Assembly: GCF_004376175.1 (NCBI RefSeq)
Contig: NZ_SNUY01000046.1
Coordinates: 1 to 32,000, forward strand
Length of the DNA: 32,000 nucleotides
Source of the DNA: Halalkalibacterium halodurans
Lineage (GTDB): Bacteria > Bacillota > Bacilli > Bacillales > Bacillaceae_D
Direction: 5' to 3'
Shown here: positions 1 through 32,000 of the stretch, piece by piece
Numbering within the stretch: position 1 is the first letter of the stretch
Layout of the letters: each line of letters starts with the position of its first letter
Made by a program: the position numbers and the translations under genes
The notes under the pieces: model-generated
Seen by the model: only the letters and a program-made list of their open reading frames with translations
Databases searched by the model: none
Told to the model about the DNA's origin: nothing

Positions 1-58
1 CCCCGCGGGGGGCCTGCATAAAAGGAATGCCATAACCTACATTTTTATTCTGCCATAA

Positions 59-453
59 ACACTGTTACGCGAATTGAAGAAGTTTAAATTAAAGCAAAAC
101 GAGCTAATTTTAAGTGACAAGCGGTTTCAAAAAAATGAAGAAGGAATCATGTTTCAAAACTACTTAGGTAATCTACTGTACGTGAATCGATAATCAAATA
201 CTGCAAAAAAGCAGGTGTAGAATATAAAGGTACTCACGGCTTCCGACATACACATGCCGTTTTGCTTCTTGAGTCAGGAGCAAGCATTAAATTCGTATCT
301 AAGCGGTTGGGACACAAAACAATTAAAACTACTGCTGACACTTACCTAGATATTACGGAGAAAATAGAAGAAGACGAACTCAAAAAGTTCGCCTCCTACA
401 CTAGCAGAAAATCTGAATCGGCACAAAATCGGCACGTGCCAGATTCTTTATAA
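59..453 (+). pseudogene. Tyrosine recombinase (phage-type integrase) C-terminal remnant, frameshifted and lacking its N-terminal half
   Basis: Frame 2 (59-193) reads TLLRELKKFKLKQNELILSDKRFQKNEEGIMFQNYLGNLLYVNR*. Frame 1 (172-453) continues ...KYCKKAGVEYKGTHGFRHTHAVLLLESGASIKFVSKRLGHKTIKTTADTYLD.... The HxxR box, second His and catalytic Tyr are present, but a frameshift near 180-190 is needed and stops lie upstream at 56-58. Confidence 0.8.
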
Positions 454-456
454 TTC

Positions 457-497
457 AAACCCCGGCATAACCCCCATTATACCAAGGTTTTTTGTTT
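457..497. terminator. Candidate bidirectional hairpin between the integrase remnant and sufB
   Basis: AAACCCCGG...CCAAGGTTT stem followed by TTTTTTGTTT on the + strand. In the minus-strand RNA the two mismatches become G-U pairs. The loop is 16 nt, which is long. Confidence 0.35.
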
Positions 498-498
498 A

Positions 499-1896
499 TT
501 ATCCAATCGACCCTTCCATTTCGAACTTGATTAGACGGTTCATTTCAACCGCGTATTCCATTGGAAGTTCTTTTGTGAATGGCTCAATGAAGCCCATGAC
601 GATCATTTCCGTTGCTTCTTCTTCAGAGATTCCGCGACTCATCAAGTAGAAGAGCTGATCTTCCGATACTTTAGAAACGGTCGCTTCATGCTCCAACGTA
701 ATGTCGTTGTTTAAAATTTCGTTGTACGGGATCGTATCTGAAGTGGATTCGTTATCCATGATCAGCGTATCGCACTCAATTTTTGATTTCGATCCTTGTG
801 ATTTACGGCCGAAGTGGGCAATTCCTCGGTAAGATACTTTTCCGCCCTGCTTGGAAATGGACTTCGACACGATCGTTGAGGAACAGTTTGGCGCCAAGTG
901 AAGCACTTTCGCTCCTGCGTCTTGGTGCTGCCCTTTTCCTGCGATCGCGATGGAAAGAATCGTCCCTTTCGCCCCTTCCCCTTTCATAATGACCGCTGGG
1001 TACTTCATCGTTAGCTTGGAGCCGATGTTTCCATCGATCCATTCCATTGTCGCGTTTTCGTATGCGACCGCACGCTTGGTTACGAGATTATACACGTTCG
1101 GCGCCCAGTTTTGGATCGTCGTATAACGGCAGTACGCATCCTTTTTGACAATGATTTCAACAACCGCACTATGCAAGGAGTTTGTTGTGTACACAGGAGC
1201 TGTACAGCCTTCTACATAGTGGACAGAGCTGTCTTCATCGGCAATGATAAGCGTACGCTCGAATTGTCCCATGTTTTCTGAGTTAATACGGAAGTACGCT
1301 TGCAATGGCGTCTCCGTTTTTACGCCTTTTGGTACGTAAATGAACGATCCCCCAGACCATACAGCCGAGTTTAACGCGGCAAATTTGTTGTCGGTTGGTG
1401 GAATGATCGTACCGAAGTATTCTTTAAAAATATCTTCGTTTTCCTTCAGAGCAGAGTCTGTATCTTTGAAGATAATTCCTAGCTCTTCAAGATCCTCTTT
1501 CATGTTGTGGTAAACCACTTCAGATTCGTACTGAGCGGAAACCCCTGCAAGATATTTTTGCTCTGCTTCTGGAATTCCAAGCTTATCGAATGTGTTTTTG
1601 ATTTCTTCAGGTACTTCATCCCAAGAACGCTCAGATTTTTCAGATGGCTTAACGTAATACGTGATGTCGTCAAAATCAAGCTCTGTTAAGTCTCCGCCCC
1701 ATTGTGGCATTGGCATTTTGTAAAATTGCTCAAGCGACTTTAAGCGGAAATCGAGCATCCATTGTGGCTCCTGTTTCATGCGGGAGATTTCCTCTACGAT
1801 TTCCCGAGTTAATCCGCGCTTCGAACGGAAAATCGACACGTCCCGATCAGAAAACCCATATTTGTATTCGCCGATTTCAGGCATTTTCTTTGCCAT
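499..1896 (-). CDS. sufB: Fe-S cluster assembly protein SufB
   Basis: The ORF translation from [25 protein letters not shown]... is collinear with Bacillus SufB. ATG at 1896 follows GGAGGG (1903-1908). It is the last gene of the suf cluster. Confidence 0.97.
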
Positions 1897-1933
1897 GGGA
1901 AAAACCCTCCTTTTATTCATTACACAAGGACCA

Positions 1934-4891
<2,958 letters not shown>

Positions 4892-4938
4892 ACTAACCCA
4901 CCCTTTTCGTTGATTCTGTTTACTATAAACGGATTGCT

Positions 4939-5730
4939 TTACGCTTCTTGACCTTCACTTACACGCTCATCTTCAATTCCAAGCTCTTCCTTAATCCAGT
5001 CATAACCTTCTGCTTCAAGACGTTGCGCAAGCTCAGGGCCACCTGATTTTACGATCCGTCCTTGCATCATGACGTGAACTTTGTCTGGAGTGATGTAGTT
5101 CAAGAGACGCTGATAGTGGGTAATGATGAGACAGCCAAATTCAGATCCACGCATGGCGTTAACACCTTGAGAAACGACTTTCAATGCATCGATATCAAGA
5201 CCAGAGTCGATTTCGTCAAGAATCGCAATTTTCGGCTCCAGCATCATGAGTTGAAGAATTTCATTACGTTTCTTTTCACCGCCAGAGAATCCTTCGTTTA
5301 AGTAACGATGAGCAAATGATTCGTCCATATCAAGTAGATCCATCTTTTCATCAAGCTGACGAATAAACTTCATTAATGAAATTTCATCGCCTTCTTCACG
5401 CTGTGCATTAATGGCAGAACGTAAAAAGTCTGAGTTTGTCACCCCGCTAATTTCACTTGGGTACTGCATGGCTAAGAACATACCTGCTTTCGCACGCTCG
5501 TCCACTTCCATTTCAAGCACGTCTTCGCCGTTTAACGTGACGCTTCCGCTTGTGATTTCATATTTAGGGTGTCCCATAATCGCCGAAGCGAGGGTTGATT
5601 TACCTGTTCCGTTTGGCCCCATGATAGCATGAATTTCGCCACCATTTACTTCAAGGCTAAAATCCTTTAAAATTTCTTTTCCTTCAATCGTAACATGAAG
5701 ATTTTCGATTTTTAAACTAGGTGCTGACAT
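4939..5730 (-). CDS. sufC: Fe-S cluster assembly ATPase SufC
   Basis: Walker A GPNGTGKST, signature FSGGEKKR, Walker B ILDEIDSGLD. The preferred start MSAPSLKIENL at 5730 is preceded by GGAGGT (5737-5742). Confidence 0.96.
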   Translation of the reverse strand: MSAPSLKIENLHVTIEGKEILKDFSLEVNGGEIHAIMGPNGTGKSTLASAIMGHPKYEITSGSVTLNGEDVLEMEVDERAKAGMFLAMQYPSEISGVTNSDFLRSAINAQREEGDEISLMKFIRQLDEKMDLLDMDESFAHRYLNEGFSGGEKKRNEILQLMMLEPKIAILDEIDSGLDIDALKVVSQGVNAMRGSEFGCLIITHYQRLLNYITPDKVHVMMQGRIVKSGGPELAQRLEAEGYDWIKEELGIEDERVSEGQEA

Positions 5731-5831
5731 GAACATAACCTCCAATAAATATTTGTTAACGGCGAAGCTGAGCACACAGATAGGGGCTCTCGCCTAAAAA
5801 ATCATTCTCAATTTATTCTCATTACAATCTT

Positions 5832-5860
5832 ATAATATATCCAATTAAACTTCAAGACAA
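5832..5860 (-). promoter_or_regulatory. Candidate sigma-A promoter of the suf operon
   Basis: On the minus strand, TTGTCT (5860-5855), a 17-nt spacer, then TATTAT (5837-5832). It lies about 100 nt upstream of the sufC ATG and about 35 bp from the IS630 end. Confidence 0.4.
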
Positions 5861-5915
5861 CTCGTTTAATCTTTCACAAAGAAAAGAGGCTGTCTATATA
5901 AGTTGAATTTATCTT

Positions 5916-6482
5916 TTACAATCGAATGCACAATCGATCAATAACTTTTCTAGGTGAGTCATTTAACTCACGAATAAAAGCTTGCACATTTCTTCGAATC
6001 TCTTTAACAGAGGAATAAAAAAGGTTATTAATTACGTCTGATTTGAGCCATTTCCATAACCCTTCAATGAGATTTAACTCAGGGCTGTAAGGTGGTAAAA
6101 AAACCAATTCTAAACGATGTTGGTGGTTACGCAAAAAAGGTTCAATCAGCTTCGCATGATGAATACGGGCATTATCTAACACCATGACAATCTTACCGGT
6201 CGGATAGTGTTTCAATACCTTTTGAAGAAAACGAAGAAACGCTTCGGCATCGTATCGTTCTTCTTCTACACAAAGCACATCTCCCGTTTCATAATTAAGT
6301 GTACCGATGAGTTTGACACCCTGGTGCTTTCCATAAGTCGGAATGATTCGTTGCTTGCCTTTTAAAAACCATGTGTATTGAAGAGCTTGGTAATCCCGAA
6401 TCATCGACTCATCTTGAAAGAGAAGATGGTCAATCTCCTCATTTAAGAGTTTTTTTATAGGCAGGGAACGTCTCTTCCACAA
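5916..6482 (-). CDS. IS630-family transposase, DDE catalytic part (orfB, no independent start)
   Basis: Contains LFQDES..., VLDNARIHH and PPYSPELNLIEGLW, the DD(34)E-type motifs of the IS630/Tc1 superfamily. It lies in the +1 frame relative to orfA and overlaps it across the A7 run (T7 on the + strand, 6450-6456). Confidence 0.85.
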   Translation of the reverse strand: MWKRRSLPIKKLLNEEIDHLLFQDESMIRDYQALQYTWFLKGKQRIIPTYGKHQGVKLIGTLNYETGDVLCVEEERYDAEAFLRFLQKVLKHYPTGKIVMVLDNARIHHAKLIEPFLRNHQHRLELVFLPPYSPELNLIEGLWKWLKSDVINNLFYSSVKEIRRNVQAFIRELNDSPRKVIDRLCIRL

Positions 6483-6960
6483 ACTCTTTTTGTTTCAACG
6501 GGTCAGCTTTTGCCAGCGTATAAGTCGGTTTGGTATAACTAAGGCCTAAATCGTGTAAAAGTCGAGAGACACCACGAAGAGTATACGGTTGGTTCCATTT
6601 TTTCTCGATAAATGAAGCAATGATCTTTAACGTCCAATTATACTTAGCTGGGAAGCCAACATCTACGGGAAGTTTGGTCGCAATCACTTGAGCCAATTCC
6701 TGTTCTTGTTCGGGTGTTAATTTGCGTGGCGCTCCAGGTGATTGTCCCATGGTTAAGCCATCTAGTCCCTTTTCTTCGTAGGCATTCACATAGTTATAGA
6801 TAGTTTTTTCGGAACGCCCAATCATGGTTGTGATTTCTTTTTTAGAATAGCCTTGTAAATAAAAGTAAATCGCTTGATAACGTTCATACATTCGTTTATC
6901 TTTGGTCGTTTTCATCGCTGTAAGCAAGGTTTCGATTTCATGTTGACGTGAATGGGTCAT
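6439..6960 (-). CDS. IS630-family transposase, N-terminal HTH part (orfA)
   Basis: 173 aa with winged-helix/HTH-like segments (KEITTMIGRSEKTIYNYV; RGVSRLLHDLGLSY). Ends just after an A7 run shared with orfB. Confidence 0.85.
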   Translation of the reverse strand: MTHSRQHEIETLLTAMKTTKDKRMYERYQAIYFYLQGYSKKEITTMIGRSEKTIYNYVNAYEEKGLDGLTMGQSPGAPRKLTPEQEQELAQVIATKLPVDVGFPAKYNWTLKIIASFIEKKWNQPYTLRGVSRLLHDLGLSYTKPTYTLAKADPLKQKEFVEETFPAYKKTLK

Positions 6961-7302
6961 CTCGTTCCTCTCCGTTCATTGGTAAGTGTTACCCTTATAT
7001 TTCAACAGAGAGTAATTGTAATCCTTTAATTCAACTTATATAGAAAGCGAGCTCCAACAAATTTCTTCACTTCATGACCCCCATCCCCTATATGTAATTT
7101 TCATCTAGTCTGACTAAAGTGACAATGAATCGATCGTAAACTTCCCTGAAAATAAACCTCCCCTCGTTTGCTATATCCTATTCTAACTTAGTTGAATTAC
7201 GATTCCAAGGTGAATGAACGATGAAACGATAAATATTAAATAAAATTGTTGGAAAACTTTTCGACTTTCGGGAAAATGACCCGTATTAATTATCTATAGA
7301 AG

Positions 7303-7337
7303 AAAAAAACAGAGAAGCTAAAATACTGCCTCTCTGC
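7303..7337 (-). terminator. Intrinsic terminator after the 62-aa ORF
   Basis: Minus-strand hairpin GCAGAGAGG...CTTCTCTG followed by TTTTTTT (A-run 7303-7309 on the + strand). Confidence 0.6.
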
Positions 7338-7349
7338 TCGTTATGATTT

Positions 7350-7538
7350 TTATGCTGACCGTCTCACAACCCCAGTCAACCGAAATGCTTGTTTATATTC
7401 CCTCTCTCTTTCTTTTTCCACATCGATCCGCTTCTCTAAATCCTGACTGTATTCAGCATAGCTCATACCATGAGATTGGTGCATCGCCTTCTCCATCTCA
7501 GTTGTTACATTGAGCTTAGATAAATGGATAGAAATCAT
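7350..7538 (-). CDS. Small hypothetical protein (62 aa, or 48 aa from the internal Met)
   Basis: An ORF with a charged coiled-coil-like sequence (EKRIDVEKEREREYKQ), GAAGGAAGG directly upstream and a terminator downstream. I recognise no family. Confidence 0.45.
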   Translation of the reverse strand: MISIHLSKLNVTTEMEKAMHQSHGMSYAEYSQDLEKRIDVEKEREREYKQAFRLTGVVRRSA

Positions 7539-7687
7539 CCTTCCTTCGTTTTCGTTTCACGAATAGCGTAACATACAAAACGAAGGGAACCAATGCTAGT
7601 CACCGAGAGTCTCACGCGATTCCTTCTAATCATAAGGGGCTACGCAATGTCAGATGATTTACGCTTACAATTACGCGATCCGACCCA

Positions 7688-8131
7688 TTAATGCTTCATA
7701 TTTTGGTTTTGACCTTGCTTTTGGTTTTGACCGTTTTGACTGTCTTGTTGATCTTGTTGACCTTGTTCTCCATTATTTTGTCCGAACTCATTCATGGCTT
7801 CTTGAACGAGCGTGACGGCCTGGCTCATGGCGGCCCCTCCACCAAAAGCAGCAGTCACTCCAATCGCTTCCAGAATCTCTTCTTCTGAGCAATCTTGGTC
7901 CATGCATCCTTTTGTATGATAAATGATGCAATATTCATCTTGGGCAAAAACGCTAACACCTAGGGCGATCAACTGTTTCTGTTTTTGCGAAAGCTCCCCT
8001 TTTGCGAAGCAAGCTTCAGTAAACGCATTGTACTTTTCTGCAATCTCCGGCATCTTCTGTTGAAAGGTGCCAAGCCCTTCTTTATAATCCATTAGTGCCA
8101 TTTCCATCGGGTTCATTTGTTGTTGATCCAT
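7688..8131 (-). CDS. Carboxymuconolactone decarboxylase / AhpD-like family protein (yurZ-like) with a Q/N-rich tail
   Basis: CMD-type core ...[23 protein letters not shown]... (the E-x-C-x3-H pattern). ATG at 8131 ([13 protein letters not shown]) follows AAGGAGG (8139-8145). It occupies the same position as B. subtilis yurZ, between sufC and metQ. Confidence 0.8.
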
Positions 8132-8276
8132 CGTACAACCTCCTTTGCTTTTCAACGTCTTTAGTATGAGATCGAACTACATAATTCATTCGAATAATGA
8201 TTCAAAAGCATCCTTGCAAAACAAGAAAAAAACCTTTATCGTGAAAAAAGGTGAAAGAAATGATGGGAACAGCATA

Positions 8277-8313
8277 GGAAAAGACGACCGAAATGGGCGT
8301 TCGACCGTCTTTT
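8277..8313 (-). terminator. Intrinsic terminator of the AgrD-like peptide gene
   Basis: In the minus-strand RNA, GACGGUCGAA / UUCGGUCGUC forms a 10-bp stem with two G-U pairs, followed by UUUUCC. On the + strand the same positions are A-C mismatches, so the hairpin is specific to the minus strand. Confidence 0.75.
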
Positions 8314-8320
8314 CTTTACA

Positions 8321-8443
8321 TTATTTTTGTTTCTTTAAGCTATTAGGAATCTTTGGCGCATATATGAGTGGGCTAGACGCATTGACAAACGCTTTTGAGA
8401 TTCCAAGAGTCGCTTTTGAAATGACTTTAGCTGTTCTCTTCAT
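8321..8443 (-). CDS. agrD: AgrD-like autoinducing-peptide precursor (40 aa, below the ORF-track cutoff)
   Basis: Hand translation gives MKRTAKVISKATLGISKAFVNASSPLIYAPKIPNSLKKQK*. GGAGGTG lies 7 nt upstream of the ATG (8443), and a terminator lies 8 nt past the stop. The layout is a basic amphipathic N-terminal part, a short core, then a Pro-containing charged tail (KIPNSL). That Pro sits 10 residues after Ser23, matching the Cys-to-Pro spacing in S. aureus AgrD as I recall it. Confidence 0.6.
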   Translation of the reverse strand: MKRTAKVISKATLGISKAFVNASSPLIYAPKIPNSLKKQK

Positions 8444-8589
8444 TCGTTTCACCTCCCTCTATAAATTAAGATTTTCTTCAAAATGCTTTAAATATCTTAG
8501 AATTTCATTGCCTTTTGTTATCCTCTGATTAGATGAAACTTGCATTTCATGCATTTGTTGGAAATATGAATGCCATCCTGGTAGAGATC

Positions 8590-8842
8590 ATGCTTTCTCG
8601 CTTTAAAAATATGATCGCACCAGTGGATCTCCACATTTCTCTGGGGGTTACCCTCCCATTTCTCTCAGGGTCTTTGCCCGCACATTCCTTCGTCCAACCT
8701 AACCAGAGGTGGAGGCCTGTAAAAGCTCCTTTGCAGGGTCTATGCCCGAATGGTGAAATTAATCAACAGGCTTCTCCGTGCTTCGCTTTTCAAGGATCTG
8801 CACACCTAGATATTTAAAGATATTTGTGTTTCTTCAACATGA
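8590..8842 (-). ncRNA. Candidate IS110/IS1111-type bridge (seek) RNA in the 3' non-coding arm
   Basis: A roughly 250-nt non-coding stretch just 3' of the transposase stop, GC-richer by eye than its flanks. It holds several local hairpins (for example CCTGCAAAGGAGCTTTTACAGG) and an internal direct repeat AGAGAAATGGGAG / AGAGAAATGTGGAG. The + strand ORFs here have no RBS. Confidence 0.3.
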
Positions 8843-10126
8843 CTAAGCAGCATTCTGTATTTGTTGCAAGCGGATGTGTCCGAGACATTTTTCTCCATTG
8901 TAAGACACACGCTTGTGTCCTAAGCTAAATAACACGCGAATCAACTTACAGCACAACGCGATCATGGATTGTTGTTTTTTCAACGGATTCTCGGAGCGTG
9001 TCGTTAAGTACTCATGCATTTGCTTGAACTCCCGATTCTTCGCCACCATGGGGCGTATCGCTGCATACAACAGGGATCTCAGTTTGGGGCGTCCCCGCTT
9101 GGTAATGCGGGTTTGACCTCTGAACTTGCCTGAGGTATTTTCTCGCAGATTGAATCCTGCCAGTTTTTGAACCTGTCGTGGGTGCGTGTAGTTGGACAGA
9201 TCGCCAACCTCAGCCAGGAAGCCAGCCACTGTCACTAGTCCCACGCCTGGAATACTCATCATGTAGGGCACAGCTGGAATCTGCTCTAGTAATGCTTCTA
9301 CATCTTGCATGAGCTGTTCCATTTGTCCACACAAACACTGGTATTGTTCCATCAAGCTTTGGAGTTCTTGCCTAGCCATTGACAGACCTTCCGTAAGACC
9401 AACAGAACGCTTGGCGGCCGCCACAAGCGCATTGGCTCGCTTGATCCCTATGGCTCGTTTCACTTCTTGCTTCCAGTGTCTTAGGATCTTTTCCGCACCC
9501 AGATTGATGATTTCTTGCGGGAGAGGAAACGCCTCTAGCGTCATCAGTGCAGCCTTTCCTTCCCAAATCTTAAACACCTCATGAAATTCAGGGAAAAAGC
9601 GATCCAGCCAGTTGAGAATACGCCCCCGAACGCGTTGTAAGTCTTCTTGTAGACGGTCTCGCAGGTTCATCCCATTACGTAATTCAGCATATATGCCAGT
9701 GGGGACTTGGGGTTCAGAGTACCGTCCGTCTTTGACCAATTGAGCGATGACTCGGGCATCCTTTACATCATTTTTGGTGGGCGAATTGTCATCTAATTCC
9801 TTGCTCTTCTTCACATGCATCGGATTGACGACAACATACTTAATCCCTTCATGGCGCAGAAACTGGGCAAATGCCATCCAGTAATGCCCTGTGGGCTCAA
9901 AACCTACAATGACATCCGGTTTGGCATGTTCTCGCATGAGGCTCTTCATCCACAAACGAAATCGTTGAAATCCGGCTCTGCTGTTTTCAATGTTCATTGG
10001 CTTGCCAAATTCAATTCCTCTGGCATCTTGAGCTCTAGCCACATGGTTCTCCTTGGCGATATCCACGCCAATAACGAGTGTTGATTCGGTGATTTGCTTG
10101 ATTTTGTGATTTTGGTTATACTTCAT
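8843..10126 (-). CDS. IS110-family (DEDD) transposase/recombinase
   Basis: 427 aa. N-terminal RuvC-like DEDD motifs are VIGVDIAKENH, GFEPTGHYW and NDVKDARVIA. The C-terminal Transposase_20-like region reads IPGVGLVTVAGFLAEVGD...SGKFRGQTRITKRGRPKLR. AAGGAGG precedes the ATG. Confidence 0.93.
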   Translation of the reverse strand: MKYNQNHKIKQITESTLVIGVDIAKENHVARAQDARGIEFGKPMNIENSRAGFQRFRLWMKSLMREHAKPDVIVGFEPTGHYWMAFAQFLRHEGIKYVVVNPMHVKKSKELDDNSPTKNDVKDARVIAQLVKDGRYSEPQVPTGIYAELRNGMNLRDRLQEDLQRVRGRILNWLDRFFPEFHEVFKIWEGKAALMTLEAFPLPQEIINLGAEKILRHWKQEVKRAIGIKRANALVAAAKRSVGLTEGLSMARQELQSLMEQYQCLCGQMEQLMQDVEALLEQIPAVPYMMSIPGVGLVTVAGFLAEVGDLSNYTHPRQVQKLAGFNLRENTSGKFRGQTRITKRGRPKLRSLLYAAIRPMVAKNREFKQMHEYLTTRSENPLKKQQSMIALCCKLIRVLFSLGHKRVSYNGEKCLGHIRLQQIQNAA

Positions 10127-10222
10127 CTTGAGTCCTCCTTCGTACTAATTAAGGATCAGTAGCTACTGATACCTCGTATCGTACAGGAGGGCTCTTTCTG
10201 TTTCAAACCTCAAATTCTTTCA

Positions 10223-10801
10223 TTACAGGAATGCTCCTTTCAAGATGAACCGATTGAGCTGCCTCGTGACCTTTAGGCCAATAGGCGTAAGGAGCACCCC
10301 TTGTAATAGAACCCCGAGAACGAGGCCTTGAGCCGACATAAACATTGCAAGAATGATAAAAAGAACGATGAGGATGTAAGCTATCCGTTTCTTCCGCCGC
10401 TCCCAATGCTCTGTATGTACTACTTGATGAGCCTCATAGTATGGAGCGTATTTCCAAATCAACAGTCCCCCGCTAATTCCATAAAGAATCCAAGCATAGT
10501 TGTTTGCAAACGGAACCCAGAAAATTGCCGTGATGAACAGAACGGACAGCAAAGTACAGCCAATAGAATGATCAAGGTGAGCACCTCCCGTCAACACCCT
10601 CATGAACGTGAAGGATAGTGCGATTTGGAGAAACAGCCAAATCTCTCCGTGGAGAAGGCCAACCGCTATGACGAGCAATAAAGTAAAGAGATAGTGGAGA
10701 ATGATCGTGAATCCAAACGTTAGAACCTCAACCGATTCTGTTTCTTCTGCATTCAATGCTTTCACTTGATGTGCCAACGTTAAAGCAAGACGTTCAAGCA
10801 T
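10223..10801 (-). CDS. agrB: AgrB-family accessory gene regulator protein B (AgrD-processing membrane peptidase)
   Basis: A polytopic membrane protein of about 192 aa with the motif MRVLTGGAHLDHSIGCTLLS. His and Cys are 7 residues apart, as for the catalytic H77/C84 of S. aureus AgrB. ATG at 10801 follows a G-rich SD. Confidence 0.85.
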   Translation of the reverse strand: MLERLALTLAHQVKALNAEETESVEVLTFGFTIILHYLFTLLLVIAVGLLHGEIWLFLQIALSFTFMRVLTGGAHLDHSIGCTLLSVLFITAIFWVPFANNYAWILYGISGGLLIWKYAPYYEAHQVVHTEHWERRKKRIAYILIVLFIILAMFMSAQGLVLGVLLQGVLLTPIGLKVTRQLNRFILKGAFL

Positions 10802-10812
10802 CAAACCCCCCC

Positions 10813-12087
10813 CTATTTTCTTATAAAGCGGATGCTACATTCTAGCGGGCGAATTTGTGAATCAACTTTCGCGTTATTTTGCTGAAAGTACATAAGATCA
10901 TCGACAATCTTAAGTGTTGTCACATCTTGCTCTGAAAGCTCTAGGTTGCTCGATATGCGATACTCTAACGTACTATCTGTCATGTTAATCTGCAGCCTGA
11001 CAAACAAATCGGACATACCTGTTCGGTACAATGCAACGAACACCTCGTCCAATATCCGACTTAAATAACGAATTTGCCACAAAGACGTTGGGCGAACGTG
11101 CTCAAGAGTCGCTGACACTTTAAACTCGACACCTAATAACCGTGATAGCTTTTTCTTATTGATGAGAAAGGCATACATCACTTCATCTTCAGATTTGAAC
11201 AAATGATAGCTCTCATCTTTCACACTAAAACTAGGTAGTTTTTTTATCGCGACTTTCTTTTCTACATACTCACGAATTAGTGGCGCCGACTCTTTTTCAC
11301 AAAGCTTTAAAATCGCATTGGAATGGATGCTGTATTCATTTTGAATCGTTTCGACAATACTTGATAGTTGCTGCTCTTGATCTAGATAAAATTTCTTTGC
11401 CTCCATCATCCGCTTCGCTTGAAAGATGGAGTGAAGAACGTAGTACGTAGATAATACAAGGAAAAGCAATACGATAATGAAGAGAACAAATAAATGTTTG
11501 TTTAACACTGCACTTGTCGTCATCACATAAGATGCGAAGCAAATGAACAGAAACATCATAAACGCACTTACAAATATAACGCGTTTTTCCTTCGTCGAAA
11601 GCAAATCTCCTTCAATATGTCCGCGAAATTCGTTAAGCTGATAGCTCCCTCGGTAAATGCCGTATGAGGCTGTTGTTACAAGGAGGAACGTACCGCTTTG
11701 AATCAGCAACGTTACATCGGTATAAGACAGCAAGACGTCCCAATAACTGTAAGAGGACATGGCGGTAATCGCTTCGACAATGATTAATTGGGTAAAGATA
11801 TAAAATCCATATCCACTGCTCGTCACGACTAACGACTCTAATGAATTAAATCGAAATAACCATCTGACAAGGATAAACAAAACGGTCATTTGAATGAAAA
11901 TCACAATCGGCAAGTGCAAATGGGGGACCATTCGTAACACAAAAATCGATAAAAGACTCAATAACGTACCAATCGCTACAATTGATAAACGATAGCGGCG
12001 GAACGTATAACCAAATAATAGAACGGGAAACGATAAGAGGGCGCTCCATTCCAAAATGGATATTAGGAAGGTTAAAATGTGATACAT
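10813..12087 (-). CDS. AgrC-like 7-TM receptor protein with a degenerate (pseudo)kinase domain
   Basis: 424 aa with about 7 predicted TM helices in residues 1-215. A DHp-like helix follows, retaining one His (EYSIHSNAILKL versus AgrC RHDYVNIL). A C-terminal GHKL-like fold reads LSRILDEVFVAL where AgrC has ILDNAIEA (Asn replaced by Glu), and no GxGxG G-box is present. GGGGAG SD lies 8 nt before the ATG. Confidence 0.7.
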   Translation of the reverse strand: MYHILTFLISILEWSALLSFPVLLFGYTFRRYRLSIVAIGTLLSLLSIFVLRMVPHLHLPIVIFIQMTVLFILVRWLFRFNSLESLVVTSSGYGFYIFTQLIIVEAITAMSSYSYWDVLLSYTDVTLLIQSGTFLLVTTASYGIYRGSYQLNEFRGHIEGDLLSTKEKRVIFVSAFMMFLFICFASYVMTTSAVLNKHLFVLFIIVLLFLVLSTYYVLHSIFQAKRMMEAKKFYLDQEQQLSSIVETIQNEYSIHSNAILKLCEKESAPLIREYVEKKVAIKKLPSFSVKDESYHLFKSEDEVMYAFLINKKKLSRLLGVEFKVSATLEHVRPTSLWQIRYLSRILDEVFVALYRTGMSDLFVRLQINMTDSTLEYRISSNLELSEQDVTTLKIVDDLMYFQQNNAKVDSQIRPLECSIRFIRK

Positions 12088-12117
12088 ACGTGATTCTCCC
12101 CTATCATTCTGAAAGAT

Positions 12118-12915
12118 TTAAATCGTCATGTTTTTCCCTTTTGGAATGGTTAATGTGACAACCACACCTCTTTTTGGATGGTTCTTGATCTCAAGCGTCC
12201 CCTCCATGGCTTCTATAATGGTTTTGCATATGGGCAATCCTAAGCCTGTTCCCTCATCCTTCGTCGTAAAAAAAGGATAAAAAATGTTCTCTAATTGATC
12301 CTCAGCAATTCCTGGTCCATCGTCATGAATGACAAGAATCACTGCGTCCTGATCATTGGAAAGCTTGATGGAAATGGTTCCTTCTTCCTCTATTGCTTCA
12401 ACAGCGTTTTTAATAAGATTAATAAGTACTTGCTCAAAGCGGGTTACATTACCTGAAATATATAAGCCTTCTGCCAAATCTGTGCGAAACCGGATCTCTT
12501 TCTTGTCTTGCTTCATTTTCTGAATGAGAATAACCTTTTCAATGCTACGCTTGACATCAATCAATGACAAGTTTTCCTCGTCAAGATGGGCTTTGGCGAA
12601 CGTTAATAACTCTTGAATGAGCGCCTCCATACGAATAGCTTCATCTTTAATGATAGACGTATATTGGGCAATCGTGGGATCAGAGCGAATCGTTTCATTT
12701 TGCTCAAGGTATTGAGTAAAACCGATAATCGAGGTTAGAGGATTTCTTATTTCATGAGCAAAAAATGCCGCCATTTTTCCGATAGCTGCATGATAATTCT
12801 CATTTCCATCCTTATAATCATTTCCGATCTCACTTAGACGCTCTTGATATGATTTCTTTTTTTCTATTGGCTTTGTCTTTCTTTGCAGCCAGCTTTTAAA
12901 AAATGGACGGTTCAT
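12118..12915 (-). CDS. Soluble, sensor-less histidine kinase (HisKA + HATPase_c; sporulation-kinase-like H-box)
   Basis: H-box FAHEIRNPLTSIIGF, N-box LINLIKNAVEAI, G1 DDGPGI and G2 GTGLGLPICK are all intact. Only about 50 residues precede the H-box, with no TM segment. The preferred start MNRPFF at 12915 has GGGAG 7 nt upstream; the longer TTG start at 13002 has no SD. Confidence 0.85.
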   Translation of the reverse strand: MNRPFFKSWLQRKTKPIEKKKSYQERLSEIGNDYKDGNENYHAAIGKMAAFFAHEIRNPLTSIIGFTQYLEQNETIRSDPTIAQYTSIIKDEAIRMEALIQELLTFAKAHLDEENLSLIDVKRSIEKVILIQKMKQDKKEIRFRTDLAEGLYISGNVTRFEQVLINLIKNAVEAIEEEGTISIKLSNDQDAVILVIHDDGPGIAEDQLENIFYPFFTTKDEGTGLGLPICKTIIEAMEGTLEIKNHPKRGVVVTLTIPKGKNMTI

Positions 12916-13224
12916 GATGATAACACTCCCACTAATCGCACGAAAAAATTCTGCCCTTTCGATATTGTTACAATTTCGACGCTTTATTGTAAGTTCCTTC
13001 AAATATTTTCATTCTTTTCTGACATAATTTTTCCCAGTTTTCGAATATTCCTGAATCGAACTGAGCGCCTCCCATAACGTAAGAAAAACCCCTGCTTGAG
13101 AAGTAACAGAGATAAATAAATCACGGTGTACTACAAAAAGGTGATGACTTATTACTGCCTCTCGGAAAGTTGCCTCGCTTTTGAGGCCATGCACCAGACA
13201 GCTACGCCTCCCTTTCTTCATTTA

Positions 13225-13260
13225 CAAAGAAAAGACCAGCGATTATCATCACTGGTCCTT
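13225..13260 (-). terminator. Intrinsic terminator after metQ
   Basis: In the minus-strand RNA, GACCAGUGAU-GAUA-AUCGCUGGUC forms a 10-bp stem with one G-U pair, followed by UUUUCUUUG. Confidence 0.8.
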
Positions 13261-13265
13261 ATCGA

Positions 13266-14123
13266 TTACCCCATCGGAATGACCGCGCCATTGTACTGCT
13301 CTTCGATAAACTGACGAACTTCTTCAGATTGAAGAACTTCAACAAGTACTTGGAACTCAGGGCGATCTTGATCCTCTGCACGAACAACAATTAAGTTTGG
13401 CTGTAAGACATCTTCTGACTCAAAAGCAATTCCATATTGCTCGATGTCGACGCCACCCTCTAATGCATAGTTCGTATTGATCGCCACAGCATCTCCTTCA
13501 CCATTTTCAAAAGATGGCGCAAGGAAACGTGCCTCTACTTGCTGTGAGCCAAATACGAGATTTTTCGGGTTGGAAGAGATATCATCAATTGTCGCAAGCT
13601 CCCCTTCTTCTACGTCAAGCTCAATCAGTCCAGCTCGTTCAAAGATCGGAAGGATTCTTCCATGGTCGCTAATCGAGTCACTGAAAATAATCTCTGCTCC
13701 TTCTGGAAGCTCTTCAAGGCTGCTATACTCTTTTGAATAAATTCCAATCGGTTCGGCATGAACTTCACCGAGGCTTACGAAATCATAGTCATATTCTTCA
13801 ATTTGCTGAGCCAAATACCCTGGCGTTTGGAAATAGTTCACATCAATATCTCCATCTCTTAACGCTGTATTAGGTAAAATGTAATCAGTAAATGTTTCAA
13901 TTTCGAGCGTAATCCCCCGTTCTTCAAGTAGAGGTGCCGCAAATTCAAGCACTTCAGTATGCGGAACAGCAGAAGCCCCGATTTTAATCGTTACAGGCTC
14001 ATCCACTGATGCTTCTCCTTCTGCTTCTTCAGCCCCTTGCGTGTCCTCTTCACTAGTTCCACCGCAAGCAACAAGTGATAACGAAAGCGTCGCCGCGCCA
14101 ATAATGCTTAAAAACTTTTTCAT
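13266..14123 (-). CDS. metQ: Methionine ABC transporter substrate-binding lipoprotein MetQ
   Basis: Lipobox LSLVAC-GG and an NlpA/MetQ-like sequence. It is the last gene of the metNPQ cluster behind an S-box. Confidence 0.9.
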   Translation of the reverse strand: MKKFLSIIGAATLSLSLVACGGTSEEDTQGAEEAEGEASVDEPVTIKIGASAVPHTEVLEFAAPLLEERGITLEIETFTDYILPNTALRDGDIDVNYFQTPGYLAQQIEEYDYDFVSLGEVHAEPIGIYSKEYSSLEELPEGAEIIFSDSISDHGRILPIFERAGLIELDVEEGELATIDDISSNPKNLVFGSQQVEARFLAPSFENGEGDAVAINTNYALEGGVDIEQYGIAFESEDVLQPNLIVVRAEDQDRPEFQVLVEVLQSEEVRQFIEEQYNGAVIPMG

Positions 14124-14138
14124 TTGAAAAAATCCCCC

Positions 14139-14801
14139 TTATCGTTTGTCTGTTATATTTGTGAAAAAATCGCCGATCCATTGGATGATAAAAACGAGAA
14201 AAAGGATCGTGATTGTTGCCACCAATGTAATCTCAGGGTTGTTTCGTTGAAACCCTTCAAGAAAGGCAAAGTGTCCTAATCCACCGGCACCAATGACACC
14301 GGCCATCGCTGTATAGCTCACAAGAGCGATCGCCGTTACGGTTATCCCTGAAATAAGCGCTGGGAATGATTCAGGAATAAGGACACGGCAAATAATTCGA
14401 AAATGGCCGGCCCCCATCGCCTGTGCCGCTTCAATCACCCCTTTATCGATCTCACGCAAGGCAATTTCGACCATCCGGGCGTAAAAGGGAGCAGCACCGA
14501 TAATTAACGCAGGTAACGCCGCATTGGCTCCTAACATGGAACCGAACAGCGCTCGGGTAAATGGAATTAAAAGAACAATTAAAATAATGAACGGGATGGA
14601 GCGAAAAATGTTAACTATCGCACTGAACACCGTATGAATGGCAACATTTTGCCACATGTTTCCTTTGCTCGTTAAAAACAGAATTAAACCGAGAATGATT
14701 CCGATGACAAAGGTCGCCACAACAGATACGGACGTCATGTAAATCGTTTCCTTCGTCGCTTCCCATAAAGCGTCCCACTTAAAATTCTCAAGCACCGGCA
14801 A
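14139..14801 (-). CDS. metP: Methionine ABC transporter permease MetP
   Basis: A 220-aa polytopic protein with an EAA-like loop (EAAQAMGAGHFRII). Overlaps the metN stop. Confidence 0.9.
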   Translation of the reverse strand: MPVLENFKWDALWEATKETIYMTSVSVVATFVIGIILGLILFLTSKGNMWQNVAIHTVFSAIVNIFRSIPFIILIVLLIPFTRALFGSMLGANAALPALIIGAAPFYARMVEIALREIDKGVIEAAQAMGAGHFRIICRVLIPESFPALISGITVTAIALVSYTAMAGVIGAGGLGHFAFLEGFQRNNPEITLVATITILFLVFIIQWIGDFFTNITDKR

Positions 14802-15804
14802 TCACCTCCAATTCTAGTTGCTGCTCATGCATATAGGTAATCGCCTTTTCAATTTCGTCCTTCGGTCCATCGAGGTGGATAAACAACGTTCCATACGAAC
14901 CTTCTTGTGTTTTTGAAATTTTTCCTTGCAAAATGTTGACGTCGACTGCAAAGGTGCGAATGAGATTTGTAATGAGGGGCTTTTCAGCCGACTCCCCGAC
15001 AAAGGTTAGTTGGACGATGCGTCCTGATTTCACCTCATTGAGCAAATGCTGAACCGTCTCTTCCGGCTCTGTTACTTGTTTTACAAACTCTTTTGTTATA
15101 TGCTCCTTCGGTTTACGGAAAACATCGAGGACTGGACCTTCCTCAACCACTTTTCCCGCTTCCATGACGGCGACCCGATGGCAAATCTTTCGAATGACAT
15201 GCATTTCATGTGTAATTAACACAATCGTAAGACCGAGCTTTTCGTTAATGTCCACCAGGAGATCGAGGATCGAATCCGTCGTTTTTGGATCAAGGGCAGA
15301 AGTTGCTTCGTCACACAACAGCACCTTCGGGTTATTGGCAAGCGCTCGCGCAATTCCGACACGTTGCTTTTGTCCGCCACTTAATTGTGACGGATACGCC
15401 TCTTCTCGACCTTCCAAACCGACAAGATTGATCAGCTCATCGACTCGCTTTTCTCGCTCCTTTTTCGGAACCCCTGCAATCTCAAGTGGAAATGCAATGT
15501 TTTTTCTGACCGTTCGTGACCATAGCAAGTTAAAATGCTGAAAAATCATCCCGATTTTTTGCCGTTCGATCCGAAGGTCCCGATCGGAAAGCTTCGAAAG
15601 ATCCTTCCCCGCCACAATGACGCTTCCTTCTGTTGGACGCTCTAACATGTTGAGCATTCGAATCAAGGTACTCTTACCGGCACCACTATAGCCAATGACA
15701 CCGAAGATTTCCCCTTCATTTATTTTTAAATTTACGCCATCGACAGCGGTAACCGATCCCGTTTTCGCTTTAAAGACTTTTCTTATGCCGTCTAGCGATA
15801 TCAT
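14788..15804 (-). CDS. metN: Methionine ABC transporter ATP-binding protein MetN
   Basis: Walker A GYSGAGKST, signature LSGGQKQRV, Walker B LLCDEATSALD, and a C-terminal NIL/ACT-like regulatory domain. Confidence 0.93.
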   Translation of the reverse strand: MISLDGIRKVFKAKTGSVTAVDGVNLKINEGEIFGVIGYSGAGKSTLIRMLNMLERPTEGSVIVAGKDLSKLSDRDLRIERQKIGMIFQHFNLLWSRTVRKNIAFPLEIAGVPKKEREKRVDELINLVGLEGREEAYPSQLSGGQKQRVGIARALANNPKVLLCDEATSALDPKTTDSILDLLVDINEKLGLTIVLITHEMHVIRKICHRVAVMEAGKVVEEGPVLDVFRKPKEHITKEFVKQVTEPEETVQHLLNEVKSGRIVQLTFVGESAEKPLITNLIRTFAVDVNILQGKISKTQEGSYGTLFIHLDGPKDEIEKAITYMHEQQLELEVIAGA

Positions 15805-15971
15805 GTTAAGCCCTCTTTTCTAAAAATATATCAGTTCGTCTACGCGTTACCAATTTAACGAAAGTCAGTACGAGAGCAAAAACTCTCACTCTCGCAAATT
15901 TCGTCTCAAGGAGCACGCAAATCATTATCGTAAGAAAGTACAATTCCGTGAATGAAACTGCATAATAGAAC

Positions 15972-16134
15972 AAAAAAACCTTTCCGCCATGAGCAGAAAG
16001 GAATGTTTTACGTCTTCCCTTCTCTCATCTCTCAAAGCATCGCTTTGCAGGAATTAGCACCTTTTCCAAGCGATTTGCTGCTTGGCGGTTGCTGGGCTTC
16101 ATCGGGCCAGTCCCTCCACCTCTCATGATAAGAG
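15972..16134 (-). promoter_or_regulatory. SAM-I (S-box) riboswitch with expression-platform terminator
   Basis: The minus strand reads CTCTTATCATGAGAGGTGGAGGGACTGGCCCGATGAAGCCCAGCAACCGCC...AAGGTGCTAATTCCTGCAAAGC...GAGAGATGAGAGA, which is the canonical S-box core. A terminator follows: CCTTTCTGC-TCAT-GGCGGAAAGG then TTTTTTT (15972-16001). Confidence 0.93.
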
Positions 16135-16189
16135 TTTTCTTACTATTCGTAAGAGATTTTCTTACACTATTCGCATGTTCATTGTCAGA

Positions 16190-16218
16190 ATAATATCACG
16201 GTAAAAAGTCCTTGTCAA
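16190..16218 (-). promoter_or_regulatory. Sigma-A promoter driving the S-box leader and metNPQ
   Basis: On the minus strand, TTGACA (16218-16213), a 17-nt spacer, then TATTAT (16195-16190). Confidence 0.7.
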
Positions 16219-16245
16219 CAATAGTAAAATAGTTTAAATTTTCGT

Positions 16246-17487
16246 TTAATTCACTCTTTGAAACACAAGAAAGAAGTAGGCAGATCCGATCAAATATAAG
16301 ATAGCCGTCATTGAAAAGGCGATCGCATACCCTGTATAGGGCCCATAAACGACAACGATTCCAGCAGAAACAGGACCCATGACAGCCCACCCGAGCTGGA
16401 ACACCATTTGTCCAACTGAATTCGCCAATCCTTTCATCGCCGGATGCACGCTTCTCATCATCAGCGCCATTTGAATCGGATTACCAGCATTCATTAATGC
16501 TTGCCTGAAAAGAAAGGCTAGGACGGCCAGCCAAGGGTTCATCGTAAAAGCGGCCACGAGCAAAAAGGGTAAAGAGGCGAGCTGCAAGTAAACAACAGCT
16601 CGTACTTCGCCATACTTATGGGCAACCATCGGCCCGACCATGAGAGCAATAGCAGTCATCGCCTGACCCATGGAGAGGACAATGCCAACTAGGGACGTGC
16701 TCATGTCGAATCGATCGGTAAAATATAAATTTAAATAGGGGATAACGAGGCCTGAACCAAAGCCAATTAACACATTGGCAATCGCAAATAAGCCGATCAG
16801 TTTAAGGCTTGAGCGGTGTTGTTTCATTTGTTGAATAAGCGAAGTGTCCTCATGATGAGCATTTGCTTGTTTAGAGCGCTCTTCTATTTGCAGCACTGGC
16901 CATAAAGCGGCAAAAAAACATGCGGTACCAATCAGCAATGTCAGACGAACACTACTAAGCATCGAAACTCCCCATAATACATTCCAGGCATCTGTCAGTA
17001 TCCCACCTAGTAAATTACCAATGACGTTAGCGATCATAATTAAAGCAAAGTTGAAGCTAAACAAATGGACTCGCTCTTTCTCCGATGAGTTTTCCGCTAA
17101 AAGGGGAATGGCTGACACTTGAATAAACGCGAGAAAAAAACCTGTCATAAAAGCGGTCATCAGCAAGAGGGATTCACCGGCAAAAATTGAACGCAGCAGT
17201 AAGCTAATCGCAGTCAACAAGGCACCAATAAAGATCATCTTTTTTCGCCCTTTTTGATCGCTAATGAAACCAGCAGGTAGTAGCGCAATCGCGGTGGCCA
17301 TTGCTTGCATTGCAATCACGCGTCCATTGACTTGTTCATCGTATCCTAATTCCCGAATATAATAATTGTAAATGACCATGAAGATCCCTAAACCGATGTT
17401 AGACAAAAGGGAGGAGACAAAAAAGTGGCGTACATTGCGATTAAACCCTTTACATTGTTGGTGCCACTCACGAATAAAACGACTCAT
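16246..17487 (-). CDS. MFS transporter (12-TM type)
   Basis: About 413 aa and highly hydrophobic, with an MFS-type loop motif (SDQKGRKKM). The preferred start MSRFIREW at 17487 has GAGGAG 7 nt upstream. Confidence 0.85.
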   Translation of the reverse strand: MSRFIREWHQQCKGFNRNVRHFFVSSLLSNIGLGIFMVIYNYYIRELGYDEQVNGRVIAMQAMATAIALLPAGFISDQKGRKKMIFIGALLTAISLLLRSIFAGESLLLMTAFMTGFFLAFIQVSAIPLLAENSSEKERVHLFSFNFALIMIANVIGNLLGGILTDAWNVLWGVSMLSSVRLTLLIGTACFFAALWPVLQIEERSKQANAHHEDTSLIQQMKQHRSSLKLIGLFAIANVLIGFGSGLVIPYLNLYFTDRFDMSTSLVGIVLSMGQAMTAIALMVGPMVAHKYGEVRAVVYLQLASLPFLLVAAFTMNPWLAVLAFLFRQALMNAGNPIQMALMMRSVHPAMKGLANSVGQMVFQLGWAVMGPVSAGIVVVYGPYTGYAIAFSMTAILYLIGSAYFFLVFQRVN

Positions 17488-17584
17488 CTCACTTCTCCTC
17501 ATCAAAAGAATTTCGTACCCCTAAATAGTTTAGTAGAAATTTCATGAAATAGGAAGCGAATAGGGCTATGAATTTTTTGCCCCA

Positions 17585-17621
17585 CTAAAGAAACCCAAAC
17601 GAGCTTGTTCTCGCTTGGGTT
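17585..17621 (-). terminator. Intrinsic terminator after yusG
   Basis: Minus-strand hairpin ACCCAAGCGAG-AACAAG-CTCGTTTGGGT followed by TTCTTT. Confidence 0.65.
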
Positions 17622-17629
17622 ACAGCTTT

Positions 17630-17866
17630 TTAGCACCAGCCCTGGTCACATCCCTCAACATAAGACTTCACTTGATTTGGTGCTGGGTTTTCATATTGAA
17701 ACACTTTATCATCGCGAAAATCAAAGCCTTCTGCCATTTCATATTGCAATCCAGCATTCGTCTCAATAATACGACCAATTTTCGCACGATCGATATATAG
17801 GTTGAGATGACCGTTCTCCAACTTCCCATGAACCTTGCTTGTCACATCGACTTTCATCTGATCCAT
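17630..17866 (-). CDS. yusG: YusG-like small protein (78 aa)
   Basis: A conserved-looking small protein ending in ...CDQGWC, located just before gcvH as B. subtilis yusG is. The assignment rests on synteny and my recollection of YusG. Confidence 0.6.
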   Translation of the reverse strand: MDQMKVDVTSKVHGKLENGHLNLYIDRAKIGRIIETNAGLQYEMAEGFDFRDDKVFQYENPAPNQVKSYVEGCDQGWC

Positions 17867-17947
17867 CCGGGCCCTCTCCTCCTTTTGTCTAAGAGGTATT
17901 CATAGTGTAGACAGAAGGCCGAAAGCCAATGCTATGCAAATAATGGC

Positions 17948-17976
17948 CAAAAAGCCAGAGCTACACGGCTCTGGCT
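17948..17976 (-). terminator. Intrinsic terminator after gcvH
   Basis: A perfect 8-bp stem GCCAGAGC / GCTCTGGC flanked by an A-run on one side and a T-run on the other, so it looks bidirectional. Confidence 0.75.
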
Positions 17977-17993
17977 TTCTTATTTTCGTCCTC

Positions 17994-18380
17994 TTATTCT
18001 TCGCTGATCATTTCCTTGTATTCGTCAGCGCTCATGAGCTCTTCCACTTGAGAGGCGTCTGATGGTTCAACGACAATCATCCATGCTTTTTCGTATGGAG
18101 ATTCGTTAACGTACTCAGGGTTATCGTCAAGCTCTTCGTTGACTTCTACTACTTTTCCGGAAACAGGAGCGTACAGTTCAGAGACTGTCTTTACTGATTC
18201 TACGCTGCCAAAAGGCTCGTCCGCTTCCACTTCATCACCAACTTCTGGAAGCTCTACAAAGACAATATCACCTAGCTCTGATTGAGCAAAATCCGTAATT
18301 CCGATACGAACTTTGTCTCCCTCAACTTTTACCCACTCATGCTCTTCTGAATACTTTAACTCGTTTGGTAAATTTGACAC
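17994..18380 (-). CDS. gcvH: Glycine cleavage system protein H
   Basis: Lipoyl-lysine context [15 protein letters not shown]. From the GTG at 18380 it reads [21 protein letters not shown], preceded by AAGGAGG. Near-collinear with B. subtilis GcvH as I recall it. Confidence 0.95.
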
Positions 18381-18450
18381 CTTGAGTGACCTCCTTAGTA
18401 AATCTTTCATCCCTTACAATAGTATACCTTCTTTTTCCCGAAGGCAAAAC

Positions 18451-18810
18451 TTACTTTTTCCACGTTTCTTCGTACTCCGCTTCCTTAAATCCTACCGTCA
18501 CTTTATCACCGTCGGTTAAAATCGGGCGTTTAATCAACATCCCGTCCGATGCAAGGGTTTCGAGCAACTCATCCTCAGACGCTTCCTTCACTTTATCCTT
18601 TAATCCAAGCTCACGGTATTTCTTTCCACTCGTATTAAAAAATTTTTTTAGCTCAAGGTCGCTCTGTTCATATAATCGCTTCAATTCCTCTTTTGACGGT
18701 GGGTGTTCTACAATATGTACGCTATTTACTTCAATTCCGTGCTGATCTAACCATTTTTTCGCTTTTTGGCATGTACCACACTTCGGATATTGGTAAAACG
18801 TTAATGCCAC
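18451..18810 (-). CDS. yusI: ArsC/Spx-family (YffB-like) protein YusI
   Basis: 119 aa with an N-terminal CGTC redox motif in a thioredoxin-like fold (YQYPKCGTCQKAKKWL). GTG start with AAAGGAGGG upstream. Syntenic with B. subtilis yusI. Confidence 0.85.
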   Translation of the reverse strand: MALTFYQYPKCGTCQKAKKWLDQHGIEVNSVHIVEHPPSKEELKRLYEQSDLELKKFFNTSGKKYRELGLKDKVKEASEDELLETLASDGMLIKRPILTDGDKVTVGFKEAEYEETWKK

Positions 18811-19014
18811 AAATCTTCCCTCCTTTCATTCCATACGTCCTTTTATTATTGACGATTTGCACCACTTTCACAACTTTTCTGCTTACGTTTTGAAATGGCG
18901 AAACAGCCCTACCGCAGTAGGACTGTTTCACACGAGAGAGGAGAATGCTTCATAAGAAAGGAGGTATTTATTTTATTGGGAGGAGAAGTTCTCCTCCCAA
19001 ATTGAAAAACAAGT

Positions 19015-20799
19015 TTACACAACGTAACGCTCAGCTTCTAAAATACGCCCTGCAATTTCCCGCTTTTTCGCAATCACATTGATTGGTGTATGGCGCGTAA
19101 GCTTACGTAAAATAGACGTCATCGTACGCAACGTATCACCTGATTGCATGGCAACCAATGATTCTTTTGCATGGGCTTCGATACGGTTGAATGCTTCTTG
19201 GCAAAAGACTTGCGTAAGTGCGAGCTTTTGCTCTGCCTTTTCTAGGCCGTTTCTGCGAATCGCTTTTTCTGTACGCAAAATGACTGATTCCATCGAGAAA
19301 ATGTCGCTGACAATATCTGCAACGTTTGCAAGAAGTTCTTGTTCCTGCTGAAGCTTTTCACCGTACGTTTGCGCTCCTGTTCCGGCGATCATTAAGAAAA
19401 CTTTCTTCGCCATCGACAGTAGATATTTTTCTTGTTCAAGGGGTTCATCTCCAACTTCTTGCGGCATGAGCATCATCAATTCCTCTTGCAAGGCTGTTGC
19501 CTTTTCAAGGAAAGGAAGCTCGCCTTTCATTGCTTTTCGTAAAATGGTTCCTGGAACGAGAAGGCGGTTAATTTCATTCGTTCCTTCAAAAATACGGTTG
19601 ATCCGAGAGTCACGATACATCCGCTCCACTTCGTATTCAGCCATGAATCCATAGCCGCCGTGAATTTGCACCGCTTCATCTGCAACAAAATCAAGCGCTT
19701 CTGACCCGACAACTTTATTTAAGGAGCACTCAATCGCATACTCTGCAATCGCTTTGGCGACTTCACGACCATCTTTTTGCTGTTCTTCAGACAGTCCGCC
19801 AAGGCGATCCTCAAACAGTCCACCTGTGCGGTAAATGGAGCTTTCTGCCGCATAAGTAGTGACAGCCATATTGGCTAATTTTTCCTGAATAAGAGTGAAC
19901 TTTGCAATTGGCTGTTTAAACTGCTTTCGTTCGTTCGCATATTTAGCTGCTAATTCAATTCCACGCTTAGAGCCGCCAATACAACCGACCCCAAGCTTGT
20001 AACGCCCTACATTTAAAATGTTAAACGCGATCACATGTCCTTTCCCAACTTCACCGAGGAGATTTTCTTTCGGTACAAGGGCATCTTCTAAAATTAACGT
20101 GCGCGTAGAGGATCCTTTAATCCCCATTTTCTTTTCTTCTGGTCCTGTAGAGACTCCTTCAAAGTCTTTTTCTACAATAAAGGCGCTAAAATGCTCTCCG
20201 TCGATTTTCGCATAAACGATGAAAACGTCAGCGAAGGCAGAGTTCGTAATCCATTGTTTTTCACCGTTCAGCACATAATGAGTCCCAGCTTCATTTAGAA
20301 CCGCCGTCGTTTTTGCACCAAGGGCATCTGAACCTGAGCTTGGTTCTGTGAGAGCGTAGGCGGCAATTCGCGCCCCTGTTGCAAGGTCTGGAAGATATTT
20401 TTTCTTCTGATCCTCGTTCCCGAAAAATACGATCGGTAATGACCCAATGCCTACATGGGCTCCATAGCTTAAGGAGAAACCACCCGCTCGTGAAAACTTT
20501 TCTGTAATAATCGAGGAGCTAATTTTATCTAGCCCGAGACCACCGTATTCCTCTGGTACATCTGCACCAAGAAGGCCGAGCTCCCCTGCTTGTGTCAGCA
20601 AACGCCGAGAGATATCGAATTGGTGGTTTTCAATTTCATCAAGAACTGGAACAACTTCATTTACAACAAACTCTTCTGTCGTTTTTCCTATCATCTCATG
20701 CTCTTCTGTAAAATCTTCTGGTGTAAACACTTTATCTGCGTCAATTTCGTCGAGTAGAAAGCTTCCGCCTTTTACTGTTTGTTCTGCAGTGTTTCCCAT
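19015..20799 (-). CDS. fadE: Acyl-CoA dehydrogenase FadE (long form, 594 aa)
   Basis: ACAD N-terminal, middle and C-terminal domains (for example YALTEPSSGSDA, QIHGGYGF) plus a C-terminal extension. Third gene of the fadN-fadA-fadE cluster. Confidence 0.93.
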   Translation of the reverse strand: MGNTAEQTVKGGSFLLDEIDADKVFTPEDFTEEHEMIGKTTEEFVVNEVVPVLDEIENHQFDISRRLLTQAGELGLLGADVPEEYGGLGLDKISSSIITEKFSRAGGFSLSYGAHVGIGSLPIVFFGNEDQKKKYLPDLATGARIAAYALTEPSSGSDALGAKTTAVLNEAGTHYVLNGEKQWITNSAFADVFIVYAKIDGEHFSAFIVEKDFEGVSTGPEEKKMGIKGSSTRTLILEDALVPKENLLGEVGKGHVIAFNILNVGRYKLGVGCIGGSKRGIELAAKYANERKQFKQPIAKFTLIQEKLANMAVTTYAAESSIYRTGGLFEDRLGGLSEEQQKDGREVAKAIAEYAIECSLNKVVGSEALDFVADEAVQIHGGYGFMAEYEVERMYRDSRINRIFEGTNEINRLLVPGTILRKAMKGELPFLEKATALQEELMMLMPQEVGDEPLEQEKYLLSMAKKVFLMIAGTGAQTYGEKLQQEQELLANVADIVSDIFSMESVILRTEKAIRRNGLEKAEQKLALTQVFCQEAFNRIEAHAKESLVAMQSGDTLRTMTSILRKLTRHTPINVIAKKREIAGRILEAERYVV

Positions 20800-20820
20800 A
20801 AATTTGTCCCTCCTCTTAAA

Positions 20821-22002
20821 TTAACCGATTAATTCAAATACGCCAGCAGCGCCCATACCGCCGCCGATACACATCGTCACAACGCCAAACTGTTCGCCGC
20901 GACGTTTCATTTCATGAATAAGTGAAAGCGTTAGTTTCGTTCCTGTACATCCTAGTGGGTGCCCAAGAGCAATGGCTCCACCATTGACATTCACTTTGTC
21001 ATGATCAAGATTTAACCCACGGATCACTTGAATGGCTTGCGACGCAAACGCTTCATTTAATTCAAATAAACCAATATCCGATAAATCGAGCCCTGCCATT
21101 TTAACAGCCTTCGGAATCGCTTCTACTGGTCCAACACCCATAATTTCTGGCGCGACACCTGCCACAGCAAATGAACGAAACTTTACGAGTGGTGTTAAGC
21201 CTTCACGTTCAGCAACCTCTCGATCCATAAGCAAGACAGCGGCCGCTCCGTCACTCATTTGTGAAGCATTTCCAGCCGTTACCGTACCTTTTGCATGGAA
21301 TGCTGGGCGCAAGGCAGAAAGGGTCTCCATGTTCGTTTCAGGCCTAACTCCTTCATCGACGGAGAACGTGACATGTTTTTCTACAAGTTTATGGTTGTCA
21401 TCAACGTGACGAAGCGTCACATCAACTGGAACGATTTCGTCTGCAAATTTCCCTTCCTCAATCGCTTTTGCCGCTCGCTTATGGCTCTCAACGGCAAAGG
21501 CATCCTGATCTTCTCGTGAGACTCCAAAACGACTGGCCACTTCCTCGGCTGTATGTCCCATTCCCATGTAATATTCAGGCTGGTTCTCCACAAGCGTCGG
21601 GTTCGGGGCGATCACATGCCCCCCCATCGGAATGAGGCTCATCGATTCGGCTCCACCGGCGACAATCGCTTCCCCTTGGCCGAGCATAATTCGTTCTGCC
21701 CCGTAGGCGATACTTTGCAGCCCTGATGAACAGTAACGATTGATCGTAATTGCCGGAACAGTATGAGGCATTCCAGCGAGGGCAGCAATGTTTCGTGCCA
21801 TATTCATGCCTTGCTCTGCTTCTGGCATAGCGCAGCCAATAATGACATCATCGATTCGAGCGGGATCAAAGTCACCAGCTCGTTTTAACGTTTCTTTTAC
21901 GGTTAACGCTCCTAAATCATCTGGCCGAACATTGGCGAGCGTTCCTTTTTTCGCCTTTCCCACTGGTGTTCGCGCACCAGCGACGATAACGGCTTCTCTC
22001 AA
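20821..22002 (-). CDS. fadA: Acetyl-CoA C-acyltransferase (3-ketoacyl-CoA thiolase) FadA
   Basis: Thiolase motifs: NRYCSSGLQ (active-site Cys), NEAFA, GGAIALGHPLGCTG and CIGGGMG. Confidence 0.95.
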   Translation of the reverse strand: MREAVIVAGARTPVGKAKKGTLANVRPDDLGALTVKETLKRAGDFDPARIDDVIIGCAMPEAEQGMNMARNIAALAGMPHTVPAITINRYCSSGLQSIAYGAERIMLGQGEAIVAGGAESMSLIPMGGHVIAPNPTLVENQPEYYMGMGHTAEEVASRFGVSREDQDAFAVESHKRAAKAIEEGKFADEIVPVDVTLRHVDDNHKLVEKHVTFSVDEGVRPETNMETLSALRPAFHAKGTVTAGNASQMSDGAAAVLLMDREVAEREGLTPLVKFRSFAVAGVAPEIMGVGPVEAIPKAVKMAGLDLSDIGLFELNEAFASQAIQVIRGLNLDHDKVNVNGGAIALGHPLGCTGTKLTLSLIHEMKRRGEQFGVVTMCIGGGMGAAGVFELIG

Positions 22003-22022
22003 CGTCTTCCCCTCCTCTGAAA

Positions 22023-24404
22023 TTAATTGCGCAGCGGCTTCCCTTTCATTAACATATGCTGCATCCGTTGTTGAGATTTCGGTTCTCCTACAAGACTTAA
22101 AAACGCCTCCCGTTCAAGGTCAAGCAAATATTGTTCATCGACGAGCGTCCCTTTCGCTACCCGTCCGCCCGCGATCACAAACGCTAATTTCTCAGCAATT
22201 TTTAAATCGTGCTCGGAAATCATTCCACCGAATTTCATGGACTTTGCACCAAGGAGCATCGTCGCATACCCAGTTTCACCAACGACTGGGATCTTTTTGC
22301 GCGTTGGTGGACGATAGCCAGCATCATGAAGATGGATCACCTGCTGTTTCGCTTGATAAAGTAAATGATCTCCGTTCATGACAACACCGTCACGTTCGCT
22401 CAAGAAGCCGTTTTCCATCGCTTCATGGGCGGAAGTCGAAACCTTCGCCATCGCAATCGTTTCAAAGGTCTTATTGGCGATACTTTGCAAGTCAATGTTC
22501 GCCCCTTCAGGCAACCGTTCAAGATGACGTAAATAAAGCTCTTTGTTACCGCCACCTCCAGGAATAACCCCGACTCCAACTTCTACAAGCCCCATGTACG
22601 TCTCTAATGACGCTTGAATGCTTGCTGTCGGAAGGCAGATTTCCGTACCACCACCAAGAGTCATGGCAAACGGTGCTGAAACGACAGGCTTTTGTGAATA
22701 ACGGATTTTAGCCATGGCTTGCTGGAATTGACGCACGACCATATCGATTTCAAAAAAGTTATCATCCTGCGCTTCCATAAGGATCATCATCAAGTTCGCA
22801 CCAACACAAAAGTTCTTCCCTTGGTTGCCAATGACGAGCCCTTTGTAGTTCGCTTCAACTTCATCGACTGCTTTATTAATCATTTGGACGACATCAAACC
22901 CGATCGAGTTGTTCGGCGAATGGAATTCTAACAAGGCCACATCATCACCGAGGTCAATTAAGCTAGCACCAGAGTTTTTCGTAATGACACGCTCTGGTTT
23001 CAGAGCCTTCAAGTGAATGATTTTCCCATTTATCGGAATAACTTTCGCCTCACCATGGTGATAGAACGTACCGTCTTGATAAAAACGCTCTCGGCCGCTC
23101 GTTAACATCTCTTTCACCCAAGAAGGAACGGTTGCTCCTTCTTCTTCCATCCGCTGGACAGAGGAGGCTACGCCGATCGCATCCCACATTTCAAATGGTC
23201 CTTGCTCCCAGCCGAAGCCCCATTTCATCGCGTCATCTACGGCCTTAATGTCACCGGCAATTTCGTATACTTTTTCTGCTGAGTAAATAAGCACCGGCTT
23301 CATTAAATTCCAAAGTAATTGTCCTGCTCGATCGTTCGCTTGAATCAAAATCGAGAGCTTTTCATTTAACGATTTTGCCTGTTTCGCTTGTTCAATCGAA
23401 GGCGCTTTCATTTTTTTGCGTTTCTCATATTCGAGGGTGTTTGGGTTGATCTCTAAAATTTCTGAGCCGTTTTCCCCTTTTTGCTTTAGGAAAAACCCTT
23501 GCCCCGATTTGCTACCGATCCAGCCGTTTTCCGCCATTTTTTTCATAAAGACTGGTGGATCAAACACATCTTTTTCTTCACCGTCCACCACATCGTGAAC
23601 ATTTTTCGCCACGTGTAAAAAGGTATCAAGGCCAACAACATCTAGCGTTCGAAACGTTGCACTTTTCGGTCTACCGATGAGCGGACCTGTCACTGAGTCT
23701 ACTTCACCTACAGAATACCCACCTTCCAGCATTTTCTGCACGGTTACAAGCAAGCCGTAAGTACCAATTCGGTTGGCAATGAAGTTAGGTGTGTCCTTCC
23801 CTTCGACGACCCCTTTACCTAACACGTCCTCGGCAAACGCTTTCATAAATGCTGTAACTTCTGGCTTTGTTTTTTTCGTTGGAATAATCTCTAATAACTT
23901 TAAGTATCTCGGCGGGTTGAAAAAGTGTGTCCCTAAAAAGTGCGCTTGGAAGTCCTCAGACCGCCCTTTCGCCATTGCTTCGATTGAAATTCCTGATGTA
24001 TTTGAGCTTACGAGCGTTCCTTGCTTCCGGTATTGATCTACCTTTTCAAATAGCTGTTTTTTAACGTCTAAATTTTCGACGACTACTTCAATGATCCAAT
24101 CGACCTCGGCAAGCTTTTCCACATCATCTTCCAAGTTACCTGGCTGAATGTAATGGACATGACTTTTCCGTGAAAGTGGTGCTGGCTTTTGCTTCTGCAA
24201 TTTTTTCAGAGCTAATGTGGCCAAACGGTTGCGAACCGCTCGATCTTCAAGCGTTAGCCCTTTTCTTTGTTCTTCCTCCGTCAACTGGTTTGGCACGATA
24301 TCAAGCAAAAGTGATGGGATGCCAACATTGGCTAGATGAGCAGCAATTCCAGAGCCCATAACTCCTGATCCAATGACGGCAACTTTGCGAATTTGACGAG
24401 CCAT
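22023..24404 (-). CDS. fadN: Bifunctional 3-hydroxyacyl-CoA dehydrogenase / enoyl-CoA hydratase FadN
   Basis: 793 aa with an N-terminal Rossmann motif VAVIGSGVMGSGIA and a C-terminal crotonase-fold domain. Matches B. subtilis FadN (YusL) in architecture and position. Confidence 0.93.
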   Translation of the reverse strand: MARQIRKVAVIGSGVMGSGIAAHLANVGIPSLLLDIVPNQLTEEEQRKGLTLEDRAVRNRLATLALKKLQKQKPAPLSRKSHVHYIQPGNLEDDVEKLAEVDWIIEVVVENLDVKKQLFEKVDQYRKQGTLVSSNTSGISIEAMAKGRSEDFQAHFLGTHFFNPPRYLKLLEIIPTKKTKPEVTAFMKAFAEDVLGKGVVEGKDTPNFIANRIGTYGLLVTVQKMLEGGYSVGEVDSVTGPLIGRPKSATFRTLDVVGLDTFLHVAKNVHDVVDGEEKDVFDPPVFMKKMAENGWIGSKSGQGFFLKQKGENGSEILEINPNTLEYEKRKKMKAPSIEQAKQAKSLNEKLSILIQANDRAGQLLWNLMKPVLIYSAEKVYEIAGDIKAVDDAMKWGFGWEQGPFEMWDAIGVASSVQRMEEEGATVPSWVKEMLTSGRERFYQDGTFYHHGEAKVIPINGKIIHLKALKPERVITKNSGASLIDLGDDVALLEFHSPNNSIGFDVVQMINKAVDEVEANYKGLVIGNQGKNFCVGANLMMILMEAQDDNFFEIDMVVRQFQQAMAKIRYSQKPVVSAPFAMTLGGGTEICLPTASIQASLETYMGLVEVGVGVIPGGGGNKELYLRHLERLPEGANIDLQSIANKTFETIAMAKVSTSAHEAMENGFLSERDGVVMNGDHLLYQAKQQVIHLHDAGYRPPTRKKIPVVGETGYATMLLGAKSMKFGGMISEHDLKIAEKLAFVIAGGRVAKGTLVDEQYLLDLEREAFLSLVGEPKSQQRMQHMLMKGKPLRN

Positions 24405-24416
24405 TGTTTTCCCCCT

Positions 24417-24584
24417 TCAAACGAATGAATACTCATTCATTTTTTGTTCAAAAAAAAGTGCTTCTTGCAATGATTTCAAATTTTCTATATTCACTATACC
24501 TAATTTTTCATATTCACGCAAGGGATTTCTGAAAATTTTGCCGAACCATTTTACTTTCCAATGTATAAAGCGGTTTCCAGTCAT
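24417..24584 (-). CDS. Candidate 55-aa small ORF directly upstream of fadN (unannotated, uncertain)
   Basis: Hand translation gives MTGNRFIHWKVKWFGKIFRNPLREYEKLGIVNIENLKSLQEALFFEQKMNEYSFV*. AAGGAGG lies 4 nt before the ATG, and the stop lies 13 nt before the fadN ATG. Against it: it contains the FadR box and a possible internal promoter (TTGCGT-17-TATAGT). Confidence 0.3.
   Translation of the reverse strand: MTGNRFIHWKVKWFGKIFRNPLREYEKLGIVNIENLKSLQEALFFEQKMNEYSFV
24423..24440. promoter_or_regulatory. FadR (YsiA)-type operator upstream of fadN
   Basis: GAATGAATACTCATTCAT contains the inverted repeat ATGAAT-N4-ATTCAT. This closely resembles the B. subtilis FadR box as I recall it (TGAATGA-N-TCATTCA type). 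It lies 19-36 nt upstream of the fadN ATG. Confidence 0.7.
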
Positions 24585-24656
24585 ATTTCCTCCTTGTTTT
24601 ACAAAACTAACATTGTACCGGAAATAGGTGCACTACTGTAAAAAGGAGGCTCACTC

Positions 24657-24926
24657 ATGCAGCAACAATCATTCATGCAATCTGGACAACAGCAAGGTGT
24701 CATGCCGCAACCACCACAGGTGATCACGGTGAAAGACCAACTGTACATTACGGATATGCTGTCATGGAATTTATTGGCTTGTAAAAAGGCTCATTTCTTC
24801 GCCCAGCAGTGTCAAGATCCTGAAGTGAAGCAGGCACTTGAACAAGCGGGGCAAATGCACCAACGCCACTACACGATGCTTCTTGGCCACTTACAAAACC
24901 AGCAAAACATGGCAACGGTTCAATAA
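24657..24926 (+). CDS. Spore coat protein F (CotF)-family protein, short form
   Basis: 89 aa. A Gln-rich N-terminus is followed by a Coat_F-like helix pair (DMLSWNLLACKKAHFFAQQCQDPEVKQALEQ). AAAGGAGG lies 7 nt upstream. Confidence 0.75.
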   Translation: MQQQSFMQSGQQQGVMPQPPQVITVKDQLYITDMLSWNLLACKKAHFFAQQCQDPEVKQALEQAGQMHQRHYTMLLGHLQNQQNMATVQ

Positions 24927-24940
24927 AGGAGGCTTTTTAC

Positions 24941-25264
24941 ATGAATCAGCAGCAAAAAATCCAGAATCCAGAAACACCTGTTCAGAAGAACACGCAAATG
25001 TCCGATCGGGATTTCATCAATGATCAACTAGCAACGGAGAAGTACATCACTTCTTCTTACAGCATTGCAATGAACGAAGCGAGCCACCAACAGCTGTACC
25101 AAGATATTTTTACCGCCTGTCAAGAAGCACAAGATTGTCAACGTCAACTGTATGAACTGATGTTTAAGAAAGGGTGGTACAGCTTAGAAGCAGCTCCTGA
25201 GCAAAAATTACAAGAAGCGTACCAACAATTTTCCGGTTACATGAATCAGCTTCCGTATCACTAA
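24941..25264 (+). CDS. Spore coat protein F (CotF)-family protein
   Basis: 107 aa with Coat_F-like DRDFINDQLATEKYITSSYSIAMNEASHQQL. AAAGGAGG is upstream. Positionally equivalent to the B. subtilis yusN region. Confidence 0.8.
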   Translation: MNQQQKIQNPETPVQKNTQMSDRDFINDQLATEKYITSSYSIAMNEASHQQLYQDIFTACQEAQDCQRQLYELMFKKGWYSLEAAPEQKLQEAYQQFSGYMNQLPYH

Positions 25265-25271
25265 AAAGATA

Positions 25272-25310
25272 CAAACAAAAGCCTAGGGAAAATCCTAGGT
25301 TTTTGTTTAC
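25272..25310. terminator. Bidirectional terminator between the CotF-like gene and the convergent small gene
   Basis: AAAAGCCTAGG-GAAAAT-CCTAGGTTTTT, a palindromic stem with an A-run on one side and a T-run on the other. Confidence 0.75.
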
Positions 25311-25555
25311 TGTTTATTTTCTCGTTGCTTTTTATTTAGTTGCTGGATGTCGAGGAATAGAGCTTTCATTCCTTCTTTCGCATCAGGGTATTGACTGCTC
25401 CAGTGTTTTGCGAGAGGTGGCATCGTTTTTGAAATATGAGAATAGATGGCGTAGGCACGAATTTTTTCTTTCATCTCCTCACTTGTATCCCCAACGAGAA
25501 GCTCTGCATATTTCTCCACCAATCCGTCCAATTGCTCTTTTAATTTTTCGTCCAA
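25307..25555 (-). CDS. Small conserved Bacillaceae protein (82 aa; possibly YusU/DUF2573-like)
   Basis: TTG start with AGGGAG 8 nt upstream and a terminator right after the stop. The family assignment comes from memory only. Confidence 0.6.
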   Translation of the reverse strand: MDEKLKEQLDGLVEKYAELLVGDTSEEMKEKIRAYAIYSHISKTMPPLAKHWSSQYPDAKEGMKALFLDIQQLNKKQRENKQ

Positions 25556-25609
25556 TTAAAACACTCCCTGCCAATTGTTTCCGTCATTATACCATAGTCA
25601 AAAATATGT

Positions 25610-25659
25610 TTGACATTTTTACCGCCACGTTATATGGTTAGTTACATAAGTAATGAACC
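25610..25659 (+). promoter_or_regulatory. Sigma-A promoter and inverted-repeat operator of the GntR-ABC operon
   Basis: TTGACA (25610-25615), a 17-nt spacer, then TATGGT (25633-25638). This overlaps the inverted repeat GGTTAGTTAC-ATAA-GTAATGAACC (25636-25659; 8 of 10 arm positions complementary). Confidence 0.55.
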
Positions 25660-25671
25660 AAGGAGGTTGTG

Positions 25672-26061
25672 ATGAACTATACGTTTGATGACAGCCGTCC
25701 TCTCTTTCAACAAGTGGCCGATGCAATTGCGAATGACATCATTCACAACGTCATTAAAGAGGGGGAGCAGGTCCCATCCACCAATCAATTTGCTAAGCAT
25801 CATCAGATCAACCCTGCTACGGTGGCGAAAGGCTTTCATTTATTAGTGGACCAAGGCATTTTATTTAAAAAGCGAGGGGTTGGCATGTTCGTAGCAAAGG
25901 GGGCACGAGATCAATTGTTGGAACAACGGCGAGAGACTTTTTATTCTGATTTTATCGTTCCACTTTTAAACGAAGCAAAAACACTTCATTTGTCAGAGGA
26001 AATGATTTTAGACCTGATTAAAAGAGGGGGAGCTAACGATGACAGCGACGATCACATGTGA
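25672..26061 (+). CDS. GntR-family transcriptional regulator, YtrA subfamily (short C-terminus)
   Basis: 129 aa with a winged-helix motif (QVPSTNQFAKHHQINPATVAKGFHLLVDQGILFKKRGVGMFV) and a short helical tail. AAGGAGG is upstream. Confidence 0.88.
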   Translation: MNYTFDDSRPLFQQVADAIANDIIHNVIKEGEQVPSTNQFAKHHQINPATVAKGFHLLVDQGILFKKRGVGMFVAKGARDQLLEQRRETFYSDFIVPLLNEAKTLHLSEEMILDLIKRGGANDDSDDHM

Positions 26062-26890
26062 TCATGTCTCAATGACCATCAAAGGAGAAGAGATTCTTTC
26101 CTCCATTTCATGTACGTTTGAGGAAAACAAAATCTACGGCTTGCTTGGGCGTAACGGTGCAGGAAAAACAACATTTATGAAGCTATTAACAGGACAGCTG
26201 CTGCCTACATCAGGTTCAATACGCCTCAATGGAGAAGATCCATTCAATAACGAAAAAGCACAGATGCACCTTTGCTTCATTAAGGAAAACGGCAACTTTT
26301 TAAAGGGCTTAACTGTCAACCAGCTGATAAAAAACATTCCGAGCTTTTTTCCAAATTGGGACCATCAACTTGTAGACGAATTACTCGATCGCTTTGAGTT
26401 GCCCCGTCATAAACGAATATCAACTTTTTCAAAAGGGATGGAATCGGCACTGGGCATTACGGTCGGTTTAGGCTCTAGGGCACCTGTGACGATTTTTGAT
26501 GAGCCTTATATCGGGATGGATGCGGCTAATCGTCAGCTGTTTTACGATCGGTTGGTCGAAGATTATGCAGAGCATCCACGGACCATTATCATTTCCACCC
26601 ATTTAATCGATGAAATTGCTAGCGTTTTTGAACGGATTACCGTCATTCGAAAAGGAAAAATGATTGTTGACCAAGAGGTTGATTCCCTTCGAAATCATGC
26701 CTTTAAACTGACAGGCAAAGAGAATGACTTTGATTTCCTTCAAGGGGTACAGATTCTCGATGAGCAGCGCTTCATGGGAAAACGGACATTGACAGTACTC
26801 GATGAACATGGGACGCTCCAGTCGATTCCAGCGTCAATACAGAAACAGCCTCTATCGTTACAAGACTTTATGGTTCAAGTGACAAAATAG
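26039..26890 (+). CDS. ABC transporter ATP-binding protein
   Basis: Walker A GRNGAGKTT and Walker B IFDEPYIGMD, with a degenerate signature FSKGMES. Its start overlaps the end of the GntR gene. Confidence 0.88.
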   Translation: MTATITCDHVSMTIKGEEILSSISCTFEENKIYGLLGRNGAGKTTFMKLLTGQLLPTSGSIRLNGEDPFNNEKAQMHLCFIKENGNFLKGLTVNQLIKNIPSFFPNWDHQLVDELLDRFELPRHKRISTFSKGMESALGITVGLGSRAPVTIFDEPYIGMDAANRQLFYDRLVEDYAEHPRTIIISTHLIDEIASVFERITVIRKGKMIVDQEVDSLRNHAFKLTGKENDFDFLQGVQILDEQRFMGKRTLTVLDEHGTLQSIPASIQKQPLSLQDFMVQVTK

Positions 26891-26908
26891 AATTAGGAGG
26901 GTTATCAA

Positions 26909-27589
26909 ATGTACCATTCTCTCACCCAGCTTCGGTTACAAACCTACGATACAGGACGATCTTTTCTTATTTTCTGGTCGATTTTATTCGGATTTATCGT
27001 ATTAAGCTTTGCCTTAAGTTTGTTTTTAACAGAAACGAACATTATTTTTTATGTCAGTTTCCCTAGCTATATTTTTGTAACCATTACAGGATTTTTAATG
27101 GTGAAGCAGGACTTTGCCTTTCTTGTCCATATGGGAAAATCAAGAACACATTTTACGTATGTGGCTTTTGCATTTTTCGTTATTCTTGCCATCGTCATGT
27201 CGTTCATCAATGCAATGGTTCACGTGATCACCCATTTCATCATTAACCAATTCGCCTTGACGATTACGATTGATACCTTCGCCATATTACTGCTGTCCCA
27301 GTCTAATTTTCTAACGAGCATTTGGGTAGACGCAACAATTATGCTCACCTTACTAACCGTATCGTTTTTCGTCGCAAGCATTTCGTACCGATTCGGCCGA
27401 GTAGGAACGTACCTTTTCTGTGCTCTCGTTTTGCTACTCCTCATTTTTCCACCGGTCCGTGACGTCTTGCATCCATTTTTCTTAGGCTTTAGTGAAAAAG
27501 GCGCGTCTCACTTCTCATGGCTTTTGCTGCTCAGTGTGTTTTTCACCAGCCTGTCAGTAGTCACATTGCGCAAATCGTCGTTATCTTAG
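26909..27589 (+). CDS. Integral membrane protein (putative permease partner, about 6 TM)
   Basis: 226 aa and strongly hydrophobic, with TAGGAGGG upstream. Third gene of the GntR-ABC module. Confidence 0.7.
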   Translation: MYHSLTQLRLQTYDTGRSFLIFWSILFGFIVLSFALSLFLTETNIIFYVSFPSYIFVTITGFLMVKQDFAFLVHMGKSRTHFTYVAFAFFVILAIVMSFINAMVHVITHFIINQFALTITIDTFAILLLSQSNFLTSIWVDATIMLTLLTVSFFVASISYRFGRVGTYLFCALVLLLLIFPPVRDVLHPFFLGFSEKGASHFSWLLLLSVFFTSLSVVTLRKSSLS

Positions 27590-27662
27590 GATAGTCGTGT
27601 ACTCGGTTCCTACTCATTTAATATAAAGAAGAATCCATTTTGATCGTTAAAAACGCCGAATG

Positions 27663-27701
27663 CAAAAAGTCAGCCAAGGATAATTCAGGCTGACTTTGCT
27701 T
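27663..27701. terminator. Bidirectional terminator between convergent genes
   Basis: A perfect 8-bp stem AGTCAGCC / GGCTGACT with an A-run before it and a T-rich tract after it. Confidence 0.7.
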
Positions 27702-29588
27702 TTATTCCTCTTTTAGTTCAAAACGGGTTGCACCTTTAATCACCTTCGTCTGACGGTGACCGTAAATTTTCATTAAAAGGGTACCATTCGCTTCTGTATC
27801 GGATAAGGAAAACGTGGATTCATATGGTAAGTAGCGATGCCCTGCTATTCTTAAAAGATGAGGCCCGTTTTTTTCTACCACTGATCCATCTCGATCCACA
27901 TAAACAAACTGTTGTTCAAAATCATAAGGAAACACCTCTTGACCTTGCCCCGTCTCAAGGACGAAATGAAGGGCGTCATAAGGCCGGTCCGCGGAACGAT
28001 CCTCCCTCATACGAAAGGTCCATTCGCCATTTTTTCGCTCGCGAATAAACGTTATCGGTGAACCGAGATAGTAAACGGTGGCGTAATTCTGGCCGTTAAA
28101 ATCGAGCGGAATCTCTTGATAATATTCCACATTCTCAACGACGGTCGGGTCGATCAGTTCAACAGATGTCACATCGACAGGCTCCATCGGTTGAAAAGCG
28201 ACTTTAAACTGCGTTTCCTCCCCCTCGGTATTCATATGAAACGAAAGGCTGTTCTGATTACGAACACGGTATTTATCGTTGATCATAAGCTCATGCAAGG
28301 AATAACTAATCTCGTATCCGAACCGATATTCAGGATCACGAACCGCGAAATCAGCGATCGTGGCTGTCGGTGCGAAGGTTAACGATTTTAACGTTAATTC
28401 CCATCCATCTAGAGTTGATGTCTCATTCACATCGACGACCGTAACAGGTTCACGCTCCACCTCGACACTAACCGACCATTCCCCAACTTGCTCAACTGGA
28501 TTCTCCTCTTTTAGCTGGACAGGATACAGGCGCTGGAGCTCTACATGAATCATACCTTTCTTTTCAGGAATCGGTGGTAAAATAATAATTCCTGTGCTTA
28601 CATTCTCATCAAATGTCAATGGTTCAATCCGCATGCTATCCCCTCTTTTAATAAGAGGCTTCAGCTGCCCACTTTCACTTTCAAACATCACCTGTCGTCC
28701 ATATTCTGGGAACAACGTTGTGTTTCCCTTCACGTTTTTCACTTCGTAATAGAGATACGTTTGCATTTCATCTGCCACAACATCGGTGATGGCAAAGCGC
28801 ACCCCGCTGTCCTCCGCGGTCACATACATGGCATACCCCTTGAACATAGACCACCATTGATGAAGCCGCTCACTACCCGCAGGGGTCATCGATAAACCGA
28901 CACCGAGGAGGAGAACCGCCGCTAAACCACCCACTAACGTCAGTCGCCTTTTTCGAGCCCGTTGTTTTTTTCTCATGTACCAATCGATCCATTGCTCAAG
29001 CTCTTCAAAAAATTGATCAGATGGCTGCCGCGTACTGACATCTCGTTGAAAGCTTTCAATTGCCTGTTTAAATGCTCGTTCCTTTTCACGACACGACCCG
29101 CATGAAGCTAAGTGCTCTTTGACCTTGTGTTTTTCAAGGAAATTTAAGTGTCCATCCATATATTCGAACATAATCCGGCCCGAAAGCGAACACGAATCAT
29201 GTTCCTTCCCTGACCGAGCGCCTAACGTCACAAGACCTGCGAACTTTTCGTTTAGCACTCGTTCATGTTTAACATTCACCATTCGACTAATCGTCTCTAC
29301 GGGCAGCTTTGCGATATAGGAAAGAACGATGACATCTTTCGTAAGCCCTTTTAATTCGGCTTCCATCCTCCCTTTCTTTTTCCGATGAACATGCCGATAA
29401 ATGGCCTTAACAAGCTGCTCATGGGAAAACGGTTGTGACGAATGGCGATCTAATTCAATTAGTATTTTTGCAAATAATAAGGGAATCTCTTTTTCTTCTA
29501 CATAAAAAGAAGCGATCTGGTAATAGGGCGTGCCATGCTGTTTCAGCCACGTCAGAAGGTCATGACCTCTTTTCTCTTGTCTTTCCAT
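27702..29588 (-). CDS. Single-polypeptide ECF-sigma-like domain + zinc-binding anti-sigma (ZAS) + TM + large extracytoplasmic domain (DUF4179-like)
   Basis: 628 aa. Residues 1-125 resemble a compact ECF sigma: a degenerate region 2, then a region 4 HTH (LKGLTKDVIVLSYIAKLPVETISRMVNVKHERVLNEKF). An HxxxCxxC motif follows (EHLASCGSC), then one TM helix (LTLVGGLAAVLLLGVGLSM) and about 400 extracytoplasmic residues. AAGGGGG SD is upstream. Confidence 0.75.
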   Translation of the reverse strand: MERQEKRGHDLLTWLKQHGTPYYQIASFYVEEKEIPLLFAKILIELDRHSSQPFSHEQLVKAIYRHVHRKKKGRMEAELKGLTKDVIVLSYIAKLPVETISRMVNVKHERVLNEKFAGLVTLGARSGKEHDSCSLSGRIMFEYMDGHLNFLEKHKVKEHLASCGSCREKERAFKQAIESFQRDVSTRQPSDQFFEELEQWIDWYMRKKQRARKRRLTLVGGLAAVLLLGVGLSMTPAGSERLHQWWSMFKGYAMYVTAEDSGVRFAITDVVADEMQTYLYYEVKNVKGNTTLFPEYGRQVMFESESGQLKPLIKRGDSMRIEPLTFDENVSTGIIILPPIPEKKGMIHVELQRLYPVQLKEENPVEQVGEWSVSVEVEREPVTVVDVNETSTLDGWELTLKSLTFAPTATIADFAVRDPEYRFGYEISYSLHELMINDKYRVRNQNSLSFHMNTEGEETQFKVAFQPMEPVDVTSVELIDPTVVENVEYYQEIPLDFNGQNYATVYYLGSPITFIRERKNGEWTFRMREDRSADRPYDALHFVLETGQGQEVFPYDFEQQFVYVDRDGSVVEKNGPHLLRIAGHRYLPYESTFSLSDTEANGTLLMKIYGHRQTKVIKGATRFELKEE

Positions 29589-29709
29589 TTGTCGCCCCCT
29601 TTTCTCTCCATACTACTTCCTCTCTCCTCCACCATTATACTACAGAATCCCACCAAAAAATCATTGATCGAACGGCACATATTTGCTTAATCTAAATATA
29701 TGAACTTGA

Positions 29710-30132
<423 letters not shown>

Positions 30133-30248
30133 CGTTATTACTATTAAGTTACTCGGCATCATTTATCACCTTAAGGATATCACGGCTCAAATCATTAGGA
30201 TAAAAAATAACATATAAGCTTCCACTAAAAAGATCAATTTTATTGAGC

Positions 30249-30390
30249 ATGAATCATTATTATAAGCCAATTGGCAAAAGAGAAAGGCCTGGTCATCCAC
30301 ACATTAAGGTATTCCGGGAAAGAAGGTCTTTTACCGAATATTCAGTACGAATACTGTCAAGGTATCTTTTTTGTGTATACGCATAATTAG
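30249..30390 (+). pseudogene. MerR-family regulator N-terminal remnant (frameshifted and truncated)
   Basis: ATG at 30249 (MNHYYK) is followed, in another frame from 30265, by SQLAKEKGLVIHTLRYSGKEGLLPNIQ. This is a MerR HTH with the degenerate signature RYSGKEGLL in place of RYYEKEGLL. It ends at TAG 30388-30390 and has no effector domain. Confidence 0.6.
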
Positions 30391-30654
30391 ACGGACGTTT
30401 CTGGTGGACAAAAACAGCGTGTCGCCATTGGTAGAGCATTAATTAATGAACCAAGGTTAATTTTGGCAGATGAACCGACAGGAGCATTGGACCAAAAGAC
30501 ATCAAAAGAAATTATGGAAATATTAAACAAACTACACAAGGAAGGAAAAACAGTGATCATTGTTACTCATGATCCTTTTGTTGCGGATTATTGTGATAGA
30601 ATCATCCAGTTGGAGGACGGAAAGGTCGTGTCAGATACGTCTAAAGCAGTATAA
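30391..30654 (+). pseudogene. ABC transporter ATP-binding protein, 3' fragment only
   Basis: The frame reads (T)DVSGGQKQRVAIGRALINEPRLILADEPTGALDQKTSKEIMEILNKLHKEGKTVIIVTHDPFVADYCDRIIQLEDGKVV. This covers the signature, Walker B, D-loop and H-loop but not Walker A. A stop lies directly upstream. Confidence 0.85.
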
Positions 30655-31097
30655 ATTGAGAGTATAGATTCTTTTGTGCAAATGAGAATTGCTCCAAATA
30701 AACGAAGAAGGCTTTACGTGGAGATGTGGGCATGCTAGACTTAGCAGACCGTTATGTCGCTAGTAATCATGCCCCCCAAGGCTCCATGTCAAGCAGAAAA
30801 CCAATCCGTACTAGACCGAAAGCCCCCACGTAAGCCGATCTTCAAAATAAATGGCTAGCTATAACATCATTCTGGCCAATCTCTTATCAGCATCGGTCAA
30901 TTTTTAATTTTTCCGTCGTAGCTAAATAAATAATCTTTTAATTCCTCATCTATCGGATAGGCTATTTTTGCTAAGCTGTCTATGATAACCGTTTTAGATC
31001 CTTCTTCTGCATCGCAGGTGGGTAAGTAAAAATAATCGGGTGTTTCTGCAACTGTTGTCAACAATCCGTTAAGTTGAGCCTAATAAGATAATAGCTC

Positions 31098-31991
31098 TTA
31101 TTTCTCACCGCTTCGTTTTTTTACAGGGATGTAGATGTCCATCTCTATGTTCTCTGTTCCATGGCACCTTTCGTCATACAGCTCGAATTCCACTACTCCA
31201 TTGTGTTCATAATCCGATTGTGGAAACCATTCTGTAAAAATATAATTCCATGTGGACTGAATGGAAGAAGTAAACGATTCCTCATTTGCCTTCGGTGTAG
31301 TGAACACTGCATACTCCAGTTCGGGAAAACTTTTATACACCATCCCTTCAGGTGTTTTTGTTCCCTTCTCTACTTCCATTCCGATTACATACACGAACTC
31401 ACCTGTCCCAGGATTAAACTCCGTGCAAATGCCGAGTTCCACATGTTTGTGTAGCGGATTCGGAATAGTGCAGCCTAATTTATTTTTCAAATAATGCTGC
31501 CAAAATTCAGGAATGTCTTTATTGTTTTGACCGTCTGCATTTTTCGTTTTAAGTTCGTATCCAATGATGTGAAAAGCAGGTTTCGTGACAAATTTCGGTT
31601 CCATCTTATGACCTCCTAGCCAAAGTTTTTTACCGAGACAGGCTTTTCCACGAAGGGGGCTGGATATTCTTTTTGCGTTTCGGTATTGTCTCGGTGAAAC
31701 GCCATAGATCTTCTTGAACGCCCGATTAAACGACTCTTGGTATTGAAACCCAACCTCAATTGCAATCGTTATCACCTTTTCATCTGTATAGAATAAGCGT
31801 TCTGCTGCACAAATCAGCCTTCGCTTTCTAATATAATCCATCACAGATTCTCCCACTATTGCCTGGAAGACACGATGATAATGAAACGGTGAAAAGCAAG
31901 CGATCTTTGCTAATTGCTCCAGAGTCATTTGTTCCTGAAGGTTTTCTTCAATGTAATCAAGCGTTCGTTGGATACAAACCACATAATCCAT
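31098..31991 (-). CDS. AraC-family transcriptional regulator with a GyrI-like effector-binding domain
   Basis: An N-terminal double HTH (LEQLAKIACFSPFHYHRVFQ...; IAIEVGFQYQESFNRAFKKIYGVSPRQYR) and a C-terminal GyrI/SOUL-like domain (IIGYELKT...FELYD). Confidence 0.9.
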   Translation of the reverse strand: MDYVVCIQRTLDYIEENLQEQMTLEQLAKIACFSPFHYHRVFQAIVGESVMDYIRKRRLICAAERLFYTDEKVITIAIEVGFQYQESFNRAFKKIYGVSPRQYRNAKRISSPLRGKACLGKKLWLGGHKMEPKFVTKPAFHIIGYELKTKNADGQNNKDIPEFWQHYLKNKLGCTIPNPLHKHVELGICTEFNPGTGEFVYVIGMEVEKGTKTPEGMVYKSFPELEYAVFTTPKANEESFTSSIQSTWNYIFTEWFPQSDYEHNGVVEFELYDERCHGTENIEMDIYIPVKKRSGEK

Positions 31992-32000
31992 TCCCCTTCA

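What the first reader, a model, noticed from the sequence alone, without database searches (positions are those of the whole stretch)
8277..13002. Atypical agr-like peptide-signalling cassette with a split receptor and no response regulator
Seen in sequence:
- A tightly packed minus-strand operon (gaps of 30 nt and 11 nt) encodes three proteins:
  1. A sensor-less soluble histidine kinase with an intact HEIRNPLT H-box and intact N and G boxes.
  2. A 7-TM AgrC-like protein whose ATP-binding motifs are degenerate.
  3. An AgrB with its catalytic His and Cys.
- An IS110 insertion follows, and then a 40-aa AgrD-like gene with its own SD and terminator.

Established knowledge: canonical agr loci run agrB-agrD-agrC-agrA and signal through a LytTR regulator. 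HEIRNPL-type H-boxes are typical of the Bacillus sporulation kinases that feed Spo0F.

Inference: this may be a peptide quorum-sensing module whose membrane sensor has handed catalysis to a separate kinase. Its output would go to an orphan regulator, plausibly the sporulation phosphorelay, instead of to AgrA.

The whole block lies between a yurZ-like gene and metQ. As I recall the B. subtilis map, those two are neighbours, so this is probably a horizontally acquired insertion. It also looks more AT-rich by eye; I did not compute this.
Basis: partly seen in the sequence, partly recalled or inferred. Interest (0 to 1): 0.85.

Follow-up and report, generated by a model that had tools for sequence, protein, structure and literature searches.

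The report
Agr-like signalling cassette with split receptor
This Halalkalibacterium halodurans locus is a conserved four-gene peptide quorum-sensing cassette in which the usual membrane receptor kinase (AgrC) has lost all its catalytic residues and is always encoded next to a small soluble histidine kinase, with no response regulator nearby. This wiring of the agr system does not seem to have been described before.

Summary
The window comes from Halalkalibacterium (Bacillus) halodurans. The minus strand encodes four genes in order:
- a 265-aa soluble HisKA/HATPase_c kinase (KIN);
- a 424-aa 7-TM protein (P424, BH3476);
- AgrB;
- a 40-aa AgrD.

A strain-specific IS110 element sits exactly in the agrD ribosome-binding site. 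Other strains, including C-125, have the uninterrupted operon.

P424 has no Pfam or NCBIfam hit, but it is a full-length AgrC homologue (hhalign 99.8 %, E 5e-28; top Foldseek hit S. aureus AgrC). It has lost the phospho-His, both N-box Asn residues and the whole G1-F-G2 ATP lid in all 18 non-redundant loci compared.

KIN→P424 is syntenic in every complete locus examined, across about 8 Bacillaceae genera with unrelated flanks. AgrB-AgrD follow in most of them, and three loci have KIN-P424 alone. No response regulator or LytTR gene is linked to the cassette in any locus. All four extra KIN-family members whose neighbourhoods I looked up sit in the cassette.

Best reading: P424 is a pseudokinase receptor for the autoinducing peptide (AIP) that controls the co-encoded kinase, which signals to an unlinked regulator. 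Spo0F is plausible but untested.

I rate it a new variant of a known kind, interest about 0.7.

The parts
12118..12915 (-). KIN: 265-aa soluble, sensor-less HisKA/HATPase_c histidine kinase. It has a polybasic-aromatic N-terminal tag, a roughly 30-aa variable linker, then the DHp dimerisation/phosphoacceptor hairpin and the catalytic ATP-binding (CA) domain. The longest ORF extends to a TTG at 13002.
   Evidence: - Pfam HisKA and HATPase_c.
- In 38 family members the H-box His55, N-box N167/N171, G1 D199xGxG, the F box and G2 G223xGxGL are all invariant.
- AF2: residues 1-40 have pLDDT below 50, DHp helices span 42-112, the CA domain spans 118-260.
- Other strains call the 265-aa start.
10813..12087 (-). 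P424 (BH3476): 7-TM AgrC-homologous pseudokinase. It comprises a sensor module, a DHp-like hairpin and a CA-like alpha/beta domain that has no ATP lid.
   Evidence: - No Pfam or NCBIfam hit.
- hhalign against SPOB_a/HATPase_c_5 kinases: 99.8 %, E 5e-28 over 384 columns.
- AF2 pLDDT 79.7, with 7 TM helices plus a DHp hairpin plus an alpha/beta sandwich.
- Top Foldseek hits are S. aureus AgrC 6e95/6e52 at E 7.6e-6.
- Catalytic columns are lost in 18 of 18 loci.
10223..10801 (-). AgrB peptidase, 192 aa here. The wild-type protein is 197 aa; the last 8 residues (GETNEENS) are replaced by AFL because of the IS insertion.
   Evidence: - PF04647 4.5e-28.
- Catalytic H and C invariant.
- C-terminus compared with strain C-125.
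8457..10233 (-). IS110-family insertion sequence (transposase 8843-10126). It sits in the agrD Shine-Dalgarno sequence, which lies inside the agrB 3' end. It is strain-specific and not part of the signalling system.
   Evidence: - NF033542 5.7e-71.
- Boundaries come from alignment to 3 IS-free H. halodurans loci.
- Junction sequences, with GGAG on both sides.
8321..8443 (-). AgrD precursor, 40 aa: MKRTAKVISKATLGISKAFVNASSPLIYAPKIPNSLKKQK. It has no Cys and an invariant A-S-S-P. The predicted product is a Ser-lactone AIP.
   Evidence: - TIGR04223 28.3 bits, cut-off 19.
- Orthologues lie directly after agrB in 17 loci, with the conserved core FVxASSPxx[HYN]xPK[IV]PxSL[KR].
8279..8312 (-). Intrinsic-terminator-like hairpin plus T-run that ends the cassette.
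   Evidence: Sequence read. The same hairpin is reported on the opposite strand.
12916..13230 (-). Upstream non-coding region holding the cassette's own, unmapped promoter. It is bounded by the metQ terminator at 13231-13260.
   Evidence: - Terminator scan.
- Across genera only the RBS TAGGAGTGT and a recurrent TGTAGAAT extended -10-like element are shared.
- No consistent Spo0A box or LytTR-type repeat.

Best explanation
This is a self-contained agr-type autoinducing-peptide cassette (KIN-P424-agrB-agrD) with a split receptor.

Proposed mechanism, step by step:
1. AgrB processes AgrD into a cyclic peptide. Because the precursor has no Cys and an invariant SSP, the product is probably a five-residue Ser-lactone such as cyclo(S-S-P-L-I) with a short tail (inferred).
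2. The peptide is sensed by the 7-TM module of P424. P424 descends from AgrC, keeps the sensor, the DHp-like hairpin and the CA-like fold, and cannot bind ATP or be phosphorylated at the canonical His (shown at sequence and model level).
3. P424 therefore transmits the signal by protein-protein contact to the co-encoded soluble kinase KIN. KIN has no sensor domain of its own, only a polybasic-aromatic N-terminal tag that could hold it at the membrane or at P424 (inferred). Whether the peptide switches KIN on or off is open.
4. KIN~P then phosphorylates a response regulator encoded elsewhere. The sporulation phosphorelay protein Spo0F is the most plausible candidate in these endospore-forming Bacillaceae (inferred; my estimate is about 0.25-0.3).

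In the strain sequenced here, an IS110 insertion in the agrD ribosome-binding site has separated agrD from its operon and clipped the AgrB tail. Peptide production may be impaired while the receiver pair stays intact.
For: P424 is a catalytically dead AgrC homologue:
- AgrB, AgrD and KIN domain assignments.
- Full-length AgrC homology of P424: hhalign 99.8 %, E 5e-28. The P424 profile reaches bona fide SPOB_a+HATPase_c_5 kinases at E 2.6e-9 and weaker. AgrC is the top Foldseek hit.
- The phospho-His column is N/K/E/R/A/D/Q, the N-box DN is DD/DE in 17 of 18 loci (ND in one; no Asn at that position in any), and the G1-F-G2 segment is deleted.
- The protein is full-length and conserved in about 20 clusters at 50 % identity, so it is not a decaying pseudogene.

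KIN is intact and has no sensor:
- All catalytic motifs are invariant in 38 sequences.
- Residues 1-40 are disordered and basic.

KIN and P424 behave as a unit:
- KIN is immediately upstream of P424 in 16 of 17 genome loci, in all 4 extra KIN members checked, and in the 8 H. halodurans loci fetched. Flanking genes are unrelated between genera.
- The KIN family is sharply bounded: 47-61 % identity inside, at most 39 % outside.
- Pairwise identities of KIN and P424 correlate at r = 0.80.
- Three loci keep KIN-P424 without agrBD.

No linked regulator:
- Only one REC protein was found among 298 ORFs from the window and 17 loci, and it belongs to a separate two-component system 4.5 kb away.
- Neither Response_reg nor LytTR appears among the 25 families listed (of 209 matched) for the 147 flanking ORFs; that list is truncated, so rare hits are not excluded.

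Hints on the output:
- The nearest kinases outside the family are PAS-HisKA kinases of Bacillaceae with no adjacent DNA-binding regulator. Sources annotate some of them as sporulation kinases.
- KinD is the best Firmicute NCBIfam model.
- In clostridia, AgrD peptides promote sporulation through unknown receptors (PMC11210211).
Against: - There is no direct evidence of a KIN-P424 contact.
- More remote pseudo-AgrC relatives exist without any linked kinase: pseudoAgrC-AgrB-AgrD-AgrA in L033 and pseudoAgrC-AgrB-AgrD in L034. Pseudo-AgrC can evidently work through other partners, and loss of catalysis may predate recruitment of KIN.
- The H-box type is shared with AtoS and ZraS, so it does not point specifically to Spo0F.
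- No conserved Spo0A box or other operator lies upstream of the cassette.
- The helical amphipathicity of the KIN N-terminal tag is not above shuffled controls, z = 0.74.
- In one Niallia assembly KIN and P424 lie on different contigs.
Confidence: 0.6

Rival explanations
1. P424 acts as a Spo0B-like phosphotransfer or phosphatase module. Its DHp-like bundle would use the conserved second histidine (H255, five residues after the lost phospho-His). KIN's catalytic domain would phosphorylate it in trans, or it would shuttle phosphate. On this reading the pair reconstitutes a kinase rather than forming a receptor/effector couple.
For: - H255 is conserved in 17 of 18 loci.
- The architecture, a DHp hairpin plus a CA-like domain without an ATP site, is the Spo0B architecture. 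Bona fide AgrC-type relatives carry the SPOB_a Pfam domain.
Against: - H255 is Arg in one locus, and Arg or Lys in two database members.
- KIN keeps its own invariant phospho-acceptor His55 and a complete DHp.
- His-to-His transfer needs an intervening receiver domain, and none is linked.
- In true AgrC-type kinases the same second His is conserved but is not the phospho-site.
Confidence: 0.08
2. KIN and P424 are not a signalling pair. P424 is a relic or a kinase-independent receptor, for example one that sequesters a regulator as its KIN-less relatives must do. KIN would be an independent cytoplasmic kinase that merely shares the operon.
For: - Remote pseudo-AgrC clades occur with AgrA, or with nothing, and without KIN.
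- TM-only AgrC-like proteins pair with a LytTR-only protein.
- There is no physical interaction evidence.
Against: - Co-occurrence and gene order are strict in every complete locus, across about 8 genera with unrelated flanks. The gaps are 26-40 nt or the genes overlap.
- KIN has no input domain of its own.
- KIN-P424 persists as a pair when agrBD is absent.
- Divergence of the two proteins is correlated, r = 0.80.
Confidence: 0.12
3. The split receptor works as proposed, but the output is not the sporulation phosphorelay. KIN would phosphorylate another unlinked regulator, for example an orphan LytTR, NarL or OmpR-type regulator controlling secondary metabolism, competence or biofilm.
For: - No regulator is linked, so any orphan regulator is possible.
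- The best NCBIfam models for the KIN core are AtoS and ZraS, not sporulation kinases.
- There is no conserved Spo0A box upstream.
- AIPs regulate antibiotic production in Paenibacillus (PMC12180512).
Against: - The closest non-family relatives are PAS-HisKA kinases of Bacillaceae with no adjacent DNA-binding regulator. Some are annotated as sporulation kinases.
- All named host genera belong to Bacillaceae, which I take from memory to be endospore formers.
- HisKA/HPK4-type kinases are not the usual partners of LytTR regulators (established knowledge, from memory).
Confidence: 0.3

Closest known systems
Canonical agrBDCA quorum sensing (Staphylococcus aureus, Listeria monocytogenes, Lactiplantibacillus lamBDCA)
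   Same: - AgrB peptidase with the catalytic His and Cys.
- A short AgrD precursor with an amphipathic N-terminal part, a 5-residue ring region and a PKxP tail. A-S-S-P-L-I-Y-A-P-K-I-P lines up with my recalled Listeria AgrD segment A-C-F-M-F-V-Y-E-P-K-S-P (only the CFMFV ring is cited, PMC4916163).
- A 7-TM AgrC-homologous sensor.
   Different: - Gene order is kinase, C-like, B, D.
- The AgrC homologue has lost the phospho-His, the N-box and the G1/F/G2 motifs.
- A separate HisKA-class (not HPK10) soluble kinase is added.
- There is no AgrA/LytTR regulator.
- AgrD has Ser instead of Cys, and its ring region is unusually conserved across genera.
Clostridial agrBD systems with unlinked or unknown receptors (C. 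perfringens AgrBD with VirS/VirR; C. difficile agr1)
   Same: - agrBD is uncoupled from agrCA.
- The peptide signal feeds regulators encoded elsewhere.
- There is a link to sporulation in spore-formers (PMC7492741, PMC11210211).
   Different: Here a dedicated receptor-like protein and a kinase are encoded in the same operon. Only the regulator is missing. VirS is itself an active kinase.
Pseudo-histidine-kinase regulators of active kinases (RetS-GacS in Pseudomonas, DivL-CckA in Caulobacter)
   Same: A kinase-fold protein that does not act through its own phosphotransfer controls a bona fide histidine kinase by direct contact (DivL: PMC4211667; RetS-GacS from memory).
   Different: - Those are not peptide receptors, are not agr-related, and are usually not co-operonic with their target.
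- Contact between P424 and KIN is not yet shown.
Sensor-less or accessory-dependent kinases (chemoreceptor-CheW-CheA, BceS-BceAB, UhpC-UhpB, NtrB-PII, KinB-KapB)
   Same: The kinase lacks its own stimulus-binding domain and depends on a separate protein for input (established knowledge, from memory).
   Different: The input protein here is itself a degenerate histidine kinase of another subfamily.
Bacillus sporulation phosphorelay kinases KinA-E
   Same: - Orphan HisKA kinases.
- HE(I/V)RNPLT H-box followed by GF.Q (from memory).
- KinD is the best Firmicute NCBIfam model, 152.6 bits.
   Different: - KIN has no PAS or TM sensor.
- It falls far below every equivalog cut-off.
- Phosphotransfer to Spo0F is untested.

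Membership tests
agr-type AIP quorum-sensing system | AgrB membrane peptidase with catalytic His and Cys | tested here: met
   PF04647 4.5e-28. GG.H-x6-C is invariant in 19 sequences.
agr-type AIP quorum-sensing system | AgrD precursor peptide next to agrB | tested here: met
   TIGR04223 28.3 bits, above the 19-bit cut-off. In IS-free strains agrD overlaps the agrB 3' end by 17 nt. Orthologues are conserved. The nucleophile must be Ser, because there is no Cys.
agr-type AIP quorum-sensing system | AgrC receptor that is an active HPK10 histidine kinase | tested here: not met
   A homologue is present, but the phospho-His, N-box Asn, G1, F and G2 motifs are lost in 18 of 18 loci. There are no SPOB_a or HATPase_c_5 hits.
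agr-type AIP quorum-sensing system | Co-encoded AgrA (REC + LytTR) response regulator | tested here: not met
   No REC or LytTR protein in the window or linked to the cassette in more than 20 loci.
agr-type AIP quorum-sensing system | Secreted cyclic (thio)lactone peptide and autoinduction of the operon | not testable with these tools
   Needs mass spectrometry of supernatants and reporter assays. No conserved operator was found upstream.
AgrC / HPK10 receptor family (for P424) | Homologous polytopic sensor + DHp + CA fold | tested here: met
   hhalign 99.8 % over 384 columns. AF2 model and Foldseek: 6e95/6e52 at E 7.6e-6, and 4bxi with TM-score 0.62 normalised to the target chain.
AgrC / HPK10 receptor family (for P424) | Catalytic competence (RHD H-box, DN N-box, G-boxes) | tested here: not met
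   The segment between beta3 and the next helix is 8 residues in the model, against 28 in KIN.
HisKA-class histidine kinase (for KIN) | H, N, G1, F and G2 boxes intact | tested here: met
   All invariant in 38 sequences. Pfam HisKA and HATPase_c.
HisKA-class histidine kinase (for KIN) | Own sensor domain and adjacent cognate response regulator | tested here: not met
   Only about 40 disordered residues precede the DHp. No linked regulator.
Sporulation phosphorelay kinases (KinA-E) | Phosphotransfer to Spo0F / effect on sporulation | not testable with these tools
   Indirect evidence only: orphan status, H-box type, and KinD model at 152.6 bits against a 775-bit cut-off.
IS110 family insertion sequence | DEDD transposase (PF01548 + PF02371), presence/absence polymorphism | tested here: met
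   The 1777-bp insertion is absent from the 8 other H. halodurans loci fetched, judging by gene tables for all 8 and alignment for 3.

The most novel reading that the evidence does not exclude
A previously unrecognised way of wiring agr signalling. The AgrC sensor has become a pseudokinase adaptor that plugs the autoinducing peptide directly into a soluble phosphorelay-type kinase. This would give Bacillaceae a dedicated quorum-sensing input to Spo0F/Spo0A. It may be one instance of a wider, undescribed radiation of catalytically dead or TM-only AgrC receptors. Those receptors couple to different outputs: KIN, AgrA, or a LytTR-only protein.
Probability: 0.3. Interest if true: 0.85.

Novelty: new variant of a known kind. 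Interest (0 to 1): 0.7.

Why it matters
Agr is the textbook Gram-positive peptide quorum-sensing system, and its receptor is always described as an active AgrC kinase feeding AgrA.

A conserved cassette in which AgrC is a pseudokinase partnered with a different class of kinase would show three things. The AIP sensor module is transferable between outputs. Bacterial pseudokinases can be ligand-gated receptors. And a concrete, genetically linked route would exist from a cyclic peptide to an orphan kinase.

That last point bears on an open question in spore-formers. [quoted passage not shown] H. halodurans C-125 is cultivable and carries the intact operon. The strain in this window is a natural IS110 insertion variant for comparison.

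Tried and rejected
- Pfam and NCBIfam on P424: no hit. A PDB sequence-profile search gave only noise, E at least 0.7. Homology had to come from hhalign, an exhaustive profile search and Foldseek.
There is therefore no interface prediction.
- Upstream regulatory motif: no consistent Spo0A box (TGNCGAA) and no shared operator in 15 upstream regions. Only the RBS and an extended -10-like TGTAGAAT recur.
- Amphipathic-helix test of the KIN N-terminal tag: not above shuffles, z = 0.74. I call it only a polybasic-aromatic tag.
- Mobile-element carriage: no tblastn hit for P424 in 72,556 plasmids or 50,697 phage records.
- Rfam: nothing in the cassette or the IS; only the SAM riboswitch upstream of metN.
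- Literature:
  - No paper holds BH3475, BH3476 or BH3477.
  - None combines agrB/agrD with halodurans.
  - None links the phrase 'accessory gene regulator' with any of the host genera.
  - The AgrC + pseudokinase papers concern DivL or other topics.
  - Wuster & Babu 2008 (PMC2223712) is not held, so I could not check whether they noted this locus.
- Rejected: that the IS110 is an integral part of the locus.
- Rejected: that the HEIRNPLT H-box is specific evidence for Spo0F.

Full report
**What is there.**
- The 424-aa ORF at 10813-12087(-) is 100 % identical to BH3476 of Halalkalibacterium (Bacillus) halodurans.
- The minus strand between metQ (13266-14123) and a CMD/YurZ-like gene (7688-8155) encodes, in transcription order, the following:
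  - **Kinase (KIN).** HisKA and HATPase_c. The longest ORF is 12118-13002; the start used in other strains is the ATG at 12915, giving 265 aa.
  - **P424.** Starts 30 nt after the kinase stop. It has no Pfam or NCBIfam hit.
  - **AgrB.** Starts 11 nt after the P424 stop. PF04647 4.5e-28.
  - **IS110-family transposase.** 8843-10126.
  - **AgrD.** 40 aa, 8321-8443. TIGR04223 28.3 bits against a cut-off of 19. It has a GGAGG Shine-Dalgarno sequence and a terminator-like hairpin.
- A terminator after metQ (13231-13260) separates the cassette from metNPQ.
- GC content is 38.5-40.7 % across the KIN, P424 and agrB stretch (about 10.5-13 kb), against 42-47 % in the flanks.

**The IS110 is a strain-specific accident.**
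- Eight other H. halodurans loci were fetched, including the C-125 chromosome BA000004.3. All carry KIN-P424-AgrB(197 aa)-AgrD(40 aa)-CMD-YuzK-sufCDSUB with no IS.
- In those strains agrD overlaps the agrB 3' end by 17 nt.
- Alignment places the 1777-bp insertion at window 8457-10233, inside the agrD Shine-Dalgarno sequence (AAAGGAG^GTG), with GGAG at both junctions.
- The insertion replaces the last 8 AgrB residues (GETNEENS) with AFL. It leaves agrD with an SD but 1.8 kb from its operon.
- C-125 instead carries an IS200/605 transposase gene between metQ and KIN.
- This window also carries an IS630-family element at 5897-7040 that the three strains aligned lack.

**P424 is a catalytically dead AgrC.**
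- *Family size.* Word-based search finds only 15 relatives at 35-43 % identity, all unannotated. An exhaustive profile search of 1.8 billion representatives finds 20 clusters with E below 1e-30.
- *Remote hits.* Below that are more remote 400-450-aa proteins. Those with E from about 1e-9 upward carry SPOB_a + HATPase_c_5, the AgrC/HPK10 architecture. One is read as a single 656-aa protein that also carries an AgrB domain.
- *Profile-profile comparison.* P424 against 15 such kinases gives 99.8 % probability and E 5e-28 over 384 columns. The match covers the TM module, the DHp and the CA domain.
- *AF2 model.* pLDDT is 79.7. The model has seven TM helices. TM7 continues into a long helix (197-264), followed by a return helix and an alpha/beta sandwich.
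- *Fold search.* The best PDB matches are the S. aureus AgrC cytoplasmic domain (6e95/6e52, E 7.6e-6). DesK, PhoQ-CA and AgrC-CA 4bxi follow.
- *H-box.* Real AgrC-type kinases have RHDFxNH. P424 proteins have N/K/E/R/A/D/Q at the phospho-His column in 18 of 18 loci.
- *N-box.* GNLLDNA has become xxI(L/I)D(D/E)x. No Asn occupies either N-box Asn position in any locus.
- *ATP lid.* The roughly 20-27-column G1-F-G2 segment is deleted. In the model only 8 residues link beta3 to the next helix, against 28 in KIN.
- *Not a pseudogene.* The protein is full-length everywhere. It keeps strongly conserved cytoplasmic motifs (EAKKFYLDQEQQ, DELLYAFLINKRKLA).

**KIN is an intact kinase with no sensor.**
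- In 38 family members the H-box (AFFAHEIRNPLT), the N, G1, F and G2 boxes are invariant.
- Before the DHp there is only a conserved polybasic-aromatic tag (MNxxFxKKWFxKK, net +4.9 in the first 20 residues) and a variable charged linker.
- AF2 gives pLDDT below 50 for residues 1-40.
- The tag's helical moment is not above shuffles.
- The family is sharply bounded. About 42 clusters of 248-284 aa share 47-61 % identity with the window protein. The next hits drop to 39 % or less.
- Those next hits are mostly PAS-HisKA kinases, many from Bacillaceae, and some carry source annotations such as 'sporulation kinase'.
- Two of them lie between yneK and citB with no adjacent DNA-binding regulator.

**The cassette is a conserved unit without a regulator.**
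- *Genome scan.* A scan of one genome per species found 17 loci in Halalkalibacter, Salipaludibacillus, Anaerobacillus, Caldalkalibacillus, Niallia, Lederbergia and unnamed Bacillaceae.
- *KIN next to P424.* KIN lies immediately upstream of P424 in 16 of 17. The exception is Niallia sp. 01092. There KIN lies at a contig end and P424 is on another contig, behind fabZ; sister strains have the normal order.
- *AgrB-AgrD.* They follow directly in 13 of 17. Three loci have KIN-P424 only, with unrelated genes right after P424. One contig is truncated.
- *Extra KIN members.* Four further KIN-family members chosen from other taxa (Lederbergia ruris, Desertibacillus, Bacillus sp. FSL K6-3431, Niallia) all sit in the same cassette.
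- *Flanks.* Flanking genes are unrelated between genera.
- *Receiver domains.* Among 298 ORFs of the window and 17 loci, a receiver-domain search found one protein. It belongs to a classical two-component system 4.5 kb away on the other strand.
- *Pfam on flanks.* Scans of 147 flanking ORFs do not show Response_reg or LytTR among the 25 families listed, of 209 matched. Because that list is truncated, rare hits are not excluded.
- *Co-divergence.* Pairwise identities of KIN and P424 correlate at r = 0.80.
- *Mobile elements.* No copy is found on plasmids or phages.

**The peptide.**
- The AgrD orthologues share FVxASSPxx[HYN]xPK[IV]PxSL[KR], contain no Cys, and have an invariant A-S-S-P.
- AIPs usually have a five-residue ring closed on a central Cys that is sometimes replaced by Ser. 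The Listeria AIP is cyclo-CFMFV (PMC4916163).
- From memory, the surrounding Listeria AgrD sequence is A-C-F-M-F-V-Y-E-P-K-S-P. Lined up with A-S-S-P-L-I-Y-A-P-K-I-P, it predicts a Ser-lactone ring S-S-P-L-I. The register S-P-L-I-Y cannot be excluded.
- Ring positions 4-5 vary between genera (LI, LV, LA, AL, GL, FV, LF, VI). This is compatible with specificity groups.

**How it most likely works.**
- *Shown.* There is a complete AIP-production pair, an AgrC-derived receptor that cannot catalyse, an intact kinase with no input domain, obligatory co-occurrence of the last two, and no linked regulator.
- *Inferred.* P424 binds the peptide and controls KIN by contact. Analogies are RetS-GacS, DivL-CckA, and anti-kinases such as Sda and KipI. 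KIN then phosphorylates an unlinked regulator.
- *Spo0F.* It is attractive because the hosts are spore-forming Bacillaceae, KIN is an orphan, its nearest relatives look like phosphorelay kinases, and KinD is the best Firmicute model. None of this is specific: AtoS and ZraS score higher, and no Spo0A box is conserved upstream.
- *Estimates.* I put the split-receptor mechanism at about 0.6 and the Spo0F output at about 0.25-0.3.

**Caveat from relatives.**
- A more remote clade (P0030-P0034) has also lost the His, the N-box and the lid.
- One member sits in pseudoAgrC-AgrB-AgrD-AgrA (L033) and another in pseudoAgrC-AgrB-AgrD alone (L034).
- About 50 clusters of 220-aa proteins match only the TM module. 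One of them is followed by AgrB, AgrD and a LytTR-only protein.
- Loss of catalysis in AgrC-like receptors is therefore broader than this cassette, and a kinase partner is not the only solution.

**Novelty.**
- Searches of 8 million papers found nothing on BH3475-3477, nothing combining agrB/agrD with halodurans, no paper holding the phrase 'accessory gene regulator' with any host genus, and nothing on an AgrC pseudokinase.
- The 2008 agr survey by Wuster & Babu could not be read.
- I classify the finding as a new variant of a known kind.

Noticed in passing
L033:6001-8662; L034:6001-7939: A second, more remote clade of AgrC-like proteins (403-415 aa, no Pfam hit) has also lost the phospho-His, the N-box and the G1-G2 lid.
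- One is encoded as pseudoAgrC-AgrB-AgrD-AgrA (REC+LytTR) in a phage-like context.
- Another is pseudoAgrC-AgrB-AgrD with no kinase or regulator.
- It is unclear what phosphorylates AgrA in the first case.
   Followed up: partly
L032:372-2221: About 50 clusters of roughly 220-aa proteins match only the 7-TM module of the P424 profile. One is in a cassette of TM-only protein, AgrB, 42-aa peptide, then a 173-aa LytTR protein without a receiver domain. This may be a phosphorylation-independent agr variant.
   Followed up: partly
L001:7159-9260; L004:7147-9263; L009:7190-9257: KIN-P424 'solo' pairs with no agrB or agrD downstream (Halalkalibacter urbisdiaboli, a Bacillaceae MAG, Bacillus sp. FJAT-50079). 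They may be eavesdropping receivers, or the agrBD genes may lie elsewhere in those genomes.
   Followed up: partly
window 8457-10233: - The IS110-family element is inserted exactly in the agrD Shine-Dalgarno sequence, with GGAG at both junctions.
- It has 107 bp before and 386 bp after the transposase ORF.
- There is no Rfam hit, so no bridge-RNA family was detected.
- Whether agrD is still transcribed by read-through is unknown.
   Followed up: partly
window 5897-7040: IS630-family element with two overlapping ORFs (6439-6960 and 5916-6482, probably a frameshifted transposase), inserted between yuzK and sufC. It is absent from the three H. halodurans strains aligned.
   Followed up: partly
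L026:4256-4726 (C-125; corresponds to window position ~13227/13228): Strain C-125 carries an IS200/IS605 Y1 transposase gene between the metQ terminator and KIN, where this window has none. Three different IS elements therefore populate this 8-kb region across strains.
   Followed up: no
window 16022-16134 (-): SAM (S-box) riboswitch, 86.1 bits, upstream of the metNPQ methionine ABC transporter operon. This is ordinary.
   Followed up: yes
L014:7277-9260 and L037:5001-5867: In Niallia sp. 01092 the KIN gene is at the end of one contig, and P424-AgrB-AgrD lies on another contig behind fabZ. Sister strains have KIN, a 275-nt gap, then P424. This is either a rearrangement or an assembly break.
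   Followed up: partly
window 12916-13230 and upstream regions of L001, L004, L006, L008, L016: A TGTAGAAT (extended -10-like) element recurs about 100 nt upstream of KIN in several genera, and the RBS TAGGAGTGT is conserved. No operator-like repeat was seen.
   Followed up: partly

Follow-up and report, generated by a model that had tools for sequence, protein, structure and literature searches.

A 40-codon ORF devoid of cysteine, encoded on the far side of an insertion from an agrB gene in Halalkalibacterium halodurans, raises the question of whether so short a frame could specify an agr-type autoinducer precursor and, if so, how its product might be cyclized and sensed. We examined it in the context of the 32,000-nt stretch of DNA in which it lies (hereinafter the window), and propose with reasonable confidence that it is agrD, the precursor gene of an agr-type peptide quorum-sensing cassette operating through the mechanism presented below. 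A full-text literature search for halodurans together with AgrD or agrB, or for the locus tags BH3474-BH3477, returned nothing relevant.

The agrD ORF and the insertion that separates it from agrB

The ORF codes for the product MKRTAKVISKATLGISKAFVNASSPLIYAPKIPNSLKKQK and, in agreement with a preliminary description of this DNA, follows a GGAGGTG Shine-Dalgarno (SD) sequence with an 8-nt spacer, contains zero Cys residues and has Pro33 located 10 residues past Ser23 (Table 1). The sequence aaaggaggtg also precedes agrD in most other species. As an alternative start, the GTG at position 8452 (giving a 43-aa form) was rejected, since it falls inside the SD. The leader has a helical hydrophobic moment of 0.51 over residues 2-21, a value equaled or exceeded by 1.6% of shuffles, versus 0.52 for the leader of S. 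aureus AgrD-I. The hairpin 3′ of the stop codon, earlier taken to fold solely on the minus strand, does so on both (minus: -17.2 kcal/mol, z -3.8; plus: -16.0 kcal/mol, z -2.7); a simple terminator scanner flags it on the plus strand, and it is probably an ordinary two-way intrinsic terminator. We claim no agrD promoter, as the region has 12 promoter-like sites compared to 11.6 in shuffles, and Rfam yielded zero matches around agrD and in the insertion, even at E<=1. The ORF was unannotated only in the ORF track used for the preliminary description; in the public databases the identical peptide bears the NCBI name 'cyclic lactone autoinducer peptide [Halalkalibacterium halodurans]', and it has been named by JGI too.

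Table 1. Coordinates of the agr locus and the inserted element in the window
Feature	Position	Strand	Remarks
Hairpin with A-tract and U-tract	8278..8314	-	directly 3′ of the agrD stop
agrD	8321..8443	-	40-aa AgrD-family propeptide; ATG at 8443, TAA at 8321-8323
agrD product layout			leader, residues 1-22 (amphipathic, basic); predicted macrocycle, Ser23-Ser24-Pro25-Leu26-Ile27; basic tail, 28-40, with Pro33 at +10
agrD Shine-Dalgarno (GGAGGTG)	8450..8456	-	8-nt spacer, GGAGG to ATG
IS110-family insertion sequence	8457..10233	-	1777 bp; delimited by blastn against 8 conspecific empty sites and junction alignment
IS110-family transposase	8843..10126	-	427 aa
agrB	10223..10801	-	AgrB-family peptidase, 192 aa in the window strain
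424-aa polytopic membrane protein (BH3476 family)	10813..12087	-	AgrC-like cytoplasmic fold (predicted), degenerate kinase motifs
Sensor-less cytoplasmic histidine kinase	12118..12915	-	265 aa; HisKA and HATPase_c only; longest ORF to 13002

The intact alleles of other strains have the gene order sensor-less histidine kinase, AgrC-fold membrane protein, agrB and agrD. In 8 conspecific contigs the last two overlap by 17 nt, with the agrD start lying that far ahead of the agrB stop, because of which they are probably translationally coupled; junction alignment further shows that the bases of the agrD SD double as the Gly-Gly codons of the ...KGGE tail of AgrB. In the window strain, an IS110-family element has cut agrD off from this processing gene. 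Its transposase is recognized by PF01548 (115.6 bits), PF02371 (79 bits) and NF033542 (239 bits; cut-off 140), and identical proteins are found under four NCBI accessions, all from H. halodurans. The insertion point, AAAGGAG|GTGAAAC, lies within the agrD SD and the final agrB codons. The ends of the element (CATTCC... / ...ATAGAG) have no terminal inverted repeats, and GAG/GGAG is common to both junctions with no long target duplication; two further independent sites occupied by 99.9% identical copies share the GAG. The family assignment thus combines a DEDD-type transposase with the absence of inverted repeats and of a long duplication at three sites. The non-coding ends comprise 107 nt on the 5′ side and a structured 386 nt on the 3′ side (3′ fold z -2.95), the latter without an Rfam match. 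Bridge-RNA guides are not claimed, 7-mer matches between the 3′ end and the target flanks being about at chance level.

The preliminary description, in pairing the peptide with "this AgrB", missed both the 1777-bp element lying between the two genes and the consequent alteration of the AgrB C-terminus. The AgrB protein itself is readily recognized (PF04647, 98.3 bits; cut-off 23), and its His75 and Cys82, seven residues apart, are retained here, invariant in its relatives and aligned with His77 and Cys84 of S. aureus AgrB. The element converts its ...KGGETNEENS terminus to ...KGAFL, with the loss of the last 8 residues (intact alleles encode 196-197 aa). The replaced tail, conserved across genera as KGG[ED]xxE[KE]x[SG], lies beyond residue 170, where the Pfam match stops. 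Only one public contig has the split allele, and with it the truncated AgrB; the forms on other H. halodurans contigs, among them the 4.2-Mb C-125 genome (BAB07194.1), are intact.

It is a serious possibility, which we nevertheless rate below even, that the window-strain locus is a decaying remnant, wherein the insertion abolishes autoinducing peptide (AIP) output by way of the AgrB tail or the silencing of agrD. Such decay would be in keeping with the position of the element between agrB and agrD, the replacement of 8 conserved AgrB residues, and the occurrence of the allele on one public contig when the others, C-125 among them, are intact. However, the conservation of the AgrB tail may merely reflect the overlapping SD and start of agrD, and the peptide is 100% identical between this and other strains, with agrD, its SD and its terminator unharmed: the insertion regenerates the SD, and agrD is hence still translatable. 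As for silencing, the minus strand of the IS 3′ end yielded no sigma-70-like promoter, which would favor it; against this, the transposase gene runs in the direction of the operon, and a scan of the minus strand from there to agrD detected nothing resembling a terminator, leaving read-through possible over the 1.78 kb that now separates agrB and agrD.

Family membership and the predicted serine-closed ring

The peptide matches NCBIfam TIGR04223 with 28.6 bits (curated cut-off 19; E 1.1e-6) across model positions 1-38 of 38; all 17 orthologues tested likewise exceed the cut-off. The preliminary description had recommended alignment to AgrD profiles and a search for small ORFs beside homologous agrB genes: the former succeeded with TIGR04223 and gave zero matches in Pfam, and the latter recovered an orthologous ORF that overlaps or closely trails the agrB 3′ end in 16/16 other-species loci (spanning Halalkalibacter, Salipaludibacillus, Anaerobacillus, Caldalkalibacillus and Lederbergia), besides the 8 conspecific contigs. 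The profile match and the conserved adjoining agrB bear out its view of the ORF as an AgrD-like propeptide, and by these sequence comparisons agrD is a real, conserved and already recognized member of the AgrD family.

Protein word-index searches with the single peptide recovered itself alone, and those with the 17-sequence alignment recovered 34 peptides, all of one subfamily and with no Cys-type AgrD among them; the link to canonical AgrDs was accordingly made with hhalign. The motif FVxASS[P/V]xx[H/Y/N]xP[K/R/N][I/V]PxSL, followed by a basic tail (net charge +2 to +4 in the subfamily), is kept in 34/34 of these relatives. Ser23, Ser24 and Pro33 are invariant, and ring positions 4 and 5 vary, such that 33 subfamily peptides, mostly derived from alkaliphiles, display 16 distinct predicted rings. 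Across the 16 other-species loci the core and tail have a pN/pS of 0.18, and synonymous sites are at saturation.

For the ring register we used eight reference AgrDs, the sequences of which were confirmed in the collection by exact look-up (AgrD-named, from the expected organisms) and the rings of which were taken from the table in PMC12312760. A Pro lies exactly 10 residues after the nucleophile in 8/8. Alignment of the subfamily profile to this set with hhalign (E 1.9e-5; probability 77.5%, modest in value and obtained with very short profiles) pairs three positions, Ser23/ring Cys, Pro33/invariant Pro and Leu36/Leu41. This coincidence of Ser23 with the ring Cys and of Pro33 with the +10 Pro supports the five-residue SSPLI lactone that had been predicted earlier, and the AgrD product is probably a serine-closed ring peptide. 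The Ser in place of Cys had been considered an oddity; it is in fact a constant of all 34 relatives and has precedents among AIPs that are established or listed as Ser lactones, namely those of S. pseudintermedius, of C. difficile AgrD2 (NSA[SSWVA]) and of E. faecalis (GBAP) (PMC12312760). The basic tail was rightly called unusual: YAPKIPNSLKKQK has a net charge of +4, against -6 to +1 in the eight reference AgrDs, an acidic tail being typical of the staphylococcal versions and not universal. In this tail there is no counterpart to the acidic residues found past the ring in the staphylococcal proteins. A Pro within the macrocycle is absent from the characterized five-residue rings in the alignment; listed rings with a Pro include C. 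difficile [CPWII] and C. botulinum [CVYQP] (PMC12312760).

With Ser23 and Ser24 both invariant, the nucleophile cannot be fixed by sequence alone, and we accord a small but appreciable likelihood to a different register, viz., Ser24 as the nucleophile (ring SPLIY, cleavage after Tyr28) or a ring of more than five residues. Ser24 equals Ser23 in its invariance, but Ser23 alone satisfies the +10 spacing to Pro seen in all the references. Residue 28, nearly fixed as His/Tyr/Asn, could suit a conserved ring position; nevertheless, both hhalign and the tails of the C. perfringens and Listeria peptides (ring followed by H/Y-x-P-x-x-P) make it the first tail residue. The ring of C. difficile AgrD2 is likewise listed as starting at the first Ser of A-S-S, and rings of six and nine residues, which would accommodate the larger alternative, are known from C. 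acetobutylicum and GBAP, respectively (PMC12312760). The two five-residue registers differ in calculated [M+H]+, with 498.292 for [SSPLI], 569.329 for A[SSPLI] and 683.372 for NA[SSPLI], continuing at 782.441 and 929.509, versus 574.324, 661.356 and 732.393 for the SPLIY series.

Putative receptor-side genes and the proposed pathway

In 15/15 loci the gene for the 424-aa membrane protein immediately precedes agrB. Its sequence gave no match in Pfam (E<=1), NCBIfam or PDB, even with a 15-sequence profile, and phmmer against 1.84 billion proteins recovered only its own narrow family (23 representatives). Its AF2 model (pLDDT 82.8) features a DHp helix and an α/β ATP-binding-domain fold after the polytopic membrane domain, and finds as its best Foldseek matches the cytoplasmic module of S. 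aureus AgrC (6e95/6e52; 6e95_A E 4.3e-6); with the AgrC ATP-binding domain (4bxi) the TM score is 0.67 and the rmsd 2.8 Å over 131 columns. Going by predicted structure alone, it is a putative relative of AgrC in fold and a candidate peptide receptor. The kinase motifs are eroded: a putative phospho-acceptor His is present in 11/15 orthologues and absent in 4/15, neither the N-box Asn nor the G1/G2 glycines show conservation, there is no conserved Gly past residue 300, and the residue after the conserved Asp is mostly D/E. Profiles for HATPase_c, HATPase_c_5 and HisKA do not match it.

The gene directly upstream of that for the 424-aa protein, in 12/15 other-species loci, codes for the sensor-less kinase (PF00512, 58.6 bits; PF02518, 96.6 bits). 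Gene calls in the conspecific contigs give this kinase 265 aa, and its listed NCBIfam matches include AtoS, ZraS and KinD, all far below cut-off. No LytTR or Response_reg domain turned up in the cassette genes, among the best 25 of 62 families listed for the sequences flanking 15 related loci, or among the best 25 of 39 entries listed for 17 further, larger ORFs of the window. The cassette hence departs from canonical agrBDCA in having an AgrC-fold protein without kinase motifs and no AgrA LytTR regulator seen, a lack of the usual AgrC/AgrA pair that the preliminary description had passed over.

By homology to the staphylococcal, listerial and clostridial systems, we propose that the amphipathic basic leader keeps AgrD at the membrane, where AgrB would use His75/Cys82 to cut off the 13-residue tail after Ile27 and hold the peptide as an acyl-enzyme. 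Attack by the Ser23 hydroxyl would then yield the five-residue lactone S-S-P-L-I, with some protease trimming the leader prior to release of the peptide. The adjacent AgrC-fold protein is the most likely sensor; its ATP binding looks lost, and it may signal via the neighboring soluble kinase. In the window strain agrD, uncoupled from agrB, would be reliant on read-through from the co-oriented insertion. With AgrB altered and agrD uncoupled, this strain may lack a working system.

We consider it improbable that AgrB processes the peptide to a non-classical end, whether a product that is linear or rearranged or a signal with an output outside agr, for example to the sporulation phosphorelay by way of the orphan kinase. 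The cassette does lack an AgrA/LytTR regulator and a canonical AgrC, and its kinase is a generic HisKA enzyme with the above sub-cut-off matches to AtoS, ZraS and KinD; moreover, tail-less AIPs reportedly rearrange by acyl shift (PMC12180512). What favors a dedicated sensor instead is the conservation of the four-gene order, AgrC-fold membrane protein included, and sequence data are silent on output. That the ORF arose by chance in an AT-rich spacer and is no gene, as its mere 40 codons and lack of a Pfam match might suggest, has next to no probability, being refuted by the TIGR04223 match, by the 34 peptides from many genera under purifying selection and by the fixed location at the agrB 3′ end.

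In itself the peptide adds little that is new, given that its gene is a recognized and previously annotated member of the AgrD family and that Ser-lactone autoinducers are already known. More speculatively, and in our estimate rather doubtfully, the cassette might represent a distinct agr branch of alkaliphilic Bacillaceae, with an obligate Ser-lactone, an AgrC-fold receptor without ATP binding that controls a sensor-less HisKA kinase, no AgrA, and output via an unlinked regulator; the oxygen ester could perhaps be an adaptation to high pH, and the insertion sequence may prefer SDs (2/3 sites), regenerating them. On the peptide side, the proposed branch would be marked by a Ser-Ser-Pro start that is invariant, by variation at two positions of the ring and by a basic tail. 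Characterized AIPs number only 43, from six species (PMC12180512). A compact AgrD subfamily with a defined precursor, a predicted ring and calculated masses makes the chemistry directly testable, and comparison of the window strain, where the operon is split exactly at the agrB/agrD junction, with the intact C-125 could reveal the roles of coupling and of the AgrB tail. If true, the pairing of an AgrC-fold pseudokinase-like protein with a sensor-less kinase would constitute an unusual wiring of a peptide receptor to a two-component system.

Comparison with known agr-type systems

Among the known precursors, AgrD of the S. pseudintermedius/intermedius group (AIP RIPT[STGFF]) likewise has Ser for Cys, Pro at +10 and a gene placed after agrB, and its product is a five-residue lactone of the kind predicted here. 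Its tail, DEPEIPAELLEEEK, is strongly acidic (net -6) versus +4 in H. halodurans, and it belongs to a canonical agrBDCA with AgrC and AgrA and has no Ser-Ser-Pro motif, H. halodurans differing on both counts. C. difficile AgrD2, with the listed AIP NSA[SSWVA], has the same A-S-S start of the macrocycle as the predicted N-A-[S-S-P-L-I], with the first Ser listed as the ring former (PMC12312760); this likeness comes from the listed ring alone, and the agrB2D2C2A2 system, unlike that of H. halodurans, has its own AgrC and AgrA.

The tails of Listeria monocytogenes A[CFMFV], L. plantarum LamD [CVGIW] and C. perfringens [CLWFT] are closer than the staphylococcal ones to that of H. halodurans (CFMFV-YEPKSP, CVGIW-FETKIPDELRK and CLWFT-HQPEEPKSL vs SSPLI-YAPKIPNSLKK), those of Listeria (+1) and LamD (0) being near neutral in charge. 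All three are Cys thiolactones, and their loci encode or pair with conventional kinases and regulators. E. faecalis FsrD/GBAP shares a basic tail (GQTEKPKKNIEK) and the closure as a Ser lactone by an AgrB-family enzyme that is predicted for H. halodurans; unlike in H. halodurans, its macrocycle has nine residues, it is translated inside the fsrB frame, and its FsrC and FsrA are canonical.

On the receptor side, the 424-aa protein resembles S. aureus AgrC (HPK10) in its polytopic N-terminal membrane domain, long helix and α/β domain, and in being encoded by a gene of an agr cassette, but differs from it in its unconserved kinase motifs and in the separate sensor-less kinase encoded next door. 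DivL-CckA and RetS-GacS are pseudokinase-kinase pairs, and furnish functional analogies only to the arrangement that we propose for H. halodurans.

The agrD gene, its conservation and its public record

The 40-aa ORF, classed as AgrD-like in the preliminary description, is almost certainly a true agrD: the peptide matches the TIGR04223 profile (NCBIfam AgrD) from end to end, scoring 28.6 bits where the curated cut-off is 19. All 17 orthologues tested also match this profile, while a Pfam search of the peptide returned no match. The neighboring AgrB shows 98% identity to H. halodurans AgrB, and its His75 and Cys82, invariant among relatives, correspond in alignment to the catalytic pair of S. 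aureus AgrB, His77 and Cys84. The agrB gene, which encodes 196-197 aa in eight further contigs of H. halodurans, shares 17 nt there with agrD. A search for related agrB genes, with one genome per species, recovered 16 loci from Halalkalibacter, Salipaludibacillus, Anaerobacillus, Caldalkalibacillus, Lederbergia and several Bacillus, and an orthologous small ORF lies at the agrB 3' end in every one, the check that the preliminary description had proposed. Most of these ORFs begin 13 nt before the agrB stop, preceded by aaaggaggtg, some with GTG or TTG start codons. Across species synonymous sites are saturated (pS 0.81), and pN over the core and tail is 0.14 (ratio 0.18). The ORF is a real gene, with selection acting on its protein product.

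The proposed Shine-Dalgarno is indeed present, with a GGAGG-to-ATG spacing of 8 nt. A 43-codon form is unlikely, its GTG start sitting inside the Shine-Dalgarno. The hairpin 3' of the stop folds on both strands (-17.2 kcal/mol on the minus, -16.0 on the plus), so the claim of a minus-strand-only terminator was wrong; a simple terminator scanner assigned it to the plus strand, and the structure is of an ordinary kind, bearing both an A-tract and a U-tract and able to work in both directions.

Nor is the gene unannotated in public records, since a word-index protein search found the identical protein named 'cyclic lactone autoinducer peptide [Halalkalibacterium halodurans]' in NCBI and JGI; this is the generic TIGR04223 product name, also borne by Cys-type AgrDs. 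A large-scale survey based on PF04647 and TIGR04223 already lists some 30,000 AgrDs, and notes that only 43 AIPs, from six species, are characterised (PMC12180512). The present peptide is one of the uncharacterised members of this known family.

Features of the agr-type cassette and its surroundings
Feature	Position	Strand	Remark
IS630/Tc1-like element	5897-7040		between yuzK and sufC
Its overlapping transposase ORFs	6439..6960, 5916..6482		match wHTH and DDE_3
Hairpin	8278..8314		3' of agrD stop
agrD, 40-aa peptide MKRTAKVISKATLGISKAFVNASSPLIYAPKIPNSLKKQK	8443 to 8321	minus	ORF translation
agrD Shine-Dalgarno GGAGGTG	8456..8450	minus	GGAGG-to-ATG spacing 8 nt
IS110-family element	8457-10233		1777 bp; GGAG on both sides; conspecific empty sites
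Two sigma-70-like sites	10178-10243	minus	left IS junction
agrB	10223..10801	minus	PF04647, 98 bits
424-aa membrane protein	10813..12087	minus	upstream of agrB
Histidine kinase	12118..12915	minus	upstream of agrB; HisKA + HATPase_c domains only
metNPQ-like ABC transporter operon	13266..15804		directly precedes the cassette
SAM riboswitch RF00162	16022-16134	minus	86 bits; upstream of the metNPQ-like operon

An IS110-family element between agrB and agrD

Two features extend beyond the preliminary description, namely the separation of agrB from agrD by an IS insertion specific to this strain, and a non-canonical receptor side of the cassette. In blastn comparison with the eight conspecific contigs, collinearity breaks between 10234 and 8456, where the empty site reads ...TTGAAAGGAG followed directly by GTGAAACGAATG. 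The insert codes for an IS110-family transposase, has no terminal inverted repeats at its ends, and carries non-coding ends of 107 nt (5') and 386 nt (3'), the latter structured (z -2.95) and devoid of Rfam matches. The element has entered within the Shine-Dalgarno of agrD, whose bases double as the codons for Gly-Gly in the AgrB tail; as a result of the insertion AgrB ends in ...KGAFL, versus ...KGGETNEENS in intact alleles, and agrD retains a regenerated Shine-Dalgarno 1.78 kb from agrB, with the overlap lost. Only one public contig, 33 kb in length, has the ...KGAFL form (TES52405.1); the H. halodurans contigs with intact forms include the 4.2-Mb genome of C-125 (BAB07194.1). Given that the transposase is co-oriented with the agr operon and that the scanner found no minus-strand terminator-like site between it and agrD, expression of agrD by read-through from the IS is possible. 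Impairment of the system in this strain is a possibility, somewhat less likely than not.

IS copies 99.9% identical to one another occupy three independent sites (the present one and positions 1394-3170 of both L026 and L025/L027, further loci compared), all with GAG at both junctions. At two of the three, upstream of agrD and of a CsoR-like Trns_repr_metal gene (L026), the IS lies inside the Shine-Dalgarno, 8-12 nt before the start codon, is co-oriented with the gene and regenerates the Shine-Dalgarno; 7-mer matches of the IS 3' non-coding end to the flanks of the target are about as frequent as chance predicts. One of the two left-junction sigma-70-like sites combines a -35 (TTGAAA) from the agrB 3' end with a -10 from the IS, and might thus serve the transposase as a hybrid promoter; promoter-like sites across the region are in all no more numerous than in shuffles. 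A second strain-specific mobile element, the IS630/Tc1-like one, has a duplicated TA target, with TATAAGTTGAATT / AATTCAACTTATA as its terminal inverted repeats, and is missing from the eight other H. halodurans contigs.

The putative receptor side of the cassette

Of 15 loci examined in other species, 12 keep the gene order kinase, 424-aa protein, agrB, agrD, and all 15 have the 424-aa gene; the flanks vary between loci. No response regulator was among the matches listed, either for those flanks or for the ORFs scanned in the 32-kb window. The 424-aa protein has no profile match and no PDB sequence match, and belongs to a narrow family (23 representatives among 1.84 billion proteins), whose members in all cases neighbor agrB and mostly follow a sensor-less HisKA kinase. 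A structure model built on 16 family members (pLDDT 82.8) has six or seven membrane helices followed by a long helix and an alpha/beta domain. Structural comparison matches it best to S. aureus AgrC, both to the cytoplasmic module (6e95 and 6e52, E about 4e-6) and to the ATP-binding domain (4bxi, TM 0.67, rmsd 2.8 A). Among the 15 orthologues compared, the candidate phospho-acceptor His is absent in four, the N-box Asn is Asp or Glu in most, and the C-terminal domain has no conserved Gly. Given this AgrC-like fold with degenerate kinase motifs, we read the modeled protein as a putative receptor of AgrC fold, probably not itself a kinase, which would signal through the adjacent histidine kinase.

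The three Halalkalibacter loci (L012, L014, L020) have neither the kinase gene nor the DHp His in the 424-aa protein. In Caldalkalibacillus mannanilyticus (L023) agrB (4001-4596) is split into two ORFs by a frameshift or assembly error, with agrD and the 424-aa gene intact.

Ring register, predicted lactone and precedents

As reference we used nine canonical precursors, each confirmed by exact match in the protein collection, where they carry AgrD names for the expected organisms, except FsrD, whose only match, within the FsrB cluster, is named 'hypothetical protein [E. faecalis]'; their mature rings are tabulated in a 2025 primer (PMC12312760). The spacing from nucleophile to Pro is exactly 10 residues in all eight reference AgrDs with five-residue rings, as it is from Ser23 to Pro33 here. 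A profile-profile comparison of the subfamily with these eight (probability 77.5%, E 1.9e-5) places Ser23, Pro33 and Leu36 on Cys28, Pro38 and Leu41 of S. aureus AgrD-I. The register originally proposed is thus supported computationally, with a predicted S-S-P-L-I macrocycle and AgrB cleavage after Ile27. Ser24, invariant to the same degree as Ser23, could instead be the nucleophile, or another ring could form, but this is unlikely. A five-residue lactone closed by Ser23 is a reasonable prediction and the somewhat favored product.

All 34 peptides from an alignment-based database search contain FVxASS[P/V]xx[H/Y/N]xP[K/R/N][I/V]PxSL and have a basic C-terminal end, usually KKxK. Ring positions 4 and 5 vary, as expected for specificity determinants, so that the 33 peptides between them have 16 different predicted rings (e.g., SSPVI in the orthologue P0033). 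Halalkalibacter urbisdiaboli encodes two paralogues (P0011 and P0017) on the same 1.37-Mb scaffold of one genome, with predicted rings SSPLA and SSPFS, a difference suggesting that two specificity groups run in parallel within the same cell. A leader Cys occurs in seven of 33 orthologues (P0016, P0017, P0009, P0019, P0025, P0031, P0007), and in six of them it stands exactly 10 residues N-terminal to residue 25, in most cases the Ser-Ser-Pro proline (e.g., ...TTACSKVFVQASSP...), mimicking the canonical Cys-to-Pro spacing; the H. halodurans peptide has Ile there.

Of the features initially held to be unusual, the basic tail stands: its net charge (+4 over 13 residues here, +2 to +4 in the subfamily) falls outside the reference range of -6 to +1. 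The Ser ring in a peptide that, as was noted, has no Cys at all is no peculiarity of H. halodurans, as the Ser is invariant throughout the subfamily and has precedents elsewhere. The peptide is already annotated, typical of its subfamily and chemically precedented: like the predicted ring, the S. pseudintermedius AIP RIPT[STGFF] and the E. faecalis GBAP are Ser-closed, and C. difficile AgrD2, listed as NSA[SSWVA], shares the A-S-S start (PMC12312760). The tails of Listeria, L. plantarum and C. perfringens also resemble that of H. halodurans (Y/F/H-x-P/T-K/E-x-P).

Follow-up and report, generated by a model that had tools for sequence, protein, structure and literature searches.

Among the peptide quorum-sensing circuits of Gram-positive bacteria, the agr system is the textbook case; its receptor AgrC is, to our knowledge, always described as a self-contained receptor kinase. 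Here, we asked what kind of receptor is encoded in an agr locus of Halalkalibacterium halodurans, in which a candidate AgrC-like protein lies between the gene for a separate histidine kinase and agrB. The locus is part of a stretch of 32,000 nt (contig NZ_SNUY01000046.1, positions 1 to 32,000; hereafter, the window). The original prediction, made from the sequence alone, held that the receptor retains a 7-transmembrane (TM) sensor and a phospho-acceptor-like histidine in the DHp domain but has a dead ATP-binding domain, and that it is functionally tied to the stand-alone kinase. If true, a dead receptor together with a sensor-less kinase would represent a new wiring of the agr circuit.

BH3476 is a homolog of AgrC-type receptor kinases

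The ORF is genuine, maps to positions 10813 to 12087 on the minus strand, and encodes a protein of 424 amino acids (aa) plus stop that is 100% identical to H. halodurans BH3476. An AlphaFold2 (AF2) model (pLDDT 79.7) contains seven TM helices (residues 2-24, 29-53, 59-78, 82-110, 124-147, 165-190, and 197 onward). Based on these helices and the alignments described below, aa 1-222 (11422..12087, minus strand) make up the sensor domain. Alignments and column counts place a signaling linker with a DHp-like hairpin at aa 223-280 (11248..11421, minus strand) and, together with Foldseek, a degenerate CA-like (Bergerat-fold) domain at aa 292-424 (10816..11214, minus strand). The DHp-like region bears the family-specific motif EAKKFYLDQEQQ. 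We note that, besides the EAKKFYLDQEQQ linker, BH3476 also has a DELLYAFLINKRK helix.

Unlike AgrC, BH3476 is recognized by no Pfam or NCBIfam model. In direct searches, it had no sequence match in Pfam, NCBIfam, or PDB; a profile of its family returned nothing meaningful from the same three sources, and HATPase models had no match in 14 family members even at E ≤ 10. Because direct sequence methods find nothing, the similarity to AgrC can be demonstrated only by profiles and structure. For the profile comparison, we used 16 kinases with SPOB_a and HATPase_c_5 domains that adjoin agrB-agrD, one of them as an AgrB fusion (P0038), and whose sequences, TM region included, are covered almost completely by their matches to the NCBIfam AgrC model NF046015. 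In a profile-profile alignment using hhalign, the BH3476 family matched these kinases with a probability of 99.8% (E = 9.2e-28) over 368 columns that span the 7-TM sensor and the DHp domain and extend through the first half of the CA domain, with family columns 4-220 pairing with the TM domains of the kinases. When hhalign was run with S. aureus AgrC as the only target sequence, the match was by itself insignificant (probability 0.3%), and its register later matched that of the significant profile alignments. Using Foldseek, the best PDB match of the AF2 model was the cytoplasmic module of S. aureus AgrC (6e95/6e52; E = 7.6e-6), followed by DesK (CA domain 3ehg) and, lower down, the CA domains of PhoQ and AgrC (4bxi).

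BH3476 is a true homolog of AgrC-type receptor kinases. The resemblance of its cytoplasmic half to S. aureus AgrC, initially noticed by eye, is real, and the 7-TM sensor is kept. Like S. aureus AgrC and the AgrC-like SPOB_a + HATPase_c_5 kinases, BH3476 combines a homologous 7-TM sensor, a signaling helix, a DHp hairpin, and a Bergerat-fold C-terminal domain; its gene likewise adjoins agrB and agrD and shares the gene order C-B-D with the nearest true AgrC-type kinases (locus L024).

BH3476 has lost the catalytic elements of a histidine kinase

To assess conservation, we used 31 non-redundant family sequences, all from intact full-length ORFs with 30-43% identity. Both MAFFT and hhalign gave the same alignment with AgrC in the region preceding the N-box, and both placed ILD-E348 of BH3476 opposite LLD-N of AgrC, i.e., LD-E348 (codon at 11044-11046, minus strand) stands in for the LD-N of the N-box. 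At position 348, the 31 family members have D (21), E (9), or Y (1) and never Asn; accordingly, the proposed replacement of the Mg-ATP-binding Asn by Glu is part of a family-wide pattern in which 30 of 31 sequences carry an acidic residue. The G-boxes, also predicted to be absent, were not found: neither G1 nor G2 is present in BH3476, and the only conserved Gly among residues 296-424 of the 31 members is G319. In the MAFFT alignment, the "VxN" strand is separated from the following helix by 10 aa in BH3476 versus about 27 aa in real kinases, and the 10 aa LELSEQDVTT take the place of the ATP lid and its G1, F, and G2 boxes, making this region about 17 aa shorter. MAFFT misplaced the lid gap in the C-terminal tail of BH3476; by eye, we infer that the last helix, LKIVDDLMYFQQNNAKV, corresponds to GLxIVKxIVEKYxGxIxV of kinases. 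Profile alignment showed neither an N-box Asn nor a glycine-rich lid.

For the acceptor histidine, the outcome differed from that predicted. Three independent alignments, made using hhalign with S. aureus AgrC, hmmsearch with six real kinases, and hhalign with the 16-kinase profile (E = 9e-28), all paired the phosphorylated His of the kinases (RHDF/Y; H239 in AgrC) with Asn250 (11338-11340, minus strand). Among the 31 relatives, this column contains K, E, R, Q, N, A, T, or D and never His. The histidine that had been regarded as retained is His255 (11323-11325, minus strand), which lies five residues past the acceptor position and corresponds to the second His of RHDFxNH, which is not the acceptor; the claim therefore fails because of a register error. 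His255 is kept in 27 of the 31 family members and is R, K, or P in the other 4. At least two members without His255 (L004 and L008) are still encoded in a full kinase-agrB-agrD cassette, and in two members without it, the DHp-like region is devoid of His. Because BH3476 has no acceptor His and His255 derives from a non-acceptor site and is dispensable in some members, a phosphorelay through BH3476 is unlikely, and allosteric or scaffold control of the partner kinase is favored. The conservation of His255 in 27 members may nevertheless leave some room for a role in phosphotransfer.

Unlike AgrC, BH3476 has thus lost all catalytic elements, with Asn250 in place of the acceptor His, Glu348 in place of the Mg-ATP Asn, and no lid with G1, F, and G2. 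Apart from the histidine, this supports the idea of an AgrC-like receptor with a dead ATP-binding domain.

The degenerate protein is conserved under selection. The DHp-like region is its most conserved part, with a mean pairwise identity of 48.8% compared to 39.5% for the sensor and 38.8% for the pseudo-CA domain, and the cytoplasmic residues D301, N310, K311, and P414 are invariant in the family. BH3476 therefore combines the three features by which a pseudo-histidine kinase is recognized, i.e., a histidine kinase fold that is kept, catalytic residues that are lost, and conservation of the protein under selection.

BH3476 is linked to a soluble kinase without a sensor

As predicted, the gene for an intact stand-alone kinase ends 30 nt upstream of BH3476. 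This gene, BH3477 (12118..12915, minus strand), encodes a soluble, sensor-less HisKA-type histidine kinase (Pfam HisKA, 6e-16; HATPase_c, 1.6e-27) of 265 aa when read from the ATG, while the mechanically defined ORF runs on to a TTG at 13002. In BH3477, a short basic motif at the N-terminus is followed by a variable linker, a DHp domain, and a complete CA domain. Its orthologs have a length of 257-273 aa, and all boxes, namely H, N, G1 (DxGxG), F, and G2 (GxGxG), are conserved across 19 orthologs. The N-terminal part comprises only about 45 residues, and neither a sensor nor any other possible input domain is present. Among PDB sequences, the KinB core (3d36) matches best, with ThkA (3a0r) practically level. 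This KinB-core match alone hints at a possible connection of BH3477 to sporulation, and we treat it as a lead, not a finding. About 43 clusters from the same taxa as the pseudokinase make up a discrete orthologous group of BH3477-type kinases, beyond which similarity drops sharply.

The order kinase, pseudokinase, agrB, and agrD is conserved across Bacillaceae genera. The kinase gene is directly upstream of the pseudokinase gene in 20 of 21 loci, including 4 loci without agrBD, and is thus the most constant neighbor of the pseudokinase; the exception (L019) has the pseudokinase and agrBD without an adjoining kinase. Downstream, agrB and agrD are present in about 16 of the 21 loci as well as in L029 and L030. 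When the search was reversed and started from kinases of two further genera, the same cassette was recovered, and the pairing of a pseudokinase with a small soluble kinase is present in about 30-40 Bacillaceae species. The adjacency in 20 of 21 loci together with the two reciprocal look-ups suggests that the kinase and the receptor are functionally tied, in line with the original prediction.

Unlike AgrC, BH3476 has no adjoining AgrA. We detected no REC domain ORF within ±5 kb of any locus using phmmer with Spo0F, a screen of moderate sensitivity, and none among the window ORFs scanned. No LytTR gene was found near BH3476-family loci either. Instead, and again unlike AgrC, a separate soluble HisKA-family kinase is almost always co-encoded. 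Two groups of relatives have other neighbors. A sister clade of degenerate receptors (P0031) is encoded together with a LytTR response regulator and without an adjoining kinase, and this setting makes it evident that degenerate AgrC-like proteins can work without a co-encoded kinase. The second group, remotely related to the sensor domain, consists of TM-only proteins of 221 aa encoded beside agrBD and a receiver-less, LytTR-only protein. Except for the ribosome-binding site, the regions upstream of the kinase gene in the 21 loci had no shared cis-element. Perfect Spo0A boxes (TGTCGAA) were present upstream of the kinase gene in 4 of the 21 loci, and because only these loci have them, we do not claim control by Spo0A.

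An IS110 element lies between agrB and agrD in this strain

In most loci, the pseudokinase gene is directly upstream of agrB, with a gap of 8 nt in the window. Here, agrB (10223..10804, minus strand) encodes a protein of 193 aa (Pfam AgrB PF04647, 4.5e-28) with the conserved His/Cys pair in GGAHLDHSxxC. H76, H79, and C83 are invariant among the aligned orthologs, and we take them to be catalytic residues by comparison with H77/C84 of S. aureus AgrB. DNA alignment to uninterrupted loci revealed an insertion of about 1.78 kb (8453..10233, minus strand; bounds approximate to a few bases) containing the gene for an IS110-family transposase (8843-10126; Pfam DEDD_Tnp_IS110 and Transposase_20). The element cuts the 3' end of agrB and parts it from agrD, and as a consequence, the last ~10 agrB codons are replaced by AFL*. 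Because agrB/agrD is disrupted, the agr system of this particular strain may be impaired. Examples of organisms in which the cassette is intact are Bacillus solitudinis, Caldalkalibacillus uzonensis, and Paenalkalicoccus suaedae.

Beyond the insertion, agrD (8321..8443, minus strand) encodes a 40-aa autoinducing peptide precursor, MKRTAKVISKATLGISKAFVNASSPLIYAPKIPNSLKKQK, that matches the NCBIfam AgrD model TIGR04223 with 28.6 bits (cutoff 19). The product lacks Cys, has a conserved ASSP core, and is conserved in 16 loci. It is probably the precursor of a Ser-lactone cyclic peptide, for which we predict a ring of S-S-P-L-I with a short tail at its N-terminus and a cleavage site ahead of [HY]-A-P-K-I-P. 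agrD is followed by a probable intrinsic terminator (8268..8312, minus strand), read from the sequence as a stem of AAAAGACGGTCGAA and TTCGGTCGTCTTTT followed by a T-run; a terminator scan flagged only the plus-strand version of it, at 8295-8310.

A model for peptide signaling by a pseudokinase and its kinase

We consider it probable that BH3476 senses the peptide as a pseudokinase and, through protein-protein contact, gates its partner kinase. In this model, one operon would encode BH3476, the soluble HisKA kinase, AgrB, and AgrD. AgrD would be processed by AgrB to give a secreted peptide that binds the 7-TM domain of BH3476. The resulting conformational change would pass along the highly conserved linker and DHp-like helix (EAKKFYLDQEQQ...), and the cytoplasmic module of the pseudokinase would then, by direct contact, turn the autokinase activity of the bound soluble kinase either on or off. 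The kinase would finally phosphorylate a response regulator that is presumably encoded elsewhere in the genome. The pairing of pseudokinase and kinase suggests a previously undescribed "split" quorum-sensing receptor. In the literature that we covered, which was mostly outside subscription journals, we found no description of this pseudokinase family, an absence that is not proof.

Other roles for BH3476 can be envisioned. It might be a membrane-bound phosphotransferase of the Spo0B/ChpT type that, under control of the peptide, passes phosphate via His255 to a response regulator, with the soluble kinase phosphorylating an intermediate or BH3476 directly. The DHp-like hairpin followed by a CA-like α/β domain without an ATP lid is indeed the Spo0B/ChpT design, the DHp is of the SPOB_a type, and His255 is present in 27 of 31 members. 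However, Spo0B and ChpT are soluble and have a phosphorylatable His at the canonical RHD position, while BH3476 has seven TM helices and Asn at this position, which is never His in the family. Moreover, His255 is R, K, or P in four members, at least two of which have the full cassette and two of which have no His in the DHp-like region; His-to-His transfer without a receiver domain in between would be abnormal phosphorelay chemistry; and neither Spo0B nor ChpT is among the top 50 Foldseek matches of the BH3476 model. We therefore regard this role as unlikely. We would be similarly surprised if BH3476 acted independently of a kinase, as an anti-regulator that binds the peptide and, at the membrane, sequesters or releases a transcription factor encoded elsewhere (e.g., of the LytTR type), resembling membrane inhibitors of the HdrM/BrsM type, while the adjoining kinase served another pathway. 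The TM-only relatives beside agrBD and a receiver-less LytTR protein, and the other degenerate clade with its LytTR response regulator and no adjoining kinase, are precedents for such a function. Nevertheless, we detected neither a LytTR nor a REC gene near BH3476-family loci, and their most constant neighbor is a kinase that is kept where agrBD is missing and that has no other possible input domain.

The remaining explanations are harder to reconcile with the data. A cryptic active kinase, in which ATP is bound non-canonically with Glu/Asp348 ligating the metal and His255 is autophosphorylated, is very improbable: an acidic residue might in principle bind Mg2+ and is found at this position in 30 of 31 members, but both the ATP lid and every Gly box have been lost, HATPase models fail to match 14 members at E ≤ 10, and His255 is not invariant. 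There is similarly little reason to think that BH3476, instead of sensing the peptide, assists AgrB in its maturation or export or in immunity. While its gene is directly upstream of agrB in most loci, four loci have the kinase and pseudokinase without agrBD, homology to the sensor of receptor kinases extends over the whole TM domain, and the conserved cytoplasmic histidine kinase-like module has no obvious role in export. That BH3476 is a functionless, decaying relic of AgrC is barely credible. The loss of every catalytic motif and the IS element that strikes the cassette in this strain would fit with decay, but the 31 intact ORFs with 30-43% identity, their invariant cytoplasmic residues, and the higher conservation of the DHp-like region compared to the sensor do not. 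On grounds of conservation and motifs, we rejected both the cryptic kinase and the relic.

Gating of BH3477 by the pseudokinase has partial parallels. Similar to BH3476, DivL of Caulobacter has a histidine kinase fold without phosphotransfer chemistry and is thought to control CckA by contact. However, the two proteins are unrelated in family and sensor; DivL has a largely intact CA domain and a Tyr in place of the His, it detects a phosphorylated response regulator rather than an extracellular peptide, and DivL and its kinase do not form a two-gene module. In the case of BceS with the BceAB transporter and LiaS with LiaF, as proposed for BH3477, a kinase without an input domain relies on a co-encoded membrane protein; unlike in these systems, the accessory sensor here is a degenerate histidine kinase that derives from a quorum-sensing receptor, and its partner is a fully soluble kinase. 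More speculatively, the 7-TM sensor of AgrC may be portable and may repeatedly have been uncoupled from its own kinase. BH3476 would then allosterically gate a sensor-less kinase, possibly passing information on cell density directly to the sporulation phosphorelay of alkaliphilic Bacillaceae, and the sister designs, in which AgrA accompanies a degenerate receptor or a receiver-less LytTR protein accompanies a TM-only sensor, would be further cases in which an AgrC-type sensor is used without phosphorylation chemistry of its own. We offer this broader scenario only tentatively.

The BH3476 system is a new version of the agr system. If BH3476 is a receptor pseudokinase, it would be among very few bacterial ones, and if it gates BH3477, the result would be a three-component quorum-sensing receptor. 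BH3476 and BH3477 could also serve as a two-protein model for signaling in trans by histidine kinase folds. With no Pfam or NCBIfam match, BH3476 illustrates that AgrC-like receptors can wholly escape domain-based annotation, which bears on how the signal is sensed at agrBD loci without a recognizable agrC, such as, reportedly, agr1 of C. difficile. Finally, the peptide core, ASSP-x-x-H, contains no Cys and shows unusual conservation from genus to genus; therefore, a synthetic ligand should be easy to design.

Descent of BH3476 from AgrC-type kinases

An intact 424-codon ORF (10813–12087, minus strand) encodes a protein that matches BH3476, annotated as hypothetical in Halalkalibacterium (Bacillus) halodurans, with 100% identity. 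Neither BH3476, nor its 14-member family profile, nor any single member had a match in Pfam, NCBIfam, or PDB sequences. An exhaustive profile search with the family over 1.84 billion protein representatives recovered the family itself (about 24 clusters) and, at E values of 1e-9 to 1e-4, proteins of 440–470 aa with SPOB_a and HATPase_c_5/HATPase_c domains, one of which is fused to AgrB. In a profile-profile alignment, the BH3476 family matched 16 of these kinases with a probability of 99.8% (E 9.2e-28; 368 columns). The match spans BH3476 residues 4–381 and thus takes in the entire membrane region, the DHp, and half of the CA domain, up to its midpoint. These bridging kinases fit the NCBIfam staphylococcal AgrC model over almost their full length, and their gene order, where context was available, is kinase-agrB-agrD.

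In the AlphaFold2 model of BH3476 (pLDDT 79.7), for which the family alignment was the input, seven TM helices are followed by a long signalling helix (197–264), a second helix that is short, a disordered loop (279–291), and an alpha/beta domain. Among PDB structures, the model matches the cytoplasmic module of S. aureus AgrC best (6e95/6e52; E 7.6e-6), with DesK next and, at lower ranks, the CA domains of PhoQ and AgrC (4bxi). Homology to AgrC-type kinases, though invisible to ordinary sequence methods, is solid, and the AgrC-like receptor with a seven-TM sensor proposed in the original prediction stands.

Loss of phospho-acceptor and ATP site

BH3476 would work as an AgrC-like sensor, yet it lacks three of the features that define AgrC as a kinase (His, N-box, and G-boxes). 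The S. aureus AgrC sequence used for comparison was identical to the PDB chains. As predicted, the N-box is degenerate: in two alignments, the LLD-N of the kinases lies opposite ILD-E348, and this column is D, E, or Y (21, 9, and 1) in the 31 non-redundant family members and Asn in none. The G-box is likewise absent, with the alignable stretch ending right before the G1 box; the interval from the VxN strand to the GL.IVK helix comprises about 27 residues (G1, F, STK, G2) in real kinases versus 10 (LELSEQDVTT) in BH3476, and G319 is the sole conserved glycine in residues 296–424 among the 31 members.

The phospho-acceptor-like His that was thought to be retained turned out to be His255, which corresponds to the latter His of RHDFxNH, a site that is conserved in real kinases but is not the acceptor. 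The acceptor His of RHDF/Y (H239 in AgrC) falls opposite Asn250 in three alignments (hhalign against AgrC, hmmsearch against six kinases, and the significant profile-profile alignment), with the adjacent E251-Y252 corresponding to D-F/Y. Residue 250 is K, E, R, Q, N, A, T, or D across the 31 members and never His. Both the phospho-acceptor and the ATP site are therefore lost in BH3476.

Conservation of the BH3476 family

The 31 non-redundant full-length sequences come from Halalkalibacter, Caldalkalibacillus, Salipaludibacillus, Anaerobacillus, Niallia, Lederbergia, and several Bacillus isolates. Reciprocal look-ups starting from the kinase also placed the kinase-pseudokinase-agrB-agrD cassette in Paenalkalicoccus and Desertibacillus. 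Mean pairwise identity is 39.5% in the sensor, 48.8% in the linker and DHp-like region, 12% in the loop, and 38.8% in the pseudo-CA domain; the family-specific motif EAKKFYLDQEQQ, D301, N310, K311, and P414 are (nearly) invariant. Thus, the cytoplasmic module is constrained at least as much as the sensor. A relic is the least probable reading of a family with this many full-length members and this constraint, and the sequences indicate that it is none. We found no description of an AgrC-derived pseudokinase family in the searchable literature; it should be of real interest to specialists in two-component systems and quorum sensing.

A soluble partner kinase and a proposed split receptor

The stand-alone kinase noted 30 nt upstream of BH3476 was confirmed as a 265-aa protein with HisKA and HATPase_c domains (12118–12915, minus strand). 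Its mechanical ORF extends to a TTG at 13002, while orthologues of 257–273 aa back the ATG start. An orthologue lies directly upstream of the pseudokinase in 20 of the 21 loci having upstream sequence, including 4 without agrBD. The sole exception, from Niallia sp. 01092 (L019, positions 1–5000), has the pseudokinase and agrBD with no upstream kinase orthologue by tblastn; the protein database holds an orthologue under the same organism name, seemingly on another contig. About 43 clusters of partner kinases (47–61% identity; 248–284 aa) stand apart as a discrete group, beyond which similarity falls to 39%. Starting from the kinases of two more genera, we again found the kinase, a 428/432-aa protein without domain match, AgrB, and a 40-aa ORF.

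All catalytic boxes of the partner kinase are conserved. Its N-terminus comprises just a short basic/aromatic motif (e.g., FFKSWLQRKTK, or FNKKWFRKK in an orthologue) and a variable linker; an input domain is therefore lacking. Among solved structures, the KinB sporulation-kinase core (3d36; 2.3e-35) is closest to it in sequence, with ThkA practically level, and a link to sporulation is a lead only. In each of two loci (L029 and L030), the kinase gene is preceded by two perfect Spo0A-box heptamers (TGTCGAA), but just 4 of the 21 loci have any such box, so no general pattern emerges.

The best-supported model is a split receptor, in which the AgrC-derived pseudokinase is the sensor for the separate soluble kinase. 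A cyclic peptide made by AgrB and AgrD would be sensed by the seven-TM domain; the conserved linker/DHp-like/pseudo-CA module would gate the kinase by contact, and the kinase would phosphorylate an unlinked regulator. The sequences show the ancestry of BH3476, the loss of its chemistry, selection, and linkage to the kinase; we infer ligand binding, the contact, the sign of that contact, and the output. The scanned ORFs of the window include no response regulator. As a pair, the two proteins recall sensor-less kinases that rely on a borrowed membrane sensor, and BH3476 resembles in concept the pseudokinase DivL and the lid-less fold of Spo0B/ChpT.

Spo0B/ChpT-like phosphotransfer via His255 is unlikely, given that Asn250 occupies the canonical acceptor site and that position 255 is R, K, or P in 4 of 31 members, 2 of which lack any His in the DHp-like region. 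Kinase-independent sequestration of a transcription factor seems improbable to a similar degree. Cryptic kinase activity of BH3476 is very unlikely with the ATP lid and all Gly boxes lost, and we give equally little credence to a role in peptide export.

A Ser-containing AgrD and its displacement by IS110

Downstream of BH3476, after 8 nt, lies agrB (10223–10804, minus strand; Pfam AgrB, 4.5e-28), followed by an IS110-family transposase gene (8843–10126, minus strand) and agrD, a 40-aa ORF (8321–8443, minus strand) whose score with the curated AgrD model TIGR04223 exceeds the threshold (28.6 bits; cutoff 19). A metNPQ-like transporter and the suf operon flank the cluster. Over 16 loci, the AgrD consensus is FV-x-ASSP-[LFAG]-x-[HYN]-x-PK[IL]P-x-SL[KR][KV] and lacks Cys. 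Across genera (the window, L001 at 7851–7973, and 14 further loci), the precursor is almost invariant (FV-x-ASSP-x-x-H-x-PKIPESLKK) and free of Cys, suggesting a Ser-lactone pheromone whose specificity has diverged very little, in contrast to the hypervariable staphylococcal peptides. In the Listeria precursor, YEPKSP follows the active-peptide residues. The active peptide is cyclo-CFMFV (PMC4916163). By analogy, AgrD would be cleaved before [HY]-A-P-K-I-P, with S-S-P-L-I as the predicted Ser-lactone ring of five residues.

Aligning the DNA to loci without an interruption places the transposase-bearing insertion of ~1.78 kb (about 8453–10233) precisely where agrB and agrD overlap. The insertion replaces the ~10 terminal codons of agrB with AFL*, giving KGAFL* instead of KGGE..NS*, and the displaced remnant GGETNEENS* can still be read just 5' of agrD. 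Moved 1.78 kb from the operon, agrD retains a ribosome-binding site and terminator but is severed from the operon promoter, and therefore peptide production may be impaired in this strain.

Other observations

Just downstream of agrD is a carboxymuconolactone-decarboxylase-family protein (7688–8155, minus strand) whose C-terminal tail is unusual in being Gln/Asn-rich and of low complexity. A second mobile element (5916–6960, minus strand) comprises overlapping HTH (6439–6960) and DDE_3 endonuclease (5916–6482) ORFs and looks like an IS630-type transposase broken by a frameshift.

A second degenerate AgrC-like clade (L025, 5001–7662; L026, 5001–6939) consists of 403–415-aa proteins with an INRDF/ITKDF H-box without His, a deleted lid, no Pfam match, and co-encoded AgrB and AgrD; L025 also has a REC-LytTR response regulator and no adjoining kinase. 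About 50 clusters (P0037–P0099) are ~220-aa proteins made up solely of an AgrC-like TM sensor. In the one case examined for context (P0037; metagenome locus L028, 372–2221), the neighbouring genes encode AgrB, a peptide of 42 aa, and a LytTR protein of 173 aa without receiver domain, possibly an agr circuit without phosphorylation. Finally, a 656-aa protein from the representative search (P0038) combines an AgrC-like kinase (SPOB_a and HATPase_c) and a complete AgrB domain in one ORF, which could be a genuine fusion or a missed stop codon.
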